Made by a program: the position numbers and the translations under genes. The notes beneath the pieces were generated by a model. That model was not told the DNA's origin. It worked only from the letters and a program-made list of their open reading frames with translations, and searched no databases. A stretch of DNA of 64,000 bases from Escherichia phage vB_Eco_BCPEco_001. The DNA is taken from the sequence record PV295200.1; one strand, given 5' to 3'. This document shows, in pieces, positions 1 through 64,000 of this stretch (positions are counted from its first letter, which is position 1; the number at the start of each line of letters is the position of its first letter).

Positions 1-94
1 GACCACTCCCAATTGAATTATAAAAATTCAACATTTTTTCTGTTCTAAATTTTGAAGTAACTATCGCACGATAGATAACACTTGAATCATTCAT
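1..94 (-). CDS. 8: baseplate wedge protein gp8, N-terminal fragment (gene runs off the window edge)
   Basis: Minus-strand ATG at 94..92; translation MNDSSVIYRAIVTSKFRTEKMLNFYNSIGSG continues past position 1; lies immediately downstream of gene 7 as in T4; overlaps the gene 7 stop by 8 nt. Not in the ORF track because truncated. Confidence 0.6.
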   Translation of the reverse strand, partial: MNDSSVIYRAIVTSKFRTEKMLNFYNSIGSG

Positions 95-3000
95 CTATTT
101 TAACCTGTGTTGGATTTTCAGGGTCTCTTGGATTTCCTATATTGTCTTTTAGACGTTTATTAACTAAATCTCTAAATTGTGCAAATGTTGTTCCAGAAGC
201 ATCAAATAGAGGACTCATTAATTTACGTCGTTCAGACGGCAATTGACCTTGAAACATTGAATTATTATTTTCAGCATTATAGTCATCAGGAAGAGGATAT
301 TCTACACCAGCCATTGGGCCAGGTTCATAAATTGCTTCTCCTGTTACTGAATCATGTTCAATTTCGCCAGTTGGAGTTAATTTAGCTACTCTATCAGCAT
401 ATTCAGTAGGCAATCCAGAATCCCATTTGTAGTTTTTGTATTTATTAATTATAGTCTCTGTGTGTTTAAGAGTTAAACCAACATTAATAAACATCGTTAA
501 AAGGGTAATTGCTATAAATCCAAATCCTACTGGATGAACAAAACGAATAACGTCAGATTTCCAGCGAGAAGAAGGTAAATTGGATTTAATTTTCATTACA
601 TAATATGATCGGCTTCTATTAATATAGTCTATATTATTTTGAAGCAAATCCTTTCCTTTAACCCCACGAATAATTTCGCCTTCAAAACTAGGAAGTCTTT
701 CTGCTTTAACTTCTTGACCAGCAATTAATCTTCCCAAAAGATTATGAATAGTTACGGTCCATTGCAATTTACCATTAGAATAACTTCTTTCTATATAAGT
801 AACATTACATCTTCCTGTGGATGTATAAATCGTTTGTCCTACTAAATCTTCAGTCAAAGAATCAGATTGAACGATTATGTCATATTCAGTACCAGCCCCA
901 GATTCAATTTCAATTTCAACTTCTTCATTATAAAGAACTTTAAAAAGAAACTTGTATGATGCTTCAATTCCTTTAGTAGAATAAAAATCATAGCTACGTG
1001 ATTCAAAAAATCTTGCAACAGCATCTCGCTTATCCGCGTTCAAATAAATGTTTCTTTTATATATCTCTGACCACAAATATTCCCATGCATGCTCTTCTCG
1101 TGGATACTGATTACGAATTAAATTTCGTAAATTGTTATACTGAGTTCCATATCCATCAGAAAGATACTGAATATATGCTTCGCAAAATGCCTCAAAATTC
1201 GAATCCTGCAACAAATAAGAATCAGGCATCATTGTGCCAATTAATGGTCTTAAATCAGGATCAGCTAATCCATGCTCTTCTTCTGGTGACCAAGGAGTCT
1301 CATGCTCTTGGTTTTGTAAAAATGCTTTTAAAAATACTCCAGTCGGCTTCCAAATAATTTCTACTGTATCTCTCACACGATAGTTAAAATCATAGTAAGA
1401 AATTATTTCACCAGAGGCTTTATAGAAAAGCATTCCTGATGCATATTTTTTAAATCCAGTGAATTTAACATTTGGCATTACTATAGTGCAATCACCATCA
1501 TCCCAGTATTCATGAACTAATCTATCTGGTGATGTTTCCGGAATATTTTCTATAACTTTAGTGTATTTTAAATCAGCATAAACTACTACAGCTCTATCAG
1601 AATTGTTTATCCAACAGCGTGTGTTAGATTTTTTAGACCAGTTAAAGAACGGTTCTGCGTAGTATTTCATTGGTTGAGGAGTAAAAGTCTCCCAATCAGA
1701 TTTTTCATCCGCTATAAATGCCATCATATGATAATGCTTATCAGCTAACCATTCACGAGGAAATTCATATTTAACAGCACCGATTAACTGATATTTTGCT
1801 GCAGTTTCAGGGTCATTAACAATGTTATCACTTAAAAATTTAAAATTACTCGAAGATAGAGAAACTAATTTACCGTCAGTTGACATATTCGCATATCCGG
1901 GTTGAATACGTCTTCTTTCTTCTTCGGTATTACCGAAAACTCTTTTCCATGTTTTTTCGTCATGATTTAAAACATATATTCCTTTATCAGCAGAATCAAT
2001 TATTTTTGAAGTTCTCGGATTGGCATTTAATGTTTCAACTTCACCAATAATAAGAGCAAAAACTTTATCACCGATAGAATCCATTTTATAGCATACTGCT
2101 TTAGGATTTCCAGTTATAGTCATTGTATCAGGTTCAAAAAGTCTTTCCGAATATGTTGGAGATAATGGATCAGAATCTATAGGTGCATTACTCGTTTTTA
2201 TGTATCTAACTTTATCTCTGGCGACAACGTAAATGTAATCATCGGTGCAAGTAATAGCTTCTGCAATGCGGTATACATTCGCTGGTAAAGTCGCGTAAGT
2301 GGCAAAAATTTCTACATCAAACCCTAGATGCAATTGGTCACCAAGTTTAGCAAATGTTATATCATGCGAACTAAATCTGACATCATCGGCTGACCATCTA
2401 ACATCAGTAGATTTACGGCCGTAGAAAATCTTGTCGTATCCTAGAACGTATGTCGTGTTTGCAGATTGGTAATATACTGTCTTAGATAAAGGATATCCTA
2501 CACGGTCATTGAAGAGCTTTACAGCTTTCCAGGTTTGTCCTTTATCATTAGATACTTTAACCACGGGTTGATAACGCTCAAAAAGATATAGAATCCCTTC
2601 TGATTCCATCAAATAAACTCGGTTAATATCCTTACATACTTGCTGAATGGAACCTTGTATTTCATGATACTCATTTTCACCAATAATAAAATTACTGATT
2701 GATGAAACATCAACATATGATGGGCTGAATTGGAACGATTCATTCATCAATGCAGCCATTATAGTGTCATTATTAAAATTGACATAATTAGAATTGTTAA
2801 GAGTAAATTTTTCCTGAATGAATTTATTGGCTAATTGCATTTCAATCATGTTTTGAAATGTGTAAGCATTCGTAGCAAAAGTTTCAAACTCTTCCGTATA
2901 AACCCAATCAGATTGCTCAAAATCTTGTGCAGCTGTAGCTACTCTAATGATGTATGATGTTAGTGGATCAGCATCATCAAAAAAGAAACTATTGTTTGCT

Positions 3001-3185
3001 GTATATCCTAAATTAATCCAACGATATTGATCACTCGGGAGATTTTCCCCCGAGTCTGTTTTTGTCTCAGCGATTTCTACAAAATAGTAGAAATTAGCAC
3101 CAACGTCATCCCAGCGTACTTGCACCTGATTTGCGGATAACTTGGAAATTCTGAGACTAGTGACTGAAGGTGCTTTTACTGTCAT
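87..3185 (-). CDS. 7: baseplate wedge protein gp7
   Basis: 1032 aa ORF, same length as T4 gp7; synteny 5-6-7-8; stop overlaps gp8 start. Confidence 0.85.
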   Translation of the reverse strand: MTVKAPSVTSLRISKLSANQVQVRWDDVGANFYYFVEIAETKTDSGENLPSDQYRWINLGYTANNSFFFDDADPLTSYIIRVATAAQDFEQSDWVYTEEFETFATNAYTFQNMIEMQLANKFIQEKFTLNNSNYVNFNNDTIMAALMNESFQFSPSYVDVSSISNFIIGENEYHEIQGSIQQVCKDINRVYLMESEGILYLFERYQPVVKVSNDKGQTWKAVKLFNDRVGYPLSKTVYYQSANTTYVLGYDKIFYGRKSTDVRWSADDVRFSSHDITFAKLGDQLHLGFDVEIFATYATLPANVYRIAEAITCTDDYIYVVARDKVRYIKTSNAPIDSDPLSPTYSERLFEPDTMTITGNPKAVCYKMDSIGDKVFALIIGEVETLNANPRTSKIIDSADKGIYVLNHDEKTWKRVFGNTEEERRRIQPGYANMSTDGKLVSLSSSNFKFLSDNIVNDPETAAKYQLIGAVKYEFPREWLADKHYHMMAFIADEKSDWETFTPQPMKYYAEPFFNWSKKSNTRCWINNSDRAVVVYADLKYTKVIENIPETSPDRLVHEYWDDGDCTIVMPNVKFTGFKKYASGMLFYKASGEIISYYDFNYRVRDTVEIIWKPTGVFLKAFLQNQEHETPWSPEEEHGLADPDLRPLIGTMMPDSYLLQDSNFEAFCEAYIQYLSDGYGTQYNNLRNLIRNQYPREEHAWEYLWSEIYKRNIYLNADKRDAVARFFESRSYDFYSTKGIEASYKFLFKVLYNEEVEIEIESGAGTEYDIIVQSDSLTEDLVGQTIYTSTGRCNVTYIERSYSNGKLQWTVTIHNLLGRLIAGQEVKAERLPSFEGEIIRGVKGKDLLQNNIDYINRSRSYYVMKIKSNLPSSRWKSDVIRFVHPVGFGFIAITLLTMFINVGLTLKHTETIINKYKNYKWDSGLPTEYADRVAKLTPTGEIEHDSVTGEAIYEPGPMAGVEYPLPDDYNAENNNSMFQGQLPSERRKLMSPLFDASGTTFAQFRDLVNKRLKDNIGNPRDPENPTQVKIDE

Positions 3186-5164
3186 TGTGATATAGGCTCC
3201 AAATCGATAGTTAAGTATTGCGGACGTAAATCATTTTCAAATACAATCAGTGAACCATCACGGGTAAAGATAACATCATCGGTTGGGTCAGAATATAATT
3301 CAATAGTCTGAACCTCAAATTTTTCAGATGTTAAATTAATTTTAGCGATATTCCAATAAATCATGTCAGTCGGATAATTTATTTCACCGATAACATAGTA
3401 TTTGTCGCGTCCATCAGAATTTGCTAATTTATTAAAATCATTGCCTGTATATGGCTGAATGTTTTCATTTTCTGTAACATCGCCAGAAGCAAATGGACCA
3501 ATAATAACTTTACCAATTCCTTTAGAATCTCGGTCTGTTGATACTATACGAACATCATATAATACATCTTCTTCTAAACCAGTATCAGGATTTACAACCT
3601 TTCGTCCAGAATTAAATGAAAACGTATTAGATTCCATAGAACGATCTTTTATTTGATTATTATATTTAATACCCGCTTCAGGCGTTTTATAGAAGTTTTG
3701 TACTTCACGAACCATTTGAATAGTCGCTGATGAACCAATGACAGAATGATCTGCATCATCTACATATGTCAACATCTTAGATTTAGCGAAAGACGAGTTA
3801 AAAATTTCTACATCTTCGGTATAATAGCGATCAATTTTATCAATTATTTGACCTTCAAGCCACTGTTCGGATTCTTGCAGCTTATTTAAAGCATATGTGA
3901 CTTTTAAATTAGTCTTAATAAAAAGGTAATTAGGAGAAATAATTGATGGTGTAATAGGAGCTAAATTATAGTCTTTGAGATAATTTTTAATATCTTCACG
4001 CTGTACGGTAGTTAAATACAGACCTGATTTAGGTTTAGCAGCAATAAATGCATACCCAGGTTTAGTAGAATCAGTGAAAGTTTGAACAGCTTGAATAATA
4101 GAACCAAATCTCTCTGAAACGAATGTATCATAGTCAGTCGCAGTTACGCATCGTTGCTGGGTTTCGCGTTTAATAGTACCCAATTCGCGAATACGCTCAA
4201 TATCTTCTGGATCACCGCCTCCATCTGCCCCAACAAAATCTGGGTCACCGTTTGGATTTTCATTAATATTGATGACAGTTATATTTGTTAATGTGTCTGC
4301 GTATGAAAATCCGACTGCTCCGTTCGCGTCAGCACCATTAGTACTAATGTACTCAATAACAATCGTAGAGTTCTGAGTAGGTTTAAGACCTCCAATATAA
4401 TTAGCAGTCAAAGCTCCTTCAGAAGCATTAACAGAAATTTCACCTTCACCAAAATAGAATTCAGTGTTTCCATCAATAGTTTCACGCATATAGTAAATCG
4501 TTGATGTTGAACCAGCATGAACCATTGACTTTCTCGTCCAGTTAATCCATTCCGCTCCATCAACATATAATTTAACCTGGTTTCTATCAATATTTTTATC
4601 ATAAATGATAATAGGTGTTAATTTATCATAAATGATTTCAGTTCTTACTATACGTCCCTGGGCCAATTTTAAACGTGGAAAATATTGGTTATTTTTATCA
4701 CGAATAGCAATAACGTCTTCGGTAGAAACGAAGTTATATGGATTAACAGAAGTATCTTTTGCATATGCTAAAAAGCGAGTTCCGCGAGGAATTGTAATGT
4801 AATTCCTATTCAATGCGTCGGTGCATGTTAACATAATTTCGGTTTGCGCAGCGGATTTTGAAGTAGGTAAATATCCGTTATCTTGTGCAGCTTGAACAAC
4901 TGAGCTTCGTAAGTTAGCAGTACGCATAAAGCTTTCATATACAGCAGCATTACCAAACTGCTGAATGTACAGCGTATTATAAGCCAAAAGGTCACACAGA
5001 ACGTTTAATCTTGAGCCTTCAAAATCATAATCCAAAAATTCATTTTGGCCATTAAGCCATTCAATGAGGTTTTGTTTTATTTCAGCAAACGTACCCCCGA
5101 CGAATATCTCGGGAATAGCATTTGCTGTTCTTGTTAATTGATAATTTACAGGGGTATTTGCCAT
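3182..5164 (-). CDS. 6: baseplate wedge protein gp6
   Basis: 660 aa ORF, same length as T4 gp6; ATGA overlap with gene 7. Confidence 0.85.
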   Translation of the reverse strand: MANTPVNYQLTRTANAIPEIFVGGTFAEIKQNLIEWLNGQNEFLDYDFEGSRLNVLCDLLAYNTLYIQQFGNAAVYESFMRTANLRSSVVQAAQDNGYLPTSKSAAQTEIMLTCTDALNRNYITIPRGTRFLAYAKDTSVNPYNFVSTEDVIAIRDKNNQYFPRLKLAQGRIVRTEIIYDKLTPIIIYDKNIDRNQVKLYVDGAEWINWTRKSMVHAGSTSTIYYMRETIDGNTEFYFGEGEISVNASEGALTANYIGGLKPTQNSTIVIEYISTNGADANGAVGFSYADTLTNITVININENPNGDPDFVGADGGGDPEDIERIRELGTIKRETQQRCVTATDYDTFVSERFGSIIQAVQTFTDSTKPGYAFIAAKPKSGLYLTTVQREDIKNYLKDYNLAPITPSIISPNYLFIKTNLKVTYALNKLQESEQWLEGQIIDKIDRYYTEDVEIFNSSFAKSKMLTYVDDADHSVIGSSATIQMVREVQNFYKTPEAGIKYNNQIKDRSMESNTFSFNSGRKVVNPDTGLEEDVLYDVRIVSTDRDSKGIGKVIIGPFASGDVTENENIQPYTGNDFNKLANSDGRDKYYVIGEINYPTDMIYWNIAKINLTSEKFEVQTIELYSDPTDDVIFTRDGSLIVFENDLRPQYLTIDLEPISQ

Positions 5165-5172
5165 TTTAAATC

Positions 5173-5466
5173 CTATTTAATGAATACTTTAGATGATGCC
5201 TGAGCCACAGTATCACCACATGATATTGGATCAGCCATTTGAACAGCTTTCTTTCCAGTGACATATACCTTAGAAGTTCTGGGTTGTGTCACTCCGCCAT
5301 GTGTTTCATATGGCTTTTTAATTTCTGTATGTTCTGTAATTGGATCGCCTTCTACTAGAACAGCAATTCCTCCAGTGAATACTTTACTTTGCGTAGCATT
5401 CACAACTGTTGGAGGCCACGCTTCATGGCCAGCAGTAACACACTTATCATAACTCAATCCTGACAT
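5173..5466 (-). CDS. 5.4: gp5.4 PAAR-repeat spike tip protein
   Basis: 97 aa, same size as T4 gp5.4; Gly/Val/Thr-rich PAAR-like composition; sits between gene 5 and gene 6. Confidence 0.7.
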
Positions 5467-6050
5467 TTATAATACCCCGCTTTAACTCGCCCCTTTAAGG
5501 TACTATAATTTATATTAAGAGCTTTAGCTGCGATTTTAATACTTTTATATAAAACGCCGTTGATAATAACAGATTTAGCATTAGGGGCTATTTTGCCATA
5601 CCTTGGGTTATTGGCGCCACACATCTTCAGAGTTTTACCTCTAGGCCCTCTAGGCCCTCTTTTTCTAGACGATTTAATGCTAATTTTCAATCTAGTTTCA
5701 CGCGAATGAGATTTACCGTAAAATCCATTTTTAGCACCCGCTGTGTTATGTTTTGGGAAGCCACCGATACCGCCTAGTTTCATATTATAAGTTTTCTTAG
5801 ATTTAACAAATTCCTCTGTGACTATTTCTGCCTCTGCGTCATACATAGCTTTTTCAGATTCAAAGAATTTTATAATATGCTTATAAAAATTATCTATGCC
5901 ATATTTTTTAATGGCATTTTTAATGGCAACGCCAGAACCCATATACCCATCATCCAAATTTGAAGTTTTGTGGACGCCTACATAAATTTTTCCTGTTGTT
6001 TTATTAGTTATTGAATACAAATAAAAATATTTATGGTCTTGCATAGGCAT
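5454..6050 (-). CDS. GIY-YIG homing endonuclease (Seg-like), free-standing
   Basis: 198 aa; N-terminal motif [20 protein letters not shown] (GIY-YIG core); basic C-terminal region; overlaps both flanking genes. Confidence 0.7.
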
Positions 6051-6588
6051 ATTCTCTCAATTTATTAGCCCAACGACTCCAATTTCCAACTATAGTTTTT
6101 GTGTAATTTTTAACAAGAGTTTTTCTTATTGGAGCTGGAGGATCAGTTGGTTCAGTGGTATCAGAAGATGACCTAGAATTACTACCAGAACCTCCAGATT
6201 CACTTTGTTCTTGGTAGTCATATATTAATGTTACTTCGTAAGTGAATGTCTTCTGGAGGTTCTGAGGAGCTTTCCATAAATACAATTGGGTATTAGAATC
6301 AGTTGGAAGGTCTTCCCATGAAGCAGCAGTTTTAAATTCATTATCTAAACGATATTTCAACGCATCATTTCCAAATCCAAATACAGATTCATACGTTCCA
6401 TATAAACGATTTTCTTCTACTAAAACTCCAGGAGTTTCTTCGTAACTAGTTATATTTATAGATACTAACGTTTCACCTGTTTCTAATTGAGCGGTAAAGG
6501 TGACGTCGATAGAAGAACCTTCCATGGATTCTCCTAAATCAGCGCTCATTGGAAGTATATTAGCCAATGTCAATCCTCGATCCATCAA
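6031..6588 (-). CDS. gp5.1-like hypothetical protein
   Basis: 185 aa ORF immediately downstream of gene 5 on the minus strand; Ser/Gly-rich linker; an alternative start 13 codons in would remove the overlap with gene 5. Confidence 0.5.
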   Translation of the reverse strand: MMDRGLTLANILPMSADLGESMEGSSIDVTFTAQLETGETLVSINITSYEETPGVLVEENRLYGTYESVFGFGNDALKYRLDNEFKTAASWEDLPTDSNTQLYLWKAPQNLQKTFTYEVTLIYDYQEQSESGGSGSNSRSSSDTTEPTDPPAPIRKTLVKNYTKTIVGNWSRWANKLREYAYARP

Positions 6589-8287
6589 TTGTGTATTGAC
6601 CAGATGAAATAGAACTCATAGATGCCATTTTTTCCGTCCAATCACCACCAACGTCCCAATCAACTGTCCCAGCAACTTTCCAAGAAAGATTTCCATTTAC
6701 TGTATTAGTCTGATTTCCTTCAACTAAAGTGGTAGCATCTCCTTTAACTGTAATGTCAGCATTACCTTCAACTACGATAGTAACATTACCTTTGACTAGG
6801 ATAGTTCCATTACCTTCAACCGTCTTAGTTTCATCGCCACGTACAAATATTGTATTGCTTCCATCTATTTGGTGAAGACGATTATCCATGTTGTAATAAA
6901 TTTCTGATCCACCGACGTTAGTCTTTTTATCACCGGCTACCAAAAAATTACCATCAGCGTTGGTTATATCATACAAATTATCAACAGTTTTTCTTGTTCT
7001 TCTTCCTGAGGGTGATACTTCCTCATATGTTCCAGTCGGATGAACTAATCTGTATCGTTCTTGCCCAGGGGTATCATCAAATTCCTGAATATGACCGCTT
7101 TCAGTTTCCATTGTGTGAACATACGGATATTCACCTTTATATGAAGAAACAGGTTCTTTAAATAAAATTCTCGAATCATTCGGAATAGGAGGATCAGCTG
7201 GATCAGAAGACTTTGCTACAGTAGCAGCCATTGCTGACAAAGACCTAGACGGTGTTTTCACTTCAATACCGTATGATTCCAAATTACCTGTAAGAATAAT
7301 CATGGTAACACGAGATGCACGGCCTTTTGTTTGTTGATACCACAATGAATCACGACCAGCTTTATATGCCTTTTCCCAATCTCCGGCTAACATAGCAGTT
7401 AACATTGTGTTAAATTTAGCTACACCACCAACACCCATCTGAAATGCCATATTTTCTAATGCCATTTGACGAGAACGGTTGACAGCTTGCCAGACTGGTC
7501 CTACTTTAGAATGTGATTTAATGTCACGTTGCATATCAGCCAAATCACGCTCAAATAAAGTTACCGCTTCTTCCATTGTAATAGAACCTGGATTTCCGGT
7601 AATTTCACGACCAACTTGTTTTGATAAAACTTTATTAATTTGGGTCATATCACGAACTGGCTGCTTCATGATAAGATGACCAATACCAATTGTCGGATAT
7701 CCTTCAGTATCCCAATAAACTTTTAGTCTTAATCCTTCATCGCGGCGAAGCATTTCAGCCATTGACATATTTGGATTATCATCAGTTGGAATCTCTGATA
7801 GTGGTCTATCATCAGGATTTATCGCAGTGTCTAGATTGCTATCTTGGATAATATTAGAAGACGAATCATATCCTACTTCTCCGCCTTGGTTTAATACGTT
7901 AGTATCATTTCCTAGACGTCTAGGATACTGTCCAGTCGGATCAGAAAATCCTTCGAGTCTATTAGGCTTTTCGCGAACTATTCCACCATACGTGCCAAGG
8001 ACAATTCCGTTAGTTTTCCATTTGTCTAAAAAATGACCATAGACTCTAGTTCCTTCTACCGGACCAGTAACGGAGCCTCCAATTCCAGACATTGCTGCGG
8101 AAGTTATGGGTTGAATAACTGACATCCACGGTAATTTATCAGTTGGAATACCCATTACATCGCCTTGTGCTCTTTGAGGTGGATGCAGACCAACTACACG
8201 AACACGAACACGACCTAATTTTAATGGGTCCATTCTATCTTCAACAACACCAACAAACCAATTAAGGTTATTACTTATCATTTCCAT
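6560..8287 (-). CDS. 5: baseplate hub subunit and tail lysozyme gp5
   Basis: 575 aa as in T4 gp5; internal lysozyme motif LRLKVYWDTEGYPTIGIGHL; C-terminal VxGxxxxx beta-helix repeats. Confidence 0.9.
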   Translation of the reverse strand: MEMISNNLNWFVGVVEDRMDPLKLGRVRVRVVGLHPPQRAQGDVMGIPTDKLPWMSVIQPITSAAMSGIGGSVTGPVEGTRVYGHFLDKWKTNGIVLGTYGGIVREKPNRLEGFSDPTGQYPRRLGNDTNVLNQGGEVGYDSSSNIIQDSNLDTAINPDDRPLSEIPTDDNPNMSMAEMLRRDEGLRLKVYWDTEGYPTIGIGHLIMKQPVRDMTQINKVLSKQVGREITGNPGSITMEEAVTLFERDLADMQRDIKSHSKVGPVWQAVNRSRQMALENMAFQMGVGGVAKFNTMLTAMLAGDWEKAYKAGRDSLWYQQTKGRASRVTMIILTGNLESYGIEVKTPSRSLSAMAATVAKSSDPADPPIPNDSRILFKEPVSSYKGEYPYVHTMETESGHIQEFDDTPGQERYRLVHPTGTYEEVSPSGRRTRKTVDNLYDITNADGNFLVAGDKKTNVGGSEIYYNMDNRLHQIDGSNTIFVRGDETKTVEGNGTILVKGNVTIVVEGNADITVKGDATTLVEGNQTNTVNGNLSWKVAGTVDWDVGGDWTEKMASMSSISSGQYTIDGSRIDIG

Positions 8288-8861
8288 AAGATTTCTCCAT
8301 TATACGTATAAGGTCGTTCATAAATGAATTGATGTCTGATTTTGCTATTATTTTTATTTGACGAAGTTTTTCATTTTCAAGAACAGCAGCTTCATACGTA
8401 TCGACCGCAGCAAGTGCTCCTTCATATTGAGGATATTTTCTAGCTTTATCGCCTTTGTCATACCAAACATATGGATTATCATCGTATGATATTAAATTAT
8501 AAAATTTTTCACCGTTCTCATTCACATGATATACTATTTGGTCTCCACCTACGTTTTTGTATTTTTGTATAGATGCTTGATAAGCAGCTTCTTGCGAAGT
8601 AATCCATCCATAATACGGATCATAATTATCATTACACATCAATAAAACCCAATACAACTGCGGATTTCCATATATAGCATTTGCTAATTCTTCCGGGCGC
8701 GGTGAACCTTTAATATAATAAGTACGTAAGCGGTATCCCGCAAGAGCACGTTTGAAATAGTCTTTATAGTTTCTAAAAATATCTGTCATAGGAATAGTCG
8801 GCGCGTTTTTATTCACCGTTTTGGCCGCATATTCAATCGGATCAAAAAATGTAAAGAGCAT
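8271..8861 (-). CDS. 53: baseplate wedge protein gp53
   Basis: 196 aa as in T4 gp53; directly upstream of gene 5; minus-strand late promoter upstream. Confidence 0.8.
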   Translation of the reverse strand: MLFTFFDPIEYAAKTVNKNAPTIPMTDIFRNYKDYFKRALAGYRLRTYYIKGSPRPEELANAIYGNPQLYWVLLMCNDNYDPYYGWITSQEAAYQASIQKYKNVGGDQIVYHVNENGEKFYNLISYDDNPYVWYDKGDKARKYPQYEGALAAVDTYEAAVLENEKLRQIKIIAKSDINSFMNDLIRIMEKSYGNDK

Positions 8862-8874
8862 GGGCCCTCCTGTT

Positions 8875-8882
8875 TATAAATA
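8875..8882 (+). promoter_or_regulatory. late promoter TATAAATA (gp55-dependent) for gene 4
   Basis: Exact TATAAATA 27 nt upstream of the gene 4 ATG. Confidence 0.6.
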
Positions 8883-8889
8883 TATTATC

Positions 8890-8897
8890 TATTTATA
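8890..8897 (-). promoter_or_regulatory. late promoter TATAAATA on minus strand for gene 53
   Basis: Plus strand reads TATTTATA, i.e. TATAAATA on the minus strand, about 29 nt upstream of the gene 53 start at 8861. Confidence 0.6.
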
Positions 8898-8908
8898 AGG
8901 AGAATCCA

Positions 8909-9361
8909 ATGGCATATTCTGGAAAATGGGTTCCTAAAAATATATCAAAATATAGAGGTGACCCTAAAAAAATTACGTATAGATCAAATTGGGAAAAATT
9001 CTTTTTTGAATGGTTAGATAAAAATCCAGAAATTATTGCATGGGGTAGTGAAACAGCAGTAATTCCTTATTTTTGTAATGCAGAAGGGAAAAAACGTAGA
9101 TACTTCATGGATATTTGGATGAAAGATTCTTCTGGACAAGAATTTTTTATTGAAATAAAACCTAAAAAAGAAACACAACCACCAGTTAAACCAGCACATC
9201 TAACAACTGCAGCGAAGAAAAGATTTATGAATGAAATTTATACATATTCCGTTAATACTGACAAATGGAAAGCAGCGCAATCTTTAGCTGAAAAGCGTGG
9301 AATAAAATTTAGAATTTTAACAGAAGATGGATTACGAGCTCTTGGCTTTAAGGGGGCATAA
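8909..9361 (+). CDS. 4: head completion protein gp4
   Basis: 150 aa as in T4 gp4; SD AAGGAG upstream; synteny 53 | 4-2-3-1. Confidence 0.8.
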
Positions 9362-10185
9362 TGGCTATTTTTCAAATAATTAATGAAAGCACTCCCCAAG
9401 TTCCAAAGGTTAAGCAATCATTAAACGAAAAGAAATGGATTCAGATAGGTCTTGAATACAGAAAGGCCAAAGCAAAAGGAATGACAGGAAAGCAATTTGC
9501 CGAAGAAAGAGGAATCAAATACTCTACGTTTACTTCAGCAATGTCAAAATATGCTTCAGGAATTAAAACAGCTGAAAAGATTCAAAAGCTTGAATCAAAA
9601 CCAATGAATAAACTCAATAAGCAAGAAAGACAACTGCTTATGATAAATTCATTCAGACAAACATTGCGCGATAAAATTCGTAATGAAGGCGCAGCAATTA
9701 ATAATAAAACCAGAAAGTGGTTTGCTGAAACTATTAAGCAAGTAAAAGGACATAAAGTTGTTCGCCCGCAGCCGGGACGAATATATGCTTTTGCTTATGA
9801 TGCTAAACACAAGGAAACTCTTCCTTACTGGGATAAATTTCCTTTGATAATTTACCTTGGTTTAGGTAAGCATAACTTAATGTACGGATTGAACTTGCAC
9901 TATATTCCACCTAAAGCTCGTCAGCAATTCCTAGAAGAGCTTTTAAAGCAATATGCAAATACACCTACTATTACTAATAAAACGAAATTAAAAATTGATT
10001 GGAGTCAAGTGAAAGGATTTAGGGGCGCAGACCAAATGATTAAGGCATATATACCTGGTAATATTATGGGTAGCCTTGTTGAAATCGCCCCGAAAGACTG
10101 GGCGAACGTTGTGTTAATGCCACTTCAGCAGTTCGTTTCAAAAGGAAAACGTTTCTCTGCAAACAAAGTCTGGTCAAATATCTAA
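9361..10185 (+). CDS. 2: DNA end protector protein gp2
   Basis: 274 aa as in T4 gp2; start overlaps the gene 4 stop. Confidence 0.8.
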
Positions 10186-10291
10186 TTCTATTATCTTCCA
10201 TTCTTTTCTGTTGTTTGTTCTAAATGGAATTGAATGGAAGGGACTTAGACCCATTATACCACCAACAGTTATAAAGCATTATGAGGAATAT

Positions 10292-10822
10292 ATGTCGCAA
10301 GCTCTGCAACAAATTTTTAACCAAGCAAATACAACTAACTTTGTAGTATCAATACCACATAGTAATACTACGTCTGCTTTTACTTTAAATGCTCAGTCAG
10401 TTCCTATTCCAGGAATTAGAATACCTGTTACTGATACCGTGACTGGGCCGTTTGGACTGGGCCGAGCACAACGTCCAGGTGTTACATTCGAGTATGATCC
10501 ACTCATTGTGAGATTTATAGTTGATGAAGAACTTAAGTCGTGGATAGGAATGTATGAATGGATGCTAGGAACTAGCAACTATCTTACAGGTGAAAATACT
10601 GCCCAAAAAACAGGTCCTGAGTACATTACGCTTTACATCTTAGATAATAGCAAAACTGAAATCGTGATGTCAATAAATTTTTATAAGCCTTGGGTTTCTG
10701 ACCTGTCTGAAGTAGAATTTAGCTACACGGAAGATTCAGACCCGGCTTTAGTATGTACAGCAACGATTCCTTACACCTATTTTCAAGTAGAAAAAGATGG
10801 AAAAATTATAGCAGAAGTTTAA
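10292..10822 (+). CDS. 3: tail completion and sheath stabiliser gp3
   Basis: 176 aa from the internal ATG (MSQALQQIFNQ...) with SD GAGGA; track ORF 10211 has an upstream extension without a good RBS. Confidence 0.8.
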   Translation: MSQALQQIFNQANTTNFVVSIPHSNTTSAFTLNAQSVPIPGIRIPVTDTVTGPFGLGRAQRPGVTFEYDPLIVRFIVDEELKSWIGMYEWMLGTSNYLTGENTAQKTGPEYITLYILDNSKTEIVMSINFYKPWVSDLSEVEFSYTEDSDPALVCTATIPYTYFQVEKDGKIIAEV

Positions 10823-10871
10823 TGCTTCAGTTTTGTGTGTTATAATCTTAATTAAATTTGAGGAGAAACAC

Positions 10872-11596
10872 ATGAAACTAATCTTTTTAAGCGGTGTAAA
10901 GCGTAGTGGAAAAGATACTACTGCTGATTTTATCATGAGCAATTATTCTGCAGTTAAATACCAACTTGCTGGTCCTATTAAGGATGCATTGGCTTATGCA
11001 TGGGGAGTATTTGCTGCAAATACCGACTATCCTTGCTTAACTCGTAAAGAGTTTGAAGGAATTGACTATGATCGTGAGACTAATTTAAATCTGACTAAAT
11101 TAGAAGTAATCACGATTATGGAACAAGCATTTTGCTATCTTAATGGTAAAAGCCCAATTAAAGGTGTGTTTGTTTTTGATGACGAAGGAAAAGAATCAGT
11201 TAATTTCGTAGCATTTAATAAGATTGCTGACGTTATAAATAATATTGAAGATCAATGGTCAGTCCGTCGTCTGATGCAAGCCCTAGGTACGGATTTGATT
11301 GTTAATAACTTCGACCGCATGTACTGGGTAAAATTATTTGCTTTAGATTATCTTGATAAATTTAACTCAGGTTATGATTATTATATCGTTCCTGATACCC
11401 GTCAAGATCATGAAATGGATGCGGCTAGGGCGATGGGTGCTACAGTAATTCATGTAGTTCGTCCTGGTCAAAAATCCAATGATACACATATTACAGAAGC
11501 TGGATTGCCAATTCGTGATGGCGATTTAGTAATTACAAACGATGGTTCTCTTGAAGAACTTTTTTCTAAAATTAAAAATACACTAAAGGTACTATA

Positions 11597-11597
<1 letters not shown>
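10872..11597 (+). CDS. 1: deoxynucleoside monophosphate kinase gp1
   Basis: 241 aa from MKLIFLSGVKRSGKDTTADFIM (P-loop); SD GAGGAG upstream; matches T4 gp1 from memory. Confidence 0.85.
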
Positions 11598-12281
<684 letters not shown>

Positions 12282-12282
<1 letters not shown>

Positions 12283-12324
12283 TTTCACAAAGTTGTTTAC
12301 ATACTGATGAGGTAGTGATACTAT
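12282..12324 (+). promoter_or_regulatory. early sigma70-type promoter (UP element TTTCACAAA, -35 GTTTACA, -10 TACTAT) with the -10 inside an inverted repeat
   Basis: aatttcacaaagttgtttacata...gaggtagtgatactattacctc; 17-nt spacer. Confidence 0.6.
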
Positions 12325-12355
12325 TACCTCATCAAAATTAATTAGGAAAATAAAA

Positions 12356-12613
12356 ATGAAAACTTTCAAAGAGTTTGCTACAAAAACTACTATCACTGAA
12401 TCTTCCCACGGTATGGAAGTAAAGCTTGGAATGGCTTTAGCTGAAGCTGAGCGTCTTTTCTCTCGTATTAAAGAACTTGCTGCTGCGGTCGATCCTTCAT
12501 CTTTTAAAGGAGACCAAACTAAAGTTAAAGCACTTTTAGCATTATGCTCCGATGCAGGAGAAATTGCTAAAAATGGTTCTAAGATGAAGAAACGATTAGA
12601 AGATTTAAAATAA
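12356..12613 (+). CDS. internal protein (ipI-like) with capsid targeting sequence
   Basis: 85 aa; N-terminal MKTFKEFATKTTITE resembles the T4 internal-protein capsid targeting sequence MKTYQEFIAE with an LxE-type cleavage site; own early promoter. Confidence 0.65.
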   Translation: MKTFKEFATKTTITESSHGMEVKLGMALAEAERLFSRIKELAAAVDPSSFKGDQTKVKALLALCSDAGEIAKNGSKMKKRLEDLK

Positions 12614-12655
12614 TTTCACAAAGTTGTTTACATAGGGTTTTAGTTGTGATACTAT
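12612..12655 (+). promoter_or_regulatory. early promoter, near-identical repeat of the 12282 promoter
   Basis: taatttcacaaagttgtttacatagggttttagttgtgatactattaccct; -35 and -10 spaced 17 nt. Confidence 0.6.
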
Positions 12656-12689
12656 TACCCTATCAAAACAAAACCAAATGGAAATCAAA

Positions 12690-12923
12690 ATGAAAACTTT
12701 CAAAGAGTTTATCGCTGAAACTGCTGATGTAAAAGTTGAGTTTATTTACACTGGCAAGAAAGATAAAATGGGTGAAATGCCTCATGGAGTTCTTCGTGAT
12801 GCATTAGATAATTTCGGTCAACTCGCCGCAGAAGATTACGGTGATAAAATTGTTGTTACTGGTCCTGCTGCAGTTATTGAAAAATGGGCAGCAGAAAATA
12901 AATCAATTTTTCGTAAAAAATAA
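12690..12923 (+). CDS. internal protein (ip-like) with capsid targeting sequence
   Basis: 77 aa from MKTFKEFIAE TADVKVE...; a possible 4-codon extension (MEIKM) would start at 12678. Confidence 0.65.
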   Translation: MKTFKEFIAETADVKVEFIYTGKKDKMGEMPHGVLRDALDNFGQLAAEDYGDKIVVTGPAAVIEKWAAENKSIFRKK

Positions 12924-12953
12924 GTTTACTTTTAGATGGGGTAGTGATACTAT
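12910..12953 (+). promoter_or_regulatory. early promoter, third copy of the hairpin-embedded -10 module
   Basis: gtttacttttagatggggtagtgatactattaccctatc. Confidence 0.5.
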
Positions 12954-12981
12954 TACCCTATCAACTATTGAGGAGAATAAA

Positions 12982-13167
12982 ATGAAACGTTGTGAATTAA
13001 TTCGAAATGTTGCTATTGCAATTTCTGCTTCTGCTTTCAGTTTTTCAATGTTTGTTGGATTTATATGCGGATTATTAACTACAGCAGAAAATGTGTTTTC
13101 ACTTGTAGTAGCATTTTTAATTGGTTTAATCGCTATTGTTACGGATAAAATTTCTAAAGGTGAATAA
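12982..13167 (+). CDS. small membrane protein
   Basis: 61 aa from MKRCELIRN with SD GAGGAG; one long hydrophobic stretch; no capsid targeting sequence. Confidence 0.4.
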   Translation: MKRCELIRNVAIAISASAFSFSMFVGFICGLLTTAENVFSLVVAFLIGLIAIVTDKISKGE

Positions 13168-13565
13168 TGAACGTTGAATATTATGTATATGCGGATTACG
13201 AAAATAATCCGTCTAAAGATGAAGATAATCGTTTAGGTGTAGATGCTTTCGATTGCCCTGCAGCGGCATGGCAATGGGTTGAAAGAACCGATATTCCTTA
13301 CCGTTATATTGAAGTGGTTGACCACGCAGGAAACAAGTATCCTAAGGAAGCATATGTTCCTTCCGTGAAGGTAAATTTCCTTTTGTTTGCAGGTGATAAT
13401 TATTATCCACGTGGTGGGTATACCGATTTAATCGCTAAAGCATTCTCTGAAGATGAACTCCGTGACATTATCAAAGAAAATGAAAACAAACCGATGGGTT
13501 CTAATCGCTTTGACTGGTGGCAAATCGTAAATGCTCATACTCATGCTATTGTTGATAGAGGTTGA
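13167..13565 (+). CDS. hypothetical protein
   Basis: 132 aa ORF, ATGA-coupled to the previous gene. Confidence 0.5.
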   Translation: MNVEYYVYADYENNPSKDEDNRLGVDAFDCPAAAWQWVERTDIPYRYIEVVDHAGNKYPKEAYVPSVKVNFLLFAGDNYYPRGGYTDLIAKAFSEDELRDIIKENENKPMGSNRFDWWQIVNAHTHAIVDRG

Positions 13566-13855
13566 TAATGATTCTTTATGCTAAAGTATCATCCATTGAA
13601 AATGGATATAAATATGATCAAGAAGCAGCTAAAGCCTTGATTGATGATTATGGCATTTTAACCTGTTTTGAAGTTGAAAAGGTTTACATTGACCGTTCAT
13701 CTTCTCAAGTTAAATTAGTGAAGGAAGACCGTAAATTTAATACAGTAAATTTTGATTTCTTTATTGAAACGGAAAAAGGTCCTCTTGAATATAATATTTT
13801 CAAGAATCCTTTGGGTCTTGAATGTATCGTAAATACGTATTATCATAAATGGTAA
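13562..13855 (+). CDS. hypothetical protein
   Basis: 97 aa ORF overlapping the previous stop. Confidence 0.45.
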   Translation: MIMILYAKVSSIENGYKYDQEAAKALIDDYGILTCFEVEKVYIDRSSSQVKLVKEDRKFNTVNFDFFIETEKGPLEYNIFKNPLGLECIVNTYYHKW

Positions 13856-13951
13856 ATATGCTTTAAGAATTATTTGTTATTATTAACTCATACCGCACTG
13901 ATTAATACCCTCTATCATCAAGGGTTCTTGTTAGAGAGCCTTTGTTAATAA

Positions 13952-14024
13952 TTGGGAATTAGCCAAGTTGGTAAGGCATAGCACTTTGACTGCTAGATGC
14001 AAAGGTTCGAGTCCTTTATTCCCA
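13952..14024 (+). tRNA. tRNA-Gln (anticodon UUG)
   Basis: Cloverleaf folded by hand: acceptor tgggaat/attccca, anticodon loop ctTTGac, T-loop ggttcgagtcc; CCA not encoded. Confidence 0.85.
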
Positions 14025-14025
14025 G

Positions 14026-14112
14026 CGCGAGAATGGTCAAATTGGTAAAGACACAGCACTTAAAATGCTGCGGAATGATTTCCTTGTGGGTTCGAGTCCC
14101 ACTTCTCGTACC
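14026..14112 (+). tRNA. tRNA-Leu (anticodon UAA), long variable arm, CCA encoded
   Basis: Acceptor gcgagaa/ttctcgt; anticodon loop ctTAAaa; T-loop ggttcgagtcc; 3' acca. Confidence 0.85.
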
Positions 14113-14118
14113 AAAGTT

Positions 14119-14191
<73 letters not shown>

Positions 14192-14202
14192 AAATTTAAT
14201 TT

Positions 14203-14276
14203 ACTTCGTGTAGCTCAGTTTGGTAGAGCGTCTGCTTTGGGAGCAGAATGTCGCAGGTTCAAATCCTGCCGCGGAG
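14203..14276 (+). tRNA. tRNA-Pro (anticodon UGG)
   Basis: Acceptor cttcgtg/cgcggag with G-U pairs; anticodon stem tctgc/gcaga, loop ttTGGga; T-loop ggttcaaatcc. Confidence 0.8.
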
Positions 14277-14278
14277 AC

Positions 14279-14366
14279 TGGAGGCGTGGCAGAGTGGTTT
14301 AATGCACCGGTCTTGAAAACCGGCAGTCGCTCCGGCGACTCATAGGTTCAAATCCTATCGCCTCCG
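14279..14366 (+). tRNA. tRNA-Ser (anticodon UGA), long variable arm
   Basis: Acceptor ggaggcg/cgcctcc; anticodon loop ctTGAaa; T-loop ggttcaaatcc. Confidence 0.85.
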
Positions 14367-14373
14367 TAATTTC

Positions 14374-14446
14374 GCTGATTTAGCTCAGTAGGTAGAGCAA
14401 CTCACTTGTAATGAGAAGGTCGGCGGTTCGATTCCGTCAATCAGCA
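14374..14446 (+). tRNA. tRNA-Thr (anticodon UGU)
   Basis: Acceptor gctgatt/aatcagc; anticodon loop ctTGTaa; T-loop ggttcgattcc. Confidence 0.85.
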
Positions 14447-14452
14447 TATCAA

Positions 14453-14524
14453 GGCCCTGTAGCTGGAAGGTTCAAGCAAGCGACTCATAATCGCCAGATG
14501 GTGGTTCAATTCCACCCAGGGCCA
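14453..14524 (+). tRNA. tRNA with CAU anticodon (Ile by homology to the T4 lysidine-modified tRNA-Ile; Met by anticodon alone)
   Basis: Acceptor ggccctg/cagggcc; anticodon loop ctCATaa; T-loop ggttcaattcc. Confidence 0.75.
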
Positions 14525-14565
14525 TATTTTGAGAACATAAATACTCTTAGAAATAGGAGATATTT

Positions 14566-15231
14566 ATGTTCTATTACATTTATAAAATAACAAATAAAAT
14601 TAATAATAAAATCTATATAGGCGCTCATTCTACCGAAAATTTAGATGATGGATATATGGGTTCTGGTAAATTATTAAAAAGAGCCCAAGATAAGTATGGT
14701 ATAGAAAATTTTTCTAAAGAAATATTAGAGTATTTTGACGATAAAACCTCTATGTTTGAGTCAGAAAAGAATATTGTGGCTGAAGAGTTTTTAAAGCGCC
14801 CTGATGTTTATAATTTGAAATTAGGTGGTGAAGGTGGTTGGGACCATTTAAACACTAAAGAATATTTGGATAAAAAGAAAGAAGCTTCCTTAAAAGGAGC
14901 TGCCGCTTTTAAAACCAGATTTGAGAACGACCCAGACCTTAAAGAAAAATATCGTAAAATGGGTTCAGAAAGGTTTAAACAGCTTTGGGATAATCCTAAG
15001 TATAGAGAGAAATTTTTAAATACTAAATCTTTCTTGGGTAAGACCCATACTCCTGAAACTATTAATAAAATGAAAGAATCTCACGCCAGAAATAAACACC
15101 AACAAGGTGAAAAGAATTCCCAATTTGGTATGATGTGGATTCATTCATTAGATGAAAAAGTTTCTAAACGTATTAAGAAAACTGACCCAATTCCAGAAGG
15201 ATGGTTTAAAGGTCGAAAAATGAAATTTTAA
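14566..15231 (+). CDS. segB: GIY-YIG homing endonuclease SegB, embedded in the tRNA cluster
   Basis: 221 aa, same size and position as T4 segB (between the tRNA subclusters); GIY-YIG motif [20 protein letters not shown]. Confidence 0.8.
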   Translation: MFYYIYKITNKINNKIYIGAHSTENLDDGYMGSGKLLKRAQDKYGIENFSKEILEYFDDKTSMFESEKNIVAEEFLKRPDVYNLKLGGEGGWDHLNTKEYLDKKKEASLKGAAAFKTRFENDPDLKEKYRKMGSERFKQLWDNPKYREKFLNTKSFLGKTHTPETINKMKESHARNKHQQGEKNSQFGMMWIHSLDEKVSKRIKKTDPIPEGWFKGRKMKF

Positions 15232-15233
15232 TT

Positions 15234-15310
<77 letters not shown>

Positions 15311-15629
15311 AAACAAGAAGCCGGGTCGCTACCGGCAAGTCGTCGGACTGATGTTCCCTGAGTAAGGACTGGCATTAATAAATCTTTATGTTTTGTTAAT
15401 GCCCCCTTATATCACAGCAGAAACGGCGCACCGAATTATCGATTCGAGGAAATATCTTTGCCGTAAGCCGAGTAGCGTTTTTGACGGAACGTTCGGATAT
15501 GGTCAAGATATGGCCTTTTAAAAATATTGAGTAGCGTCAACTGCTTAATAACCGGGTTCGAATCCCGGCGTTTCGTACAAACACTTGCCTTAGCAGGTGG
15601 AACCCCGACAAGGTTGCCGCAAGGCTCAG
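15311..15629 (+). ncRNA. stable small RNA region (T4 species 1/2, rnaC/rnaD-like) downstream of tRNA-Arg, with a tRNA-like T-arm
   Basis: No ORF; GC-rich structured sequence; tRNA-like arm ccgggttcgaatcccgg at about 15560-15576; position matches T4 stable RNAs C/D; boundaries approximate. Confidence 0.45.
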
Positions 15630-15656
15630 TCCCGACCGAAAGGTTGGGGCTTTTTA
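15630..15656 (+). terminator. rho-independent terminator (GNRA-loop hairpin plus T-run)
   Basis: tcccgacc gaaa ggttgggg followed by cttttt. Confidence 0.6.
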
Positions 15657-15769
15657 GTATCTAGGCCTTTCCGGGCCTCTCTAGGCATCATTTAGTTTAT
15701 ACCCTTTATAATATATTATCCTACCTTTTAATTGCCCCTCCTGACCCTAGAATTCCCTAAAACTTTTTA

Positions 15770-15818
15770 AAAATTTTTTCACAAAACTGTTTACAAGACT
15801 GTTCTTCTATGGTACTAT
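15770..15818 (+). promoter_or_regulatory. early promoter (UP element, -35 GTTTACA, -10 TACTAT) with conserved leader
   Basis: aaaattttttcacaaaactgtttacaagactgttcttctatggtactatacaactatcaact; same module as at 30772, 32925 and 59026. Confidence 0.6.
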
Positions 15819-15861
15819 ACAACTATCAACTACTGATACAGAAAACAACTTGGAGAACGAA

Positions 15862-16125
15862 ATGGATAATTACGGCGAACTGTTCAACTTCTTTATGAAA
15901 TGTGTTTCAGAAGATTTCGGTCGTACAGTGAATGATATTAAAGTTATCGGTCCTGACCATCCGATGTTTGAAACTTACGCAGTAATGGGGAATGAAGATG
16001 GTCAGTGGTATACTGTAAAGGTTGTGATTAACATGTTCACTGCTGAAAGTTATGTTAAACTGTCTTCTAAAGTTTACCATGATAACGACGAAATCGCAGA
16101 AGAATATTTCAATAATATGAAATAA
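15862..16125 (+). CDS. hypothetical protein (e.x region)
   Basis: 87 aa from the ATG with SD GGAGA; track ORF 15850 starts 4 codons earlier. Confidence 0.5.
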   Translation: MDNYGELFNFFMKCVSEDFGRTVNDIKVIGPDHPMFETYAVMGNEDGQWYTVKVVINMFTAESYVKLSSKVYHDNDEIAEEYFNNMK

Positions 16126-16180
16126 GTTTACATAGGCTCATGATTGAGATATTATGAGCCCATAATTTGAGGAGAACATT

Positions 16181-16516
16181 ATGAAACGTAACTTTAGTAA
16201 AGCTTTTTGTAATCGAAATTATTATCCTGAAGAGCTTTTTGAATCTAAGGAATTTAAAGAGTTTAACGAACGTTCTCAAAACATGCCTGTACAATGGGTA
16301 TTGGATTATGCTAACCGTATCTTTGAAGGCGTGCGGGATATTTGTCCTGATGATGAAGCTCCTTATTTTAAAAAGGCTTGGGAACTTGCTAACCAAGCAT
16401 ATATCAATGCTTTAGAATCTTCTAAAGGCACTGACGATGATTTTACTTTATTGGCTATCAATGATGCCGTTATCGAGGCCATCGACGTCTTTATCGATGA
16501 GCTAGATGAAGAATAA
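16181..16516 (+). CDS. hypothetical acidic protein
   Basis: 111 aa; SD GAGGAG; upstream promoter with -10 inside the inverted repeat ggctcat...atgagcc. Confidence 0.5.
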   Translation: MKRNFSKAFCNRNYYPEELFESKEFKEFNERSQNMPVQWVLDYANRIFEGVRDICPDDEAPYFKKAWELANQAYINALESSKGTDDDFTLLAINDAVIEAIDVFIDELDEE

Positions 16517-16562
16517 GTTTACAATCTATTAAAATCTAATTGTATCAACCTAAGGAAATACT

Positions 16563-17156
16563 ATGAACACACTGAAGAAAATTGTTGAGTTTATTCGCAC
16601 TAAACTTGGTTCTGCAATGGCTAAAAATCTATCTGTTGAAGAACAGTATACTGCTGCAGCAGCAAAACTGCTTGATAAAATTAAAGACCTAAAAACTGCT
16701 TCTGTTAAATCTATTAATGAAGAAAAACGTATTCGTGAACTTATTGTTGAAAAGAATAAGCAGGCCGAATCAAAAGAGCGTGAAATTCGCAAGCTTCTTT
16801 CTGAAGGTCAAGATGTAACAATGCATGCTAAACTCGGTTTACTATATCGTCGAACAGCTGAGCAGTTGACTACTAAAGCTGATGGTTATGCTGAAATGCG
16901 AATTGAAATCGCCAAGAAAGTAGTTGAGTTAGATGATGCTCGCCAAGAACTTGCAGTTAAATTGGAATATATCCGTGAAACTCGTGCTGCGAATGCCCTT
17001 GGAATTAGTACTGCTGATGATGTAGTTGAAATTGCAGCACTGACTAAAGTTGATATTGAAGATACTCTCGCCCGAGTTGAAACCTTTAATGGCAATATTT
17101 CTGGGGTTGAAACTACCTCTGCCGATGTTCAGGAATATATTAATTCTCTGAAATAA
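16563..17156 (+). CDS. hypothetical alpha-helical coiled-coil protein
   Basis: 197 aa, Ala/Glu/Lys-rich with heptad periodicity; followed by the hairpin aggggcttcggcccct. Confidence 0.5.
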
Positions 17157-17197
17157 TGATAAGGGGCTTCGGCCCCTATTACTTGGAGTAAGTAGGA

Positions 17198-17806
17198 ATG
17201 AAAATGCAAAGTGATTTCAATTCAATGTTTGAAGAGTTCCAAAGGCAGGTTGATGTTCCAGACCAATTGCTAAATGCTCTTAAACGTATGGCAGAAGGAC
17301 GTAATTATTATTGGGGTTCTTCATATGAAACTGATGAAAGTCTTTCTGGAAGATTTTCCAGAGGTAAAAAGTCTTTAATACGTCCTGGAATACTTATTAA
17401 CAGTATTGAATCAATTTATTCATTGACATGCGATTTTGATGTTGAATTTACTGATTTCATTTCTCCTGAATGGACAGTTTGTTATTTAAACGACGATTTT
17501 GATTATCTCGGTGTTTATAGTTTAAGTGACGCATGGTTTAAACGTAACTTACAAAAGTCAAATTTATTCTATATTGATACTACAGTAAAATTTCAGGGAA
17601 AGAAATATTTCTTTACTCTTATAGTTGATTCTGAAACGAAGCATGAAAATAAACGTATTCTTAGTAAAAAGAATATCTTAACTATTGTTGATGATCTTTT
17701 TGATAAATTCGTGGAAAATCCCAGTTTTGAAAGCGATTTATTACTAGAAAAATTTGTGAAGGAATGCAGAGAATATGTCAAAGCCATCAATGTATCTTCC
17801 AAGTAA
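17198..17806 (+). CDS. hypothetical protein, first member of a C-terminal FVKECR-motif family
   Basis: 202 aa; C-terminus KFVKECREYV shared with the next three genes. Confidence 0.5.
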   Translation: MKMQSDFNSMFEEFQRQVDVPDQLLNALKRMAEGRNYYWGSSYETDESLSGRFSRGKKSLIRPGILINSIESIYSLTCDFDVEFTDFISPEWTVCYLNDDFDYLGVYSLSDAWFKRNLQKSNLFYIDTTVKFQGKKYFFTLIVDSETKHENKRILSKKNILTIVDDLFDKFVENPSFESDLLLEKFVKECREYVKAINVSSK

Positions 17807-18167
17807 ACCGTTGAAGTATGAATTAAAGCGCCAGCTAATTTCTACTGATGTATTAATAGGTCCTGTGGTAGCTGTATCATTTGTAATTCTACTGGGGGTT
17901 GGAATAATTATAGATGTTATGACTAATATTGAATCTAATGTAATATTTGCGTCAACACTAATTCTTCCAATGATAGTTCCATTTTTATTAGTACCTGTAA
18001 ATTGGATAGGATACTGGTATCAAGGAAGGCATTATCGTAAACGCGTACGTGATTGGAAAGCACAGTGTAAAAAGATTAAAAAGGAACATCAGCTTAAACT
18101 TGCTGCGTATGAATTTGATGAAATTATGAAATTTGTTAAGGAATCACGATGCAAAAGCCAAAACTAA
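17775..18167 (+). CDS. small membrane protein (2 predicted TM helices), FVxExRCK family
   Basis: 130 aa; two hydrophobic helices then a basic tail ending KFVKESRCKSQN; start lies inside the upstream gene. Confidence 0.5.
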   Translation: MSKPSMYLPSKPLKYELKRQLISTDVLIGPVVAVSFVILLGVGIIIDVMTNIESNVIFASTLILPMIVPFLLVPVNWIGYWYQGRHYRKRVRDWKAQCKKIKKEHQLKLAAYEFDEIMKFVKESRCKSQN

Positions 18168-18511
18168 ATAAAGTCAAATATTCGCTTCCTGAGTCATTTT
18201 TAATTTTTGCTGTGGCGTTGGCTGCAGCTCTTGCGGGTAGTCTTTTTGGATTGTTAATTGACTGTCTTATTTTAAACATTGACGGCACAGTAAATATAAT
18301 AGAAGTTTGGAGTGAACTTTGTTATACTAAAATTATTTCATTATTTTCATTCTTTGGTACCATGTTATATTTTCATTATGATAATTTTAAAATAAATTGG
18401 CAAAGAAAAAAAGATTACAAAATACAATTAAAAGAATATAATAGCTACATGTCTTATATTGAAAATGAGTCAATGAAAGAGTTTGTGAGTGATTGTAGGA
18501 AAATTAAATGA
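18149..18511 (+). CDS. small membrane protein (2 predicted TM helices), same family
   Basis: 120 aa; ends EFVSDCRKIK; start overlaps the upstream gene. Confidence 0.5.
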   Translation: MQKPKLNKVKYSLPESFLIFAVALAAALAGSLFGLLIDCLILNIDGTVNIIEVWSELCYTKIISLFSFFGTMLYFHYDNFKINWQRKKDYKIQLKEYNSYMSYIENESMKEFVSDCRKIK

Positions 18512-18996
18512 TTTTAAAAACTCGCTGGTATGATTTAGATGATGGGGATGATGGCATTTCAGTTGATAGAGTTGACTGGAATGGTTGTTCCGAAGATATG
18601 AAAAATTTGTTGATTAGGGAGTTTAGAATGGGATATCAAGCAGCTAAGCCATTTACTGTAACAGATGATAAGTTCGTATGTATTCAAAACGGTCGCGCTA
18701 AGTTAACGAACGCTGATTGGTTCACAGATAAAATTATGATTCTGTGGTATATTATTAGTCTTCCTGTGACATCATTCGTATTTTACTTTTTTATAAAAAA
18801 TCCAATGGACAGAATAGGAGATTGGATTCTTTTAACCATACTTGTTAATATTTTTACAGCAGCAATATTATCTGGGATATGGTACACGTTCATTGAAATG
18901 CCATGGCGGCTACGCAGACAACAAAAGATTTTTGATGAAAAGAAATACGTTCAAAATTTAAATAACTTTATCACTGAATGCAGGAAATTAAAATGA
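18508..18996 (+). CDS. small membrane protein (2 predicted TM helices), same family
   Basis: 162 aa; ends NFITECRKLK; ATGA overlap upstream; its last codons contain the nudE ribosome-binding site. Confidence 0.5.
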   Translation: MILKTRWYDLDDGDDGISVDRVDWNGCSEDMKNLLIREFRMGYQAAKPFTVTDDKFVCIQNGRAKLTNADWFTDKIMILWYIISLPVTSFVFYFFIKNPMDRIGDWILLTILVNIFTAAILSGIWYTFIEMPWRLRRQQKIFDEKKYVQNLNNFITECRKLK

Positions 18997-19433
18997 AAAC
19001 ACTATCAGCTGGTATTATCTTTATGACAGAAGATAGAGATTTATTTATGGGTCGGGTTACTGGTTCTCGTAAGCCTGGAATGATGGCACATCGCTGGGAT
19101 ATTCCAAAGGGCCGCGTAGAAAATTCTGATTTGAATGCACTGGAAGCTGCAAAAAGAGAATGCTTAGAAGAGACTGGCTTTAGCAATTATAATCCAGACC
19201 TTCTAGAAGACCTAGGTGTATTTAAATATTCTAGTAATAAAGACTTACAGTTATTTTATTATACGATTCCAGTAGAGCATGAGATGTTTAGAAATTGTCG
19301 TTGCGAGTCTTATTTTGAAAATAAAGATGGTGTTATGATTCCAGAGATGGATGCTTTTGCTCTTATTCCTCGTATTCAGTGGCAATATGTGATGGGTCCT
19401 TCACTTTACCGAATAATGAACAACCTCTTTTAA
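18978..19433 (+). CDS. nudE: Nudix hydrolase NudE (e.1)
   Basis: 151 aa; Nudix box GRVENSDLNALEAAKRECLEETGF; directly upstream of e as in T4; alternative start at 18993 (MKTLSAG). Confidence 0.8.
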   Translation: MQEIKMKTLSAGIIFMTEDRDLFMGRVTGSRKPGMMAHRWDIPKGRVENSDLNALEAAKRECLEETGFSNYNPDLLEDLGVFKYSSNKDLQLFYYTIPVEHEMFRNCRCESYFENKDGVMIPEMDAFALIPRIQWQYVMGPSLYRIMNNLF

Positions 19434-19964
<531 letters not shown>

Positions 19965-20023
19965 AGTTGTTTACTTTCTCCTAGAATTGTGATAGTATAT
20001 TCACAGTTACTTGGAGGGATAAA

Positions 20024-20440
20024 ATGACTCGTATTAATTTGACTTTAGTATCTGAACTTGCTGATCAACATTTAATCGCAGAATACCGTGAATTGCCGCG
20101 TGTTTTTGGTATAGTTCGTAAGCATGTGGCAAACGGTAAGCGCGTTAAAGATTTTAAAATATCTTCTAAATTTATTTTAGGTTCTGGTCATGTTACTTTC
20201 TTTTACGATAAGTTAGAATTTTTGCGAAAGCGTCAATCGGACATTATAACGGAATGCTTAAAACGCGGGTTCAGTATAAAAGATACTGAAGTTCCTGACA
20301 TCAGCGATATTCCAGCAGAATGGAAAAATGATTATAACCCATGCAAATCGGCTATTAAATTGAGTCAACAACGACTCGATGAAAAAATTTTAATGAAGCC
20401 ACACTGGTATAAATACTACGGCAAAAATATTTACATTTAA
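20024..20440 (+). CDS. denV: endonuclease V (pyrimidine dimer DNA glycosylase)
   Basis: 138 aa; [17 protein letters not shown]...[11 protein letters not shown] matches T4 DenV from memory. Confidence 0.9.
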
Positions 20441-20586
20441 ATAACATGGGAATAACCTGGACCTCATGATTCTGTGAGGGATTCCCGCCAACCTGTAATA
20501 AGGTCGAGCCCAAGTGCGGTAATGGGTAAATACAGAAATGGACAATTCATGCGCCATGGAATGGCCCAAACCTAGAGAGAACAAAA

Positions 20587-21126
20587 ATGAGAACATTTTT
20601 AACTGGTCCTTATCTATCCCTGATGAATGCTTTTACACACCATTCTGATGCTAGAGTAGAAGAAATTTGTAAAAACGATTATATCCTATCATTTGAAGAC
20701 TTACTTAAACAGTATTGCACACTTCGACTAGATGGTGGACGTCAATCCGGTAAATCAATTGCTGTGACTAACTTTGCTGCTAATTGGTTGTATGATGGCG
20801 GAACAGTTATTGTTCTTTCTAATACTTCAGCTTACGCTAAAATTTCTGCAAATAACATCAAAAAGGAATTTTCGCGTTATTCTAATGATGATATACGTTT
20901 TCGTTTATTTACTGATTCTGTACGCAGTTTTATTGGTAATAAAGGAAGCAAGTTCAGAGGTTTATCGCTTTCGCGAATTTTGTATATAATTGATGAGCCT
21001 GTCAAATCTCCTGATATGGATAAGATTTATGATGCTCATATTGACACTGTACAGTACTGCTGCAATAGTAAATGCTGCATTGGCGGTATTACTCGTCCGC
21101 AGTTTTTCGTAATTGGAATGCAATGA
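20587..21126 (+). CDS. hypothetical protein with a P-loop-like motif
   Basis: 179 aa; GGRQSGKS Walker-A-like motif; C-terminal Cys cluster. Confidence 0.5.
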   Translation: MRTFLTGPYLSLMNAFTHHSDARVEEICKNDYILSFEDLLKQYCTLRLDGGRQSGKSIAVTNFAANWLYDGGTVIVLSNTSAYAKISANNIKKEFSRYSNDDIRFRLFTDSVRSFIGNKGSKFRGLSLSRILYIIDEPVKSPDMDKIYDAHIDTVQYCCNSKCCIGGITRPQFFVIGMQ

Positions 21127-21452
21127 TGACAGATACGCAACTTTTCGAATATCTTTATTTTTCGCCAAAAACTATTAAAAATAAATTGGTGAATCATTTT
21201 GAAATTTTGGCAAATAACAACGTCTTGAGCGAATTTTATCCCAAGCAATACAAATTACAAAAAGGTGTATTCAAAGGATGCAGAGTTTTGTGCACTGCTC
21301 CTAATGCAAGATTAATGAATAAAATTCCATATTTTACCATGGAATTTATTGATGGACCATTTAAAGGATTAATTACTCAAAGTTTAATGGCATATGATTC
21401 TGAGCCATTTTTAATTAAAGAACAATCTTGGATAAAATTATTTTCTAATTGA
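21123..21452 (+). CDS. hypothetical protein
   Basis: 109 aa from an ATG overlapping the upstream stop; track ORF 21072 starts earlier inside the upstream gene. Confidence 0.45.
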   Translation: MMTDTQLFEYLYFSPKTIKNKLVNHFEILANNNVLSEFYPKQYKLQKGVFKGCRVLCTAPNARLMNKIPYFTMEFIDGPFKGLITQSLMAYDSEPFLIKEQSWIKLFSN

Positions 21453-21458
21453 GGTTAT

Positions 21459-21821
21459 ATGAAAGCATATCAAATTCTTGAAGGCACACATAAAGGTACT
21501 ATTTATTTTGAAGATGGTATTCAAGCACGAATTATTGTCTCTAAAACCTTTAAAGAGGACTCTTTTGTAGACCCAGAAATTTTCTATGGTTTGCATGCCC
21601 GTGAAATTGAAATTGAGCAACAGCCTACAGTTAAAATTGAAGGTGGTCAACACCTGAACGTTAACGTTCTGCGTCGTGAAACTCTGGAAGATGCAGTTAA
21701 GCATCCGGAAAAATATCCGCAGCTGACCATCCGTGTATCCGGTTATGCAGTTCGCTTTAACTCTCTGACTCCGGAACAGCAGCGCGACGTTATCGCTCGT
21801 ACCTTTACCGAGAGTTTGTAA
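21459..21821 (+). CDS. autonomous glycyl radical cofactor (GrcA/YfiD-like)
   Basis: 120 aa; C-terminal half [63 protein letters not shown] recalled as identical to E. coli GrcA, including the glycyl-radical motif RVSGY. Confidence 0.85.
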
Positions 21822-22042
21822 TGGCAAAGATAATTATTGAAGGTTCTGAAGATGTGCTAAATGCTTTCGCCGAGTGGTTTAGTAATTCAGGCGAACAGCA
21901 ATTTAATGAAGCCTGGAATATGGGTGATATTGATGGAATTTATCCTACGACAGAAATTTCTGTTCAGGGATATGGCATTCATGAACCTATTCGTTTAGTT
22001 GAATACGATTTATGCACTGGTGAGGAAGTCAAATATGATTGA
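21821..22042 (+). CDS. hypothetical protein
   Basis: 73 aa acidic ORF, ATG overlapping the upstream stop. Confidence 0.45.
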   Translation: MAKIIIEGSEDVLNAFAEWFSNSGEQQFNEAWNMGDIDGIYPTTEISVQGYGIHEPIRLVEYDLCTGEEVKYD

Positions 22043-22301
22043 AGATATTAAGGGTTATAAGCCACATACTGAAGAGAAAATCGGTAAAGTGAATGCTATC
22101 AAAGATGCTGAAGTTCGTTTAGGACTTATCTTTGACGCTTTATATGACGAATTCTGGGAAGCACTAGATAATTGTGAAGACTATGAATTCGCGAAGAATT
22201 ATGCTGAAAGCCTCGATCAGTTAGCTATTGCTAAAACGAAACTCAAAGAAGCCAGTATGTGGGCTTGTCGTGCTGTGTTCCAACCAGAGGAAAAATACTA
22301 A
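22035..22301 (+). CDS. hypothetical protein
   Basis: 88 aa from an ATG overlapping the upstream stop (MIEDIKGY...); track start 21999 is less likely. Confidence 0.4.
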
Positions 22302-22579
22302 TGGCTCAATTAAGCGCAGGGTTTGGTTATGAGTATTATACTGCCCCTCGTCGTGTGTCTGCTGCTCCTAAGAAAATTCAAAGTCTTGATGATTTCCAGG
22401 AAGTAGTCCGTAAAGCTTTCCAGGACTATGCACGTTATCTTAAAGAAGATTCACAGGACTGTCTCGAAGAAGATGAAATTGCTTATTATGAGCAGCGTCT
22501 TGAACAGCTTAAAAACTTACATGAGGTCCGTGCAGAAGTTTCAAAGTCTATGAATAAATTGATTAGATTTAAAGAATAA
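22301..22579 (+). CDS. hypothetical protein
   Basis: 92 aa from [10 protein letters not shown]; ATG overlaps the upstream stop. Confidence 0.45.
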
Positions 22580-22582
22580 CTG

Positions 22583-22611
22583 TTTACTTTTCCTCTTGAC
22601 TGTGGTATAAT
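22583..22611 (+). promoter_or_regulatory. early promoter (-35 GTTTAC, extended -10 TGTGGTATAAT) upstream of regB
   Basis: tgtttacttttcctcttgactgtggtataat. Confidence 0.55.
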
Positions 22612-22638
22612 TTTTCTATCAGTTAAGAGGAGAATAAC

Positions 22639-23100
22639 ATGACTATCAATACAGAAGTTTTTATCCGTCGAAATAAGCTTCGTCGTCACTTTGAGTCGGA
22701 GTTTCGTCAAATTAACAATGAGATTCGTGAGGCATCAAAAGCAGCAGGGGTCTCATCGTTTCATCTAAAATATTCTCAGCATCTTCTTGATCGTGCAATT
22801 CAACGGGAGATTGATGAGACATATGTTTTTGAATTATTCCACAAAATAAAAGACCATGTTTTAGAAGTTAATGAATTCCTGAGTATGCCTCCGCGTCCTG
22901 ACATTGATGAGGATTTTATTGATGGGGTTGAATACCGTCCTGGACGTTTAGAAATCACAGATGGAAATCTTTGGCTTGGATTTACAGTTTGTAAACCTAA
23001 TGCGAAGTTCAAAGACCCGTCGCTTCAATGCAGGATGGCAATTATCAATAGTCGTCGTTTACCAGGAAAGGCTTCTAAAGCAGTAATTAAAACTCAATGA
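22639..23100 (+). CDS. regB: RegB site-specific endoribonuclease
   Basis: 153 aa as in T4 RegB; MTINTEVFIRRNKLRRHFESEFRQINNEIREA recognised from memory. Confidence 0.75.
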   Translation: MTINTEVFIRRNKLRRHFESEFRQINNEIREASKAAGVSSFHLKYSQHLLDRAIQREIDETYVFELFHKIKDHVLEVNEFLSMPPRPDIDEDFIDGVEYRPGRLEITDGNLWLGFTVCKPNAKFKDPSLQCRMAIINSRRLPGKASKAVIKTQ

Positions 23101-23107
23101 GGTAAGC

Positions 23108-23653
23108 ATGAGAAAAGCACTACTCGCTGGTCTATTGGCCATTTCAATGATGGCACATAGCTCCGAGCATACTTTCAGTAATGTCCAACTCGATAACATG
23201 CGTTACGCGTATCAATTCGGGGAACAATTTTCTAAGGATGGAAAATATAAAACACACAAAAACATCCACAAGAGTGGATTAGGTCATATAATGGCAGCCA
23301 TTTTATGGCAAGAAAGCTCTGGCGGAGTTAATTTAAAATCTAAACCAAAGCATCACGCCTACGGAATGTTCCAAAATTATTTGCCTACTATGCGAGCGAG
23401 AGTTAAGGAACTTGGTTATAATATGACCGATGCTGAAATAAAAAGAATGTTGAATAAACGATCCAATTCAGCTTCCTGGGCGTACATTGAACTTTCTTAT
23501 TGGTTAAATATACATAAGGGCGATATAAGAAAAGCAATATCCTCTTATAATTCGGGATGGAATGTTAAAGCAGGTTCTAAATATGCTTCTGAAGTCCTAG
23601 AAAAGGCTAATTACCTTAAAAATAATAAACTTTTGGAAATAGTAAATGACTAA
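23108..23653 (+). CDS. secreted protein, possibly lytic transglycosylase-like
   Basis: 181 aa; N-terminal signal peptide MRKALLAGLLAISMMAHS; motif ILWQESSGG is weakly suggestive of a transglycosylase catalytic Glu. Confidence 0.45.
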   Translation: MRKALLAGLLAISMMAHSSEHTFSNVQLDNMRYAYQFGEQFSKDGKYKTHKNIHKSGLGHIMAAILWQESSGGVNLKSKPKHHAYGMFQNYLPTMRARVKELGYNMTDAEIKRMLNKRSNSASWAYIELSYWLNIHKGDIRKAISSYNSGWNVKAGSKYASEVLEKANYLKNNKLLEIVND

Positions 23654-23987
23654 AATTTTGGTTTTATGTATAGGATTAATTTCATTTTCTGCGTTAGCAG
23701 ATACATCATATACTGAAATTAGAGAGTATGTAAACCGTACTGCAGCGGATTATTGCGGGAAAAATAAAGCATGCCAAGCTGAATTTGCGCAGAAATTAAT
23801 ATATGCATATAAAGACGGAGAAAGAGATAAATCAAGCAGATACAAAAATGATACATTGTTAAAACGATATGCTAAAAAGTGGAATACCTTAGAATGTTCA
23901 GTTGCGGAGGAGAAAGATAAAGCCGCTTGTCATTCAATGGTTGACCGTTTAGTAGATTCTTATAATCGAGGATTGAGTACTAGATGA
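23646..23987 (+). CDS. secreted hypothetical protein (position of T4 vs)
   Basis: 113 aa with signal peptide; 4 Cys. Confidence 0.45.
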   Translation: MTKILVLCIGLISFSALADTSYTEIREYVNRTAADYCGKNKACQAEFAQKLIYAYKDGERDKSSRYKNDTLLKRYAKKWNTLECSVAEEKDKAACHSMVDRLVDSYNRGLSTR

Positions 23988-24463
23988 TTGTAAAATATAT
24001 CAAGGGCGATATTGTCGCCCTATTTCTTCAAGGTAATATTATTGCGCACGGGTGCAATTGCTTCCACACAATGGGCTCTGGCGTAGCAGGTCAATTAGCA
24101 AGAGCCTATCCCAAAATTTTAGAAATAGATAAAACCACTACCGAGTACGGTTCTCGTGATAAATTAGGCGATATGTCTATTGTTTTTAAACATAGTCCTA
24201 CGGGATTTGGTATATGCTATAACCTGTATACACAATACGAACCGGGTCCTAATCTTGATTATGGTGCTTTAGTAAACTGCATGATAGAATTAAATCTACA
24301 GGCAGAAACCCTTTTGTTTAAACCAGTAATTTACATTCCACGCATAGGTTGCGGTATTGCTGGCGGCGATTGGGATAAGGTTTCTAAATTAATCGACATG
24401 TTTACTCCTGATATTGATTTAATAGTGGTGGATTATGAAAGTACATTACCCGCATCCGTTTGA
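23984..24463 (+). CDS. macro-domain protein (predicted ADP-ribose binding/hydrolysing)
   Basis: 159 aa; KGDIVALFLQGNIIAHGCNCFHTMGSGVAGQLARAYP fits the macro-domain pattern (GDI...h-h-N-x-N...G-x-GV-A). Confidence 0.55.
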   Translation: MIVKYIKGDIVALFLQGNIIAHGCNCFHTMGSGVAGQLARAYPKILEIDKTTTEYGSRDKLGDMSIVFKHSPTGFGICYNLYTQYEPGPNLDYGALVNCMIELNLQAETLLFKPVIYIPRIGCGIAGGDWDKVSKLIDMFTPDIDLIVVDYESTLPASV

Positions 24464-24647
24464 TCCTAAAAACAAAGTGGAAATTATTCGTCAATGGGAA
24501 CGCATTTGCCGTACTAAATGCCCAATTAATAGTCCACATGATGTAGATAAAGACTATATTGGAACATTCGTTGAATATACCTTTATTGATAGGAAAGGTC
24601 GTAAACAACATGTAGAAGAATATTGTTTAAAGGTTACATGGTTATGA
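24435..24647 (+). CDS. hypothetical protein
   Basis: 70 aa ORF overlapping the upstream gene end. Confidence 0.4.
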   Translation: MKVHYPHPFDPKNKVEIIRQWERICRTKCPINSPHDVDKDYIGTFVEYTFIDRKGRKQHVEEYCLKVTWL

Positions 24648-24850
24648 GCCAAACTAGTATTCTTAAAAATGCCCACTGCGAAAAGTGTGAATGGCCAGTT
24701 GTTTTTGCTTTATGTAATGATGAAATGGCTTGTGATTTCGATTATTGGTGCTATTGTTCTAATAAAGGATGCATCAATCATAAAGGTGAAGGATTTTATT
24801 CAGGATTTTATCCTTATCCTGATTTCGTTAAAGAAGGTAAACCGAAATGA
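24644..24850 (+). CDS. small Cys-rich protein (putative zinc-binding)
   Basis: 68 aa from MSQTSILK; 8 Cys incl. CEKCEW and CYCSNKGC; ATGA-coupled. Confidence 0.4.
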   Translation: MSQTSILKNAHCEKCEWPVVFALCNDEMACDFDYWCYCSNKGCINHKGEGFYSGFYPYPDFVKEGKPK

Positions 24851-25020
24851 ATAGTTTTGAGTTACAATATGAAGTGTTACGTGAGCTTGATAATTTAATT
24901 GAACTCGCTGTCAATAAAGGTTTTGCCATTGGAATCGGTCAAAAAGATACTGGTCATTTAACTATGGAAATATTTAAGCAAAAGCGAATTATTTTAAAAC
25001 TCCTGGAAATTAATATATGA
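24847..25020 (+). CDS. hypothetical small protein
   Basis: 57 aa ORF MNSFELQYEVLRELDNL..., ATGA-coupled on both sides; below the track length cutoff. Confidence 0.35.
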   Translation: MNSFELQYEVLRELDNLIELAVNKGFAIGIGQKDTGHLTMEIFKQKRIILKLLEINI

Positions 25021-25202
25021 GTCTGAGTAAAGAACAAAAAGATAAATTGTTTGAGCTTATCCATGAACTTCTAGATGAGCATACAGAAGCAAACACCTTT
25101 TATGATGAATACGGCCCGCTATCTCCCGAACAGCAAGAAGAATTTGCTGATCGGTTTGATAAGAAAGAAAACGAATTAATAGCTTATGTGAATATGCTTT
25201 AA
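25017..25202 (+). CDS. hypothetical acidic protein
   Basis: 61 aa. Confidence 0.4.
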   Translation: MSLSKEQKDKLFELIHELLDEHTEANTFYDEYGPLSPEQQEEFADRFDKKENELIAYVNML

Positions 25203-25211
25203 GAAGGTGAT

Positions 25212-25793
25212 ATGGCGAGTTTAATTTTTACTTACGCAGCAATGAATGCTGGAAAATCTGCTTCTCTTTTGACTGCTGCACATAATTATAAAGAACGCGG
25301 AATGGGTGTATTAGTTCTTAAGCCTGCTATTGATACTCGCGATTCTGTCTGTGAAGTCGTTTCTCGCATTGGAATTAAGCAGGAAGCGAATATTATTACG
25401 GATGATATGGATATTTTTGAGTTCTATAAATGGGCTGAAGCACAAAAAGATATTCATTGTGTATTTGTAGATGAAGCCCAGTTTTTAAAAACTAAACAGG
25501 TGCATCAATTAAGCCGAATTGTTGATACATATAATGTTCCTGTTATGGCTTATGGACTAAGGACTGATTTCGCTGGAAAATTATTTGAAGGTTCTAAAGA
25601 ACTTTTGGCGATTGCAGATAAACTTATTGAACTAAAGGCAGTTTGTCATTGTGGTAAAAAGGCTATTATGACAGCTCGATTAATGGAAGATGGAACACCG
25701 GTTAAAGAAGGTAATCAAATCTGTATTGGTGATGAAATTTATGTTTCTTTGTGTAGAAAACATTGGAATGAATTAACTAAAAAGCTCGGTTAG
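25212..25793 (+). CDS. tk: thymidine kinase
   Basis: 193 aa; P-loop AMNAGKS; C-terminal zinc ribbon CHCGKK...C; matches T4 Tk size. Confidence 0.9.
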   Translation: MASLIFTYAAMNAGKSASLLTAAHNYKERGMGVLVLKPAIDTRDSVCEVVSRIGIKQEANIITDDMDIFEFYKWAEAQKDIHCVFVDEAQFLKTKQVHQLSRIVDTYNVPVMAYGLRTDFAGKLFEGSKELLAIADKLIELKAVCHCGKKAIMTARLMEDGTPVKEGNQICIGDEIYVSLCRKHWNELTKKLG

Positions 25794-25802
25794 TGCAAAA
25801 GT

Positions 25803-25810
25803 TATAAATA
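25803..25810 (+). promoter_or_regulatory. late promoter TATAAATA
   Basis: Exact TATAAATA 26 nt upstream of the 25836 ATG. Confidence 0.5.
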
Positions 25811-25835
25811 GGTTTATCTAACTAAAGGGGTATAT

Positions 25836-26048
25836 ATGCTACAATTAACTGAAAAGCAACTTCGCAATCTTACTGTGCTTCAATTAGATGAAATTCGTAG
25901 GGAAGTTGGAAATATCATTTCAGCTTTGCGTCGAGAAGTATCACTCAACCAATCTCCGGCAGACTATACTAGATTGCGAAATTTTGAAAAATACCTTGAT
26001 AAAGTTAAGGCCGTGCATCGGCATAAAGTAAATACAGGACAAAAATGA
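25836..26048 (+). CDS. hypothetical protein (position of T4 rI.1)
   Basis: 70 aa; SD AAGGGG. Confidence 0.45.
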
Positions 26049-26060
26049 TAGGAGGCCTTT

Positions 26061-26354
26061 ATGGCCTTAAAAGCAACGGCACTATTTGCCATGCTAGGAT
26101 TAGCGTTTGCTTTATCTCCATCGATTGAAGCGAATGTCGATCCTCATTTTGATAAATTTATGGAATCTGGTATTAGACACGTTTATATGCTTTTTGAAAA
26201 TAAAAGCGTAGAATCATCTGAACAGTTCTATAGTTTTATGCGAACGACTTATAAAAATGACCCGTGCTCTTCCGATTTTGAATGTATAGAGCGAGGCGCG
26301 GAGATGGCACAATCATACGCTAGAATTATGAACATTAAATTGGAGACTGAATGA
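26061..26354 (+). CDS. rI: lysis inhibition regulator RI (periplasmic antiholin)
   Basis: 97 aa as in T4 RI; N-terminal signal-anchor MALKATALFAMLGLAFA; adjacent to tk. Confidence 0.7.
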   Translation: MALKATALFAMLGLAFALSPSIEANVDPHFDKFMESGIRHVYMLFENKSVESSEQFYSFMRTTYKNDPCSSDFECIERGAEMAQSYARIMNIKLETE

Positions 26355-26737
26355 AATTCAGCGACTTTTCACAAAGTGGAAAACCTTCAAAGGCAGATGA
26401 ATACTTAGGTTTATTAATGGCTGCACAAGCTTATTTTCATTCTGCACATTTTGAAACTAAAAGTTATGCTAGACACAAAGCATACGATTTTATTTTCTCT
26501 GAATTGCCAGATTTGATTGATAAATTTGGTGAGCAATATTTAGGGTATTCTGGTAGAAAATACACGCCTTCTATTCCAGACGCCAGTAAACTTCCTACCG
26601 ATACAATTAAAATGATTGATCACATACTAGATCAATCTAACAGCATTTATAAAGAAATGCCTCCAGCCATTCAAAGCACGATAGATGATATCACTGGGAT
26701 GTTTTACCAGAGTAAATATCTTCTTTCCCTCGAATAA
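26351..26737 (+). CDS. hypothetical protein
   Basis: 128 aa, ATGA-coupled to rI. Confidence 0.5.
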
Positions 26738-26741
26738 CATT

Positions 26742-26765
26742 AGTCTCCTTCGGGAGACTTTTTTC
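26742..26765 (+). terminator. rho-independent terminator
   Basis: agtctcc ttcg ggagact followed by tttttt. Confidence 0.65.
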
Positions 26766-26774
26766 ATTTTACCG

Positions 26775-26804
26775 GTTTACTTTCCATTTGAGCTGTGATA
26801 CTAT
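26775..26804 (+). promoter_or_regulatory. early promoter (-35 GTTTAC, -10 TACTAT)
   Basis: ggtttactttccatttgagctgtgatactatac. Confidence 0.5.
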
Positions 26805-26832
26805 ACAAATATCGGATAAAGAGGAGAACATC

Positions 26833-27021
26833 ATGAAAATTGAAGCACTTAATCAAGAAGGAAATATCTACGTCATCATTAATGGTGATTTTTTCGTCGA
26901 CATGGATGAAGTTACTAGTGAAGAACTTGTAGAACTTCTTAAGAAACGTTATGATATGTGTGATGAAGCTGCAACTCATATGGCGTGTGCAATATTCTCT
27001 CTTTCATATGTGGTGGAATAA
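26833..27021 (+). CDS. hypothetical protein
   Basis: 62 aa from MKIEALNQ with SD GAGGAG; the track extension 26788 starts inside the promoter. Confidence 0.45.
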
Positions 27022-27224
27022 TGACTAGAATTGAACAAGCAGATAAAATTAAAGAATTGGTAGCTTTAATTCGCAAAGCAGATGAGGAACTTAGTGACTT
27101 TGCTTGGTTTTCGGCAGGCATTGCAAATAAAGGTATTGAAAAATTTGAAGCTAAAGTTGATAATGCTGTAGAAGCTTTAGATATGTTTCTTGATGAAATT
27201 ATCGATCATAATACGAGAGTTTAA
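27021..27224 (+). CDS. hypothetical protein
   Basis: 67 aa from [11 protein letters not shown]; TAATG overlap with the upstream stop. Confidence 0.45.
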   Translation: MTRIEQADKIKELVALIRKADEELSDFAWFSAGIANKGIEKFEAKVDNAVEALDMFLDEIIDHNTRV

Positions 27225-27226
27225 GT

Positions 27227-27421
27227 ATGCTAACACGTAAACAGTTTGAAAAAATCATTAAATTAGCACGTGATATTGAAATAGATTCATACCAATTGGC
27301 AGTTGAGCATTGTGAAGGATACTCATACGATGGTATAGAAGCAGCTAAAAAGGATTTGGATAAATCCAAAGCTAAGTTAGTTCAATATCTTGAAATGATT
27401 AGGTGGAATAATGAAAACTGA
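27227..27421 (+). CDS. hypothetical protein
   Basis: 64 aa. Confidence 0.45.
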   Translation: MLTRKQFEKIIKLARDIEIDSYQLAVEHCEGYSYDGIEAAKKDLDKSKAKLVQYLEMIRWNNEN

Positions 27422-27584
27422 AAAGCAGATGTTTTTAATGAAGCTAATTGAAGAATATGCTAATGCAGTTTCTGACTATGAATGTTCTTCTCGTGAAAGA
27501 GGTACAGCTTTCGCTAAAGAAGAATTGAAAATCATGGTTGATGCTCATACAAAGCTTCAGAATTTTATTGAAAACGTCATTTAA
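27411..27584 (+). CDS. hypothetical small protein
   Basis: 57 aa ORF MKTEKQMFLMKLIEEY..., overlaps the upstream gene end; below the track cutoff. Confidence 0.35.
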   Translation: MKTEKQMFLMKLIEEYANAVSDYECSSRERGTAFAKEELKIMVDAHTKLQNFIENVI

Positions 27585-27748
27585 TGGTTTACAAGTTGGC
27601 AAGGTTATGGTATAGTAATCTTGTCAACTGTCAAGGAGAAGAGAATGAAAATTTTGTTTGTTGTGTATGTGATGATTCAATATAATTACCCAATGTTTAC
27701 TTATAATCTGGTGAACAACATTATTGATATTATTCAAAGGAGTATGTA

Positions 27749-27934
27749 ATGACAAGTGAGCAGGCTTTTAAATTAAGAGAATTAATTGAGACGTATAGTA
27801 AAGCTGTTCATACATCAACAATTATTGATGAATCAGCTTTCTCCGGACATGCCAACAAGATTAAATACAAAACTCTTATGGAAGAAGCTAAAGTAAATCT
27901 TGATTCTTATATTGAAACTTTAATTGGTGAATAA
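27749..27934 (+). CDS. hypothetical protein
   Basis: 61 aa; SD AAGGAG; upstream promoter-like ggtttacaagttggcaaggttatggtatagtaat. Confidence 0.45.
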   Translation: MTSEQAFKLRELIETYSKAVHTSTIIDESAFSGHANKIKYKTLMEEAKVNLDSYIETLIGE

Positions 27935-27935
27935 C

Positions 27936-28202
27936 ATGGGCTTTCCTAAATTAGAAGTAGGTGATTTGGTCTTAACAAAATTATGGAATGATGTTCAATC
28001 AGTAGAAATCTGTCAATATCGTGGAGCAACAGGTAATTTGATGTACACGATTTATAATCCAGAAATTTTATTAGAGTGTCATTTGGAACGCTTTATAAAA
28101 GACACCGATAGTATGCCGTATAGTGTATCGATTGTACGTAAATCTGATACAAAGGAATACTCTAAAATTTTAGAACAAATCAGCGCAAATAAAAAGGATT
28201 AA
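27936..28202 (+). CDS. hypothetical protein
   Basis: 88 aa from the ATG (MGFPKLEV) just after the upstream stop; the track start at 27924 is a TTG. Confidence 0.45.
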   Translation: MGFPKLEVGDLVLTKLWNDVQSVEICQYRGATGNLMYTIYNPEILLECHLERFIKDTDSMPYSVSIVRKSDTKEYSKILEQISANKKD

Positions 28203-28203
28203 T

Positions 28204-28737
28204 ATGAAACGATTAGTATTAGAAGTTAGTCCACTTTTTGGTGAATTGGCTATAGAAAAAGTAAATAATATGTATCGTTTGACGCAAGAAGACGATATGC
28301 TGTATTTTACACCTAGTGAAATTATTCATTTAACCCAAATTGAATATCCTTATACTGATAAAATAGTAAGCATCAATGATGAGCACAAAATTCATTTTTA
28401 TTCTTCATGCCCAGGATTTAATATTAAAAGTGAGTCAATGTGTTTATCAGTTATCCATTGGGATAGTTTTATAGATAAGATTAAATATTTTTATTATTCT
28501 AATGAAAGAAAACATAGTTTAAAATGGCTCAAAAATTGCAATGCTATTATTACTAACGCTTGCAATCAGAATGATGAAACTGTTTTAAACGTATCAAAAT
28601 GCTATGAAGATGGTGATGTCTTAACTATTCGTCAAATTGATGATTTTCGATCGCATATTGTCACATTTACCAAAGACGAAGCTATTGCGCTAAAGACTTA
28701 TCTCGATTCTGTCATTCCAACTATGATTTCAAAGTGA
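28204..28737 (+). CDS. hypothetical protein, paralog A of a tandem pair
   Basis: 177 aa; C-terminus TFTKDEAIALKTYLDSVIPTMISK is homologous to the C-terminus of the next gene. Confidence 0.5.
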   Translation: MKRLVLEVSPLFGELAIEKVNNMYRLTQEDDMLYFTPSEIIHLTQIEYPYTDKIVSINDEHKIHFYSSCPGFNIKSESMCLSVIHWDSFIDKIKYFYYSNERKHSLKWLKNCNAIITNACNQNDETVLNVSKCYEDGDVLTIRQIDDFRSHIVTFTKDEAIALKTYLDSVIPTMISK

Positions 28738-28743
28738 GGAAAT

Positions 28744-29265
28744 ATGTTTATTTCAAGTGGAAGTGGTTTAATTCGTGTTGAATTTAAAAATGACATCTTC
28801 CTTATTCAAGGAGATGATATTATTAAAATGAGTTATGATGAAATTAAGAAAATTTGTAATGCTCTTGAAAGTCATGGAAAAGTGAACGCTGTTATTGATA
28901 TTGGTGATTTATGGGTGACACTTTATGAAGTATCCGAAGGATTTAATATTGAAGATGAAAACAACATCTTAGCTATTGATAAAAGAAGCGATTTGTTTGA
29001 TGTGTTAAAAGTTTATGAACAGTCAAACGGTGGAAGAAAAGCTGTATTGATTTATCAAAAACCACATTCATGTGGAACTGCTTCAATCATTTCAGATATT
29101 GAAGATGAAACTGATACTTATATGTGTGTTTTAAAAGCTGGTGGTGACCGTCATCCGGATTTTATTTCTATTCGTCAAAACAATGGAGAAATTTCATTGT
29201 CAAAATCAGAAGCTGAAGCTATGATTAAGTATTTAACAACCGTTACGCCTTCAATGAAAGGATAA
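28744..29265 (+). CDS. hypothetical protein, paralog B of a tandem pair
   Basis: 173 aa; C-terminus SLSKSEAEAMIKYLTTVTPSMKG. Confidence 0.5.
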   Translation: MFISSGSGLIRVEFKNDIFLIQGDDIIKMSYDEIKKICNALESHGKVNAVIDIGDLWVTLYEVSEGFNIEDENNILAIDKRSDLFDVLKVYEQSNGGRKAVLIYQKPHSCGTASIISDIEDETDTYMCVLKAGGDRHPDFISIRQNNGEISLSKSEAEAMIKYLTTVTPSMKG

Positions 29266-29267
29266 TT

Positions 29268-29729
29268 ATGATTATTAATGAAAACTCTTGGCACTATAAA
29301 TTATTCAAATTGTTTAACGATGAATGGCAACGACCTAAGACACTATGCGCATATTTTTGGTCTATTGTTATCCCTACATTTTTCGTTTCTATTTTTGGGT
29401 GTGCTATACTCGTAGGGCTAACAATTATTTGTGCAGAAAGCTTACAACGATGGCTTATTTTCGGTAGTTTATGGACTTTGCTTCCATCAGCATTTATACT
29501 TGCCATTTTGCTTGTTTTACTTATTATTGGTTCATTTGTTATTCCTGTACATTTGCGTGAAAAATATAAAGATTATAAATGGAAAAAGGATTATGCTTTA
29601 CACGTAGAAAACATTGATAGGAAAAATAAAGGTTTACCTCCTATTCAACCCAAGAAATCGATTATCGTTGAATTTTTAAAAGCTCGTAAAGCTAAAGTAT
29701 GTCCTGTTATTGAATATAAGGCTGAATGA
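29268..29729 (+). CDS. membrane protein (2 predicted TM helices)
   Basis: 153 aa; two long hydrophobic segments followed by a basic cytoplasmic tail. Confidence 0.5.
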   Translation: MIINENSWHYKLFKLFNDEWQRPKTLCAYFWSIVIPTFFVSIFGCAILVGLTIICAESLQRWLIFGSLWTLLPSAFILAILLVLLIIGSFVIPVHLREKYKDYKWKKDYALHVENIDRKNKGLPPIQPKKSIIVEFLKARKAKVCPVIEYKAE

Positions 29730-30739
29730 TGAAAACAGTAATGAAAAGCTATTTTGGTAGCCATCTTTATGGAACTTCTACCCCAGAATCTGATGTAGAT
29801 TTTAAAGAAATCTTTGTTCCTCCTGCTCGCGATATTCTTATCGGAAATGTCAAAGAGCATATGAGTAAAAACACTAACAATACATCATCTAAAAACACTA
29901 AAGATGATATTGACCATGAACTATACAGTCTTAAATATTTCTTTAAATTAGCAGCAGATGGTGAAACTGTAGCATTAGATATGCTTCACACTCCACCTGA
30001 ACTAGTGGTTAAATCTGATTTGCCTGATGTGTGGAAGTTTATTCAAGACAACCGTTCTCGTTTTTATACGACTAACATGAAATCATATTTAGGATATGTC
30101 CGCAAGCAAGCTTCTAAATACGGTGTCAAGGGTTCTCGTTTGGCCGCATTACGTGATGTATTGAAAGTAGTTAATCAAATCCCTGAGCAATGGGTTGATT
30201 ACCAAGAAGACGGTTCCATTAAGCAGCGTCGAACTAAAGTTGAAGATATTAAGCATCGTCTTCCAGAGAACGAATTCTGTGAATGGGTATTCCATAATCA
30301 TGAGAAAACAGGCCCACAAACGTTCTACACTGTGTTGGGTCGTAAATATCAAACAACACTTTCTCTTATTGAGCTTAAGCAATCTTTGAATAAACTTGAT
30401 GCTGAATACGGCGAACGTGCTCGTAAGGCTGAAGCGAATGAGGGCATTGACTGGAAAGCTCTGAGTCATGCTTGCCGTGGTGGACTCCAACTATTGGAAA
30501 TTTACAAAACTGGCGACTTGGTTTACCCACTTCAAGACGCTCCATTTATTCTCGACGTGAAGTTGGGTAAACATCCATTTAAAACCGTTCAAGAGTTTTT
30601 GGAAGATGTGGTCGATCAAGTAGAAGCAGCATCTACTGAAGCTTCTAAGAACGGTATGCAGCAAAAAGTAGACATGGGTTTCTGGGATGACTTCCTTGAG
30701 AAGGTCTATCTTGAAAACCACCGAAGTTATTATAAATGA
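29726..30739 (+). CDS. predicted nucleotidyltransferase (pol-beta superfamily-like)
   Basis: 337 aa; N-terminal FGSHLYGTSTPESDVDF fits the hG[GS]x9-13 Dh[DE] nucleotidyltransferase signature; candidate third acidic residue in VALDMLH. Confidence 0.5.
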   Translation: MMKTVMKSYFGSHLYGTSTPESDVDFKEIFVPPARDILIGNVKEHMSKNTNNTSSKNTKDDIDHELYSLKYFFKLAADGETVALDMLHTPPELVVKSDLPDVWKFIQDNRSRFYTTNMKSYLGYVRKQASKYGVKGSRLAALRDVLKVVNQIPEQWVDYQEDGSIKQRRTKVEDIKHRLPENEFCEWVFHNHEKTGPQTFYTVLGRKYQTTLSLIELKQSLNKLDAEYGERARKAEANEGIDWKALSHACRGGLQLLEIYKTGDLVYPLQDAPFILDVKLGKHPFKTVQEFLEDVVDQVEAASTEASKNGMQQKVDMGFWDDFLEKVYLENHRSYYK

Positions 30740-30741
30740 TA

Positions 30742-30767
30742 GGGAGCCTTCGGGCTCCCTTTTTTTA
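30742..30767 (+). terminator. rho-independent terminator
   Basis: gggagcc ttcg ggctccc followed by ttttttt. Confidence 0.65.
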
Positions 30768-30771
30768 TTTC

Positions 30772-30819
30772 AAAAATTTTTCACAAAACGGTTTACAAGC
30801 ATAAAGCTTTATGGTACTA
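30772..30819 (+). promoter_or_regulatory. early promoter with conserved leader (promoter-plus-stem-loop type cassette)
   Basis: tttttcacaaaacggtttacaagcataaagctttatggtactatacaactatcaactgatacggatttggagaataaaATG; leader near-identical to 59026-59107. Confidence 0.6.
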
Positions 30820-30854
30820 TACAACTATCAACTGATACGGATTTGGAGAATAAA

Positions 30855-31823
30855 ATGAAAACTGTAACTATCAATAAGGGTATCTACTTTGGTAAAGAAA
30901 TCTCTGGAACTTTTGAGCTCTTAGGCGAATGGTTCCCAGATAATGCTCCGGTGGATGCACAAGGAGATGGTAAAGTTTTTGTTGAAATTGACGGTAAGCG
31001 TCGCGGTGTTTGGGTTTACAAATCAGACATTTCATATGATGGTGTAAAAGTTGAAGAAGTTAAAGAATCATATGAAGATATGAAAACCCGCATTAATAAA
31101 AGATTTAATGTTATGGGAATGATGACGAATGGTATTATTAACGGAAACATTCGTTCATTAATTATCTCTGGTGCGGCGGGTATTGGTAAAACGTATTCTT
31201 TAGATAAAGCTTTAAATAAAGCAAATGATATTGGATACATTGAGTATAAAAGCATTAATGGTAAAATCTCAGGTATCGGTCTTTATGAGCAGCTCTGGAA
31301 TAATCGTGAAGAGAATTCTGTCCTTTTGATTGATGATGTGGATGTTTTCTCTGATATGGACATTCTTAATCTTCTGAAAGCTGCTCTGGACACTGGAGAG
31401 ACCCGTAAAGTCTGCTGGAGCACTGCATCTTCTTACTTAGAAGAAAAAGGCATTGACCGTGAGTTTGAATTTAAAGGAACAATTGTTTTTATCACAAACG
31501 TTGATATTGACCGCGAATTAGACCGTGGTACTAAACTTGCTCCACATTTACAAGCATTAGTGTCCCGCTCAGTTTATTTAGATTTGGGTGTTCACACTAA
31601 TGAAGAAATTATGGTCAGGGTTGAAGATGTTATTCTTTCAACCGACATGATGCAAAAGCGCGGTCTTTCTGATGAAGAAACTTATAAAGCATTATCATGG
31701 ATGAAAGTCAATGTTAACCGTTTACGTAATGTTTCACTGCGTACTGCACTTTATCTTGCTGACTTTATTATGACCGACAAAAACGGTTGGGAAGAAATCG
31801 CTGAAACGGTATTGTTAAAATGA
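30855..31823 (+). CDS. P-loop ATPase (AAA-like)
   Basis: 322 aa from MKTVTINKG; Walker A GAAGIGKT, Walker B VLLIDDVD; track ORF 30687 is an upstream extension through the promoter. Confidence 0.6.
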   Translation: MKTVTINKGIYFGKEISGTFELLGEWFPDNAPVDAQGDGKVFVEIDGKRRGVWVYKSDISYDGVKVEEVKESYEDMKTRINKRFNVMGMMTNGIINGNIRSLIISGAAGIGKTYSLDKALNKANDIGYIEYKSINGKISGIGLYEQLWNNREENSVLLIDDVDVFSDMDILNLLKAALDTGETRKVCWSTASSYLEEKGIDREFEFKGTIVFITNVDIDRELDRGTKLAPHLQALVSRSVYLDLGVHTNEEIMVRVEDVILSTDMMQKRGLSDEETYKALSWMKVNVNRLRNVSLRTALYLADFIMTDKNGWEEIAETVLLK

Positions 31824-32539
31824 AAAAATATTTTACTATCTATAAAACTGAAATATTAAATTTAAAGACTGGCGTTAAGAAATATTATTATGGTCGACAT
31901 ATAACTAATAATATCAATGATTCGTATGTTGGTAGTGGAAATTATATAGAACGTGTAAAAGTGTCAAATGACCACATATTATCAAAAACGGTTTTAGAAG
32001 TTTTTGATAATTATGATAAAATGGTACAAGCTGAAATATTATATATCATGGCAGGTAAATTGAAATATGGAAAAAACTGTGTTAACCTGTCATACGGGGG
32101 TGAAGGAGGAAAGGTTGCAGATGAAACTAGAATAAAATGCAAAAAGCATTCTATAAATTTATGGAAAAATCCTAATCATATACAGCATATGAAGAAAAAG
32201 ATGAAAGAGGTCACATCCACGCCGGAAGCTAAATTAAACACTTCAATAAAAACTTCGCAACGATATAAGGACCCGGTTTTTGTTAGAAAAGTTAGTAATA
32301 TTATTAAAAAGAAACTAAGCAATCCTGCAGTAAAAGAAAAGCATATTAATGGAATTAAAGCTGCAAAGCGTTCTCATTTAACTATATGGCAGTATGAAGA
32401 TGAATTATTCGAGCTTTGGAAAGAAACTAAATGTGGATGGAGAAAATTTACAAAGGAAGCTATAAAACACGGATATCCAAATGAACCGTATCGTAGTATG
32501 GTATCAACTTTTCAGAAAAGACATTTAGAAGAATCCTAA
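31820..32539 (+). CDS. GIY-YIG homing endonuclease (Seg-like)
   Basis: 239 aa; KKYYYGRHITNNINDSYVGSG GIY-YIG-type N-terminus; basic C-terminal DNA-binding-like region; ATGA-coupled to the upstream ATPase. Confidence 0.6.
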   Translation: MKKYFTIYKTEILNLKTGVKKYYYGRHITNNINDSYVGSGNYIERVKVSNDHILSKTVLEVFDNYDKMVQAEILYIMAGKLKYGKNCVNLSYGGEGGKVADETRIKCKKHSINLWKNPNHIQHMKKKMKEVTSTPEAKLNTSIKTSQRYKDPVFVRKVSNIIKKKLSNPAVKEKHINGIKAAKRSHLTIWQYEDELFELWKETKCGWRKFTKEAIKHGYPNEPYRSMVSTFQKRHLEES

Positions 32540-32621
32540 GACAAAAAGGCAGTTCAGAAATAGATTATATGGACTGCCATCAAAAAGATGACTAGAATTA
32601 AACTGGTAAATGGAGGTAGTG

Positions 32622-32924
32622 ATGTTATACTCAAAGGCTCGTGAAATTTACGAAACTAAAATTAAAGAAGCTGTACTTCAATTCGCAACAACGATGCGAT
32701 GGACAAATGATTGGGAATATTCAAAAAATCATAAGAAGCCCCTGGTGACAAGAAAGGCTCATATGTTAGTGTTAATAGACCGTGAGCAGATTAAAGCCCG
32801 AGAAGCCCTCCAGAATCATAAAAAGGCTGCCTTTGAATGGTTTATGGATAACACTGCTCCTGAGACTAAGAAAGCAGTGAGCGCGTGGTTCAGTGGAAAA
32901 AATTGTGAAAGAAGTTTCTTTTAG
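32622..32924 (+). CDS. hypothetical protein
   Basis: 100 aa from the ATG with SD GGAGG. Confidence 0.45.
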   Translation: MLYSKAREIYETKIKEAVLQFATTMRWTNDWEYSKNHKKPLVTRKAHMLVLIDREQIKAREALQNHKKAAFEWFMDNTAPETKKAVSAWFSGKNCERSFF

Positions 32925-32955
32925 TGGTTTACAAGACTGTTCCTCTGTGGTACTA
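32925..32955 (+). promoter_or_regulatory. early promoter with conserved leader
   Basis: tggtttacaagactgttcctctgtggtactatacaactatcaactacggagga. Confidence 0.55.
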
Positions 32956-32984
32956 TACAACTATCAACTACGGAGGAATACAAA

Positions 32985-33512
32985 ATGAACGCTAAAGATA
33001 TTTTCAACCTGGTAAATTACAACGATGGTAAATTTAAATCAGAAGCACAAAGCAAGTTCTTTAATGACATCTCAATTGGAGGTGAAATCACGGTTGATGG
33101 AGGACAAATTTACAAATCCCGTTGGAATTGGATCGTTATTATTGATGAGATTGGTATTGTAGAAATTTACAAGAATACGAATAAAAATCGTACATTACAC
33201 TGGTCTCGTGATACTAACGAACAGTACAAAAAGGATAAAGCATCTAAATTATCTCGTGTAACTCAAGAAGATATTGAGTTCATCAAGAAAGATATTTTGA
33301 TGTATGATAACTTAATTGCTGAAGAGCAAGCTGTTATTGATAAATTTGATGAGATTAAAGCTTCTCGTGAAATTCCTGATTTTATGAAAGAATCAGTAAA
33401 TGAACGATACACTCTCATTTCAGAGCGTATTGAAACTTACAAAAAGCAAAGAGCTGAACGCCAGAATACTCTTCGGAAATTTGAAGAACGGTTAAAGACG
33501 GTACTCGCATAA
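32985..33512 (+). CDS. hypothetical protein
   Basis: 175 aa; charged helical C-terminal half. Confidence 0.5.
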   Translation: MNAKDIFNLVNYNDGKFKSEAQSKFFNDISIGGEITVDGGQIYKSRWNWIVIIDEIGIVEIYKNTNKNRTLHWSRDTNEQYKKDKASKLSRVTQEDIEFIKKDILMYDNLIAEEQAVIDKFDEIKASREIPDFMKESVNERYTLISERIETYKKQRAERQNTLRKFEERLKTVLA

Positions 33513-33567
33513 CCGCTTTATACCAAGGATGGTATAATGGTTCTAAGCCCTTTTAATTGAGATTATT

Positions 33568-33969
33568 ATGAAACAGTTGATAATTAAAAGATTGAATTTA
33601 TTGATATGTTGTTTATGTATAGTAATTGCATATGGTTATTACGCAATTAATGATTATATGCATTATAAAGATTATGATGTTACTGTAGTTAATACCCTTA
33701 CAGGAACTCAAGGAAAGGGGTCTAGTTTATCGTTTATTGCCGTATATGAACTCAAAGACGGTTATAGATTTAGCGAATATATTTCCCCAGAGATGTATTC
33801 ATCAATAGAAAAAGGCGATAATATTACTGTAAGTTTACGTCCTTTCGACGTAAAACAGACATGGTTTGATAATATTGTTTGGTTCTTTGGAATGGCATTA
33901 GTTCAATCTATATGTGGTACTTATATAGTTTGTTCAATCTTATTCCGCGTAATTGGTAAAATTGAGTGA
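33568..33969 (+). CDS. membrane protein
   Basis: 133 aa; hydrophobic segments at the N- and C-termini. Confidence 0.5.
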   Translation: MKQLIIKRLNLLICCLCIVIAYGYYAINDYMHYKDYDVTVVNTLTGTQGKGSSLSFIAVYELKDGYRFSEYISPEMYSSIEKGDNITVSLRPFDVKQTWFDNIVWFFGMALVQSICGTYIVCSILFRVIGKIE

Positions 33970-33976
33970 GGAAAAT

Positions 33977-34864
33977 ATGTCAGTAGTAATTAATAATATC
34001 AATGCAGTAATTAAATCTTTAGTTAATAAAAAATTAAATGAATGGACTGTACTTCGTCGTGGAGAGCCAGATAAATTTTTTCATAGATTTAACCCAACTT
34101 TGGATTTGAATGCTATTGACAGAGATGTTCATGCTGAAATTTTAGATAAATTTAAAGTTGATATTGGGTTTGGATTAGAAAAACATTTACAGCGAACAAA
34201 TGGGTCTGGAATGAGTTTATCTAATCGCATCATGAAAGCCCTTAATAAAATTGGAGCGTTGTCTCGTATTAACGCGAGTGAAATCCTTCGTAATTATAAT
34301 AAAGGATATGACCTTTATGGTCGACTAATGCCGAAATTGTCATTCGATCAAATGATTGCGGATTTGTGGGAAAATCAACGACGATTATTAGCATTAGGCG
34401 CTCGATTGGCTAAAGGTCTAGATAAACAAATGATTTTTAAAACTAATAATACAGAAGACCTTAAATGCTTTAAATTTAGTACTCGTGGAGATGATTATTA
34501 CGTCAGAGCTCACTCTACAGATTATGTCAATATGGGTCATCATCTCTGTTTAGCTTTTGAAATTTTAAAAGAAGCTGGAACATTAGAATATGTGTCTGGT
34601 GCTAAATGCCCGATTGGTTCAAGTTGTATTTTAATTTATCGCCCGGATGAATCCAGTTCAACTAAATTGTCTACAAAACCTGCGCCAGTTCGTAGTAACG
34701 AAAAACATTCTGAGCAAATTGATTATTTTAATAAGCAAATTGAAGAGCTGAATATTTCTATTCAACAGTATGACGATGAAATTTTCAGACTATCTGGACT
34801 GAGTAGTAAAGCTAAATCTGAGCGTGAAAAGTTAATTAAAATTGTTGATTTACTTAAATCTTAA
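33977..34864 (+). CDS. hypothetical protein with C-terminal coiled coil (tandem family member 1)
   Basis: 295 aa from MSVVINNINAV with SD GAGGAAAAT; C-terminal 45 aa heptad-repeat tail. Confidence 0.5.
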   Translation: MSVVINNINAVIKSLVNKKLNEWTVLRRGEPDKFFHRFNPTLDLNAIDRDVHAEILDKFKVDIGFGLEKHLQRTNGSGMSLSNRIMKALNKIGALSRINASEILRNYNKGYDLYGRLMPKLSFDQMIADLWENQRRLLALGARLAKGLDKQMIFKTNNTEDLKCFKFSTRGDDYYVRAHSTDYVNMGHHLCLAFEILKEAGTLEYVSGAKCPIGSSCILIYRPDESSSTKLSTKPAPVRSNEKHSEQIDYFNKQIEELNISIQQYDDEIFRLSGLSSKAKSEREKLIKIVDLLKS

Positions 34865-34872
34865 GGAACACC

Positions 34873-35895
34873 ATGAAAACTCGTTCTCAAATTGAAGATA
34901 TGGTTCGTAATGCCAGCTATAATCGTGATGTTATGACATTTTTGTGTGAAAATAATTTAGACCTTAATAAAGTTAATTGTTCCATTCACGCCTTTAAACA
35001 TCTAAACAGCAGTGAATGGGTGCGTAATTTTAATGAAGCGGGGTATATTACACAAATGACTGCTCGCGAGCAGCTCACCGATTTCTGTAAAACTATTGAT
35101 TATAAAAATCCTCTATTTGTTCAAGGCGTTGGTCAAAGTAAGGTCGATTTATCATCTGGATTTTTCAATCCAAATCATTATCGTCTTGAATGGAGATTTA
35201 TTGCTCTATTCCGTAAACAATTAAAGCAAATTTTGTCGACGGCTAGTCGATTAAAAGGTTCTGACATTAACTTAAAGAACCTGAAATTTGATGGTTATAC
35301 TCTTCAGATGGAAGTAAGACCATTAAAAGAAAATAATAGAACTGCACGAATTAGCTTTAAACCTAATACAAAAAATTCTCTTTCAATTTGCGAATGCCTT
35401 AAATCGCAGTTGACAGAAGCATTTAAGTATATGGATGTTGTTGCTGCAGTTCAGTCTAAGATTTTACCTCATTTTGAGCGAAATTGGGAACATACAACAA
35501 CGTATGAACTTGATATGATCGTTTCATTTAAATATGATTTTTTGAGAAAGGATGAAGTCCCGCAAGAGAAAAAGCAGGAAGTGCAAGATAACTTAAATTT
35601 ATCTAATTGCTCATCAAACGATCCTAAATTTTGGATGTATAGCTCAGGTAATAAAGATGCATGGAAATTCAATAAAGTGAATTTTCTTCCTATTGAAAAT
35701 CCGAGTCTTAAACCTGTTGAAAAATGGCACGCGGATGCGATTGAGAAGTCTATCAAGGCAGTAGATGATGAACTCGTTAAAGCGACCAATGAAGTGCTAG
35801 AAGCTGAAAAGATGCTAGAAAAAGCTCAAGAAAAAGTCAAAAATCTCACGAAGCAACGTTCTAAACTGAACAACGCACTAAATGCACTAAACTAG
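34873..35895 (+). CDS. hypothetical protein with C-terminal coiled coil (family member 2)
   Basis: 340 aa; C-terminal tail LEAEKMLEKAQEKVKNLTKQRSKLNNALNALN. Confidence 0.5.
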   Translation: MKTRSQIEDMVRNASYNRDVMTFLCENNLDLNKVNCSIHAFKHLNSSEWVRNFNEAGYITQMTAREQLTDFCKTIDYKNPLFVQGVGQSKVDLSSGFFNPNHYRLEWRFIALFRKQLKQILSTASRLKGSDINLKNLKFDGYTLQMEVRPLKENNRTARISFKPNTKNSLSICECLKSQLTEAFKYMDVVAAVQSKILPHFERNWEHTTTYELDMIVSFKYDFLRKDEVPQEKKQEVQDNLNLSNCSSNDPKFWMYSSGNKDAWKFNKVNFLPIENPSLKPVEKWHADAIEKSIKAVDDELVKATNEVLEAEKMLEKAQEKVKNLTKQRSKLNNALNALN

Positions 35896-35952
35896 TTTAC
35901 TTCGCCACAAGGATGTGGTATAATGTTCTTACTTTCTACTGAGGAGATTAAT

Positions 35953-36954
35953 ATGACTCGTAACGAATATATCAAATCATTCAATAGCGTTATTGATGAT
36001 AAAGTTAAACCTATGTCTAGTCAGAATAGTGTTCTTTCTATTATCAATCAGTGGCTCAACAATACTGATGCAAGTATTGTTTCTTCCAGCAAATTTATTC
36101 ATGAAGTTCATAAAATTTCTAGTCGTGTAGATAAAGATGATATTAAGGAAACCTTTAAAGGGTCTCGTCTTCTTTCATATTTAGTTAATCAAGATATTCT
36201 TAGTAAATTTGGGAAAGAAATTAAACGAACTAAAGATGTAGTAGGATACAATTGGTTCGGAGATGTTAATTCTTATCATCTTAATAATAAAGAAGACCCT
36301 GAGAATATTTTTACTCGTCGTTGGGTTAGTAATTTCAGGCTTTTCAAGAAGCAACTTCTAAAATCAGCTTCTAAATTATGTTATGGCGATTATCGTCAAA
36401 TTCATCCTTTGGCTTCTGATATGATTATCATAAAAGAATATGAACTTGATAAAAATAAAGCAGCTATTTTTGTGAATTATGAATTTTTTACACCAGAAGC
36501 TAATCAAAAGAACATTAATAAATTTTTCTCAATTGCTAGTGATATAACTCGTCAGTTAGAGACTGCATTACTTTGTATGGAAACAGTAGAAAATATTCAT
36601 ACTTATCCTTTTAAGAATATATGCGGTTGGGAAGGATATAAAATTGTAGTTAGTCTTCGTGAAGTAAAGTGTGCGTACTCACCGACTGATAAAGAAATTT
36701 ACCAACAAAAATGTGATGAAATTGTGAATACTCCTAAAGAAGAAACTACCCTTGAGGAACTAATGGAATGTCTTGACGATTCACCTGAACCGATAGAAAT
36801 TCGTCCAGAAGTTATTGCATTAGAAAAAGCTTATAAAGAAGTTCTAGAAATTTCTAATAAAGCACAGAAAGAATATGAGCAGGCTAAAAGGATTTGGGAA
36901 GAATCTGTTAATCGCCTGGATCGTCTTGAACAAGCTTTACAGTTAATTAAGTAA
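35953..36954 (+). CDS. hypothetical protein with C-terminal coiled coil (family member 3)
   Basis: 333 aa from MTRNEY with SD GAGGAG; own early promoter (gtttac...tggtataat) at 35894-35922; the track start 35923 lies in the promoter. Confidence 0.5.
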   Translation: MTRNEYIKSFNSVIDDKVKPMSSQNSVLSIINQWLNNTDASIVSSSKFIHEVHKISSRVDKDDIKETFKGSRLLSYLVNQDILSKFGKEIKRTKDVVGYNWFGDVNSYHLNNKEDPENIFTRRWVSNFRLFKKQLLKSASKLCYGDYRQIHPLASDMIIIKEYELDKNKAAIFVNYEFFTPEANQKNINKFFSIASDITRQLETALLCMETVENIHTYPFKNICGWEGYKIVVSLREVKCAYSPTDKEIYQQKCDEIVNTPKEETTLEELMECLDDSPEPIEIRPEVIALEKAYKEVLEISNKAQKEYEQAKRIWEESVNRLDRLEQALQLIK

Positions 36955-37008
36955 AATTTAAAGCCAAGGATGGCTCGGAGTATAAACCATTAACCAAGTG
37001 AGAAGAAC

Positions 37009-37938
37009 ATGAAAACTCGTAAACATTATATTGATTATTTTGACAGTCTTATTACTAAACATCGTGATTATCAGATAGGACACAGAGCAGTAATCAATAA
37101 TATTCTTCGTGATTTCCTTCAGTATGTTGGCCAGGAAAATCATATCTGTAAAGATACTCAGAACGCTTATTCTCATTCGTTAGGCAATTTACTTGAATGG
37201 TTTAAACGTTCTCGTATGTTATCTTCTACTGTAGCTCGTGATAACATTGAAAACTTTATGAAGCCGAGCTTCATTAAATCTGCGACATCTATAACCGATT
37301 TGGTTGAATTTACTATTGTTAACGATGTTAAAAAGACCCATTTGGCTGATTGGTTATCTACCATTCCCGAAACTAAATTTGCTGATAAATTCGCTTGTCA
37401 ATTCAATGACCAAGTGAATATGCTTTTTAAGCATGCTCGTAAACTATTTACCGCGGGCGATGACCGTACAAATACAGTTCATGTTAAGGATTGGGTTATT
37501 GCTGATGAAGTAACACACAAGCCAGGTGGTTCATCAGTATTAATTAATATCCAGGTTCCTTATTATTACTCACGTAATCTCGGCACCATGACAGCTAGAG
37601 AAATTAATAAGCACAACAAAATTATTCGTTCGTTGTCTTATAAACTCTGCACGATGGTGGAGATGATGGACGTAGTGGAAATGTATGACGAAACCGAAGA
37701 TAATGGTTCAATGCTGTACAGTTCACGCATTCTAATTAAACTGAAGAACCCTAATACATATAAGCAAGTTGTAAAAGAACCTAAAGCAGAAAAGGCTGAT
37801 AATCTGAGTGAAGAACGCGAATATCTCAATGCTCGTTTGATTGAAGTTGAAGCCCAAATTGCAGAACACACCAAATTGTTAAAAGCTCTTAATGCAAAAG
37901 CAAATGGTTTACGCAATGCTATTGAGGTATTGAAATGA
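37009..37938 (+). CDS. hypothetical protein with C-terminal coiled coil (family member 4)
   Basis: 309 aa; C-terminal tail [42 protein letters not shown]. Confidence 0.5.
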   Translation: MKTRKHYIDYFDSLITKHRDYQIGHRAVINNILRDFLQYVGQENHICKDTQNAYSHSLGNLLEWFKRSRMLSSTVARDNIENFMKPSFIKSATSITDLVEFTIVNDVKKTHLADWLSTIPETKFADKFACQFNDQVNMLFKHARKLFTAGDDRTNTVHVKDWVIADEVTHKPGGSSVLINIQVPYYYSRNLGTMTAREINKHNKIIRSLSYKLCTMVEMMDVVEMYDETEDNGSMLYSSRILIKLKNPNTYKQVVKEPKAEKADNLSEEREYLNARLIEVEAQIAEHTKLLKALNAKANGLRNAIEVLK

Positions 37939-38249
37939 AAAAGCGTCTATTAGAAGACATTGCAGCTTCAAGTAATTCTAGTCTAATTAAAATTATTATG
38001 GCTGGTGAAGAAGACAATCTGGAAATGCGTGGAAAGATTTATGGTTGTGATGATTATAGCCCTCCTGTTAATTGGGATTCTGTAATGGTCATGGTTGAAC
38101 GTCGTGAAAGGGCTTCTAAAAACGTTCTTAATTGCCCTGAATGTGGAACTGAACAGGTTCAATTGATTCATTGGCAGACTAGTATTCTTCGTTATAAATG
38201 TCGCCATTGTAAACACCGATTTGACCGAGAAGAAAATGACAAAGCGTAA
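37935..38249 (+). CDS. small zinc-ribbon protein
   Basis: 104 aa; CPECG...CRHCKH pattern. Confidence 0.5.
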
Positions 38250-38478
38250 AGAATATATGGAGACTGCTGAAAAGGCAGTCCGTGAATTAGCAATAGCTTA
38301 TTATAATGAACATGGTAAATTTCCTGATAGATACAGCGTGCTTAAATCTGCTTTAACTCGTTCATATAAAAATATGCTATCAGAAGTAAGTGATATTATA
38401 TACAAACATAAAGAACAAACGGGCCAAAGTCTTGATTACGACGAGACTTTTAAACAAGTACTAGGAATTAAGGAATAA
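38236..38478 (+). CDS. hypothetical protein
   Basis: 80 aa from an ATG ([15 protein letters not shown]); the track start at 38221 is a TTG. Confidence 0.45.
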
Positions 38479-38479
38479 T

Positions 38480-38743
38480 ATGTTTAAAGTATATGGTTAT
38501 GATAGCAACATCCATAAATGTGTGTATTGCGATAATGCAAAACGTCTTTTGACCGTGAAGAAACAGCCGTTTGAATTTATCAATATTATGCCGGAAAAAG
38601 GTGTTTTTGATGATGAGAAAATCGCTGAGCTTCTGACTAAACTAGGTCGTGATACTCAAATCGGCTTAACAATGCCTCAGGTATTTGCTCCTGATGGAAG
38701 TCATATTGGTGGATTTGACCAATTGCGGGAATACTTTAAATGA
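38480..38743 (+). CDS. nrdC: thioredoxin/glutaredoxin NrdC
   Basis: 87 aa; MFKVYGYDSNIHKCVYCDNAKRLL with CVYC redox motif, matches T4 NrdC from memory. Confidence 0.85.
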   Translation: MFKVYGYDSNIHKCVYCDNAKRLLTVKKQPFEFINIMPEKGVFDDEKIAELLTKLGRDTQIGLTMPQVFAPDGSHIGGFDQLREYFK

Positions 38744-38955
38744 TTCTCGAAGGAACTGATTATATTCATGATTACCGCGGAAGCGCGGTATATGTAGGTG
38801 ATGAAGTTGCAGTTTATTATGGGTATGGAACTTTGATGACAGCCAAGGTTATTCAAATTAAAAATAATCGTGCTAAACTCGAAGTTTATTATTCTAATGG
38901 TGAAAAGTCTATTTCTAAGTGGAAATACGGTGATTGCATGGTCAAACTGGGGTAA
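38740..38955 (+). CDS. hypothetical protein
   Basis: 71 aa, ATGA-coupled to nrdC. Confidence 0.45.
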   Translation: MILEGTDYIHDYRGSAVYVGDEVAVYYGYGTLMTAKVIQIKNNRAKLEVYYSNGEKSISKWKYGDCMVKLG

Positions 38956-38957
38956 AT

Positions 38958-39128
38958 ATGATTTACGATATTAGTGTATCAAGAACTCCATCAATGGTTA
39001 CTATTCCAGCTGAAGAATTAGATCGTCTTCATAAAATTGAAGAACTTCTTTGGGAAATTGAATGTGACCTGCCATCAGGATTAGAATCCTGGGTTGATTA
39101 TGAAGAACTTAATAAGCTTCGGGGTTAA
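38958..39128 (+). CDS. hypothetical small protein
   Basis: 56 aa from the ATG (MIYDISVSRTP...); the track start at 38934 is a TTG. Confidence 0.4.
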   Translation: MIYDISVSRTPSMVTIPAEELDRLHKIEELLWEIECDLPSGLESWVDYEELNKLRG

Positions 39129-39250
39129 ACCTTGGTGGGCGGCTAGATGGGAAACTGTAGAGCCAGAGCCGGAAGAACCGGTTTACACTGATGAAGAAAC
39201 AGTATATAATGAACCAACGATAAATGACTTAATTGATATGGAGATGGGAC

Positions 39251-39736
39251 ATGATTACAGTAGATAAGTGGTTTAGAATTAATCGTGCTGATACAGGGCT
39301 GTGTAATTACTGGCCGGAACTTAGTGCAGGTACTGTCTTTAAAGTTCGTGAACTTGCAAAAGAATGCGAAGATGATATAGAACCTGATACTGGAATTATT
39401 GAAATTGAACTTTCCGACGGAAAGATTATTAACATCTATGATAAGCCAATTACATACTGGTGTTTGTGGAATACTGAATCCGTTGAAAATGGCGAAATCG
39501 AGGAAGTTGTAGAGCGAACTAATCAAGTTGTTCAGAAGCCTAAAGCCGCTTTTCAAGGTGAACGTATTTCATACGCATTAGCTAAATTAGCTGCGCAAGA
39601 AAATAACGATGGCTATGAAGGTAACCTGATGCAAGCTGCCGCAGAGTACATTGAATGGCTTGAAACTCAAATTTCTTTTTCTGACCAAATGATTCGGCAA
39701 TATAAGCGATTGCATCAAATGTTTTACAATACTTGA
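39251..39736 (+). CDS. pin: Pin-like protein (position and size of T4 pin, Lon protease inhibitor)
   Basis: 161 aa from the first in-frame ATG; sits between nrdC and 49 as pin does in T4; no motif-level confirmation. Confidence 0.45.
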   Translation: MITVDKWFRINRADTGLCNYWPELSAGTVFKVRELAKECEDDIEPDTGIIEIELSDGKIINIYDKPITYWCLWNTESVENGEIEEVVERTNQVVQKPKAAFQGERISYALAKLAAQENNDGYEGNLMQAAAEYIEWLETQISFSDQMIRQYKRLHQMFYNT

Positions 39737-39771
39737 AAAAACTCAAAATTCTTTTTCTGACAGGACATTTT

Positions 39772-39948
39772 AATGAAAACCGAATTGGTTTATACTGAAA
39801 AGTTAAATGGCGGTAAGGTTTGGAAACTTTTTATTAAAGGACATTCTACGGACCCTCATATGACCACTTGCGTAGGAACCTATTCTCGTCCTACTAAAAA
39901 GATGATTCGACAGTATAAACGATTGAATCAAATGTTTTACAATACTTA
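39772..39948 (+). CDS. hypothetical small protein sharing its C-terminal 15 aa with the upstream Pin-like protein
   Basis: 58 aa; C-terminus MIRQYKRLNQMFYNT versus Pin-like MIRQYKRLHQMFYNT; lies between an about 43-bp direct repeat. Confidence 0.35.
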
Positions 39949-39988
39949 AATAATAAATACCCTTATCTATTTAAGGTAAGGGTTTATT

Positions 39989-40462
39989 ATGTTATTGACT
40001 GGCAAATTATATAAAGAAGAAAAACAGAAATTTTATGATGCACAAAACGGTAAATGCTTAATTTGCCAACGTGAATTAAATCCTGATGTTCAAGCTAATC
40101 ACCTCGATCATGACCATGAATTAAATGGACCAAAAGCAGGAAAGGTACGTGGATTGCTTTGTAATCTCTGCAATGCTGCAGAAGGTCAAATGAAGCACAA
40201 ATTTAATCGTTCTGGCTTAAAGGGACAAGGTGTTGATTATCTTGAATGGTTAGAAAATTTACTTACTTACTTAAAATCCGATTACACCCAAAATAATATT
40301 CACCCTAACTTTGTTGGAGATAAATCAAAGGAATTTTCTCGTTTAGGAAAAGAGGAAATGATGGCTGAGATGCTTCAAAGAGGATTTGAATATAATGAAT
40401 CTGACACTAAAACACAATTAATAGCTTCATTTAAGAAGCAGCTTAGAAAGAGTTTAAAATGA
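39989..40462 (+). CDS. 49: recombination endonuclease VII (Holliday junction resolvase)
   Basis: 157 aa; MLLTGKLYKEEKQKFYDAQNGKCLICQRELNPDVQANHLDHDHE matches T4 gp49 from memory; zinc-binding Cys. Confidence 0.9.
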   Translation: MLLTGKLYKEEKQKFYDAQNGKCLICQRELNPDVQANHLDHDHELNGPKAGKVRGLLCNLCNAAEGQMKHKFNRSGLKGQGVDYLEWLENLLTYLKSDYTQNNIHPNFVGDKSKEFSRLGKEEMMAEMLQRGFEYNESDTKTQLIASFKKQLRKSLK

Positions 40463-42276
40463 CAATTGAAAAAGAAATTGAAGGATTGATTCATAAAACT
40501 AATAAAGACCTTTTGAACGAGAATGCTAATAAAGATTCTCGTGTTTTTCCAACTCAACGGGACCTTATGGCTGGTATTGTGTCTAAGCACATTGCCAAAA
40601 ATATGGTCCCGTCTTTTATTATGAAAGCGCATGAAAGCGGAATTATTCATTTCCATGATATTGATTATTCCCCTGCTCTTCCATTTACTAATTGCTGTTT
40701 AGTAGATTTAAAAGGAATGCTTGAGAACGGATTTAAGCTCGGTAATGCACAGATTGAAACTCCTAAATCAATCGGTGTTGCTACTGCAATTATGGCACAA
40801 ATTACTGCGCAAGTTGCTTCCCATCAATATGGCGGAACGACTTTTGCGAATGTAGATAAAGTACTTTCTCCTTATGTTAAACGCACCTATGCAAAACATA
40901 TCGAGGACGCAGAAAAATGGCAAATCGCTGATGCACTGAATTATGCTCAATCTAAAACAGAAAAAGATGTATACGATGCATTCCAAGCTTATGAATATGA
41001 AGTAAATACTCTCTTTAGTTCAAACGGACAAACGCCTTTTGTAACAATTACATTTGGTACGGGAACTGACTGGACTGAACGAATGATTCAGAAAGCAATT
41101 CTGAAAAATCGTATTAAAGGTCTTGGTCGTGATGGGATAACTCCTATTTTCCCTAAGCTTGTTATGTTTGTTGAAGAAGGTGTTAATCTTTATAAAGACG
41201 ATCCGAACTATGATATTAAGCAGCTTGCTCTAGAGTGTGCAAGCAAAAGAATGTATCCTGATATTATTTCAGCTAAGAACAATAAAGCTATCACTGGTTC
41301 ATCTATTCCTGTTTCTCCAATGGGTTGCCGTAGTTTCTTGAGCGTATGGAAAGATTCGACCGGTAATGAAATTCTTGATGGACGTAATAATCTTGGTGTT
41401 GTAACACTGAATCTTCCTCGCATCGCGTTAGATTCTTATATTGGAACACAGTTCAATGAACAGAAATTTGTTGAATTATTCAATGAACGAATGGATTTAT
41501 GTTTTGAAGCTTTGATGTGTAGAATTAGTTCCTTAAAAGGAGTTAAAGCGACTGTTGCTCCTATTCTTTACCAAGAAGGTGCATTCGGGGTTCGTCTTAA
41601 ACCTGATGACGATATAATTGAGTTATTTAAAAATGGTAGAAGTTCAGTGTCCCTAGGATACATTGGTATTCACGAATTGAATATTCTTGTCGGTCGTGAT
41701 ATTGGACGAGAAATTTTAACTAAAATGAATGCTCATCTTAAACAGTGGACTGAAAGAACCGGATTTGCTTTTAGTTTATATTCGACTCCTGCTGAAAACC
41801 TTTGTTATCGCTTCTGTAAACTCGATACAGAAAAATATGGAAGTGTAAAAGATGTTACCGATAAAGGTTGGTACACTAACAGTTTCCATGTTTCAGTAGA
41901 AGAAAATATTACTCCGTTTGAAAAGATTTCCCGCGAAGCACCATATCATTTCATTGCGACAGGTGGTCACATTTCTTATGTTGAACTTCCTGATATGAAA
42001 AATAACTTAAAAGGTCTTGAGGCCGTGTGGGATTATGCTGCACAACATTTAGATTATTTTGGTGTTAATATGCCAGTAGATAAATGTTTTACATGCGGAA
42101 GTACCCATGAAATGACTCCTACTGAAAACGGATTTGTTTGTTCTATTTGTGGAGAAACTGATCCTAAAAAGATGAATACCATAAGAAGAACATGCGGCTA
42201 TCTTGGAACTCCTAGCGTTGTTCCATGGAATTTAGGTAAAATGAAAGAAATGGTAAAACGAGTAAAACATGCATAG
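40459..42276 (+). CDS. nrdD: anaerobic ribonucleoside-triphosphate reductase NrdD (intronless)
   Basis: 605 aa continuous ORF; C-terminal glycyl-radical region RRTCGYLG and zinc ribbon CFTCGS...CSICG. Confidence 0.9.
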   Translation: MTIEKEIEGLIHKTNKDLLNENANKDSRVFPTQRDLMAGIVSKHIAKNMVPSFIMKAHESGIIHFHDIDYSPALPFTNCCLVDLKGMLENGFKLGNAQIETPKSIGVATAIMAQITAQVASHQYGGTTFANVDKVLSPYVKRTYAKHIEDAEKWQIADALNYAQSKTEKDVYDAFQAYEYEVNTLFSSNGQTPFVTITFGTGTDWTERMIQKAILKNRIKGLGRDGITPIFPKLVMFVEEGVNLYKDDPNYDIKQLALECASKRMYPDIISAKNNKAITGSSIPVSPMGCRSFLSVWKDSTGNEILDGRNNLGVVTLNLPRIALDSYIGTQFNEQKFVELFNERMDLCFEALMCRISSLKGVKATVAPILYQEGAFGVRLKPDDDIIELFKNGRSSVSLGYIGIHELNILVGRDIGREILTKMNAHLKQWTERTGFAFSLYSTPAENLCYRFCKLDTEKYGSVKDVTDKGWYTNSFHVSVEENITPFEKISREAPYHFIATGGHISYVELPDMKNNLKGLEAVWDYAAQHLDYFGVNMPVDKCFTCGSTHEMTPTENGFVCSICGETDPKKMNTIRRTCGYLGTPSVVPWNLGKMKEMVKRVKHA

Positions 42277-42288
42277 GGTTAAACACCA

Positions 42289-42921
42289 ATGAATTATGAC
42301 AGAATCTATTCAAATCTAGTTAATTCTGCTGAACACCCATCTAAGCCCCGTCAAACTAAAGCCGGGTATGAACTTCATCATATAATTCCAAGAAGCATGG
42401 GTGGTCCAGATGATTTAGACAACTTAGTATTTTTAACTTATAAGGCCCACTATACTGCTCATCATTTATTGGCTAAAATATATGGTGGAAAGATGTATGA
42501 TGCATATTGGATAATGAGTAATAGTAAGCATAGAAAAGTTACTTCTTCACAATACGCGTATGCAAAAGCTAAGAAATTTGAAAATCAGCGTGGCGCAAAA
42601 AGAAGCGATAAAACTAAGAAGCTAATGAGCATAGCTAGGTCTAAAGTAACTCTTCCTGATGATTTTGGAAAAAGGATATCTGATGGGCTAACAGGAAGAA
42701 CTTTGTCTACTAGTCATAAAGAGCATATCAAAAATAGTTCTAGAAATCGCTTTAACACCAAAACGGTTATTGGCTATTCACCAGACGGAAATACAATAGA
42801 ACTAACTGGAGCAACTGAAATAAGAAATGCAGGATTTTTTCATTCTGCTGTTTATAAATGTTGCAAAGGAATTCAATCTATTCATAAGGGATATACTTGG
42901 AAATATAAAGATGAATTATGA
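42289..42921 (+). CDS. HNH homing endonuclease, free-standing between nrdD and nrdG
   Basis: 210 aa; HNH core GYELHHIIPRSMGGPDDLDNLVFLTYKAHYTAHH; first 7 residues MNYDRIY identical to the NrdG N-terminus; 3' end overlaps the nrdG start by 11 nt. Confidence 0.65.
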   Translation: MNYDRIYSNLVNSAEHPSKPRQTKAGYELHHIIPRSMGGPDDLDNLVFLTYKAHYTAHHLLAKIYGGKMYDAYWIMSNSKHRKVTSSQYAYAKAKKFENQRGAKRSDKTKKLMSIARSKVTLPDDFGKRISDGLTGRTLSTSHKEHIKNSSRNRFNTKTVIGYSPDGNTIELTGATEIRNAGFFHSAVYKCCKGIQSIHKGYTWKYKDEL

Positions 42922-43381
42922 TAGAATATACCCGTGCTGCTTTGTTAATGGTCCTGGATGCAGGGTCGTTCTCTTCGTCACTGGATGTTTGCATAAATGC
43001 GAAGGTTGTTATAATCGTAGTACTTGGAATGCTCGTAACGGACAGTTATTCACTATGAATACCGTTAAAGAACTTGCGTCCCATTTAAGCAAATCGTATA
43101 TCCAAGGCCTTACCTTAACCGGTGGTGACCCACTTTATCCACAGAACCGAGAAGAGATTTCAAATTTAGTTTCTTGGGTTAAAGCAAGATTTCCGGAGAA
43201 AGATATCTGGTTGTGGACAGGATATAAGTTTGAAGATATTAAACAGCTAGAAATGCTTAAATATGTTGATGTTATTATTGATGGGAAGTATGAGAAAAAT
43301 CTTCCGACTAAAAAGCTGTGGCGAGGATCAGATAATCAGCGACTTTGGTCAAATACCGATGGGGTGTGGAAACATGATTAA
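42911..43381 (+). CDS. nrdG: anaerobic ribonucleotide reductase activating protein NrdG (radical SAM)
   Basis: 156 aa from MNYDRIYPCCFVNGPGCRVVLFVTGCLHKCEGCYN (radical-SAM Cys cluster); the track ORF 42827 starts earlier inside the HNH gene. Confidence 0.85.
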   Translation: MNYDRIYPCCFVNGPGCRVVLFVTGCLHKCEGCYNRSTWNARNGQLFTMNTVKELASHLSKSYIQGLTLTGGDPLYPQNREEISNLVSWVKARFPEKDIWLWTGYKFEDIKQLEMLKYVDVIIDGKYEKNLPTKKLWRGSDNQRLWSNTDGVWKHD

Positions 43382-43496
43382 ATTGAATTACATTATGGAT
43401 ACTATAAATGATATGATTTTTCATTTTGGTCCAGAATTTTATTCGCAGTATAGTTTAGTGCTTATCAATGCTTGGTTAATTAATTAAGGGTAAAAT

Positions 43497-43709
43497 ATGT
43501 ATAAATTTCGTAAAGGTTTAGCTGATTTTCTTACAACTGTAACATTCTTTCTGTTTATGGCAGTTGGAGCTATTTTCCTTATTCCTTTTATTGCTATATT
43601 TTTCGTGATTAGTTTAATTTCTCCAGAAAAGGGCTTATCTTCCAGTGAGTTCAATGAGCGCCTGGATAAAATTACTAACAAGCTGAATGCTGCTCTTAGT
43701 AAGGAATAG
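43497..43709 (+). CDS. small membrane protein
   Basis: 70 aa; one long TM segment. Confidence 0.45.
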   Translation: MYKFRKGLADFLTTVTFFLFMAVGAIFLIPFIAIFFVISLISPEKGLSSSEFNERLDKITNKLNAALSKE

Positions 43710-43711
43710 TT

Positions 43712-44020
43712 GTGAAACAAAATAAGATTGAAGTCTATGGAATTCCAGATGAAGTAGGTCGTTGTCCTGGATGTCAATCAGTTACAAAACTTCTAAAGGA
43801 GCTCAATGCTCCTTTTACTTTCTATAAAGTTCTTACAAATAATGGTAAGATTGAGTATGATCGTCCACTGATTGTATCTCTTGCTAAACGTGCTGGATTC
43901 ACATCTCTTAACATTCGTTACCCAGTCATTTTCATTAATGATTCTAGACAAAAGAACATTAAACACTTCAAAGAAACTCTCATTTCACTTGGATATGATA
44001 GAGATATCATAGAAGACTAA
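43712..44020 (+). CDS. nrdH: glutaredoxin-like protein (NrdH-like)
   Basis: 102 aa; CPGC redox motif near the N-terminus; apparent GTG start at 43712; adjacent to nrdG. Confidence 0.6.
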   Translation: MKQNKIEVYGIPDEVGRCPGCQSVTKLLKELNAPFTFYKVLTNNGKIEYDRPLIVSLAKRAGFTSLNIRYPVIFINDSRQKNIKHFKETLISLGYDRDIIED

Positions 44021-44101
44021 GACGGGCCCTCTGGGCCTTTCTTTCTTACATTCTGTATATTACCATTCTAAGCTATCGTTCCTTTCTTATCATTCCCTAA
44101 A

Positions 44102-44148
44102 ATATTTTTCACAAAGTTGTTTACAACAAGTTCAAACCATGGTATTAT
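44102..44148 (+). promoter_or_regulatory. early promoter (UP element, -35 GTTTACA, -10 TATTAT)
   Basis: aatatttttcacaaagttgtttacaacaagttcaaaccatggtattat. Confidence 0.6.
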
Positions 44149-44178
44149 TAACATATGAATTACCTTTGAGGAATTGAT

Positions 44179-44361
44179 ATGGTTGTGGTTGATAAAGAAA
44201 TTAAAAAGGGACAGTATTATCTCGTGAATGGTAATGTTGTTCGTGTTACTTATGTAAATGGTTTTGATGTTTACTATCTTATACTCAAGTTACATAAACG
44301 CATGATTTGTGATCGTGCTGTATTTAGTTCAGTTGCTAAGGAAATTAAACTCCATGGGTAA
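44179..44361 (+). CDS. hypothetical protein
   Basis: 60 aa; SD GAGGAA. Confidence 0.45.
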   Translation: MVVVDKEIKKGQYYLVNGNVVRVTYVNGFDVYYLILKLHKRMICDRAVFSSVAKEIKLHG

Positions 44362-44647
44362 AACGTATCGTCGTAAAGACTTAAAAGTGCGTGATTATGA
44401 CTATTTCGGAAAGCGTAAAGCTCCTGCTGGGGTAAGTCATAAAGATATGGTTGAAAACATTTTTCGCTCAGATAAATGGCGTAGAATGAAAGGTATTGAT
44501 TCAGAAGTTAAAGATGAGCTAAATCGCCAATTACGTGGTGAAGTAAGAAAGTTGAAAAAATCAGTTTACATTGACGATGATTTTGATTATAATACTTCTC
44601 AACGAGTTGCTAAACGTAAATCAAACGAGTGTTATCGTTACAGCTGA
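44354..44647 (+). CDS. hypothetical basic protein
   Basis: 97 aa from MGKTYRRKDLK; the track start 44309 is upstream inside the previous gene. Confidence 0.45.
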   Translation: MGKTYRRKDLKVRDYDYFGKRKAPAGVSHKDMVENIFRSDKWRRMKGIDSEVKDELNRQLRGEVRKLKKSVYIDDDFDYNTSQRVAKRKSNECYRYS

Positions 44648-44654
44648 GGAAAAT

Positions 44655-44789
44655 ATGAATATCAAACGAATGCTTTTTAAACAAGGGTTATACACTTTAA
44701 ATGTTACTCCAAAAGGCGATACAACTAAGTGGTCAGTAAATGACTGGATTAAATTTATTGATGAAAATGGTAATTGGTGGGAAATTTAA
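44655..44789 (+). CDS. hypothetical small protein
   Basis: 44 aa from an ATG with SD GAGGAAAAT; Trp-rich. Confidence 0.35.
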   Translation: MNIKRMLFKQGLYTLNVTPKGDTTKWSVNDWIKFIDENGNWWEI

Positions 44790-44990
44790 ATGAATCCTGA
44801 ATCTAAATTATCGCAGCGAATTGCCGAAGCTCGTCGTCAGTTCTTTGAAAATATGATAGCCCAAGGTATTGATGACGAAGTTTTTCTGAACTGGTTTTGG
44901 AATCACAAATATTCAAGTTGCTCAGGAGCAATATTAATATCAGCCGCAATGATGTATGAAGGCTGGAAGGGTGCCAAAAAGTTTAGCTAA
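44790..44990 (+). CDS. hypothetical protein
   Basis: 66 aa; followed by a terminator. Confidence 0.45.
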   Translation: MNPESKLSQRIAEARRQFFENMIAQGIDDEVFLNWFWNHKYSSCSGAILISAAMMYEGWKGAKKFS

Positions 44991-45007
44991 GGGCTTCGGC
45001 CCTTTTT
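44990..45007 (+). terminator. rho-independent terminator
   Basis: agggc ttcg gccct followed by ttttt. Confidence 0.6.
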
Positions 45008-45042
45008 GGATAATAAAATTTTAACGTAATTGAGGATAATAT

Positions 45043-45369
45043 ATGACTATTCAAATTAAAAACGCCATCAATTCTTACGCATATGATAAAGTAGTTTCTT
45101 TGTTAGAAAAAGGCGATATTGTAACTCCTCAAATTTTGGATAAATGGGAAAAAGAGCTTCATCAGACGATGAAACAGAATGATCAGAAGATTGGACGCAA
45201 TACTGTCCGTGAATTGCTGGTTCAATATATCTTGTCAGAATTTGATGTTAAAGCTTTTGGTGTAGAATCTAAAGCTTATCAAAAGCATGAAATTTCCGAT
45301 AAAACTATTCGTCGCATGAAAAATCAACGCAAGAAAAAATTTGCAGACCTGAAAATTACTAAGGTATAA
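45043..45369 (+). CDS. hypothetical protein
   Basis: 108 aa; SD GAGGA. Confidence 0.5.
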   Translation: MTIQIKNAINSYAYDKVVSLLEKGDIVTPQILDKWEKELHQTMKQNDQKIGRNTVRELLVQYILSEFDVKAFGVESKAYQKHEISDKTIRRMKNQRKKKFADLKITKV

Positions 45370-45371
45370 TT

Positions 45372-45587
45372 ATGAACGAAGCTCTTATTAACGATTTACG
45401 TCTTGCTGGATATGAAGTAAATACAAATGGCATTGGTTTAACTCAAATTGAAGGAAACGGATTCATCCTTGAGTATGAATTTAGCCAATGGTGGTTATAC
45501 GCTAATTACGGCGAATTAATTGAATATGTTGACCAATTCGATTCACTAGATGCAGCTCTTGAAGCGGCTAAGTTGATGAATGTATGA
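45372..45587 (+). CDS. hypothetical protein
   Basis: 71 aa acidic. Confidence 0.45.
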   Translation: MNEALINDLRLAGYEVNTNGIGLTQIEGNGFILEYEFSQWWLYANYGELIEYVDQFDSLDAALEAAKLMNV

Positions 45588-45853
45588 AATTTATTAATAT
45601 TTCTATTACTATTGAAAATTATGGCATTTTCTATGTTGATCAATGCATGAAAATTTCATTTTTCCCAAATAAGACTGGTGTTGGATATTGGGAAAGCCAT
45701 GTTTCTGAATTAAATGAAAGTGAATATGTTAGTACACATGAAAAGTTTTTAGACTTTTTATATCATGCTGATCTAACTAGTCATTATATAGATATTCATG
45801 AATTTAAAAAGATGATGGAGAAAGTGTTCCAAGCATACTGTTTACTTAGATAA
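45584..45853 (+). CDS. hypothetical protein
   Basis: 89 aa, ATGA-coupled. Confidence 0.45.
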   Translation: MKFINISITIENYGIFYVDQCMKISFFPNKTGVGYWESHVSELNESEYVSTHEKFLDFLYHADLTSHYIDIHEFKKMMEKVFQAYCLLR

Positions 45854-45931
45854 CTGATATCCTCTATGCTTTAAGATAGATCTTCAAATATTATGATATA
45901 ATAGATCTATGAATTGAGCTAAGAGGTGAAA

Positions 45932-46489
45932 ATGTCAGAAACTAAGCCTAAATATAATTACGTAAACAATAAAGAGCTTTTACAAGCTATTATTGATTGG
46001 AAAACAGAATTAGCAAATAATAAAGACCCAAATAAAGTAGTTCGTCAGAATGATACTATCGGATTAGCCATTATGCTTATTGCAGAAGGCTTATCTAAAC
46101 GTTTCAACTTTTCAGGATACACCCAGTCTTGGAAACAAGAAATGATTGCAGATGGTATAGAAGCTTCTATTAAAGGGCTTCATAATTTTGATGAAACGAA
46201 ATATAAAAACCCACATGCGTATATAACTCAAGCTTGTTTTAATGCATTCGTCCAACGTATTAAAAAAGAACGTAAGGAAGTTGCAAAGAAATATAGTTAC
46301 TTCGTTCACAATGTCTATGACAGTCGTGACGACGATATGGTTGCGTTAGTAGATGAAACTTTTATTCAAGACATCTACGATAAAATGACGCATTACGAAG
46401 AATCAACCTATAGAACACCGGGGGCTGAAAAGAAAAGTGTTGTAGACGATTCTCCTAGTTTGGATTTTTTATATGAGGCTAACGATTAA
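45932..46489 (+). CDS. 55: late-transcription sigma factor gp55
   Basis: 185 aa from [24 protein letters not shown], matches T4 gp55 from memory; SD AGAGGTG. Confidence 0.85.
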
Positions 46490-46691
46490 CCTCTCCGGAT
46501 TCTTGGAAGAAATACCTGAAGTTGAAGCTATTCCCTATTTACTTAAAATGTATCTCAGGGAAGTTTTAGCTTTTGACATTGATATTGATCCAGAAAATCC
46601 GTATGATACCGCTTTTAAATCTAATGGTGTAGAATTAAACTATCGGTATCATTTAACAGATGATGATTTTTATTTTATATTAGAGAAATAA
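46473..46691 (+). CDS. hypothetical protein
   Basis: 72 aa overlapping the gene 55 end. Confidence 0.4.
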
Positions 46692-46692
46692 T

Positions 46693-47010
46693 ATGACTGA
46701 TAAACCCGAAATTAACGATGAAGTGGAAAAGCTTATTTTTTCTATTGAAGAAAAGAACCGTCTTGAAGCAGAAAGAAAAGCAAATAAGTTATTGTCTAAA
46801 AACAAACGCGAACTGAATCGTCTTTATAAGCACGCTCAGATCGCAGCTGAAAATAATAATTTTGCTCAATACGAATATGCTATCAAGAAAAGTCGGGATA
46901 TTCTAAAACAGCCATATAACGATGAACTCATCAGTATTCTTTGGAAGACTACTAGATCGCAAATTGAGGATATGATTGATGCTTACACACATAAAATTCA
47001 AGCGTCTTAA
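46693..47010 (+). CDS. hypothetical helical protein
   Basis: 105 aa. Confidence 0.5.
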   Translation: MTDKPEINDEVEKLIFSIEEKNRLEAERKANKLLSKNKRELNRLYKHAQIAAENNNFAQYEYAIKKSRDILKQPYNDELISILWKTTRSQIEDMIDAYTHKIQAS

Positions 47011-47376
47011 AATTAATGCAGGATTTACTGAATCTTTGAATGGTCATCTTTGTGTGAAAATTTCTGAAAAAGAATACCATGATAGTTCAATTAAAGAAGT
47101 TAATCCTCCTATTGTAAGAGCAGACCCTAATATGAAAGTGTGGGTTGATTCTTATCAAGTCAAAAAATGGTGGCAGTTATGAAAGATGAACACCCAGACT
47201 TCTGAAATGGATTATAATAAAAGTCGTTCCTCTAAAGTAGAAATGATGAGACGCTCTAAAGAGTCTTATGATAAAGCTAAAGCAGAAGGAACTATAACAT
47301 ATAAGCGCAGAAAATTTAGAAGCTCTAATGAGCCTCTATACGGTGTATTATGCGGATAGGAGCTTCGGCTCCTATA

Positions 47377-47401
47377 TTGCTTTACAAAATTTTGGTAAAA
47401 T
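47377..47401 (+). promoter_or_regulatory. candidate MotA-dependent middle promoter (MotA box TTGCTTTA plus -10) upstream of a-gt
   Basis: attgctttacaaaattttggtaaaataaac; the box sits about 11 nt upstream of a TAAAAT -10-like hexamer. Confidence 0.4.
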
Positions 47402-47425
47402 AAACCAAAACAAAGAGGATATTAA

Positions 47426-48628
47426 ATGAAAGTATGTATTTTTATGGCTCGAGGTCTTGAAGGTTGCGGTGTAACTAAATTTTCTCTTGAGCAACGTGAT
47501 TGGTTCATTAAAAATGGCCATGAAGTAACTCTAGTTTATGCTAAAGATAAATCATTTACTCGTACAAGTTCTCATGACCACAAATCATTTTCAATTCCAG
47601 TTATTTTAGCTAAAGAATACGATAAAGCACTTAAACTGATTAATGATTGTGATATTTTAATTATTAATTCTGTTCCTGCTACTTCCGTTCAAGAAGCCAC
47701 GATTAATAACTATAAAAAAATTATTGATAACATTAAACCTTCAGTTCGTGTTGTAGTTTATCAACATGACCATTCTTCTCTTTCTTTGCGCCGAAATTTG
47801 GGATTAGAAGAAACTGTTCGTCGAGCTGATGTTATTTTTAGTCATTCTGATAATGGTGATTTTAATAAAGTTCTGATGAAAGAATGGTATCCAGAAACTG
47901 TTTCTTTGTTTGATGATATTGAAGAAGCACCGACTGTATACAACTTTCAGCCTCCTATGGATATTGCGAAGGTTCGATCAACCTACTGGAAAGATGTTTC
48001 TGAAATTAACATGAATGTCAACCGCTGGATTGGTCGTACGACTACATGGAAAGGTTTTTATCAGATGTTTGATTTTCACGAAAAACATCTTAAACCTGCT
48101 GGGCTAAGTACTATTATGGAAGGTCTGGAACGTTCTCCAGCGTTCATTCCTATTAAAGAAAAAGGAATTCCATATGAGTATTATCGTCTTCATCAAGTAG
48201 ACCAAATTAAAATTGCTCCTAATTTGCCAACGCAAATTCTTGACCGTTATGTAAATAGCGAAATGCTTGAACGCATGAGTAAATCTGGATTTGGTTATCA
48301 GCTGAGTAAGTTGGACAAAAAATATCTACAACGTTCTTTAGAATATACTCATCTCGAGCTTGGTGCATGTGGAACAATTCCAGTATTTTGGAAATCTACT
48401 GGCGAAAATTTAAAATTCCGTGTTGATAATACTCCGTTAATTTCTCATGATAGTGGTATCGTTTGGTTTGATGAAAATGACATGGAATCAGCATTTGAGC
48501 GTATTAAAGAACTGTCATCTGACCGAACTCTTTATGACCGTGAACGCGAAAAAGCTTATGAATTTTTGTATCAGCATCAAGATTCAAGCTTCTGCTTTAA
48601 AGAACAGTTTGACATTATTACAAAATAA
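47426..48628 (+). CDS. a-gt: DNA alpha-glucosyltransferase
   Basis: 400 aa; MKVCIFMARGLEGCGVTKFSLEQRDWFIKNGHEVTLVYAKDKSFTR is near-identical to T4 a-gt from memory; followed by the hairpin agggcttcggccct. Confidence 0.9.
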   Translation: MKVCIFMARGLEGCGVTKFSLEQRDWFIKNGHEVTLVYAKDKSFTRTSSHDHKSFSIPVILAKEYDKALKLINDCDILIINSVPATSVQEATINNYKKIIDNIKPSVRVVVYQHDHSSLSLRRNLGLEETVRRADVIFSHSDNGDFNKVLMKEWYPETVSLFDDIEEAPTVYNFQPPMDIAKVRSTYWKDVSEINMNVNRWIGRTTTWKGFYQMFDFHEKHLKPAGLSTIMEGLERSPAFIPIKEKGIPYEYYRLHQVDQIKIAPNLPTQILDRYVNSEMLERMSKSGFGYQLSKLDKKYLQRSLEYTHLELGACGTIPVFWKSTGENLKFRVDNTPLISHDSGIVWFDENDMESAFERIKELSSDRTLYDREREKAYEFLYQHQDSSFCFKEQFDIITK

Positions 48629-48804
48629 AGGGCTTCGGCCCTTTAGCTTTATACGGAGTTTGATATAATGATATTTCTTGGATATGTGATACTTTTTCTC
48701 GCATTTTATCTATTCACTAGAGCATGTTGGATTGGGTTCTTTAGCACTCCAGATGGATTTATTTCAATAATTTTATTTTGCATTTCAATGACGGTTCTTG
48801 ATAT

Positions 48805-49824
48805 ATGAAAATACTAAACTTGGGTGATTGGCATTTAGGCGTTAAAGCTGATGATGAGTGGATTCGCGGTATTCAAATTGATGGAATTAAGCAAGCGATA
48901 GAATATTCTAAGAAAAATGGAATTACGGTATGGATTCAATACGGTGATATTTTTGATGTACGAAAAGCGATCACGCATAAAACTATGGAGTTTGCCCGTG
49001 AAATAGTTCAAATGCTTGATGGTGCTGGAATCACATTACATACTATTGTAGGAAATCACGATCTCCACTACAAAAATGTAATGCATCCAAATGCTTCTAC
49101 TGAGCTTTTGGCTAAATATCCTAATGTTAAAGTATATGATAAGCCTACTACAGTAGATTTTGACGGGTGTTTGATTGATTTAATTCCTTGGATGTGTGAA
49201 GAAAATACTGGTGAAATTCTTGAGCATATCAAAACTTCATCTGCTTCTTTTTGTGTTGGTCACTGGGAACTGAATGGATTTTATTTTTATAAAGGAATGA
49301 AATCTCACGGTCTTGAACCTGATTTCCTTAAGACTTATAAAGAAGTGTGGTCTGGTCACTTCCATACTATCTCTGAGGCTGCTAACGTTAGATATATTGG
49401 GACACCATGGACACTAACTGCAGGTGACGAGAATGACCCTCGTGGGTTCTGGATGTTTGATACAGAAACAGAACGAATGGAATTTATTCCAAACAATACT
49501 ACCTGGCATCGTAGAATTCATTATCCATTTAAAGGAAAAATTGACTATAAAGATTTTACAAATCTATCAGTACGTGTTATAGTAACTGAAGTAGACAAAA
49601 ATCTGACGAAGTTCGAATCTGAACTAGAAAAAGTTGTGCATTCATTACGAGTTGTGTCAAAGATTGATAACTCTGTCGAGTCAGATGACAGTGAAGAAGT
49701 TGAAGTTCAATCGCTTCAGACATTAATGGAAGAGTATATTAATGCAATTCCAGACATCACCGATTCTGACCGTGAAGCACTTATTCAATATGCAAATCAG
49801 CTATATGTAGAGGCAACACAATGA
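48805..49824 (+). CDS. 47: recombination endonuclease subunit gp47 (Mre11-like)
   Basis: 339 aa as in T4 gp47; phosphoesterase motifs LGDWHLG and GNHD. Confidence 0.9.
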   Translation: MKILNLGDWHLGVKADDEWIRGIQIDGIKQAIEYSKKNGITVWIQYGDIFDVRKAITHKTMEFAREIVQMLDGAGITLHTIVGNHDLHYKNVMHPNASTELLAKYPNVKVYDKPTTVDFDGCLIDLIPWMCEENTGEILEHIKTSSASFCVGHWELNGFYFYKGMKSHGLEPDFLKTYKEVWSGHFHTISEAANVRYIGTPWTLTAGDENDPRGFWMFDTETERMEFIPNNTTWHRRIHYPFKGKIDYKDFTNLSVRVIVTEVDKNLTKFESELEKVVHSLRVVSKIDNSVESDDSEEVEVQSLQTLMEEYINAIPDITDSDREALIQYANQLYVEATQ

Positions 49825-50084
49825 CTTTTGATGAATTTAAAAATGTTATGATGAGTCAGCATTTTGAATGCGAAGTAAAAGATGATATTGGGCATAAAGA
49901 AATTATTGAATATTGGTTTGAACCACTAGAGGTTGAAGATAATTGTATTAAAAAGGTTACGGTCTGCACTGACTGGGCTGTATCTTTTAACTTCAACATT
50001 TTAGATAATGACACACCTAAATCATTACAAGATATGGCTGTATCTTGTATTAAGGATGCATACTGTGAAGTTTTCGACATTTGA
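49821..50084 (+). CDS. hypothetical protein
   Basis: 87 aa, ATGA-coupled to gene 47. Confidence 0.5.
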   Translation: MTFDEFKNVMMSQHFECEVKDDIGHKEIIEYWFEPLEVEDNCIKKVTVCTDWAVSFNFNILDNDTPKSLQDMAVSCIKDAYCEVFDI

Positions 50085-50271
50085 CATTAATGATGAATTC
50101 ATAGCAAACATTGATTATACCGAAGAAGATTCTAGATATGTTGGAATAATTTATATTACATCAAAAACAGCACAAGGTGTTGTTTGCATGGCTGAATTTG
50201 ATGAATACTTTTTAGATTATGATGATATGATAGAATGGTCTAAAAGATACATTAAAAGGAATCTTTTGTGA
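50056..50271 (+). CDS. hypothetical protein whose 5' end is repeated at the start of the downstream HNH gene
   Basis: 71 aa from an ATG (MHTVKFSTFDINDEF...); the track start 50008 is further upstream; 19-nt sequence ttgacattaatgatgaatt is repeated at 50284. Confidence 0.4.
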   Translation: MHTVKFSTFDINDEFIANIDYTEEDSRYVGIIYITSKTAQGVVCMAEFDEYFLDYDDMIEWSKRYIKRNLL

Positions 50272-51122
50272 AGAATTTTAAACTTGACATTAATGATGAA
50301 TTTTTAATAAAGGAATTAGTTGAAAAATTAGCGTTGAGTGAAGAAGACGCCAAGTCTTACATTAATTTTATTTCTATGAATTCAACTGTTAAAACTCCAG
50401 GTAAAACGGAAGCACACCACGTGCTTCCTAAATCAATATTTCCTGAATATTTAAAATCTACATGGAATTTAGTTAATTTAAGTCATTTTAATCATTTTAA
50501 AGCACACTTCTTATTAGCAAAAGGTAAAAATGGAAAAATGCTAAATGCTTTAAATAGAATGATGTCAGGGAAAACATATAAAAATTTATCTTTAGCCGAA
50601 GTTGATTTAATAGCTGCTGAATATAGTTTTATAAAACAAGATGTAAGTGACACAATATCAAAAAGGCTTCAACAGTATTATTCAAATCCGCAAAATAGAA
50701 ATGCTGCTAGAGAAAGGGCATTAAAATATTTTTCAGTAGCAAAAAATAGGAAAGATAACAAAGAAAGATTAAATAATTTTAAAACAAAACAAAAAATTTC
50801 AATGGCTTCAAGGGAATGGTTTAATAACGAAGAAAACAAAATTAAACACCAAAAGGCTGTTCGTGCTGCTTTATCAAAACCTGAATATAAAATAGCTATA
50901 TCAAATTCAGTAGCTGCTAGTTGGAAAAATCCGGAGATTAGAAAAGCTCATATAGCATCTAGACGAAAAGGCTATCATTGGGATAATAAAGATAAATTGT
51001 ATGAATTGTGGATATCATATAATCGTCCTAAACATGTGATGTTTAGGAAAATGTTAGTTAAGAATGGATATCCAATAGAGGCTTCATTACAGGCTTTAGT
51101 TAAAGAATTTTCTTCATTGTGA
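50268..51122 (+). CDS. HNH homing endonuclease, free-standing between genes 47 and 46
   Basis: 284 aa; HNH-like core KTEAHHVLPKS...NLVNLSHFNHFKAHF; basic C-terminal half; apparent GTG start; N-terminus KNFKLDINDEF repeats the upstream gene N-terminus. Confidence 0.6.
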   Translation: MKNFKLDINDEFLIKELVEKLALSEEDAKSYINFISMNSTVKTPGKTEAHHVLPKSIFPEYLKSTWNLVNLSHFNHFKAHFLLAKGKNGKMLNALNRMMSGKTYKNLSLAEVDLIAAEYSFIKQDVSDTISKRLQQYYSNPQNRNAARERALKYFSVAKNRKDNKERLNNFKTKQKISMASREWFNNEENKIKHQKAVRAALSKPEYKIAISNSVAASWKNPEIRKAHIASRRKGYHWDNKDKLYELWISYNRPKHVMFRKMLVKNGYPIEASLQALVKEFSSL

Positions 51123-51137
51123 ACAATTGGATACAAA

Positions 51138-52820
51138 ATGAAATCATTTAAACTTAATAGAGTAAAATATAAAAATATAATGTCAGTTGGTCAAAATGGA
51201 GTTGACATTCAATTAGATAAGGTTCAAAAAACTCTTATTACTGGACGAAATGGCGGTGGTAAGTCTACTATGCTAGAAGCCATCACATTTGGGCTTTTTG
51301 GCAAGCCATTTCGTGATGTAAAGAAAGGCCAATTAATAAACAGCACAAATAAGAAAGAACTTTTAGTTGAACTGTGGATGGAATATGATGAGAAAAAGTA
51401 CTATATCAAAAGAGGACAAAAACCAAACGTTTTCGAAATCACCGTTAACGGTACACGTCTTAATGAATCTGCCAGCAGTAAAGATTTCCAAGCAGAATTT
51501 GAACAGCTTATCGGAATGTCATATTCCAGTTTCAAGCAGATTGTTGTCCTTGGTACAGCAGGGTATACCCCTTTCATGGGTTTGTCGACCCCTGCGCGAA
51601 GAAAGCTTGTGGAAGACCTGCTTGAGGTAGGAACATTAGCTGAAATGGATAAGCTTAATAAAGCACTAATACGTGAATTAAATTCGCAGAACCAAGTGCT
51701 TGATGTTAAAAAAGATAGTATTATCCAACAAATTAAAATATATAATGATAATGTTGAACGCCAGAAAAAATTAACTGGCGACAACCTTACTCGTCTACAA
51801 AATATGTATGATGATTTGGCAAAAGAAGCTAGAACGCTAAAATCGGAAATAGAAGAAGCTAATGAAAGATTAGTTAATATTGTTTTAGATGAAGACCCAA
51901 CTGATGCATTTAATAAAATCGGTCAAGAAGCAGTTTTAATTAAATCAAAAATTGACTCGTATAATAAAGTCATTAATATGTATCACGAAGGTGGATTATG
52001 TCCAACCTGCTTGTCACAATTAAGTTCCGGTGATAAAGTTGTTTCTAAAATTAAAGATAAAGTTTCTGAATGTACGCATTCGTTTGAACAGCTTTCAACA
52101 CACCGTGATAATTTAAAAGTTCTTGTTGATGAATACCGAGATAATATTAAAACCCAACAGTCGTTGGCAAATGATATTCGCAATAAAAAGCAATCTCTAA
52201 TCACGACAGTAGATAAAGCTAAAAAAGTTAAAGCGGCTATAGAAAAAGCATCTTCTGAGTTTATTGACCATGCTGATGAAATAGCACTGCTTCAAGAAGA
52301 ACTTGATAAAATTGTTAAGACAAAAACTAATTTAGTAATGGAAAAATACCACCGAGGAATTTTGACTGATATGCTCAAAGATTCTGGTATTAAAGGTGCT
52401 ATTATTAAAAAGTACATTCCATTATTTAATAAGCAGATTAACCATTATCTTAAAATAATGGAAGCGGATTATGTGTTTACATTAGATGAAGAATTTAATG
52501 AGACAATTAAATCCCGCGGTCGTGAAGATTTTAGTTATGCTTCATTTAGTGAAGGTGAAAAAGCACGAATTGATATTGCTCTTTTATTTACTTGGCGTGA
52601 TATTGCTTCTATTGTATCTGGTGTTAGTATTAGTACATTAATACTCGATGAAGTGTTTGATGGGTCATTTGATGCCGAAGGTATTAAAGGTGTAGCTAAT
52701 ATTATAAATTCAATGAAAAACACTAATGTTTTTATAATTTCACATAAAGACCATGACCCGCAAGAATATGGTCAGCATCTTCAAATGAAGAAAGTTGGTC
52801 GATTTACTGTAATGGTTTAA
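51138..52820 (+). CDS. 46: recombination endonuclease subunit gp46 (Rad50/SbcC-like ATPase)
   Basis: 560 aa as in T4 gp46; Walker A GRNGGGKST; central coiled coil with CPTC zinc hook; C-terminal D-loop LILDEVFD. Confidence 0.9.
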   Translation: MKSFKLNRVKYKNIMSVGQNGVDIQLDKVQKTLITGRNGGGKSTMLEAITFGLFGKPFRDVKKGQLINSTNKKELLVELWMEYDEKKYYIKRGQKPNVFEITVNGTRLNESASSKDFQAEFEQLIGMSYSSFKQIVVLGTAGYTPFMGLSTPARRKLVEDLLEVGTLAEMDKLNKALIRELNSQNQVLDVKKDSIIQQIKIYNDNVERQKKLTGDNLTRLQNMYDDLAKEARTLKSEIEEANERLVNIVLDEDPTDAFNKIGQEAVLIKSKIDSYNKVINMYHEGGLCPTCLSQLSSGDKVVSKIKDKVSECTHSFEQLSTHRDNLKVLVDEYRDNIKTQQSLANDIRNKKQSLITTVDKAKKVKAAIEKASSEFIDHADEIALLQEELDKIVKTKTNLVMEKYHRGILTDMLKDSGIKGAIIKKYIPLFNKQINHYLKIMEADYVFTLDEEFNETIKSRGREDFSYASFSEGEKARIDIALLFTWRDIASIVSGVSISTLILDEVFDGSFDAEGIKGVANIINSMKNTNVFIISHKDHDPQEYGQHLQMKKVGRFTVMV

Positions 52821-52875
52821 TTTATAAGAGATTATGCTTTAATTTATTAGAGTATAATCTCTATGGAGGAAAAAC

Positions 52876-53064
52876 ATGGAATATTCAACTGGACAACATC
52901 TATTAACTATTCCTGAAATAAAACGATATATTCTGAGAAATAATTTTTCTAATGAAGAGCATATAGTTACTGAATCTATGCTTAGGAATGCATTTAAAGC
53001 AGAATATACAAAAATAATGTCCAATAGAAATGAAGCTTGGACTGTTACTGATTATTATGACTAA
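52876..53064 (+). CDS. hypothetical protein
   Basis: 62 aa; SD GGAGGA. Confidence 0.45.
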   Translation: MEYSTGQHLLTIPEIKRYILRNNFSNEEHIVTESMLRNAFKAEYTKIMSNRNEAWTVTDYYD

Positions 53065-53073
53065 AGGTGTATT

Positions 53074-53463
53074 ATGACTAAAATTACTGTGAATTATAAC
53101 GTTGATGTAAAAGATATTCAGCCAAAACACGTGCGTTCTGAATCAAATCCACAAAACCAAAATAAAATTCGTCGAGCTTGGGTTTTGTCTCTTTCTGATA
53201 ACGCAATGGAAGTTATTCAGAATAAAATTAAATCTGCACCTGCTCGTCATGCGTATTATGAAGCTATCGATCGTGAAGTAAGTAATAAATGGATTGAACT
53301 AATGCGCAAACATACTACAGAATCCCTAAACGCCGGTGCTAAATTTATTATGACTTCATGTGGTGAACGCCTTGAAGATGATTATTGCGGTAATGCAGAT
53401 GAACGTCTAATTGTTGCTGCTCAAATTGTTGCGGAAACAATTGCGGCTGATTTTAATCGTTAA
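53074..53463 (+). CDS. rpbA: RNA polymerase-binding protein RpbA
   Basis: 129 aa as in T4 RpbA; immediately upstream of gene 45. Confidence 0.65.
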
Positions 53464-53487
53464 TTGCTTTATTAAATTAGTTATAAA
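53464..53487 (+). promoter_or_regulatory. candidate MotA-dependent middle promoter (MotA box TTGCTTTA plus -10 TATAAA) upstream of gene 45
   Basis: ttgctttattaaattagttataaaatt; T4 gene 45 is known to have a middle promoter. Confidence 0.45.
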
Positions 53488-53518
53488 ATTAAATCTCATT
53501 TGAATTGAAGGAAATTAC

Positions 53519-54205
53519 ATGAAACTGTCTAAAGATACTACTGCTCTGCTTAAAAATTTCGCTACTATTAACTCTGGTATTATGCTTAAATCCGGTCAAT
53601 TTATTATGACTCGCGCAGTTAATGGTACAACTTATGCGGAAGCAAATATTTCTGACGTTATTGACTTTGATGTAGCAATTTACGATTTGAACGGTTTTCT
53701 CGGTATTCTGTCTCTAGTTAATGATGATGCAGAAATTTCCCAGTCAGAAGATGGAAATATTAAAATTGCTGATGCCCGCTCAACAATTTTTTGGCCAGCA
53801 GCCGATCCGAGTACAGTAGTTGCTCCTAATAAACCAATTCCATTCCCGGTAGCATCTGTTGTTACTGAAATTAAAGCTGAAGACCTTCAACAACTGTTGC
53901 GTGTATCTCGTGGTCTGCAAATTGATACAATTGCTATCACGGTAAAAGAAGGTAAAATCGTAATTAACGGTTTTAATAAAGTAGAAGATTCTGCTCTGAC
54001 CCGTGTTAAATATTCTTTGACTCTTGGTGATTATGATGGTGAAAATACATTTAATTTCATTATCAATATGGCAAATATGAAAATGCAACCAGGAAATTAT
54101 AAACTTCTGCTTTGGGCAAAAGGTAAACAAGGCGCTGCTAAATTTGAAGGTGAACATGCGAATTATGTAGTAGCTCTTGAAGCTGATTCTACCCACGATT
54201 TTTAA
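53519..54205 (+). CDS. 45: sliding clamp gp45
   Basis: 228 aa; MKLSKDTTALLKNFATINSGIMLKSGQFIMTRAVNGTTYAEANISDVIDFDVAIYDLNGFLGILSLV matches T4 gp45 from memory; followed by the hairpin agggcttcggccct. Confidence 0.9.
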   Translation: MKLSKDTTALLKNFATINSGIMLKSGQFIMTRAVNGTTYAEANISDVIDFDVAIYDLNGFLGILSLVNDDAEISQSEDGNIKIADARSTIFWPAADPSTVVAPNKPIPFPVASVVTEIKAEDLQQLLRVSRGLQIDTIAITVKEGKIVINGFNKVEDSALTRVKYSLTLGDYDGENTFNFIINMANMKMQPGNYKLLLWAKGKQGAAKFEGEHANYVVALEADSTHDF

Positions 54206-54256
54206 TAAAGGGCTTCGGCCCTTTATAATTTACACTAAAACTTGAATGAGGAAATT

Positions 54257-55216
54257 ATGATTACCGTAAATGAAAAAGAACACATTCTTGAACAGAAATA
54301 TCGTCCATCTACTATCGATGAATGTATTCTTCCCGCCTTTGATAAAGAAACCTTTAAATCTATTACAAGTAAAGGTAAGATTCCACATATTATTCTTCAT
54401 TCTCCTTCTCCAGGAACAGGTAAAACAACTGTAGCAAAAGCATTGTGTCATGATGTAAATGCTGATATGATGTTTGTGAATGGATCAGACTGTAAAATTG
54501 ATTTCGTTCGTGGTCCTTTGACTAATTTTGCCAGCGCCGCTTCATTTGATGGTCGTCAAAAAGTAATCGTTATTGATGAATTTGACCGCTCAGGGTTAGC
54601 AGAGTCTCAGCGACATCTTCGTTCCTTTATGGAAGCTTATAGTTCAAACTGTAGTATTATTATTACTGCTAACAATATTGATGGTATTATTAAACCGCTT
54701 CAGTCACGCTGCCGAGTTATTACATTCGGTCAACCAACTGATGAAGATAAAATTGAAATGATGAAGCAGATGATTCGTCGATTGACTGAAATCTGCAAGC
54801 ATGAAGGAATTGCTATAGCTGATATGAAAGTTGTAGCAGCTTTGGTTAAAAAGAATTTTCCTGATTTTCGTAAAACTATTGGCGAGCTCGATAGTTATTC
54901 ATCTAAAGGTGTTTTGGATGCTGGTATTTTATCACTGGTTACTAACGATCGTGGTGCTATTGATGATGTTCTTGAGTCTCTCAAAAATAAAGATGTTAAA
55001 CAACTCAGAGCTTTAGCACCAAAATATGCAGCTGATTATTCGTGGTTCGTTGGTAAACTTGCCGAAGAAATCTATTCACGTGTAACTCCACAAAGTATTA
55101 TTCGTATGTACGAAATTGTCGGCGAAAATAATCAGTATCATGGTATTGCAGCTAACACTGAATTACATTTAGCTTATCTTTTCATTCAATTAGCATGCGA
55201 AATGCAGTGGAAGTAA
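54257..55216 (+). CDS. 44: clamp loader large subunit gp44
   Basis: 319 aa from [17 protein letters not shown]; Walker [11 protein letters not shown]; the track start at 54242 is a TTG. Confidence 0.9.
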
Positions 55217-55217
55217 T

Positions 55218-55781
55218 ATGAGCTTATTTGAAGATGATATTCAATTAAACGAGCATCAAATTGCTTGGTATTCAAAAGATTGGACAGCTGTCCAATCCGC
55301 TGCTGATTCTTTTAAAGAAAAAGCTGAAAATGAGTTTTTTGAAATAATTGGAGCTATTAATAATAAAACTAAATGCTCTATTGCTCAAAAAGATTATTCA
55401 AAATTCATGGTTGAGAATGCATTATCACAATTTCCTGAATGCATGCCAGCTGTATATGCTATGAATTTAATTGGATCAGGCTTAAGCGATGAAGCTCATT
55501 TTAATTATCTAATGGCTGCAGTTCCTCGTGGTAAAAGATATGGTAAATGGGCAAAACTGGTTGAAGATTCCACCGAAGTATTGATTATTAAGTTACTTGC
55601 TAAGCGGTATCAAGTTAATACAAATGATGCAATTAACTATAAATCAATTCTTACTAAAAATGGAAAACTTCCTTTAGTATTAAAAGAACTAAAAGGTTTA
55701 GTCACGGATGATTTTTTGAAAGAAGTGACTAAGAACGTAAAAGAACAGAAACAACTCAAAAAACTAGCATTGGAATGGTAA
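55218..55781 (+). CDS. 62: clamp loader small subunit gp62
   Basis: 187 aa as in T4 gp62; tightly coupled to gene 44. Confidence 0.85.
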
Positions 55782-55782
55782 A

Positions 55783-56151
55783 ATGATTGAAATTACTCTT
55801 AAAAAACCTGAAGATTTTCTGAAAGTAAAAGAAACTTTGACTCGTATGGGAATTGCTAATAATAAAGATAAAGTTCTGTATCAGTCCTGTCATATTCTTC
55901 AGAAAAAAGGACTATACTATATCGTTCATTTTAAAGAAATGCTTCGTATGGATGGTCGCCAAGTTGAAATGACAGAAGAAGATGAAGTTCGTCGTGATTC
56001 GATTGCATGGTTGTTAGAAGATTGGGGACTGATTGAAATCGTCCCTGGTCAAAGAACTTTTATGAAAGATTTAACTAATAACTTCCGAGTTATTTCTTTT
56101 AAACAAAAACATGAATGGAAACTCGTTCCTAAATATACGATTGGTAATTAA
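55783..56151 (+). CDS. regA: translational repressor RegA
   Basis: 122 aa; MIEITLKKPEDFLKVKETLTRMGIANNKDKVLYQSCHILQKKGLYYIVHFKEM matches T4 RegA from memory. Confidence 0.9.
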   Translation: MIEITLKKPEDFLKVKETLTRMGIANNKDKVLYQSCHILQKKGLYYIVHFKEMLRMDGRQVEMTEEDEVRRDSIAWLLEDWGLIEIVPGQRTFMKDLTNNFRVISFKQKHEWKLVPKYTIGN

Positions 56152-56229
56152 GCAAGGGGCTTCGGCCCCTTATTTGGAGTATAATATATCAAGAGCCTAA
56201 TAATTCGGGCTATAAACTAAGGAATATCT

Positions 56230-58926
56230 ATGAAAGAATTTTATATCTCTATTGAAACAGTCGGAAATAACATTGTTGAACGTTATATTGATGAAAACGG
56301 AAAGGAACGTACTCGTGAAGTAGAATATCTTCCGACTATGTTTAGGCATTGTAAGGAAGAGTCAAAATACAAAGACATCTATGGTAAAAACTGCGCTCCT
56401 CAAAAATTTCCATCAATGAAAGATGCTCGAGATTGGATGAAGCGAATGGAAGACATCGGTCTCGAAGCTCTCGGTATGAACGATTTTAAACTCGCTTATA
56501 TCAGTGATACGTATGGTTCAGAAATTGTTTATGACCGAAAATTTGTTCGTGTAGCTAACTGCGACATTGAGGTTACTGGTGATAAATTTCCTGACCCAAT
56601 GAAAGCTGAATATGAAATTGATGCTATCACTCATTACGATTCAATTGACGATCGTTTTTATGTTTTCGACCTTTTGAATTCAATGTACGGTTCAGTATCA
56701 AAATGGGATGCAAAGTTAGCTGCTAAGCTTGACTGTGAAGGCGGTGATGAAGTTCCTCAAGAAATTCTTGACAGAGTAATTTATATGCCATTCGATAATG
56801 AGCGTGATATGCTCATGGAATATATCAATCTCTGGGAACAGAAACGACCTGCTATTTTTACCGGTTGGAATATTGAGGGGTTTGACGTTCCGTATATCAT
56901 GAATCGCGTTAAAATGATTCTGGGCGAACGTAGTATGAAACGCTTCTCTCCAATCGGTCGAGTAAAATCTAAACTAATTCAAAATATGTACGGTAGCAAA
57001 GAAATTTATTCTATTGATGGCGTATCTATTCTTGATTATTTAGATTTGTACAAGAAATTCGCATTTACTAATTTGCCGTCATTCTCTTTGGAATCAGTTG
57101 CTCAACATGAAACCAAAAAAGGTAAATTACCATACGACGGTCCTATTAATAAACTTCGTGAGACTAATCATCAACGATACATTAGTTATAACATCATTGA
57201 CGTAGAATCAGTTCAAGCAATTGATAAAATTCGTGGGTTTATCGATCTAGTTTTAAGTATGTCTTATTACGCTAAAATGCCTTTTTCTGGTGTAATGAGT
57301 CCTATTAAAACTTGGGATGCTATTATTTTTAACTCATTGAAAGGTGAACACAAGGTTATTCCTCAGCAAGGTTCGCACGTTAAACAAAGTTTTCCGGGTG
57401 CATTTGTATTTGAACCTAAACCAATTGCTCGTCGATATATTATGAGTTTTGACTTGACGTCTCTGTATCCTAGCATTATTCGTCAGGTTAACATTAGTCC
57501 TGAAACTATTCGTGGTCAGTTCAAAGTTCATCCAATTCATGAATATATCGCAGGAACAGCTCCTAAACCGAGTGATGAATATTCTTGTTCTCCGAATGGA
57601 TGGATGTATGATAAGCATCAAGAAGGTATCATTCCAAAGGAAATCGCTAAAGTATTTTTCCAGCGTAAAGACTGGAAAAAGAAAATGTTCGCTGAAGAAA
57701 TGAATGCCGAAGCTATTAAAAAGATTATTATGAAAGGCGCAGGGTCTTGTTCAACTAAACCAGAAGTTGAACGATATGTTAAGTTCAGTGATGATTTCTT
57801 AAATGAACTATCGAATTATACTGAATCTGTTCTCAATAGTCTGATTGAAGAATGTGAAAAAGCGGCTACACTTGCTAATACAAATCAGCTAAACCGTAAA
57901 ATTCTTATTAACAGTCTTTATGGTGCTCTTGGTAATATTCATTTCCGTTACTATGATTTGCGAAATGCTACTGCTATCACAATTTTTGGCCAAGTCGGTA
58001 TTCAGTGGATTGCTCGTAAAATTAATGAATATCTGAATAAAGTATGCGGAACTAATGGTGAAGATTTCATCGCAGCAGGTGATACTGATTCGGTATATGT
58101 TTGTGTAGATAAAGTTATTGAAAAAGTTGGTCTTGACCGATTCAAAGAGCAGAACGATTTGGTTGAATTTATGAATCAGTTCGGTAAGAAAAAGATGGAA
58201 CCTATGATTGATGTTGCATATCGTGAGTTATGTGATTATATGAATAACCGCGAGCATCTGATGCATATGGACCGTGAAGCTATTTCTTGCCCTCCACTTG
58301 GTTCAAAGGGCGTTGGTGGATTTTGGAAAGCGAAAAAGCGTTATGCTCTGAACGTTTATGATATGGAAGATAAGCGATTTGCTGAACCACATCTAAAAAT
58401 CATGGGTATGGAAACTCAGCAGAGTTCAACACCAAAAGCAGTGCAAGAAGCTCTCGAAGAAAGTATTCGTCGTATTCTTCAGGAAGGTGAAGAGTCTGTC
58501 CAAGAATATTACAAGAGCTTCGAGAAAGAATATCGTCAACTTGACTATAAAGTTATTGCTGAAGTAAAAACTGCGAACGATATAGCGAAATATGATGATA
58601 AAGGTTGGCCAGGATTTAAATGCCCGTTCCATATTCGTGGTGTGCTAACTTATCGTCGAGCTGTTAGTGGTCTGGGTGTAGCTCCAATTTTGGATGGAAA
58701 TAAGGTAATGGTTCTTCCATTGCGTGAAGGAAATCCGTTTGGTGACAAGTGCATTGCTTGGCCGTCAGGCACAGAACTTCCAAAAGAAATTCGTTCTGAC
58801 GTACTGTCGTGGATTGACTACTCAACTTTGTTCCAAAAATCGTTTGTTAAACCGCTTGCGGGTATGTGTGAATCGGCTGGTATGGACTATGAGGAAAAAG
58901 CTTCGTTAGACTTCCTGTTTGGCTGA
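56230..58926 (+). CDS. 43: DNA polymerase gp43 (family B)
   Basis: 898 aa; MKEFYISIETVGNNIVERYIDENGKERTREVEYLP matches T4 gp43 from memory; polymerase motifs DLTSLYPSII and AAGDTDS. Confidence 0.95.
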   Translation: MKEFYISIETVGNNIVERYIDENGKERTREVEYLPTMFRHCKEESKYKDIYGKNCAPQKFPSMKDARDWMKRMEDIGLEALGMNDFKLAYISDTYGSEIVYDRKFVRVANCDIEVTGDKFPDPMKAEYEIDAITHYDSIDDRFYVFDLLNSMYGSVSKWDAKLAAKLDCEGGDEVPQEILDRVIYMPFDNERDMLMEYINLWEQKRPAIFTGWNIEGFDVPYIMNRVKMILGERSMKRFSPIGRVKSKLIQNMYGSKEIYSIDGVSILDYLDLYKKFAFTNLPSFSLESVAQHETKKGKLPYDGPINKLRETNHQRYISYNIIDVESVQAIDKIRGFIDLVLSMSYYAKMPFSGVMSPIKTWDAIIFNSLKGEHKVIPQQGSHVKQSFPGAFVFEPKPIARRYIMSFDLTSLYPSIIRQVNISPETIRGQFKVHPIHEYIAGTAPKPSDEYSCSPNGWMYDKHQEGIIPKEIAKVFFQRKDWKKKMFAEEMNAEAIKKIIMKGAGSCSTKPEVERYVKFSDDFLNELSNYTESVLNSLIEECEKAATLANTNQLNRKILINSLYGALGNIHFRYYDLRNATAITIFGQVGIQWIARKINEYLNKVCGTNGEDFIAAGDTDSVYVCVDKVIEKVGLDRFKEQNDLVEFMNQFGKKKMEPMIDVAYRELCDYMNNREHLMHMDREAISCPPLGSKGVGGFWKAKKRYALNVYDMEDKRFAEPHLKIMGMETQQSSTPKAVQEALEESIRRILQEGEESVQEYYKSFEKEYRQLDYKVIAEVKTANDIAKYDDKGWPGFKCPFHIRGVLTYRRAVSGLGVAPILDGNKVMVLPLREGNPFGDKCIAWPSGTELPKEIRSDVLSWIDYSTLFQKSFVKPLAGMCESAGMDYEEKASLDFLFG

Positions 58927-58939
58927 TAGAATAAATCTA

Positions 58940-58960
58940 GGGACCTCCGGGTCCCTTTTT
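58940..58960 (+). terminator. rho-independent terminator after gene 43
   Basis: gggacc tccg ggtccc followed by ttttt. Confidence 0.65.
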
Positions 58961-59025
58961 CATACAAGTAATATAAATCTATACTTATGAAAAACAGATG
59001 ATTCTGGACCTTTAGAATTCCCTAA

Positions 59026-59073
59026 AAATTTTTTCACAAAGTTGTTTACATCCCTGTTCTTCCATGGTACTAT
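59026..59073 (+). promoter_or_regulatory. early promoter with conserved leader (near-identical to 30772-30854)
   Basis: aaaaattttttcacaaagttgtttacatccctgttcttccatggtactatacaactatcaactgatacggatttggagaatgaaATG. Confidence 0.6.
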
Positions 59074-59107
59074 ACAACTATCAACTGATACGGATTTGGA
59101 GAATGAA

Positions 59108-59488
59108 ATGAAAATCGCTATTTTGGTTATTGCATTAGGTCTTACTGGTTGTGTAGCTCAAGGACCGGTAGTAAATCAGTCTGATGCAGGAAAAATTGTA
59201 AACTGTTCAAGCAAATTTTATAATCCTAATGTCAAGTGTTATAAAGAAGCTCCAAAGCAAACAGTAGAACAAATGCAGGCGAATTTTGACGAAGCTATTC
59301 GTCCAGATGAATCTGCTCAAGCATATCGTAATTCAGATGTAATTACACGCGAAGAAAAAATTGAAAACTACTGCGCTGAACTTTGGGCAAATTGGGCTAA
59401 TAATTACCAGTGGCGTACAGGTAAAAATGCTCCGATGGAGTATGTAGTGAATTCTTATAATTCATGTGTAAAAAATTTGACTAAGTGA
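59108..59488 (+). CDS. putative lipoprotein
   Basis: 126 aa from MKIAILVIALGLTGC (lipobox LTGC); the track ORF 59042 is an extension through the promoter. Confidence 0.5.
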   Translation: MKIAILVIALGLTGCVAQGPVVNQSDAGKIVNCSSKFYNPNVKCYKEAPKQTVEQMQANFDEAIRPDESAQAYRNSDVITREEKIENYCAELWANWANNYQWRTGKNAPMEYVVNSYNSCVKNLTK

Positions 59489-59495
59489 GGAAAAC

Positions 59496-59747
59496 ATGGA
59501 AACTTTAGTAGCAGGTTCAATTTTTATGGTTTTAGTTTCAGGTGTGTTGGCTATTATTATATACATGCTTCCATGGTTTATCGCCTTGATGCGTGGGTCA
59601 AAATCGACAGTAGGAATCTTTTTCACATCTTTACTGTTTAACTGGTCAATTATTGGTTGGTTTATTACATTTATTTGGTCAATTGCGGGTGAAACTAAAA
59701 AGTCTGTACAGCCAAATCAAGTAATTATCATCAGAGAGAAGGAATGA
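59496..59747 (+). CDS. imm: immunity to superinfection membrane protein Imm
   Basis: 83 aa, two TM helices; METLVAGSIFMVLVSGVLAIIIYMLPWFIALMRG matches T4 Imm from memory. Confidence 0.85.
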   Translation: METLVAGSIFMVLVSGVLAIIIYMLPWFIALMRGSKSTVGIFFTSLLFNWSIIGWFITFIWSIAGETKKSVQPNQVIIIREKE

Positions 59748-59893
59748 AAAGCAAAATTATAGCAGCATTGCTTTTAATCTTGATGGTTATAATAAGTATA
59801 TACTATAGCGTAACAGTTCCTGCTATGATTCCAACTCTTATCATAGGGTGGGGTTTATTACTGTTACAATTTAAATATGAATGCATCAATTGA
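59744..59893 (+). CDS. small hydrophobic membrane peptide
   Basis: 49 aa ORF MKSKIIAALLLILMVIISIYYSV..., ATGA-coupled to imm; below the track cutoff. Confidence 0.4.
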   Translation: MKSKIIAALLLILMVIISIYYSVTVPAMIPTLIIGWGLLLLQFKYECIN

Positions 59894-59900
59894 GGTTTAA

Positions 59901-60641
59901 ATGATTAATGACTCTATGACAGTTGAAGAAATCCGTCTTCATTTGGGGCTTGCATTAAAAGAAAAAGATTTCGTAGTTGATAAAACTGGCGTTAAAACTA
60001 TTGAAATTATTGGCGCATCATTTGTAGCAGATGAACCGTTTATTTTTGGCGCTCTTAATGATGAATACATTCAGCGTGAACTTGAATGGTATAAATCTAA
60101 GAGCTTGTTCGTTAAAGATATTCCGGGTGAAACACCGAAGATTTGGCAACAAGTAGCATCTTCTAAAGGTGAAATTAACTCGAATTATGGCTGGGCTATC
60201 TGGTCAGAAGATAACTATGCCCAGTATGATATGTGTTTAGCTGAACTTGGTCAAAATCCTGATTCTCGACGTGGTATCATGATTTATACTCGTCCATCTA
60301 TGCAGTTTGACTACAATAAAGATGGTATGTCAGATTTCATGTGTACTAATACAGTACAGTACCTGATTCGTGATAAGAAAGTCAATGCAGTTGTTAATAT
60401 GAGAAGCAATGACTGCTGGGCAGGCTATCGTAATGATTATGCATGGCAAAAATACGTACTAGATAAATTAGTATCTGATTTGAATGCAGGCGACCCATCG
60501 CGGCAATATAAAGCAGGTTCTATTATATGGAACGTTGGAAGTCTTCATGTGTACGAAAATCAGTTTTATTTAGTTGACCATTGGTGGAACACTGGTGAAA
60601 CTCATATTGCTAAAAAGGATTATACTGGAAAATGGAAGTAA
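59901..60641 (+). CDS. 42: dCMP hydroxymethylase gp42
   Basis: 246 aa as in T4 gp42; thymidylate-synthase-like fold motifs; SD GAGG. Confidence 0.9.
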   Translation: MINDSMTVEEIRLHLGLALKEKDFVVDKTGVKTIEIIGASFVADEPFIFGALNDEYIQRELEWYKSKSLFVKDIPGETPKIWQQVASSKGEINSNYGWAIWSEDNYAQYDMCLAELGQNPDSRRGIMIYTRPSMQFDYNKDGMSDFMCTNTVQYLIRDKKVNAVVNMRSNDCWAGYRNDYAWQKYVLDKLVSDLNAGDPSRQYKAGSIIWNVGSLHVYENQFYLVDHWWNTGETHIAKKDYTGKWK

Positions 60642-61273
60642 ATGTGCCACATGTTTATAAGTATAAACATCCTAAAACTAAAAAGTGGTATATAGGAAGT
60701 CATGATGGTCACAACCCAAATTATGATGGTTCGGGTGTAGTTTGGCAACATGCTAAAAAGAAATATGGAATAAAATCCTTTAATAAAGAAATATTATATG
60801 AAGGACCAATGTTTAGACAGGTTGAAGAAATTATTTTAACTTGTTTAGATGCTGCTAATTGTCCGGATTCATATAATTTAAAGAATGAAGCATGGGGAGG
60901 AAGTTTTCCAGGCAAATTAAATGGAATGTACGGTAAAAAACTATCTCCAGAAGAAAGATATAAGTGCGGAAATGCCTTTCGTGGAATCAAGCGTCCTGAT
61001 CATTCTAAAAGAATGAAAGGCGAAGGTAATCCAATGTATGGTAAAAATGAGCAGGCATATGGAATTATAAATCGAGCAAAGGAAAATTCTGGTAAAACTT
61101 ATGAAGAAATTTTTGGCGCAGAAAAAGCTAAAATAATTAAAGAAACGATGTCTAAAAATCGTAAAGGAAAACCTCATAATTTGATAGAAAAAATATGTCC
61201 GCATTGCGGACTAAAAGGACGTGGGCCAAATATGACAAGATACCATTTTGACAAATGTAAGGCACTTAAATGA
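60632..61273 (+). CDS. GIY-YIG homing endonuclease (Seg-like)
   Basis: 213 aa; KKWYIGSHDGHNPNYDGSG GIY-YIG-type N-terminus; basic C-terminus with CPHCG zinc-finger-like motif; overlaps the gene 42 end by 10 nt. Confidence 0.6.
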   Translation: MEVNVPHVYKYKHPKTKKWYIGSHDGHNPNYDGSGVVWQHAKKKYGIKSFNKEILYEGPMFRQVEEIILTCLDAANCPDSYNLKNEAWGGSFPGKLNGMYGKKLSPEERYKCGNAFRGIKRPDHSKRMKGEGNPMYGKNEQAYGIINRAKENSGKTYEEIFGAEKAKIIKETMSKNRKGKPHNLIEKICPHCGLKGRGPNMTRYHFDKCKALK

Positions 61274-62112
61274 TTCAATTCGTAATTCCAAGTTATCAGC
61301 GTGTCGGGGCAGTTTCTGCCCTTGATATGTTTCCGACTGATTATGAACCCCATATTGTAGTGCGTGAACATGAAGAAAAAGCTTATTATGATGCCTATGG
61401 GTCTAGAGCTAAAATTATAACTATTCCTGATGATGTAAACGGAATTGCCGGTACTCGTAAAGCAATTACTGATATGTATGCAGGTCAACGAATCTGGATG
61501 ATTGACGACGATACTACTATTCGTATGAGTTCAATGCGAAAAAGAGATGACCGTCGTTGCGTGGATAAAGTCAATCAATTGACTCATGAACAGTTCTATG
61601 AATTGATTCAATACGTCGAAGATGCCATGGATTGCGGGTATTATCACGGTCATGCTCGCCTACCAATTTTTAAAATTACTTCATCTTGGGGTAATTATCG
61701 TGAAAATTCATATGGATTCACGAATACATGGTATGACCTTGGAAAACTTACGACAGAACAAATTGGGTATGGAAAAATTGATTTATGCGAAGATATGTAT
61801 GCATTTCTCAATTTAATTAATCAAGGTTATCCGCATTTGGCCTTGTTCAAATATCTAGTTGTATCTGGAAAATCACACGCTCCCGGTGGATGTAGTTCAA
61901 TTCGTAGTAATTCTAAACATAATAGAGCGCTTGAGCAAATCAATAGAGAGTTTCCAGAGCAAGCTCGTTGGAAAACATCGAATATTGAAAAACGAAAATC
62001 GTTGGGTGAAGAAGACGAGCCATTAAAGGTTCTTCGCATGTGTGTTTCGCGTAAAGAAAAATCAGAAGCATTTCATAAGTTTAATGCTATTCATCCAATA
62101 GCAGTTGATTAA
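61270..62112 (+). CDS. putative DNA glycosyltransferase (GT-A fold, DxD) at the beta-gt locus
   Basis: 280 aa; IWMIDDDTTIR DxD motif; does not resemble T4 beta-gt as recalled (351 aa); sits between 42 and uvsX where T-even phages carry a DNA glucosyltransferase. Confidence 0.55.
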   Translation: MIQFVIPSYQRVGAVSALDMFPTDYEPHIVVREHEEKAYYDAYGSRAKIITIPDDVNGIAGTRKAITDMYAGQRIWMIDDDTTIRMSSMRKRDDRRCVDKVNQLTHEQFYELIQYVEDAMDCGYYHGHARLPIFKITSSWGNYRENSYGFTNTWYDLGKLTTEQIGYGKIDLCEDMYAFLNLINQGYPHLALFKYLVVSGKSHAPGGCSSIRSNSKHNRALEQINREFPEQARWKTSNIEKRKSLGEEDEPLKVLRMCVSRKEKSEAFHKFNAIHPIAVD

Positions 62113-62189
62113 TGCCTAAATTTATTGTGTTATAATTACTCTATCTTTAACCAGTGAGGAAAATATAATGATGCCTATGGAAAAAATGA

Positions 62190-63371
62190 ATGTCTATTGC
62201 AGATTTAAAATCCCGTTTGATTAAAGCTTCCACTTCTAAAATGACTGCTGAACTGACTACATCTAAATTCTTTAATGAAAAGGATGTAATCCGTACAAAA
62301 ATCCCAATGCTTAATATTGCTATTTCTGGTGCGATTGATGGCGGTATGCAGTCTGGTTTAACTATTTTCGCAGGTCCTTCTAAACACTTTAAATCAAATA
62401 TGTCTTTGACTATGGTTGCGGCATATTTGAACAAATATCCTGATGCAGTTTGTCTATTCTATGATAGCGAATTTGGTATTACTCCAGCTTATTTGCGATC
62501 CATGGGAGTTGACCCGGAACGAGTAATTCATACGCCAATTCAGTCAGTTGAACAGCTGAAAATTGATATGGTGAATCAGCTTGAAGCTATTGAGCGTGGT
62601 GAAAAGGTTATTGTATTCATCGACTCAATTGGTAATATGGCTTCTAAGAAAGAAACGGAAGATGCCTTGAATGAAAAATCTGTGGCAGATATGACTCGTG
62701 CTAAATCACTGAAGTCATTATTCCGTATTGTTACTCCTTATTTTAGCATTAAAAATATTCCATGTGTTGCGGTTAACCATACAATTGAAACCATTGAAAT
62801 GTTTAGTAAAACCGTGATGACAGGTGGTACAGGCGTAATGTATTCAGCTGATACTGTATTCATTATCGGTAAGCGTCAGATTAAAGATGGTTCTGATCTT
62901 CAGGGGTATCAATTTGTTCTAAATGTAGAAAAATCTCGTACCGTTAAAGAAAAAAGTAAATTCTTTATTGATGTTAAATTTGACGGTGGTATCGATCCTT
63001 ATTCTGGATTGTTAGATATGGCTCTAGAATTAGGATTTGTAGTAAAACCTAAAAATGGCTGGTATGCTCGTGAATTTCTTGACGAAGAAACTGGCGAGAT
63101 GATTCGCGAAGAAAAATCTTGGCGTGCAAAAGATACTAACTGCACTACATTCTGGGGTCCTTTATTTAAGCATCAACCATTCCGAGATGCTATTAAACGT
63201 GCTTATCAGTTAGGTGCTATTGATAGTAATGAAATTGTTGAAGCTGAAGTTGATGAATTGATTAACTCAAAGGTTGAAAAATTTAAATCTCCAGAAAGTA
63301 AAAGTAAATCAGCAGCTGATTTAGAAACTGACCTCGAGCAGTTAAGTGATATGGAAGAATTTAATGAATAA
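62190..63371 (+). CDS. uvsX: recombinase UvsX (RecA-like)
   Basis: 393 aa; MSIADLKSRLIKASTSKMTAELTTSKFFNEKDVIRTKIPMLNIAISG matches T4 UvsX from memory; Walker A GPSKHFKS. Confidence 0.9.
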   Translation: MSIADLKSRLIKASTSKMTAELTTSKFFNEKDVIRTKIPMLNIAISGAIDGGMQSGLTIFAGPSKHFKSNMSLTMVAAYLNKYPDAVCLFYDSEFGITPAYLRSMGVDPERVIHTPIQSVEQLKIDMVNQLEAIERGEKVIVFIDSIGNMASKKETEDALNEKSVADMTRAKSLKSLFRIVTPYFSIKNIPCVAVNHTIETIEMFSKTVMTGGTGVMYSADTVFIIGKRQIKDGSDLQGYQFVLNVEKSRTVKEKSKFFIDVKFDGGIDPYSGLLDMALELGFVVKPKNGWYAREFLDEETGEMIREEKSWRAKDTNCTTFWGPLFKHQPFRDAIKRAYQLGAIDSNEIVEAEVDELINSKVEKFKSPESKSKSAADLETDLEQLSDMEEFNE

Positions 63372-63708
63372 AGATGATTTAGATTTAGATCTAGAAATTA
63401 TCGATGAATCCCCCTCTTCGGAGGGGGAAGAAGAAAGAAAAGAACGTCTTTTTAACGAGTCTCTTAAGATAATTAAATCTGCCATGGAAAATGTTATCCA
63501 GGAGATTGTCATTAAACTAGAAGACGGTTCTACACACATTGTGTATGTGACAAAATTAGATTGGGTTGATGGAAAAGTCGTAATGGACTTTGCTGTTCTT
63601 GACCAAGAAAGAAAAGCTGAGTTAGCTCCTCATGTAGAAAAATGTATTACAATGCAACTACAAGATGCATTTAATAAAAGGTCAAAGAAAAAATTTAAAT
63701 TCTTTTAA
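63364..63708 (+). CDS. 40: gp40-like protein (head vertex assembly chaperone position)
   Basis: 114 aa from an ATG overlapping the uvsX stop (MNKDDLD...); the track ORF 63346 starts 6 codons earlier inside uvsX. Confidence 0.5.
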   Translation: MNKDDLDLDLEIIDESPSSEGEEERKERLFNESLKIIKSAMENVIQEIVIKLEDGSTHIVYVTKLDWVDGKVVMDFAVLDQERKAELAPHVEKCITMQLQDAFNKRSKKKFKFF

Positions 63709-63718
63709 GGAGTAAGTG

Positions 63719-64000
63719 TGGTAGAAATTATTCTTTCTCATCTCATATTTGATCAAGCTTATTTTTCAAAAGTTTGGCCATATATGGATTCAGAATATTT
63801 TGAAAGTGGTCCAGCTAAAAATACATTCAAATTAATTAAATCTCATGTTAATGAGTATCATAGCGTTCCATCTATTAATGCGTTAAATGTTGCATTAGAA
63901 AATAGTTCATTTACTGAAACAGAATATTCTGGTGTAAAAACACTTATTTCAAAACTGACTGATTCTCCGGAAGATCACAGTTGGTTAATAAAAGAAACAG
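63719..64000 (+). CDS. 41: replicative DNA helicase gp41, N-terminal fragment (runs off window)
   Basis: Apparent GTG start at 63719 after SD AAGGAG; translation VEIILSHLIFDQAYFSKVWPYMDSEYFESGPAKNTFKLIKSHV matches the T4 gp41 N-terminus from memory. Confidence 0.7.

Follow-up and report, generated by a model that had tools for sequence, protein, structure and literature searches.

How does one half of a gene in a T-even phage come to be identical in DNA sequence to a chromosomal gene of its host? T-even phages are textbook destroyers of host DNA and share nearly no sequence with the host. The gene concerned is vs.6 (Y06I), located at positions 21459–21821 on the plus strand of a 64,000-nucleotide stretch of Escherichia phage vB_Eco_BCPEco_001 (PV295200.1); this whole stretch is referred to below as the window. 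From the letters of the window, an initial annotation had described the gene as a chimera with a host-like 3′ half, recently captured or converted from Escherichia coli grcA or from the 3′ end of pflB, and had suggested, together with the presence of nrdD and nrdG in the same window, that the phage can repair oxygen-damaged glycyl-radical enzymes. The reading that we consider best, with a probability of roughly 85%, is that an old phage vs.6 gene underwent gene conversion by host grcA, at least twice among phages and confined to the part encoding the radical domain, and that the product acts as a spare part for PFL.

Results

The vs.6 gene and its product

The vs.6 reading frame was recognized from the list of open reading frames and from the annotations of homologous phage genes (grcA/vs.6). 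It encodes a 120-residue autonomous glycyl-radical cofactor homologous to GrcA (YfiD; TIGR04365, IPR011140) and has its own start, ribosome-binding site and stop, so that the product should be a small standalone protein and not a domain of a large enzyme. A Shine–Dalgarno-like GAGG (21451–21454, plus strand), read from the sequence and with a putative role in vs.6 translation, lies 4 nt before the ATG and overlaps the TGA stop codon of vs.7 (21450–21452). Upstream of vs.6 are vs.8 and vs.7, and downstream follow vs.5, vs.4, vs.3 and regB. A scan for promoters and terminators around vs.6 revealed nothing over shuffled expectation. On the minus strand, a 129-residue ORF (21438–21827) spans all of vs.6; the open frame is its sole support and it is treated here as a mechanical ORF.

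The window is a segment of a Tequatrovirus (T4-like) genome. Over the 1.3 kb that were tested, it is 100% identical to Shigella phage vB_Shso_BCPShso_001 and ~95–97% identical to most other Tequatrovirus records, including T2. The vs.6 product differs from the T4 protein by a single residue, Q54P, and T4 shares the host-like tract described below. Upstream of vs.6, the putative lysozyme gene e (19470–19964) is directly followed by a 138-residue ORF (20024–20440) which we take to be denV. In T4, internal-protein genes lie between e and denV; no such genes appear to be present there in the window (19470–20440).

The Pfam domain Gly_radical (PF01228) was detected at residues 60–101 of the protein with 67 bits, against a cut-off of 22.2. 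The best match among solved structures is E. coli YfiD/GrcA (PDB 6owr, E = 9e-42), followed by the PFL C-terminus (1cm5/1h16; 63 residues, E = 5e-26), and the radical domain shows 75–80% protein identity to the C-terminus of PflB. The NCBIfam GrcA equivalog TIGR04365 is the top match but scores 154.9 bits, below its cut-off of 170, because the N-terminal half of the vs.6 protein has diverged; no NCBIfam model matched this half alone. The N-terminal half is homologous to and collinear with that of GrcA, phage residues 22–60 aligning with GrcA 28–67 in a weak BLASTP match (14/40 identical, 35%; E = 5e-6). The radical-bearing glycine, Gly95, is encoded by a GGT codon at 21741–21743 (plus strand) within the motif RVSGYAV and corresponds, by translation and alignment, to Gly102 of YfiD and Gly734 of PflB. 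The radical role of the equivalent glycine is known from the literature (PMC8683613).

A tract identical to E. coli grcA

The initial annotation had described the last ~60 residues as apparently the same in E. coli GrcA, and indeed residues 61–120 of the phage protein equal GrcA 68–127. This identity extends to the DNA. A tract of 172 nt (21637–21808, plus strand), which encodes the structured glycyl-radical domain, matches grcA of E. coli SK1144 at 172/172 bases; an ungapped alignment from the stop codon places its limits at 21639–21808, while the BLAST alignment starts at 21637. The phage-type 5′ half of the gene (21459–21636, plus strand; residues 1–59/60) has no DNA match to E. coli. In ungapped comparison, identity to E. 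coli grcA 5′ of 21637 is only 17–50% per 30-nt window, far below that of the tract. To the right, the stretch 21809–21821 (plus strand), comprising the last four codons and the stop (ACC GAG AGT TTG TAA), carries phage-type synonymous codons, with four synonymous differences from E. coli at 21809, 21812, 21815 and 21816; it marks where the conversion ends on the right.

The contrast in composition that had been noticed between the two halves was borne out by measurement. GC content is 0.494 in the tract, 0.337 in the 5′ half and 0.347 in the window as a whole, while GC3 amounts to 0.43 in the tract and 0.20 in the 5′ half, so that the composition jumps at the junction and is not uniform along the gene. 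Leucine, arginine and proline codons in the 3′ part are CTG, CGT/CGC and CCG. The GC content of the tract corresponds to the 99.6th percentile of all 172-nt windows, and equally GC-rich spots occur only where eight tRNA genes are clustered (Gln, Leu, Gly, Pro, Ser, Thr, Met and Arg; 13953–15311). Comparison of the 64-kb window by megablast with all E. coli genomes yielded no other host-like DNA, save one 54-nt match (30756–30809; 94.5%) that is found in E. coli strain BE104 alone and coincides with no annotated feature.

Among complete E. coli genomes, 5,426/5,426 match the tract at ≥95%. In a sample spread over these genomes, about 45% are 100% identical over the 172 nt, and most of the others have one difference at one of a few polymorphic sites (21659, 21677 and 21731 in window coordinates). 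The median number of places matching the tract is 2 per genome (grcA and pflB); at least one E. coli genome has 21 such places, which may be a multi-copy situation or an assembly oddity. In phages that lack a recent host tract, an almost unchanged peptide is encoded by DNA of only 70–86% identity, and for this reason identity at every synonymous site of 57 codons can be attributed neither to chance nor to convergence. The PflB C-terminal glycyl-radical domain has the same fold and motif as that of the phage protein. However, the DNA identity to pflB is only 80%, compared with 100% for grcA, and pflB, or a captured pflB 3′ fragment, was rejected as donor. Of the two donors originally proposed, the alignments thus point to E. 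coli grcA.

Homologues of vs.6 in other phages

Phage homologues were collected as 80 loci from IMG/VR together with further GenBank phage records. The host sample consisted of 80 grcA loci from GTDB species representatives (without K. pneumoniae) and PLSDB records, with 84 host genes compared in all; the K. pneumoniae reference was the grcA gene of chromosome CP125156.1 from the plasmid collection PLSDB. Several chromosomes or large pieces of chromosomes are filed as plasmids in that collection (CP125156.1, NZ_CP093490.1, LR134122.1 and several E. coli records).

The presence of vs.6 is not recent, since it was found in 6/6 T4-like genomes compared in 2006 (PMC1524935). Like the window gene, the homologues in other T4- and T5-like phages show homology over their full length including the 5′ half, and in other T4-like phages they occupy the same position beside regB. 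Unlike the window gene, however, the homologues of CC31, Slopekvirus-like phages, Pseudotevenvirus, Krischvirus and T5-like phages have 3′ halves nearer to phage composition; in these as well as in jumbo phages, the counterpart of the tract is 70–86% identical to the best of the 84 host grcA genes. The search for a recent host tract was negative in CC31, Pseudotevenvirus PF-CE2, Yersinia phage MHG19, seven Slopekvirus-like loci (L014–L020), Krischvirus MIZ5 or the T5-like loci. The copies with 70–86% identity are old and have been drifting towards phage composition. The homologue of Krischvirus MIZ5 (L179:464–1519; host E. coli B) is of this old type (RISGYATRFNAL), without a host tract, and an HNH endonuclease gene lies directly 3′ of it.

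Tract limits and direction of transfer

The left limit of the tract is the start of a conserved block coding for 10 residues, where the phage and host genes become alignable; upstream of it, identity is about 47%. On the right, the codons GAG AGT before the vs.6 stop are the same as in phages without a host tract. The vs.6 3′ end contains a GAGAG Shine–Dalgarno-like site and the sequence TAATG, in which the start of vs.5 (21821–22042) overlaps the vs.6 stop. The corresponding E. coli sequence is TAAGG and would destroy the vs.5 ATG; the stretch 21809–21821 probably serves vs.5 translation. With a homology limit on the left and selection for the vs.5 start on the right, the tract ends fit homologous gene conversion.

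Capture of the entire host gene was rejected, because among the 50,697 phage records searched none had DNA similar to the 5′ half of the E. coli gene. The host DNA would then have taken the place of the homologous segment in a gene that the phage already had. As vs.6 is full-length in all T4-like phages and the tract extends no further than phage–host homology, the event was most probably homologous conversion of a pre-existing phage grcA homologue and not fragment capture; of the two routes left open in the initial annotation, conversion is thus the one that we retain.

The transfer ran from host to phage, because the tract has host composition within a 35% GC genome and because the 3′ halves of host grcA genes diverge in step with host relatedness. 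The E. coli 3′ half is 98.7% identical to that of Escherichia sp., 92.3% to C. amalonaticus, 87.8% to K. pneumoniae and 82.1% to Salmonella. A further reason is that the host 3′ halves diverge as the host 5′ halves do.

Age of the tract in E. coli phages

The E. coli tract was found in 642 phage records at ≥95% identity, 373 of these at ≥99%. The carriers are Tequatrovirus and Mosigvirus phages, including T4, T2 and RB phages, and the conversion event is not specific to the phage studied here but shared by hundreds of genomes of these two genera. When the window is compared with the Mosigviruses JK42 or mar005P1, identity is 50–85% in flanking genes, 85–95% in the vs.6 5′ half and 97–98% in the tract, and drops to 73% directly after the stop codon. 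With a Mosigvirus-type contig (L008) there are 18/178 differences in the 5′ half and 0/172 in the tract (Fisher p = 5e-6). Special synonymous constraint on the 3′ half does not explain this pattern, since both halves of the host gene diverge equally: between E. coli and Salmonella grcA, 23/67 third positions differ in the 5′ half, compared with 26/60 in the 3′ half. The tract is thus much younger than the Tequatrovirus/Mosigvirus split; either it was captured more than once or it was spread between the genera by recombination.

Changes in the phage tracts relative to the E. coli sequence number 0–5 per 172 nt and are mostly private, giving a star-like pattern around the host allele. One Tequatrovirus (L005) has the alternative E. 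coli allele C at 21677. At 21812, every phage examined has G. The private mutations and the L005 allele are indirect evidence that homogenization of the tract by the host may be ongoing. Tequatroviruses listed on Salmonella, Yersinia or Citrobacter hosts have retained the E. coli version of the tract. Tequatrovirus and Mosigvirus also share the same junctions, so that among E. coli phages a single capture followed by spread from phage to phage accounts for the data as well as repeated captures do.

Klebsiella phages and a possible third case

In the Jiaodaviruses, which infect Klebsiella, the 5′ half of vs.6 is phage-type and the encoded protein differs from that of the window at 17/60 residues there. 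A 156-nt core was compared with K. pneumoniae grcA and proved 99.4% identical in KPV15 and 98.1% in both vB_VIPKPNUMC01 and Roth16. With E. coli grcA, the Jiaodavirus core shares ~87% identity, the same as the two hosts' genes share with each other (87.8%). The GC content of the Klebsiella-phage tract is 0.56, and two Klebsiella-type residues are encoded (E84L and K88E in GrcA numbering). A search of phage records with K. pneumoniae grcA produced 106 records at 95–99% and 28 at 90–95%, all the matches listed in these two bands being Klebsiella phages; E. coli phages reach 85–89%. The K. aerogenes record (L171) has an indel and was compared over its 3′ part alone. Synonymous states that match two different host species imply at least two separate host-to-phage transfers, because co-divergence cannot produce them.

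The right junction of the Jiaodavirus tract lies ~25 nt before the stop, compared with 21809–21812 in the E. coli phages, and it is not the same in all Jiaodaviruses: Nispero (L176) has the host-type ACC TTT, KPV15-type phages have ACT TTC, and KEN25_2 (L177) differs again. In the last 30 nt of vs.6, GCC and GCT also alternate (L176, L177 and L164/L172/L173/L178). These varied right ends suggest several conversion end-points or different host alleles. In KPV15 itself, vs.6 (L164:1324–1685) is split by a frameshift into two annotated CDS, reflecting either a sequencing error or a pseudogene.

In an IMG/VR phage contig of ~91 kb (L023), a 75-nt patch (1807–1881 of the locus) differs from Haemophilus grcA (L141) by 2 mismatches. 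In the same 75-nt stretch, five sibling contigs show 7–15 mismatches, with equal divergence elsewhere. The patch is a possible third and shorter host conversion, and a weaker case than the other two.

Function of the product and relation to nrdD and nrdG

Structural work on YfiD has defined residues 61–127 as a structured half which has the fold of PflB 693–759 and carries the radical, while the N-terminal half, residues 1–60, is disordered (PMC8683613) and has been implicated in binding cleaved PFL. The host-identical part of the phage protein (GrcA 68–127) is almost exactly the structured half. Once activated by PFL-AE, both YfiD and T4 Y06I are reported to restore activity to PFL cleaved by oxygen (Wagner et al. 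2001, as cited in PMC8683613), and with a single-residue difference from T4 Y06I this activity should apply to the window protein. A likely role for vs.6 would be to keep host PFL running under fluctuating oxygen at a time when the host cannot make its own GrcA. Genetic methods did not find vs.6 to be essential in T4 (PMC1524935).

The proposal that the phage repairs glycyl-radical enzymes can be retained for PFL, for which rescue by Y06I is published, but not for NrdD, which has a different radical motif. Both nrdD (40459–42276) and nrdG (about 42827–43381) are indeed in the window; however, they are about 19 kb away from vs.6 and the link is a loose one. The NrdD protein of the window carries the radical motif RRTCGYLG and ends in ...RRTCGYLGTPSVVPWNLGK..., while the vs.6 motif is PFL-type instead. 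By domain match, vs.6 does not look like a NrdD spare part, its radical domain being unlike the NrdD C-terminus. Between nrdD and nrdG, and overlapping the start of the nrdG ORF, lies an HNH endonuclease ORF (42289–42921; Pfam PF01844), probably a mobile endonuclease of the mob type.

A different arrangement was observed in four large-phage contigs, L027, L029 and L030 (345–357 kb) and L044 (235 kb), in which a grcA homologue is located directly 3′ of nrdD (at about 1–1420 and 1458–1857 per locus). Their nrdD genes encode a C-terminus of the type ...RRVSGYL... or ...RRVCGYI... which ends shortly before the grcA homologue. This adjacency, which is not present in the window, could hint at a link of spare-part proteins with the anaerobic reductase in those phages.

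Discussion

We have arranged the data in the following scenario. T4-like phages would long have carried a full-length, diverged and AT-rich grcA homologue. In the lineage of the window phage, the part coding for residues 61–117 would have been overwritten by homologous recombination with E. coli grcA, the conversion stopping on the left where homology begins and on the right just before the vs.5 ribosome-binding site and ATG. The same kind of event took place independently in Klebsiella Jiaodaviruses with K. pneumoniae grcA. The conversion itself might be performed by the T4 recombination system acting on host DNA fragments, and a tract that already matches the host gene perfectly should be easy to convert again, which may keep it homogenized. 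T4 degrades host DNA early in infection, and this counts against recombination with host DNA. The resulting protein combines an N-terminal half specific to the phage with the same radical domain as in the host protein. The radical would be put on Gly95 by the host activase PflA, and the domain would slot into oxygen-cleaved host PflB, so that PFL may be kept working in microaerobic infection while host gene expression is shut off.

A more far-reaching version, which we advance tentatively and do not regard as the likelier state of affairs, is that the radical-domain half evolves in concert with grcA and is re-copied repeatedly from the species currently infected, either because an exact fit to PFL and PFL-AE of the host is selected or because the identity in itself makes recombination frequent. 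Its counterpart is that there was one capture per host species, followed by phage-to-phage spread in mixed infections without continuing host conversion, low diversity then reflecting a recent origin. This differs from our best explanation in the number of events alone and not in kind. It would account for the left and right junctions and the fixed G at 21812 that Tequatrovirus and Mosigvirus have in common, for the private mutations that build up per lineage (0–5 per 172 nt) and for the E. coli version seen in Tequatroviruses on Salmonella, Yersinia and Citrobacter hosts. On the other hand, the right tract ends differ between Nispero, KPV15-type phages and KEN25_2, one Tequatrovirus has the alternative E. 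coli allele at 21677, and shared junctions are also explicable if the left one lies where homology runs out and the right one is held in place by selection for the vs.5 start. We consider a single capture per host species a credible scenario, though a distinctly less probable one than that outlined above.

Other explanations for the identity fare much worse. A single ancient acquisition might have been kept host-identical by selection on the nucleotide sequence, as an RNA element or through codon optimization, and at the protein level all GrcA and PFL proteins show extreme conservation of this domain. Other phages and host species, however, encode nearly the same peptide at 70–88% DNA identity, the tract has no Rfam match (E up to 1) and an unremarkable fold (z = −1.0), and its synonymous sites agree with E. 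coli when the phage is an E. coli phage and with K. pneumoniae when it is a Klebsiella phage, which selection cannot bring about without recombination; this makes nucleotide selection very improbable. Since phage preparations contain host DNA and the tract is exactly host-like, one could also think of host reads joined to a phage contig during assembly. The chance of such an artefact is negligible, as hundreds of genomes that were sequenced independently, those of T4, T2 and RB phages among them, have the same in-frame junction, the tract bears lineage-specific private mutations, and the published T4 Y06I protein is the same chimera. Equally negligible is the reverse transfer, by which E. coli would have taken its grcA 3′ half from a phage: bare identity, and nothing further, speaks for it, against the host-like GC and codon usage of the tract in a 35% GC phage and against host 3′ halves that follow host relatedness and diverge like the host 5′ halves. 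As to function, vs.6 could be a spare radical domain for phage NrdD or an activase titrator instead of a helper of host PFL. The presence of nrdD and nrdG in the same window, the grcA homologue directly after nrdD in the four jumbo-phage contigs and published speculation about spare parts for other glycyl-radical enzymes (PMC8683613) lend some colour to this idea. It is nonetheless improbable given that the vs.6 radical domain is identical to that of host GrcA and 75–80% identical to the PflB C-terminus, that the radical region of NrdD (RRTCGYLGTPS...) is unrelated in detail and encoded 19 kb away, and that Y06I has been published as acting on PFL, together with PFL-AE.

The vs.6 protein and its activity are already known, in T4 itself. 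Like GrcA (YfiD) and T4 Y06I, the window protein is small and standalone, ends in 60 residues identical to GrcA and has the RVSGYAV radical loop, and it departs from E. coli GrcA in its N-terminal half, which is ~35% identical, and in being 7 residues shorter. That the gene is a mosaic at the DNA level goes unmentioned in the accessible papers on GrcA and Y06I. Our search of the full-text literature, which was of partial coverage and is no proof of novelty, found no description of the vs.6 DNA mosaic or of its host-matched recurrence. The process, host–phage intragenic recombination, is of a known kind and has reportedly been described for auxiliary metabolic genes in the psbA and psbD genes of cyanophages. 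As in psbA/psbD, a host-homologous metabolic gene of a lytic T4-like phage has host-like patches in both sequence and composition, with repeated exchange with the host gene pool; the features of a psbA-type mosaic, namely a segment of host identity in one frame, host composition and independent phage–host events, are all found in vs.6. In contrast to psbA/psbD, the patch in vs.6 is exact (172/172), does not extend beyond a single structural domain, corresponds to the respective host species in two enterobacterial genera, and occurs in hydroxymethylcytosine-DNA coliphages that destroy host DNA. The vs.6 finding reveals no new kind of molecular system. It is a clean and unusually exact new example, from phages regarded as well shielded against host DNA.

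A perfect 172-bp host tract indicates that host-to-phage homologous recombination occurs in T-even phages and gets fixed, and it provides a natural, datable marker of host association. For spare-part proteins, it appears that the structured radical domain has to be that of the host and that the disordered N-terminal half may be specific to the phage. If the radical-domain half does evolve in concert with host grcA, the tract would be a built-in record of the recent host species, and it would constitute direct evidence of routine host chromosomal recombination in strictly lytic T-even phages that degrade host DNA.

Follow-up and report, generated by a model that had tools for sequence, protein, structure and literature searches.

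A diverged allele of the T-even gene tk.4 (adfM) encodes a stand-alone macrodomain with a putative glutamine-type active site and a probable role against DarTG2

Introduction

Directly behind vs, the gene for the valyl-tRNA synthetase modifier, Escherichia phage vB_Eco_BCPEco_001 (PV295200.1) carries an open reading frame that an initial annotation, made from the letters alone, took to be a macro-domain protein able to reverse or read ADP-ribose marks. The locus raises the question of which marks such a protein would act on, those written by the phage itself or those written by host defence, and by what chemistry. The question is addressed here within a window of 64,000 nucleotides of phage DNA, the whole of the stretch that was analysed.

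Gene identity and position

In reverse orientation, the window covers T4 coordinates from about 86.2 kb to 21.8 kb and belongs to a Tequatrovirus. Shigella phage SHFML-11 and hundreds of other Tequatrovirus genomes share 99.3% identity with the region. The open reading frame runs from an ATG start to a TGA stop with exactly the bounds first given to it, and is closely packed between its neighbours.

23646..23987, + strand: vs (valyl-tRNA synthetase modifier), the 5' neighbour; its stop overlaps the tk.4 start (ATGA)
23984..24463, + strand: tk.4/adfM allele, a single-domain macrodomain protein of 159 aa
24435..24647, + strand: tk.3, the 3' neighbour; it overlaps the 3' end of tk.4 by 29 nt and forms the 3' crossover boundary

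The gene order regB-vs.1-vs-[ORF]-tk.3...tk is the same in T4, T2 and SHFML-11, and in T4 and T2 the gene between vs and tk.3 is tk.4. The window protein aligns with T4 Tk.4 without gaps at 58% identity over 155 aa (E 1e-70) and matches PHROG 335 (1e-71). By position and full-length homology, the open reading frame is an allele of the T-even gene tk.4 (adfM). The overlap of the vs stop with the tk.4 ATG suggests that translation of the two genes is coupled.

Both the gene and its domain were already known, and the role has been known since late 2025. The T4 RefSeq entry for tk.4 reads "phosphatase; contains A1pp phosphatase motif", a label that dates from 2003-2006, and the A1pp (macro) domain match of tk.4 orthologues appeared in a comparative paper of 2006 (PMC1524935). 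In some GenBank records the allele found in the window is named "macro domain protein" or "Appr-1-p processing protein".

Overall fold and structural class

The protein matches the Pfam Macro profile (PF01661) with 32 bits against a gathering cut-off of 22, over profile positions 2-117 of 118, and the PDB matches obtained with the single sequence as query are macrodomains throughout (BT1257, Poa1p, SCO6735, Mtb DarG and TARG1). The N-terminal signature that had first drawn attention to the gene lies as described, with KGDIV at residues 7-11 and HGCNCFHTMGSGVAG at residues 22-36. An AlphaFold2 model, for which an alignment of 78 homologues served as input, has a mean pLDDT of 94.3 and a pTM of 0.89, with disorder in the last five residues only. 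The predicted structure is a three-layer alpha/beta/alpha fold that can be superposed on solved macrodomains. Its structural neighbours, with their scores, are as follows.

BT1257 (2afc): 18.2
Mtb DarG macrodomain (5m3i): 17.4
Poa1p (6lfq): 17.3
TARG1 (2lgr): 16.5
T. africanus DarTG (7omu): 16.5
Coronavirus, alphavirus, PARP and MacroD macrodomains: 13.7 or below

Foldseek gives the top rank to ADP-ribose-bound TARG1 (7e-10). The sequence motifs, the confident model and the structural neighbours solved with ADP-ribose bound support a predicted ADP-ribose pocket that is intact. The Pfam match, motifs, model and neighbours likewise bear out the macro-domain assignment; the comparison with known macrodomains that had been proposed as its check yielded, by prediction, a fold that retains the ligand pocket.

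DarG is the sole defence-related model matched in PADLOC and NCBIfam. The NCBIfam match (NF048014) scores 27.7 bits against an equivalog cut-off of 250 and covers model positions 2-142 of 338, while the PADLOC match covers positions 3-144 of 329. Since the similarity is limited to the N-terminal macrodomain of DarG and falls far below the cut-off, the window protein is a stand-alone macrodomain of the TARG1/DarG ("ALC1-like") class. The structural class and the NCBIfam scores led us to reject assignment as a MacroD/YmdB O-acetyl-ADP-ribose deacetylase or 'RNase III regulator', names that are found in some databases.

Ligand loops and active site

Fourteen columns are invariant in the 78 homologues: H22, G23, N25, C26, G33, A35, D49, N80, Y82, Q84, P119, G122, G124 and W130. 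Most fall within two ligand loops, and one occupies the position of the catalytic residue in related enzymes.

24047..24088, + strand: first ligand loop, residues 22-35 (HGCNCFHTMGSGVA), with H22, G23, N25, C26, G33 and A35 invariant
24233..24235, + strand: Gln84, codon CAA, at the site of the catalytic Lys in TARG1 (K84) and DarG (K80) and of SCO6735 Gln85
24338..24373, + strand: second, diphosphate-binding loop, residues 119-130 (PRIGCGIAGGDW), with P119, G122, G124 and W130 invariant

The loop motifs M30-G-S-G33-V-A35 and P119-R-I-G122-C-G124-I-A-G-G128 are invariant or nearly so across the homologues, and the second loop is a near match to PRIGCGLAGGTW of SCO6735 and PRIGCGLAGGKW of BT1257. 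H22 and N25 align with SCO6735 H24 and N27, which are among the residues mutated in an earlier study (PMC9411070). N25 also aligns with N23 of PhiKZ AdfM, and the N23A mutant of that protein has reduced activity (PMC13309987).

In profile alignments Q84 corresponds to TARG1 K84, and A126 to TARG1 D125. The equivalent Gln of a cellular family member (P0094) aligns both to residue 105 of the 5e3b chain and to the Lys of the Mtb DarG "FPTK" motif. Residue 105 converts to native SCO6735 Gln85 on the assumption of a 20-residue N-terminal tag; the same offset places H24, N27, K34 and K89 on the correct amino acids, which supports the conversion. SCO6735 Gln85 sits where DarG has K80 and TARG1 has K84, the Q85A mutant is inactive, and the enzyme strips thymidine-linked ADP-ribose from DNA and protects against DarT (PMC9411070). 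Judged from these alignments, the T-even AdfM family is predicted to be of a Gln type like SCO6735 and not of the Lys type represented by DarG and PhiKZ AdfM. The HIDEN-SEQ preprint compared T4 AdfM with DarG only (bioRxiv 10.1101/2025.11.20.689424). As the catalytic Lys of DarG is absent, the proposed activity of the window protein rests on analogy with one enzyme, SCO6735, and with a Gln-type site mutagenesis and inhibitor work should aim at Q84, H22 and N25.

The conserved residues also bear on the start of the gene. In the SHFML-11 RefSeq record (NC_030953) the coding sequence, at 4072..4464 of its locus and equivalent to window 24071..24463, begins at Met30 and gives a 'phosphatase' of 130 aa. 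This start is probably wrong because residues 1-29 hold the invariant H22, G23, N25 and C26. In the AlphaFold2 model these residues are predicted as two strands and one helix with pLDDT 96-97, and with a Met30 start two conserved strands would be lost together with a portion of the ligand loop. Several database records have the truncated protein or the 'phosphatase' name, and both need correcting.

Function of the tk.4 product

In a genome-wide transposon screen of T4 on a DarTG2 host, tk.4 was the single depleted gene, and a clean deletion of tk.4 sensitises T4 to DarTG2, for which reason the gene was named adfM (anti-DarT factor Macrodomain) (bioRxiv 10.1101/2025.11.20.689424). DarTG2 ADP-ribosylates thymidine in DNA, and the authors proposed on genetic grounds that T4 AdfM removes this ADP-ribose enzymatically (bioRxiv 10.1101/2025.11.20.689424). 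An independent study found that T2 and T4 withstand DarTG2 without AdfA or AdfN (PMC11825919).

The window protein is probably an early-expressed macrodomain that hydrolyses ADP-ribosyl-thymidine in single-stranded phage DNA with the assistance of Gln84, and thereby counters DarTG2. It counts against this explanation that the T4 protein to which the phenotype belongs shares just 58% identity with the window allele, and that the T4 evidence is of a genetic kind and taken from a preprint; an anti-DarTG2 role of the window allele, like the substrate and the catalytic mechanism given here, is nevertheless the most likely. The tk.4/adfM product would be a single-domain ADP-ribosylglycohydrolase, an orphan antitoxin, expressed early from the regB-vs block. 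Once host DarTG2 is triggered, DarT2 would ADP-ribosylate thymidines in single-stranded phage DNA and so block replication; the pocket of the AdfM macrodomain would then take up the ADP-ribose, and hydrolysis of the ribose-base bond would give back normal DNA. Catalysis would most likely be of the SCO6735 type, in which Gln84, together with H22 and N25, would position the substrate and a water molecule, a mechanism that would be unlike the lysine-based one on which DarG and TARG1 rely. The window allele can now be tied to the recently assigned function of AdfM in countering DarTG2, and the unaided reading of the raw sequence had correctly singled out a counter-defence gene.

Small ADP-ribose derivatives are an unlikely alternative substrate. 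In such a case the protein would act on ADP-ribose-1''-phosphate, as Poa1p does and as the old 'A1pp phosphatase' label implies, on O-acetyl-ADP-ribose or on signalling nucleotides, with a role, equally unlikely, in the NAD+ economy of the phage or in the quenching of NAD-derived immune signals rather than in DNA repair. The N-terminal motif is indeed Poa1p-like, with H22 and T29 as the presumable counterparts, by eye, of Poa1p H23 and S30, two residues probed by mutation in the Poa1p structures, and distant family members lie beside genes for NAMPT (8/54 loci), NMNAT-Nudix (6/54) and NADAR (4/54). However, strong alignment with Poa1p is restricted to residues 3-79, its C-terminal half aligns poorly, and it has Ser, not Gln, at the key position. 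The T-even tk.4 genes do not adjoin NAD-salvage genes, no Tpt1/KptA-type source of Appr-1''-p is seen at the locus, and the phenotype of the T4 orthologue is specific to DarTG2.

T-even phages encode three ADP-ribosyltransferases, and Alt, ModA and ModB are arginine-specific. Macrodomains of the TARG1/DarG class are not known to cleave the Arg-ADP-ribose linkage. The presence of these transferases, the structural class shared with TARG1, and the ability of TARG1 and SCO6735 to cleave Glu/Asp-linked protein ADP-ribose as well (PMC9411070) could point to removal of ADP-ribose from proteins or RNA, whether the phage's own Alt/ModA/ModB marks or host-defence marks such as those of CmdT on mRNA. 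We regard this as quite unlikely: the arginine linkage lies outside the known range of the class, the DarTG2 screen gave tk.4 as its single match, and CmdTAC defends strongly against T4 despite tk.4 (PMC11618068). Because of this last observation, counter-defence against CmdTAC was rejected for the T4 allele. The suggestion that the protein reverses ADP-ribose marks is supported. Host-defence marks are favoured by the T4 tk.4 deletion genetics with DarTG2; action on the marks of Alt, ModA and ModB finds no support, since these enzymes modify arginine and the protein belongs to the TARG1/DarG/SCO6735 class. The most likely substrate remains ADP-ribosyl-thymidine in phage DNA.

Exchange of the gene between phage genera

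The difference between the window allele and that of T4 is confined to the gene itself.

24040..24440, + strand: exchanged allele core, far from T4/T2 and near Dhakavirus, with 50-64% DNA identity to T4

Through vs.3, regB, vs.1 and vs the DNA is 97-100% identical to that of T4 and T2; identity drops to 50-64% from about 24079 to 24438 and, on the 3' side of the tk.4 core, has returned to 97% by 24529. Of the 127 ORFs in common with the T4 region, only three are more divergent than tk.4, whose 58% compares with a median of 97.5%. The reverse is seen with Dhakavirus IME281, whose tk.4 is 92% identical to the window copy in protein and 87-90% in DNA, whereas its flanks reach 55-70% in DNA, and regB, vs and tk 59%, 46% and 71%, respectively, in protein. 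These opposite patterns show that exactly tk.4 has been exchanged between genera. Both cores are common in phage records (T4-type, n=385; window-type, n=335), and synonymous sites are saturated between the two alleles. Identity between the window and T4 proteins is 84% over residues 1-45, 41% over residues 46-79 and 24% over residues 131-155; in the second loop the window allele is nearer to the family consensus than the T4 allele.

Such divergence could also be expected of a protein whose main action is non-catalytic, either blocking DarT2 by binding to it ('interaction-inhibition') or reading or sequestering ADP-ribose. Co-evolution with toxin surfaces would then explain why the alleles are so far apart, and the rank of tk.4 among the shared ORFs, the swapping of alleles between genera and the concentration of variation outside the ligand loops all fit. 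Inhibition of DarT in vitro persists when the macrodomains of SCO6735, DarG and TARG1 are catalytically inactivated (PMC9411070). Nevertheless, the residues of the catalytic pocket are all invariant in the 78 homologues, which argues for selection on enzymatic activity, and the window protein is without the dedicated C-terminal DarT-binding domain of DarG. A mainly non-catalytic role is for these reasons very unlikely, and co-evolution with toxin surfaces as the source of the divergence equally so; an enzymatic AdfM is preferred.

Two further islands of divergence are present in the window. An ORF of 309 aa at 37009..37938 (+), probably nrdC.3 from its T4 coordinates, is 60% identical to its T4 counterpart and forms a gene-sized island like tk.4, and the tk.2 homologue at 25017..25202 (54%) forms a third.

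Transcription signals and a hairpin at the 5' boundary

Two sequence elements upstream of and within tk.4 may bear on its expression.

22583..22611, + strand: sigma-70-like promoter TTTACT-17-TATAAT with TG, upstream of regB, found by consensus scan
24003..24021, + strand: GC-rich 8-bp hairpin AGGGCGAU-AUU-GUCGCCCU followed by a U-rich stretch; a terminator-like match with a predicted fold

The first is a candidate early promoter of the regB-vs.1-vs-tk.4 block, although shuffled sequence yields at least as many sigma-70-like matches as the region does in total. A promoter directly 5' of tk.4 was considered and rejected, as only a TTGACC-14 nt-TATAAT arrangement is present there and the consensus scan did not flag it. 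More likely, transcripts from the regB promoter extend into tk.4, whose start would be coupled to the stop of vs.

The hairpin looks like an intrinsic terminator. It lies 20 nt into the tk.4 ORF, at the 5' crossover boundary with crossover points on both sides, and the alleles of T4, the window and Dhakavirus all carry it unchanged. One locus (L018) shows a compensatory synonymous pair within it (AAG..CUA to AAA..UUG), and three unrelated lineages (L026, L028 and L047) have different palindromes at the same codons. A fold of -11 kcal/mol or lower occurs at this site in 15 of 72 loci, mostly from one related group, compared with 2.4% of control windows; among the 72 loci compared, many lineages lack the hairpin. 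The whole 5' region does not qualify as a structured RNA, for the 91-nt fold has a z-score of -1.17 and the local hairpin alone stands out.

These elements and the exchange of alleles allow a further, rather unlikely reading, in which the tk.4 locus would be a hot-swappable counter-defence cassette and diverged AdfM alleles would circulate among T-even genera, persisting according to which ADP-ribosyltransferase they neutralise. Recombination would occur at the conserved 5' palindromic hairpin and the tk.3 junction, which we likewise consider improbable. It is similarly doubtful that the alleles differ in their targets, be these variants of DarT2 or further toxins that ADP-ribosylate nucleic acids, possibly with toxin binding acting alongside hydrolysis. 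If the cassette reading were true, the Gln-type active site would set its enzymes mechanistically apart from DarG. The two major tk.4 alleles, which have crossed genus boundaries and are each found in over 300 sequenced phages, constitute a natural experiment on whether the allele determines which DarT toxins a phage can resist, a question of relevance to predicting the host range of therapeutic T-even phages.

Other differences from T4 and gene neighbourhoods

In viral contigs L024-L084, which lack T4 synteny, members of the macrodomain family repeatedly adjoin NAD+-salvage/ADP-ribose genes; the NAMPT, NMNAT-Nudix and NADAR neighbours counted above come from 54 such loci. One of the NAMPT genes is interrupted by an insert that is probably intein-like.

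Close to tk.4, an ORF at 24623..24850 (+) lies between tk.3 and tk and encodes a Cys-rich protein of 75 aa (CEKCEW...CNDEMACDFDYWCYCSNKGCINH). In T2 an unnamed ORF, matched by position and approximate size, occupies this place; none is present in T4. Between tk.3 and tk (24648-25212) megablast gave no match to T4, and a counterpart of T4 tk.1 was not found.

Further away, an ORF of 284 aa at 50268..51122 (+) with an HNH-like motif (HHVLPKS...N..H) is inserted, relative to T4, directly upstream of gene 46 and is probably a mob-type homing endonuclease. At 60632..62112 (+) a GIY-YIG-like ORF of 213 aa ('VYKYKHPKTKKWYIGS') and an ORF of 280 aa replace T4 b-gt and segA; the 280-aa ORF may be a T2/T6-type beta-alpha-glucosyltransferase. 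At the window junction 20013..20020 the T4 ipII/ipIII segment (T4 65359-66454) is missing, and unrelated sequence at 12391..12943 replaces the ipI region; the internal-protein genes are variable here, as is usual among T-even phages. The nrdD intron with I-TevII and the mobB of T4 are absent from the window phage (40994..40997 and 47410..47435).

Comparison with known systems

Yeast Poa1p (PDB 6lfq), an ADP-ribose-1''-phosphate phosphatase, has Ser where the window protein has Gln and is weakly similar in its C-terminal half. The function of Bacteroides BT1257 (PDB 2afc/2fg1) is not known. Human TARG1/OARD1 (PDB 4j5s) has the catalytic dyad K84/D125, and the window protein has Q84/A126 at these positions.

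The DarG macrodomain (PDB 5m3i, 5m31 and 7omu) uses the catalytic Lys K80 in place of Gln84. DarG also possesses a C-terminal DarT-binding domain and its gene lies beside darT, whereas the window protein has neither feature and is an orphan with vs and tk.3 as neighbours. PhiKZ gp104, which is also called AdfM, is a stand-alone phage macrodomain that clears DNA of the ADP-ribose added by DarT2 (Cell Rep 2026, PMC13309987), and its N23 is the counterpart of N25. It nevertheless represents a separate lineage with marginal similarity to the window protein (E 0.002 over 23 residues), is of the Lys type ('FPTKDNW') and is imported into the phage nucleus (PMC13309987).

Among the cellular enzymes, S. 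coelicolor SCO6735 (PDB 5e3b) resembles the window protein in having Gln at the catalytic-Lys site, His and Asn within the first loop, and a PRIGCGxAGGxW loop that is almost identical. It too is a stand-alone macrodomain, and it is a thymidine-ADP-ribose DNA hydrolase that protects against DarT. It differs in its cellular origin, in the low identity over the whole sequence (PDB E 8.5e-8) and in its longer loop after the Gln, which carries K89, a residue that the window protein lacks. T4 Tk.4, or AdfM, is like the window protein in position, fold class and invariant residues, including Gln84, with 155 against 159 aa; its second loop has the derived form GAGIGKG, whereas that of the window protein has the family-consensus GCGIAGG.

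Follow-up and report, generated by a model that had tools for sequence, protein, structure and literature searches.

The y05I proteins form a small, catalogued and uncharacterised family of T4-like phages. The tandem pair described here is already on record as Pfam PF24449/PF24448, as PHROG 1502 and in the GenBank record of phage RB14, where the note ‘similar to mobD.1’ indicates that annotators had noticed the paralogy earlier. The Pfam family name derives from the UniProt entry Y05I_BPT4, which is T4 mobD.1, and in the RB14 record the neighbouring gene RB32ORF096c carries the note ‘replaces mobD’. Our literature search found mobD.1 in one homing-endonuclease review, as a landmark only, and returned irrelevant papers for ‘y05I’; the supplements of the Viral AlphaFold Database do not mention the family. 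Two identities suggested by the names in circulation were tried and rejected. RefSeq calls MobD a ‘molybdopterin-guanine dinucleotide biosynthesis protein’, a mis-expansion of the locus name mobD.1, in which mob means mobile endonuclease; Pfam/NCBIfam matches are to y05I families only. The proteins are not homing endonucleases themselves either, as neither ORF matches a nuclease family and, in T4, mobD is a gene of its own that follows mobD.1.

For the predicted fold, the described systems that come closest are PC4-like folds, in which two beta4-alpha repeats pair either inside one chain (type I) or across two (type II), a single repeat being unlikely to fold alone and normally pairing (PMC7549692). 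Pur-alpha is the only reported protein that does both, with repeats I and II pairing within the chain and repeat III dimerising (PMC7549692). A further point of reference is SsgB, a Streptomyces protein that forms a ‘whirly’-shaped trimer and recruits FtsZ (PMC8061694).

Here, we describe a tandem pair of y05I genes in Escherichia phage vB_Eco_BCPEco_001. What this adds is modest: a division of the proteins into three beta4-alpha units, an argument from acidity, a cassette of y05I_C and membrane-protein genes (with a tudor gene) and its duplication, and the existence of hybrid and mosaic alleles.

Genomic setting

The window, meaning the whole 64,000-nt stretch of DNA that was analysed (record PV295200.1), is assigned to Tequatrovirus on nucleotide identity: over positions 27900-29800, Shigella phage vB_Shso_BCPShso_001 matches at 100% and hundreds of Tequatrovirus genomes match at 92-99%. 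Gene order on the plus strand is vs, tk, rI, small mobD.x ORFs, the two y05I ORFs, a membrane-protein gene, nrdC.11 and nrdC.10 (Table 1). The locus is the tk-nrdC accessory region, which T-even phages transcribe early, in keeping with the first-pass annotation, which had put the pair in an accessory region. The order rI, DUF7438 ORFs, (tudor), y05I and, further on, nrdC.11 is common to the window, T4, RB14 and RB18, and the ORFs occupy the syntenic place of T4 mobD.1, between the small ORFs mobD.2-mobD.5 and nrdC.11. By profile match, nrdC.11 encodes an RlaP-type nucleotidyltransferase belonging to an RNA-repair family.

The two adjacent ORFs, of 177 and 173 aa, lie at exactly the coordinates first assigned to them, on the plus strand, and the opposite strand within both holds no ORF of at least 40 aa. 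Genes here are tightly spaced, each next gene having its Shine-Dalgarno sequence at or over the preceding stop codon. Both ORFs have such a sequence, and the GAGG of the second overlaps the stop codon of mobD.1. Upstream, the stop codon of a Phage_tudor gene ends 1 nt ahead of the mobD.1 start; its protein has 88 aa if translation begins at ATG 27936 and 92 aa if it begins at TTG 27924. Downstream, the gene for a small polytopic membrane protein starts 2 nt past the stop codon of the second paralog.

Searches of NCBIfam and PADLOC with the two paralogs and the genes next to them returned no matches. The sole match in an Rfam scan of 26000-31000, to L20_leader, is sub-threshold and lies outside the genes, and promoter and terminator scans of the region showed no enrichment over shuffles. 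One 10-of-12 sigma-70-like match overlaps the motif of the second paralog. An HMM search of all ORFs in the window for an extra N domain, C domain or single unit found none; positions 12678-12923, a weak candidate for a further copy, were set aside with no Pfam match in support.

Table 1. Positions of the y05I gene pair, its predicted parts and its neighbours in the window
Feature	Position (nt)	Strand	Protein or residues	Details
rI	26061-26354	+		
Phage_tudor domain gene	27924..28202	+		upstream cassette member; PF24144, E 9.5e-40
mobD.1 ortholog (T4 Y05I)	28204..28737	+	177 aa, pI 5.5	PF24449, E 2.3e-39; PF24448, E 1.6e-21
MobD.1 N domain, predicted units 1 and 2	28204-28509	+	aa 1-102	
MobD.1 C domain, predicted unit 3	28510-28734	+	aa 103-177	
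10-nt microhomology	28573..28582 and 29104-29113	+		GATGAAACTG; equivalent codon positions in both paralogs
Motif in MobD.1	28663..28725	+		TFTKDEAIALKTYLDSVIPTM
Second paralog (‘RB32ORF097c’ type)	28744..29265	+	173 aa, pI 4.7	PF24449, E 1e-34; PF24448, E 2.3e-23
Second paralog, N domain		+	aa 1-98	
Second paralog, C domain		+	aa 99-173	
Motif in second paralog	29194..29256	+		SLSKSEAEAMIKYLTTVTPSM
Small polytopic membrane protein gene (‘RB32ORF096c’)	29268..29729	+	153 aa, pI 9.5	phrog_944, E 2.9e-51

Kinship of the two proteins

The two ORFs are, with near certainty, functional and anciently diverged paralogs of the y05I/MobD.1 family. BLASTP aligns the 177-aa and 173-aa proteins end to end at 27% identity (E 9e-10), and both belong to Pfam T4_y05I with both domains: for N and C, respectively, the bit scores are 134.4 and 76.8 in the 177-aa protein and 119.6 and 82.7 in the 173-aa protein, well over the gathering cut-offs of 24.9 (PF24449, T4_y05I_N) and 27 (PF24448, T4_y05I_C). 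Both also match phrog_1502 (E 6e-81 and 7e-67). For mobD.1, dN/dS is 0.04-0.36 and for the second copy 0.08-0.24; both copies are under purifying selection.

How this kinship is distributed along the chain was assessed with a 2000-shuffle test of pairwise similarity. The whole proteins score z = 13.9, the last 28 residues z = 8.4 and the N-terminal ~100 residues z = 8.7, with none of the 2000 shuffles reaching the observed score in either of the two segments; from residue ~101 to ~149, between the N domain and the motif, pairwise similarity is no longer detectable (z = 0.9). The first-pass annotation had recognised a tandem paralog pair sharing a C-terminal segment, the rest of the proteins having diverged. 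The pairing holds, and the homology reaches far beyond a few residues, spanning the full length and both domains. The statement about the rest is overstated, because only residues ~101-149 have no detectable pairwise similarity, whereas the N-terminal ~100 residues are clearly related. At the DNA level, in-register stretches of just 10-21 nt are left between the genes, as expected for old paralogs.

The shared C-terminal motif

The C-terminal motif is present as it was originally described, with TFTKDEAIALKTYLDSVIPTM and SLSKSEAEAMIKYLTTVTPSM identical at 9 of 21 residues. It is conserved as protein and not as DNA, since nucleotide identity between the paralogs over the motif is only 52% and the nine common residues use the same codon in five cases and different codons in four. 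The residues that are invariant across the family, E159, Y166, L167 and P172, fall inside it. In the structural models, the motif is predicted to comprise the last strand of unit 3, an amphipathic helix and a conserved tail of low confidence (for MobD.1, strand 150-155, helix 157-170 and tail 172-177 with pLDDT below 50).

Judged from sequence comparison, unit 3 with its motif appears to be the only part of the family conserved in all T4-like genera examined, stand-alone versions included. These stand-alone y05I_C proteins (phrog_7763, phrog_10804), found in Tegunavirus, Winklervirus, Jiaodavirus, Marfavirus and Gelderlandvirus, have the same C domain and motif (…FTK.EA.AL..YLNSVIPTM…). It is likely that the motif is conserved because the C domain acts at the protein level, as the one universal part of a gene module to which the membrane protein also belongs.

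Predicted domain architecture

AF2 modelling of MobD.1 with the family alignment gives three beta4-alpha units, at residues 3-44, 53-101 and 105-170, with a mean pLDDT of 75.6. DSSP assigns strands 3-9, 13-20, 23-28 and 31-35 and helix 37-45 to unit 1, strands 53-56, 62-65, 72-75 and 80-83 and helix 86-101 to unit 2, and five strands and helix 157-170 to unit 3. Units 1 and 2 are predicted to form a compact N domain, which retains its topology when modelled alone (pLDDT 94.1, pTM 0.85), and unit 3 to form the C domain, whose pLDDT in the monomer model is only 60-70. Unit 3 appears to be a sequence repeat of unit 1: hhalign relates the two at a probability of 85% (E 6e-6), and they have in common the signature …Q-x-D-D…(I/V)-x-F-T-x-x-E…. 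Profile-profile comparison found no recognisable sequence similarity of unit 2 to the other units. Sub-threshold matches to DUF7189, a 68-residue family, came from 7 of 21 family members.

The DSSP strand and helix topology of these models agrees with the definition of the PC4-like/PUR/Whirly-like fold (PMC7549692), but no significant superposition on a solved member was obtained. Sequence searches of the PDB, run with the two proteins singly and with the family profile, gave chance-level matches only (E about 0.7-1). Foldseek searches of the PDB with the full-length and N-domain models gave nothing below 1e-3, the best matches having E 0.006-0.04 and TM-scores of at most 0.53; a search of BFVD recovered the family and nothing else. 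The full-length search lists Drosophila Pur-alpha (3k44; probability 0.94, E 0.04, TM 0.29-0.36), which is absent from the N-domain-only search, in which SsgB (6suj, TM-score 0.40 normalised to the query) and 2it9 (TM 0.47) are weak matches. The structure 2it9 belongs, we presume, to the SCOP fold shared with PC4 and Whirly. As there is no significant PDB match, the analogy with PC4 and PUR proteins amounts to topology plus weak hits; that y05I proteins might work like PC4-like repeat proteins is a lead, with fold membership unproven.

The family is acidic: the members computed have a pI of 4.1-5.5 and net charges of -5 to -30, with the exception of one stand-alone protein (pI 9.2). Conserved residues of the N domain are mostly acidic or polar (E18, Q28, D30, D31, E75, E77). 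Among 21 members, no helix-turn-helix or other DNA- or RNA-binding family was matched even at E up to 10, and the proteins show neither a recognisable binding motif nor the basic or aromatic surface of a nucleic-acid-binding transcription factor. The acidity of the family argues against the Pfam label ‘putative transcription factor’, which neither charge nor any DNA-binding signature supports.

Distribution and history

The second copy, at an identity of 90% or above, is present in 433 phage records, and the pair occurs in about 430 Tequatrovirus genomes. The family as a whole is small, with 28 representative clusters among 1.84 billion proteins; apart from a few spurious clusters of repetitive proteins, these trace to T4-like phages. 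Two matches of the representative search, of 1572 aa and 3120 aa, are repetitive proteins and were judged spurious. Among the loci examined, two full-length copies are found only in Tequatrovirus, and one copy is present in Mosigvirus, Gaprivervirus and several unassigned T4-like contigs.

Identity between the 173-aa copy and the MobD.1 orthologs is just 27-30% in every case, and a neighbour-joining tree places the copy outside the whole set of orthologs. The duplication therefore predates the split of several genera, or else the copy was acquired laterally. The local gene duplication proposed at first is thus only loosely right, and the event is not recent.

The locus is active in recombination. 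The RB18-type MobD.1 allele is Mosigvirus-like (52-69% nucleotide identity) to about residue 140, but the final ~30 codons agree with the window at 98% identity, at synonymous sites as well. This mosaic pattern places a recombination junction within the conserved C-terminal segment. Moreover, a natural in-frame hybrid gene (P0021) joins the 5' part of MobD.1 to the 3' part of the paralog exactly at the microhomology GATGAAACTG; it occurs in contigs from several sequencing runs (three places retrieved), with the membrane gene directly 3' of it. The natural hybrid and the mosaic alleles show that the domains are exchangeable. Broken or truncated copies are present in RB14, T2, fPS-90, ECO4 and PG7, and the genes must therefore be dispensable under at least some conditions.

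A conserved adjacency and a probable gene partnership

To survey the surroundings of the family, 32 family-bearing loci from at least 10 named genera and several unassigned T4-like contigs were annotated with the family HMMs and the neighbouring proteins of the window. At 31 of the 32 loci, the exception being T4, the last y05I or y05I_C gene is followed directly by a homolog of the membrane protein (phrog_944); at intact loci the two genes overlap at stop and start or lie up to about 10 nt apart. This adjacency is kept where the N domain has been lost, in front of C-domain genes of 74-83 aa in Tegunavirus, Winklervirus, Jiaodavirus and Marfavirus, and also where the tudor gene or, in Tegunavirus TG1, nrdC.11 is missing. 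In Karamvirus PG7, the C-domain gene is frameshifted, yet still in position. In Tequatro-, Marfa-, Gelderland-, Winkler- and Karamvirus, these two genes are accompanied by the tudor gene, which often sits immediately upstream of the y05I or y05I_C gene.

Salmonella phage SEA1 (Gelderlandvirus) carries two such cassettes, one with the order tudor, C, C, membrane and the other with the order tudor, C, membrane. Between them, the tudor proteins are 44%, the C domains 35-39% and the membrane proteins 49% identical, and as each component is paralogous between the copies, the cassette was duplicated as a unit. Nevertheless, adjacency in collinear T4-like genomes is partly inherited and not independently selected. 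The partnership is also not obligatory, since T4 has retained an intact MobD.1 with the membrane gene absent. An unrelated jumbo Erwinia phage has a membrane-protein homolog without y05I_C. A search for y05I_C-membrane fusion proteins, prompted by 85 extra N-terminal columns in phrog_944, found none among 23 homologs.

Functional interpretation

At a probability of roughly 0.5, the best overall explanation is that the two proteins are old MobD.1 paralogs whose C domain is a pairing or docking half domain and that they belong to an accessory module. The C domain would be a ‘half domain’ that needs a partner copy, as in type II PC4-like folds and in repeat III of Pur-alpha, and its pairing would yield homodimers or, in Tequatrovirus, MobD.1/paralog heterodimers. 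It may also dock onto cytoplasmic parts of the neighbouring membrane protein. The acidic, allele-swappable N domains would then provide variable target specificity, and the module would have a dispensable early accessory function, such as host takeover, exclusion or competition, rather than acting as a DNA-binding transcription factor. The specific mechanism (pairing of C domains with one another, docking to the membrane protein, or both) is drawn by analogy and is put forward as a tentative proposal that falls well short of even odds.

A broader and doubtful extension is that the tudor, y05I or y05I_C and membrane genes make up an undescribed three-component early module of Tevenvirinae, in which the C half-domain would homo- or heterodimerise and tether the variable acidic N domains to a small inner-membrane protein. 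Were this true, the module could serve superinfection exclusion, an input to lysis timing or counter-defence at the membrane, and the tandem pair of Tequatrovirus would be an elaboration of it capable of forming heterodimers.

The low pI and net negative charge of the whole family would also suit acidic inhibitors or mimics working by themselves in the cytoplasm, for instance to block a host DNA-binding or defence protein. The membrane gene would then be a mere neighbour, and the conserved C-terminus would let the inhibitor oligomerise or bind its target. Divergent alleles circulate together within a single genus and the genes are often broken or truncated, as is typical of arms-race accessory genes, and T4 has MobD.1 without the membrane gene. 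We nonetheless judge this explanation unlikely. It leaves the strict adjacency, the tight spacing and the duplication as a unit without explanation, and dN/dS well below 1 gives no sign of diversifying selection within alleles. No defence-related model was matched, in PADLOC either, although PADLOC covers defence and not anti-defence proteins.

Rather improbable is a role as single-stranded nucleic-acid-binding regulators of the PUR/Whirly/PC4 kind, whose N domain would bind ssDNA or RNA and whose C domain would dimerise as in Pur-alpha. The arrangement of two beta4-alpha units followed by a third does match that of Pur-alpha, the full-length Foldseek search retrieves 3k44, SsgB and 2it9 weakly match the N domain, and the neighbour nrdC.11 encodes an enzyme of an RNA-repair family. 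However, all full-length and all but one of the stand-alone members are acidic, their conserved residues are mostly acidic or polar and not basic or aromatic, and hmmscan of 21 members found no PurA, Whirly, PC4 or DNA-binding Pfam family at E up to 10. Furthermore, no Foldseek match has E < 1e-3, and Pur-alpha is lost when the N domain is searched alone. Since the weak hit list includes SsgB, a recruiter of FtsZ (PMC8061694), such a fold does not imply nucleic-acid binding.

Finally, an embedded DNA or RNA element (a downstream promoter, a homing-endonuclease target or a recombination site) is very improbable as the cause of C-terminal conservation. In its favour, the mobD promoter has been placed in the 3' part of mobD.1, the gene ahead of it (PMC2988022), blastn detects no other stretch of the query in other genera than nt 28603-28726 (76-85% identity), and the RB18 junction lies in that segment. 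Synonymous-site divergence largely refutes the idea, with the motifs of the paralogs encoded by different codons at four of nine common residues (52% nucleotide identity) and differing codons at about half of the residues identical with Mosigvirus. The motif is also kept as protein in stand-alone genes of distant genera, and the sigma-70 scan is not enriched and places no promoter-like site in the MobD.1 motif; there is no Rfam hit.

Taken as found, this is an ordinary result: an accessory gene pair, catalogued but uncharacterised, that hundreds of sequenced T4-like phages carry. Its value lies in correcting annotations that have spread (the molybdopterin name is wrong and ‘putative transcription factor’ is unsupported) and in a domain-level description, with three beta4-alpha units and a C-terminal half-domain as the conserved core. 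By pointing to a membrane-protein gene as a conserved partner, it also makes out of an ORFan pair a small module that can be tested, in the phage family that has been studied best; if that partnership is real, it would add one more early membrane-associated function to the T-even phages.

Comparison with known systems

SsgB resembles the y05I proteins in being small, and it works by protein recruitment and not by nucleic acid binding; it has no sequence relationship to the family, is trimeric and lacks the C-terminal extra repeat, which makes the likeness an analogy only. Pur-alpha, too, has three beta4-alpha repeats, to which the modelled layout of the y05I proteins would correspond, and the type II dimers (PC4, YdbC and the T5 PC4-like protein) would have their counterpart in the stand-alone single-repeat y05I_C proteins. 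A point of difference from these domains is that the y05I family is acidic and not basic. Within the family, the stand-alone proteins, at 69-87 aa, differ from the pair in that the N domain is wholly absent.

The closest described relatives are genes of other T-even phages. RB32ORF097c and RB14ORF98 are the same gene as the 173-aa ORF, at ~95% nucleotide identity and with no material difference, and occupy the same tandem place ahead of RB32ORF096c and nrdC.11. T4 MobD.1 is the ortholog of the 177-aa ORF, with ~91% nucleotide identity over the gene and the same position after the mobD.2-mobD.5 ORFs, and the 173-aa ORF has a two-domain architecture like that of T4 MobD.1. The difference lies in copy number and in what follows: T4 has a single copy, and the HNH homing-endonuclease gene mobD stands in for the second copy and the membrane gene. 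If the y05I-membrane partnership is real, T4 would thus be a natural knockout of half the module.

Recombinant alleles of the mobD.1 pair

A natural hybrid of MobD.1 and its adjacent paralog occurs as a single-copy gene in contigs assembled from SRR23253223, SRR19633740 and SRR23253227 (L025-L027), its N-terminal part coming from MobD.1 and its C-terminal part from the paralog. The junction is a 10-nt microhomology, GATGAAACTG, present at window positions 28573-28582 and 29104-29113. A second type of chimera is found in RB18, RB27 and PE37-type Tequatroviruses, which lack the tudor gene and carry a Mosigvirus-like mobD.1 allele (~49% amino acid identity) that switches to 98% nucleotide identity over its final ~30 codons (RB18 compared with the window). 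This is allelic mosaicism, with the junction lying within the conserved motif region.

Coordinates of the features discussed
Feature	Record	Position	Strand	Match
Hybrid mobD.1 gene	L025	3001-3540
mobD.1 alleles compared for mosaicism	RB18 (L004) / window	2093-2635 / 28204-28737
First cassette	SEA1 (L028)	3152-4460
Second cassette	SEA1 (L028)	5373-6487
Split y05I_C gene	PG7 (L031)	2232-2466
Membrane-protein homolog	pEa_SNUABM_19 (L030)	2501-2980		E 2e-12
DUF7438 ORFs	window	25017-25202, 26985-27224, 27227-27421, 27411-27584, 27749-27934	+	PF24219
Misannotation sites (public records L001, L003-L006)	window	28204-28737, 29726-30739, 27749-27934
NrdC.10, AAA/STAND-like ATPase, 378-aa mechanical ORF	window	30687-31823	+
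Free-standing homing-endonuclease-like gene, 239 aa	window	31820-32539	+	phrog_314, E 4e-30

The cassette in other phages

Salmonella phage SEA1 (Gelderlandvirus) holds two cassettes of tudor, y05I_C (the MobD.1 C domain) and membrane-protein genes in a single genome, and in the first of these the stand-alone C-domain genes form a tandem pair overlapping by 11 nt. In Enterobacter phage PG7 (Karamvirus), tudor and membrane genes flank a y05I_C gene that is broken across two reading frames; it is a frameshifted pseudogene unless the break is a sequencing error. The 355-kb Erwinia jumbo phage pEa_SNUABM_19, which is not T4-like, also carries a homolog of the membrane-protein gene; neither y05I_C nor a tudor gene lies upstream of it, and the preceding ORF encodes 72 aa with a hydrophobic segment.

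Neighboring paralogs and gene names

Close upstream of the mobD.1 pair lies a second paralog array, comprising five or more short ORFs of 57-79 aa that match Pfam DUF7438 (E 2e-14 to 7e-19) and correspond to mobD.2a-mobD.5 and tk.x genes. The RefSeq name ‘helicase loader’ on one of these is without any support. Public records further call MobD.1 ‘molybdopterin-guanine dinucleotide biosynthesis protein MobD’, a propagated misannotation, misname the RlaP-type nucleotidyltransferase NrdC.11 (PF10127) as ‘thioredoxin’, and wrongly label a T2 fragment of MobD.1 ‘Prohead core scaffold protein’; in every case, gene-name confusion appears to be the source.

The nrdC.10 region

The mechanical NrdC.10 ORF overlaps nrdC.11 by 53 nt. 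Because the PHROG profile match begins only at residue 57, translation probably starts instead from the ATG at 30855, which would leave an intergenic gap of ~115 nt after nrdC.11. A sub-threshold Rfam L20_leader match (30612-30773; E 0.022, score 27.6 bits with the threshold at 58.7 bits) covers the 3' end of nrdC.11 and the beginning of this gap, and is probably due to chance.

Directly 3' of nrdC.10 lies the homing-endonuclease-like gene, whose product has no Pfam match; related endonuclease genes occupy other sites in other loci; in L017, for example, one separates the membrane gene from nrdC.11. T4 has no such gene at the site 3' of nrdC.10, and T4 MobD and the window protein have only a C-terminal region in common, with 26% identity over 116 aa.

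Follow-up and report, generated by a model that had tools for sequence, protein, structure and literature searches.

The window analysed here is a stretch of 64,000 nucleotides from Escherichia phage vB_Eco_BCPEco_001 (PV295200.1). Judged by its sequence it is a Tequatrovirus, a T4-like coliphage or Shigella phage. The 3-kb stretch around the nrdC.10 unit is 100% identical to Shigella phage vB_Shso_BCPShso_001 and 96-98% identical to many Tequatroviruses, T6, RB32, RB14 and AR1 among them, and the window is collinear, as the reverse complement, with T4 coordinates 86244-21757. On the T4 map, a terminator, promoter and leader at 30742-30857 separate nrdC.11 from nrdC.10, and a second such unit, at 58940-59110, stands between gene 43 (DNA polymerase) and imm.1. 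Related copies are found 5' of e.8 (15790), nrdC.8 (32928) and 55.6 (44120), and at 12296, 12627 and 12925 in the internal-protein locus adjoining 57B. The shorter copies (15790, 32928) and the promoter-only copies (12296, 12627, 44120) that an earlier note on this DNA had listed are thus real; the one at 12925 is an additional promoter-only copy. On the collinear map, the cassette positions are orthologous to intergenic regions 5' of T4 early genes, and T4 carries near-identical sequences at the positions orthologous to the window copies.

Two intergenic units with a shared promoter and leader

All elements that the earlier note had named in the nrdC.10 unit are present. The hairpin GGGAGCC-UUCG-GGCUCCC (30742-30759; -16.2 kcal/mol, z -3.6) is followed by seven T, the UP-like tract tttttcacaaaa, GTTTACA at 30791-30797, a spacer of 17 nt, TG at 30812-30813 and TACTAT at 30815-30820, from which a transcription start near A30827 is predicted. 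The promoter is identical or nearly identical across T4, RB32, T6, PST and T2. On the imm.1 side, the hairpin GGGACC-UCCG-GGUCCC folds with -13.9 kcal/mol, and no shuffled sequence folded as well as either hairpin. The upstream block of the imm.1 promoter, tagaattccctaaaaa, is common to the e.8 and 55.6 promoters.

A 39-nt sequence, GGTACTATACAACTATCAACTGATACGGATTTGGAGAAT, which runs from GGTACTAT in the -10 region through the leader, occurs exactly twice, at 30813 and 59066, and gave no match in 100 shuffles. Pairwise alignment of the two copies shows 50 of 51 positions to be identical in the segment that begins shortly before the -10 hexamer and extends to ATGAAAA. The near-identity expected of the main copies therefore holds from the -10 through the start codon, but extends to neither the spacer nor the terminator. 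That the whole unit recurs "almost base-for-base" was an overstatement: over promoter and leader (30770-30861 against 59023-59114) 76 of 92 positions match, with the mismatches concentrated in the -35/-10 spacer, where 11 of 17 positions differ, and the hairpins are not homologous, differing in both stem and loop (UUCG versus UCCG). The distance from hairpin end to -35 hexamer is 31 nt at nrdC.10 and 88 nt at imm.1. Since the terminators are non-homologous and unequally spaced, the repeated unit consists of promoter and leader, and the terminator is an analogous neighbour.

Table 1. Coordinates of the promoters, leaders, terminators and associated features in the window.
Feature	Position	Strand	Remarks
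Intrinsic terminator after nrdC.11	30741..30766	+	8-bp stem, UUCG loop, then seven T
nrdC.10 early promoter	30767..30820	+	A/T-rich UP-like tract, -35, spacer, TG, -10
Discriminator and 5' leader of nrdC.10	30821..30854	+	Shine-Dalgarno inside GGAGAATAAAA at 30845-30855
nrdC.10 homologue, 322 aa	30855..31823	+	weak P-loop/AAA-like match
Intrinsic terminator after gene 43 (DNA polymerase)	58939..58960	+	7-bp stem, UCCG loop
imm.1 early promoter	59013..59073	+	TTTACA 59045-59050, TACTAT 59068-59073
imm.1 leader	59074..59107	+	nrdC.10 leader except for one A-to-G; imm.1 start 59108
e.8 early promoter and leader	15748..15861	+	TTTACA 15790
nrdC.8 early promoter and short leader	32906..32984	+	TTTACA 32928; without hairpin
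Early promoter 5' of 55.6	44088..44178	+	TTTACA 44120; only UP and -35 part in common
Internal-protein locus, three tandem promoter-leader units	12267..12981	+	TTTACA 12296, 12627, 12925
Second true terminator and promoter composite	26742..26804	+	UUCG hairpin 26742-26759, TTTACT 26776
Early promoter and leader heading denV (P19970)	19970..20023	+	promoter motif before start codon
regB early promoter	22583..22638	+	partner of P19970 in T6 deletion junction
e.7-slot early promoter	16127..16180	+	-35 is left breakpoint of e.7 replacement (PST, T2, RB32)
Generic early promoter, nrdC.4 homologue	35896..35952	+	in neither subfamily

Scanning the window for TTTACW-N15-17-TAnnAT returned 15 matches (4.1 ± 2.0 expected). 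Every one of them has a 17-nt spacer and lies on the + strand, which is the strand that codes for the early genes. Thirteen were taken as credible promoters because each lies just 5' of a start codon. A generic sigma-70 scan was non-discriminating in the AT-rich window (44 matches, 36.7 expected). In an alignment of eight sequences, GTTTAC and TA.TAT are invariant and the spacer is fixed at 17 nt; an A/T-rich UP tract, aaaaatttttcacaaa, lies 5' of the -35, and the -10 is preceded by TG (extended -10, TGn) at 30792, 32928 and 59045. By these sequence features the units match T4 early promoters (UP element, GTTTAC, 17-nt spacer, TGn, TAyTAT). The latter are sigma-70 promoters with UP, -35, TGn and -10 elements plus extra conserved positions, which outcompete host promoters and some of which are boosted by the injected Alt ADP-ribosyltransferase (PMC2988021; PMC1524935). 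The T4 orthologues of imm.1, nrdC.8, nrdC.10 and e.8 are early at the RNA and protein level in time-resolved omics data (PMC9697503 supplement). T4 has a further copy in the denB-ndd region; its -10 is the same, its leader is near-identical but for one 3-nt insertion, and X75802 annotates it as a promoter, with -35 and -10 signals marked.

The copies resemble each other more closely than a common promoter consensus requires. Over 82 nt, pairwise identity among the 13 promoters is generally about 0.50-0.60; it reaches 0.58-0.80 within the group 15790/30792/32928/44120/59045 and 0.63-0.77 within 12296/12627/12925, and this higher identity within groups indicates a resemblance beyond the consensus. 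A repeat finder likewise returned a 64-nt promoter block present six times and, in the internal-protein locus, another family, whose units form a second subfamily (GTGATACTATTACCyyATCAA) with one small gene behind each. The units run on through the Shine-Dalgarno sequence to the start codon of the downstream gene. The e.8 leader shares ACAACTATCAACT(ACT)GATAC and diverges afterwards, and in its upstream part the nrdC.8 copy overlaps the 3' end of the nrdC.9 coding sequence. Copies are numerous and located preferentially amid variable accessory genes; as noted earlier, the downstream genes are mostly without known function.

Stem-loops are an inconstant component of the family. A hairpin stands directly upstream of two of the 13 credible early promoters (26776 and 30792) and of none of the e.8, nrdC.8, 55.6 and internal-protein copies, and folding detected no significant stem-loop just 5' of the imm.1, e.8 and 55.6 promoters. 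C(UUCG)G tetraloop hairpins were reportedly described in T4 intercistronic regions by Tuerk et al. in 1988; those at 30741 and 26742 and in the repeat family D6 are of this kind, and the imm.1-side loop is UCCG.

The leaders themselves are unstructured. The four that were folded gave z-scores of about 0, and a structured RNA element is therefore rejected. At the gathering threshold, an Rfam search of the whole window returned 8 tRNAs only, and permissive scans of both main cassettes gave chance-level matches far below the family thresholds. The Shine-Dalgarno sequence in the leaders is GGAG, and in the nrdC.10 leader GGAGAATAAAA agrees in 11 of 11 positions with GGAGRAYARAA, the strong RegB/S1 cleavage consensus of T4 early mRNAs (PMC3014915); the imm.1 and e.8 leaders agree in 10 of 11. 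As in the RegB/S1 sites of T4 early mRNAs, the consensus spans the Shine-Dalgarno sequence; the sites in the window are known from sequence, and cleavage by RegB is predicted. Taken together, a terminator where present, a strong promoter, an open ribosome-binding site and a RegB site look like a module for immediate but transient expression.

Gene content behind the promoters

The earlier note had asked whether the genes flanked by cassettes are fixed in position. They are not: both main sites are insertion hot spots with alternative modules. The site between nrdC.11 and nrdC.10 is empty in the window and carries modules A, B, C, A+B or B+C in other Tequatroviruses; the site between gene 43 and imm.1 carries one of two alternative ORFs, or none. 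Counts at these loci refer to about 500-700 database records.

In T2, nrdC.11 and nrdC.10 are separated by an extra 486-nt ORF, annotated as an ADP-ribosylase in some records. On either side of it stands a copy of hairpin, T-run and 'atttcaaaaatttttcacaaa', a duplication of the terminator and UP blocks, and the T2-type arrangement is covered to at least 80% at one place in 36 of 586 records. The same site holds a 150-nt ORF and a DUF4031 ORF in SG1, a 201-nt ORF in JLBYU24, both in Geo, and the T2-type ORF together with the SG1-type module in VEc20. The nrdC.10-type promoter stays beside nrdC.11 in SG1, JLBYU24 and Geo and heads the SG1-type module in VEc20. In all four, the sequence switches to the leader of the inserted module directly after ...TACTATACAACTATCAA (CTATCAA), and in three of them the next gene, nrdC.10 included, has its own early promoter.

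At the imm.1 site, a 252-nt ORF driven from an nrdC.8-type spacer and leader is found in T2 and in a further 30 records; this arrangement is covered to at least 80% at one place in 31 of 522 records. AR1 has a different, 237-nt ORF, for which a matching span of ~790 nt is found in many other records and whose leader is identical to the PST nrdC.10 leader. Behind either ORF, imm.1 has a different ribosome-binding region, gaggaaattattATGAAAATCGC. Hence, the arrangement of leader and imm.1 in the window looks like a fusion, its putative junction lying at the shared ATGAAAAT.

Similar turnover is seen elsewhere in the region. The internal-protein locus comprises one to three promoter-leader-gene units, whose number and identity vary among T4, RB32, T6, PST, T2 and the window. 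The gene headed by promoter P19970 is ipIII in T4 and in PST, but Ip4 in RB32; the slot behind it as a whole holds ipIII, ipII and denV in T4, denV alone in the window, Ip4 in RB32 and T2 (with denV replaced in T2), and IpIII plus IpIV in PST. T6 has lost 2.6 kb between P19970 and the regB promoter at 22583 (window positions), and the resulting e|regB junction lies inside tgTTTACTTT, which is common to the -35 elements of both promoters; it is found in three T6 records and in no other phage.

Generally, when the window is compared with the five genomes, a breakpoint falls inside a cassette at about 6 of ~25 indel loci, with cassettes making up ~4% of the region; as indels of whole genes necessarily break in intergenic DNA, this enrichment is partly expected and indicative only. 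Of the other loci, at least six are indels of homing endonucleases or introns; those remaining are at gene boundaries elsewhere. Some junctions share only 8-11 nt of identity, which fits microhomology-mediated events as well as it fits classical homologous recombination. Deletion of nrdC.10 and nrdC.9 via their flanking cassettes (30792 and 32928) was searched for with a synthetic nrdC.11|nrdC.8 junction and found in 0 of 682 records. Either recombination between copies is rare, or this particular product is selected against.

Exchange between copies and the explanations for it

The comparison of variants covered the window, T4, RB32, T6, PST and T2, together with IMG/VR contigs; a 21-mer scan of the latter gave matches on 7 contigs only, too few for population statistics. 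Each of two spacer variants, AAGACTGTTCTTC (AAGACTG...) and ATCCCTGTTCTTC (ATCCCTG...), is found at the e.8 promoter in some phages and at the imm.1 promoter in others, and their assignment in T4 is the opposite of that in the window. PST has a derived 'gaattcATTaaaa' ('gaattcATT') 5' of both promoters; in the window, T4 and RB32 the triplet concerned reads CCT at imm.1, and CCC or another variant at e.8. In PST, moreover, the leader of nrdC.10 is a hybrid with that of e.8, and the T4 imm.1 leader contains the 3-nt insertion ACT that is typical of the e.8 leader. Polymorphism shared between copies about 43 kb apart points to non-allelic conversion. Thus, the copies do not simply diverge like neutral intergenic sequence, as the earlier note had considered they might; spacer and leader variants have been exchanged between paralogous copies.

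Non-allelic conversion is also the probable reason for the low similarity of orthologous e.8 and imm.1 cassettes between phages (0.86-0.95, compared with 0.96-0.99 for adjacent coding sequence). The cassettes are thus not better conserved than the flanking genes, the opposite of what promoter selection alone would predict.

We therefore read the units as early-expression modules that also serve as recombination substrates for gene shuffling, with a probability of roughly 85%. A sigma-70 early promoter would recruit the unmodified host RNA polymerase as the DNA enters, and the upstream hairpin and U-run, where present, would end the previous transcript and insulate the unit. The unstructured leader with its GGAG would allow efficient translation at first and be shut off once RegB appears. 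Near-identical blocks of 50-90 nt in the same orientation, in a highly recombining genome, are expected to act as recombination substrates; conversion between copies may occur, as may the insertion, replacement or deletion of genes that lie behind or between them. That the nrdC.10 and imm.1 leaders are almost identical would then result from exchange between copies. Observed directly in the sequence are its features, the chimeric junctions and a patchy distribution of shared variants; the T4 literature supplies the RegB consensus, the activity of the promoters and the evidence that the orthologues are expressed early. We infer homologous recombination, over another process, as the cause of the exchange. 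The proposal of the earlier note, that these are PeSL-type early promoters driving modular shuffling, is supported by the six related genomes and the about 500-700 records.

The most serious competitor, although an improbable one, is that selection alone produced the likeness, through the demands of RNA polymerase, ribosome and RegB, and that the variable neighbouring genes are coincidental. In its favour, the polymerase contacts (UP, -35, TGn, -10) are the best conserved parts and the non-contacted 17-nt spacer differs between the main copies; GGAGAATAAAA is a functional consensus, and positions beyond the hexamers are common to all T4 early promoters. However, 20 identical leader nucleotides (CTGATACGGATTTGGAG...) are needed by no known factor, and two distinct promoter subfamilies coexist. 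Alternative spacer and leader variants segregate across loci, with the derived PST triplet present in two copies, and the inserted genes are bordered by chimeric junctions and duplicated flanks, none of which selection by these factors would account for.

A shared regulatory leader, serving as operator in the joint control of nrdC.10, imm.1 and others by a trans-acting protein or small RNA, would explain why the same leader precedes several unrelated genes, and its 3' half is indeed a perfect or near-perfect strong RegB/S1 site. RegB, however, requires 11 nt only. With no predicted structure, no Rfam family, and a 3-nt insertion and substitutions between close relatives at the same gene, we regard this explanation as quite unlikely.

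That the cassettes are att-like sites of a mobile element with a dedicated recombinase is highly improbable: T4-type phages are strictly lytic, the junctions vary in position (at the -35, after CTATCAA, at ATGAAAAT) where a fixed core would give only one, the inserted modules contain no integrase-like or recombinase gene, and the 'attL' label on the imm.1 leader in the T6 RefSeq record marks the repeated leader sequence without a supporting note. In favour of such sites one may count the existence of that 'attL' label and the PeSL mini-circles reported for RB49/phi1 (PMC2839356).

Beyond the reading of the units as early-expression modules and recombination substrates, they may form a concertedly evolving promoter-leader family in which frequent non-allelic gene conversion over tens of kb reassorts UP block, spacer, leader and gene. 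Shared polymorphisms, hybrid leaders and the presence of the same -10 and leader unit before at least five different genes at loci compared across related phages, all drawn from a handful of genomes, are compatible with such a family; we put it forward tentatively and consider it rather doubtful in this strong form.

Relation to known elements and significance

Such units have been described before, under the name of T4 early promoters and, in the T4/PST group, as PeSLs. Compared with T4 early promoters (Pe), the window copies have the same -35 GTTTAC, 17-nt spacer, TGn, TAnnAT and A/T-rich UP tract, in the same orientation and at orthologous positions, without substantial difference, except that the two subfamilies in the window share more, leader included, than the consensus needs. 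PeSLs were described in the T4/PST pair by Comeau 2014, with the consensus TTTACW-N17-TAYWAT, which the window copies fit; the same paper links them to the internal-protein locus observations of Repoila et al. 1994 and attributes a contribution to homing endonucleases and ordinary recombination as well (PMC4122927). Arbiol 2010 had placed terminator/early-promoter composites at indels between RB49 and phi1 and detected the mini-circles by inverse PCR (PMC2839356).

The window agrees with these accounts in every respect that sequence comparison could address. Many copies lie amid accessory genes and at indels between close relatives, with junctions inside the element, and where a hairpin is directly upstream they form a composite of terminator, early promoter, Shine-Dalgarno sequence and start codon. 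The copies differ in that a stem-loop stands directly upstream of only 2 of the 13 window promoters, the repeat being promoter plus leader, and in that exchange of variants between distant copies is prominent, whereas the excerpts of the PeSL papers used here treat indels and mini-circles (PMC2839356, PMC4122927). The shuffling of T-even internal-protein genes (Repoila et al. 1994, as cited in PMC4122927) resembles the units at 12267-12981 in their variable number and identity; the nrdC.10 and imm.1 copies, in contrast, belong to the other subfamily, and their slots hold genes other than those for internal proteins. As the principle and its elements are published, the window adds well-documented examples and no new concept, and the catalogue, at population level, of the modules that alternate at the nrdC.11|nrdC.10 and 43|imm.1 sites illustrates this usefully without being a discovery. 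For annotation, the cassettes mark sites of variable genes, and the repeats should not be read as att sites.

For the biology of these phages, the cassettes explain how acquired accessory genes, many of which probably serve in anti-defence or host takeover, are at once correctly expressed, and why such genes come and go at fixed slots. If the copies do evolve as a concerted family, a new ORF would instantly inherit immediate-early expression together with RegB-mediated shut-off, and the cassettes together would form a 'plug-in socket' system that maintains itself, comparable in function to integron cassettes but run by general recombination.

Occupants around nrdC.10

In the slot between nrdC.11 and nrdC.10, which is empty in the window, T2 carries an extra ORF, a putative ADP-ribosylase or NAD-protein ADP-ribosyltransferase by the annotation of some records. 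The T2-type arrangement is covered to at least 80% by a single place in 36 of the 586 records. Between nrdC.10 and nrdC.9 the window holds a 239-aa ORF that T4 and PST lack. RB32 and T6 have it too, and their annotation calls it a seg-like or intron-like endonuclease. It gave no Pfam match at E ≤ 0.001, and its ends lie outside the promoter cassettes.

PV295201, the top database hit, agrees with the window at 100% identity over 29500-32500. Over 23600-48500 the identity is only 98.9%, in four pieces, so the window is not simply this record.

Hairpins and short repeats

The hairpins and repeats are listed below with the other features. RB32 has an additional gene, RB32ORF133c, upstream of e.8, and a terminator hairpin lies on either side of this gene, in two copies that are 92% identical. 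Hence, terminator stem-loops too, and not promoters alone, can bracket an inserted gene. The window also has a family of GGGCTTCGGCCC-type UUCG hairpins, which probably serve as terminators or stabilisers between cistrons; two of the copies match each other without a difference over 22 nt.

Two pairs of short local direct repeats were also observed, both adjoining segments unlike T4. The segment next to the 45-nt pair is 861 nt long and missing from T4, RB32 and PST.

Positions of the features discussed in this part
Feature	Position	Length, identity	Location
denV	window 20024-20440		directly 3' of promoter 19970
Segment missing in T6	window 19982-22581; T6 locus L027 around 37622	2.6 kb	promoter 19970 to regB promoter 22583
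T2 extra ORF	T2 locus L029 29297-29782		nrdC.11 to nrdC.10
239-aa ORF	window 31820-32539	239 aa	nrdC.10 to nrdC.9
Local direct repeat	window 39689-39740, 39902-39953	52 nt, 88%	by the pin region
Local direct repeat	window 50064-50108, 50267-50311	45 nt, 78%
GGGCTTCGGCCC-type UUCG hairpins	window 48624-48645, 54204-54225; also 17158, 44985, 56151
Duplicated terminator hairpin	RB32 locus L026 43909-43944, 44464-44499	36 nt, 92%	around RB32ORF133c
'attL' misc_feature	T6 NC_054907 24507-24546 (L027 1123-1162)		imm.1 leader
Two-codon frame	window 59103-59111		overlaps imm.1 start codon at 59108

The imm.1 leader

The RefSeq record of T6 places an 'attL' label on the imm.1 leader. As the labelled sequence is the repeated promoter-leader, which occurs a second time at nrdC.10 in the T6 genome, the label is probably a misreading of this repeat. 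In the window, the sole A-to-G difference of the imm.1 leader gives rise to a two-codon frame, ATG AAA TGA.

The slot behind promoter 19970

The early promoter at 19970 is directly followed by denV in the window. In T4, ipIII and ipII precede denV, in RB32 and T2 its position is occupied by Ip4, and the counterpart in PST consists of IpIII plus IpIV. denV thus behaves as one alternative occupant of a promoter-headed slot.

T6 lacks the entire stretch from this promoter to that of regB, and with it denV and vs.8-vs.3. The deletion junction lies within tgTTTACTTT, which is common to both promoters, and was found in three T6 records and in no other phage. The classically higher UV sensitivity of T6 and T2 compared with T4 would agree with the loss of denV.
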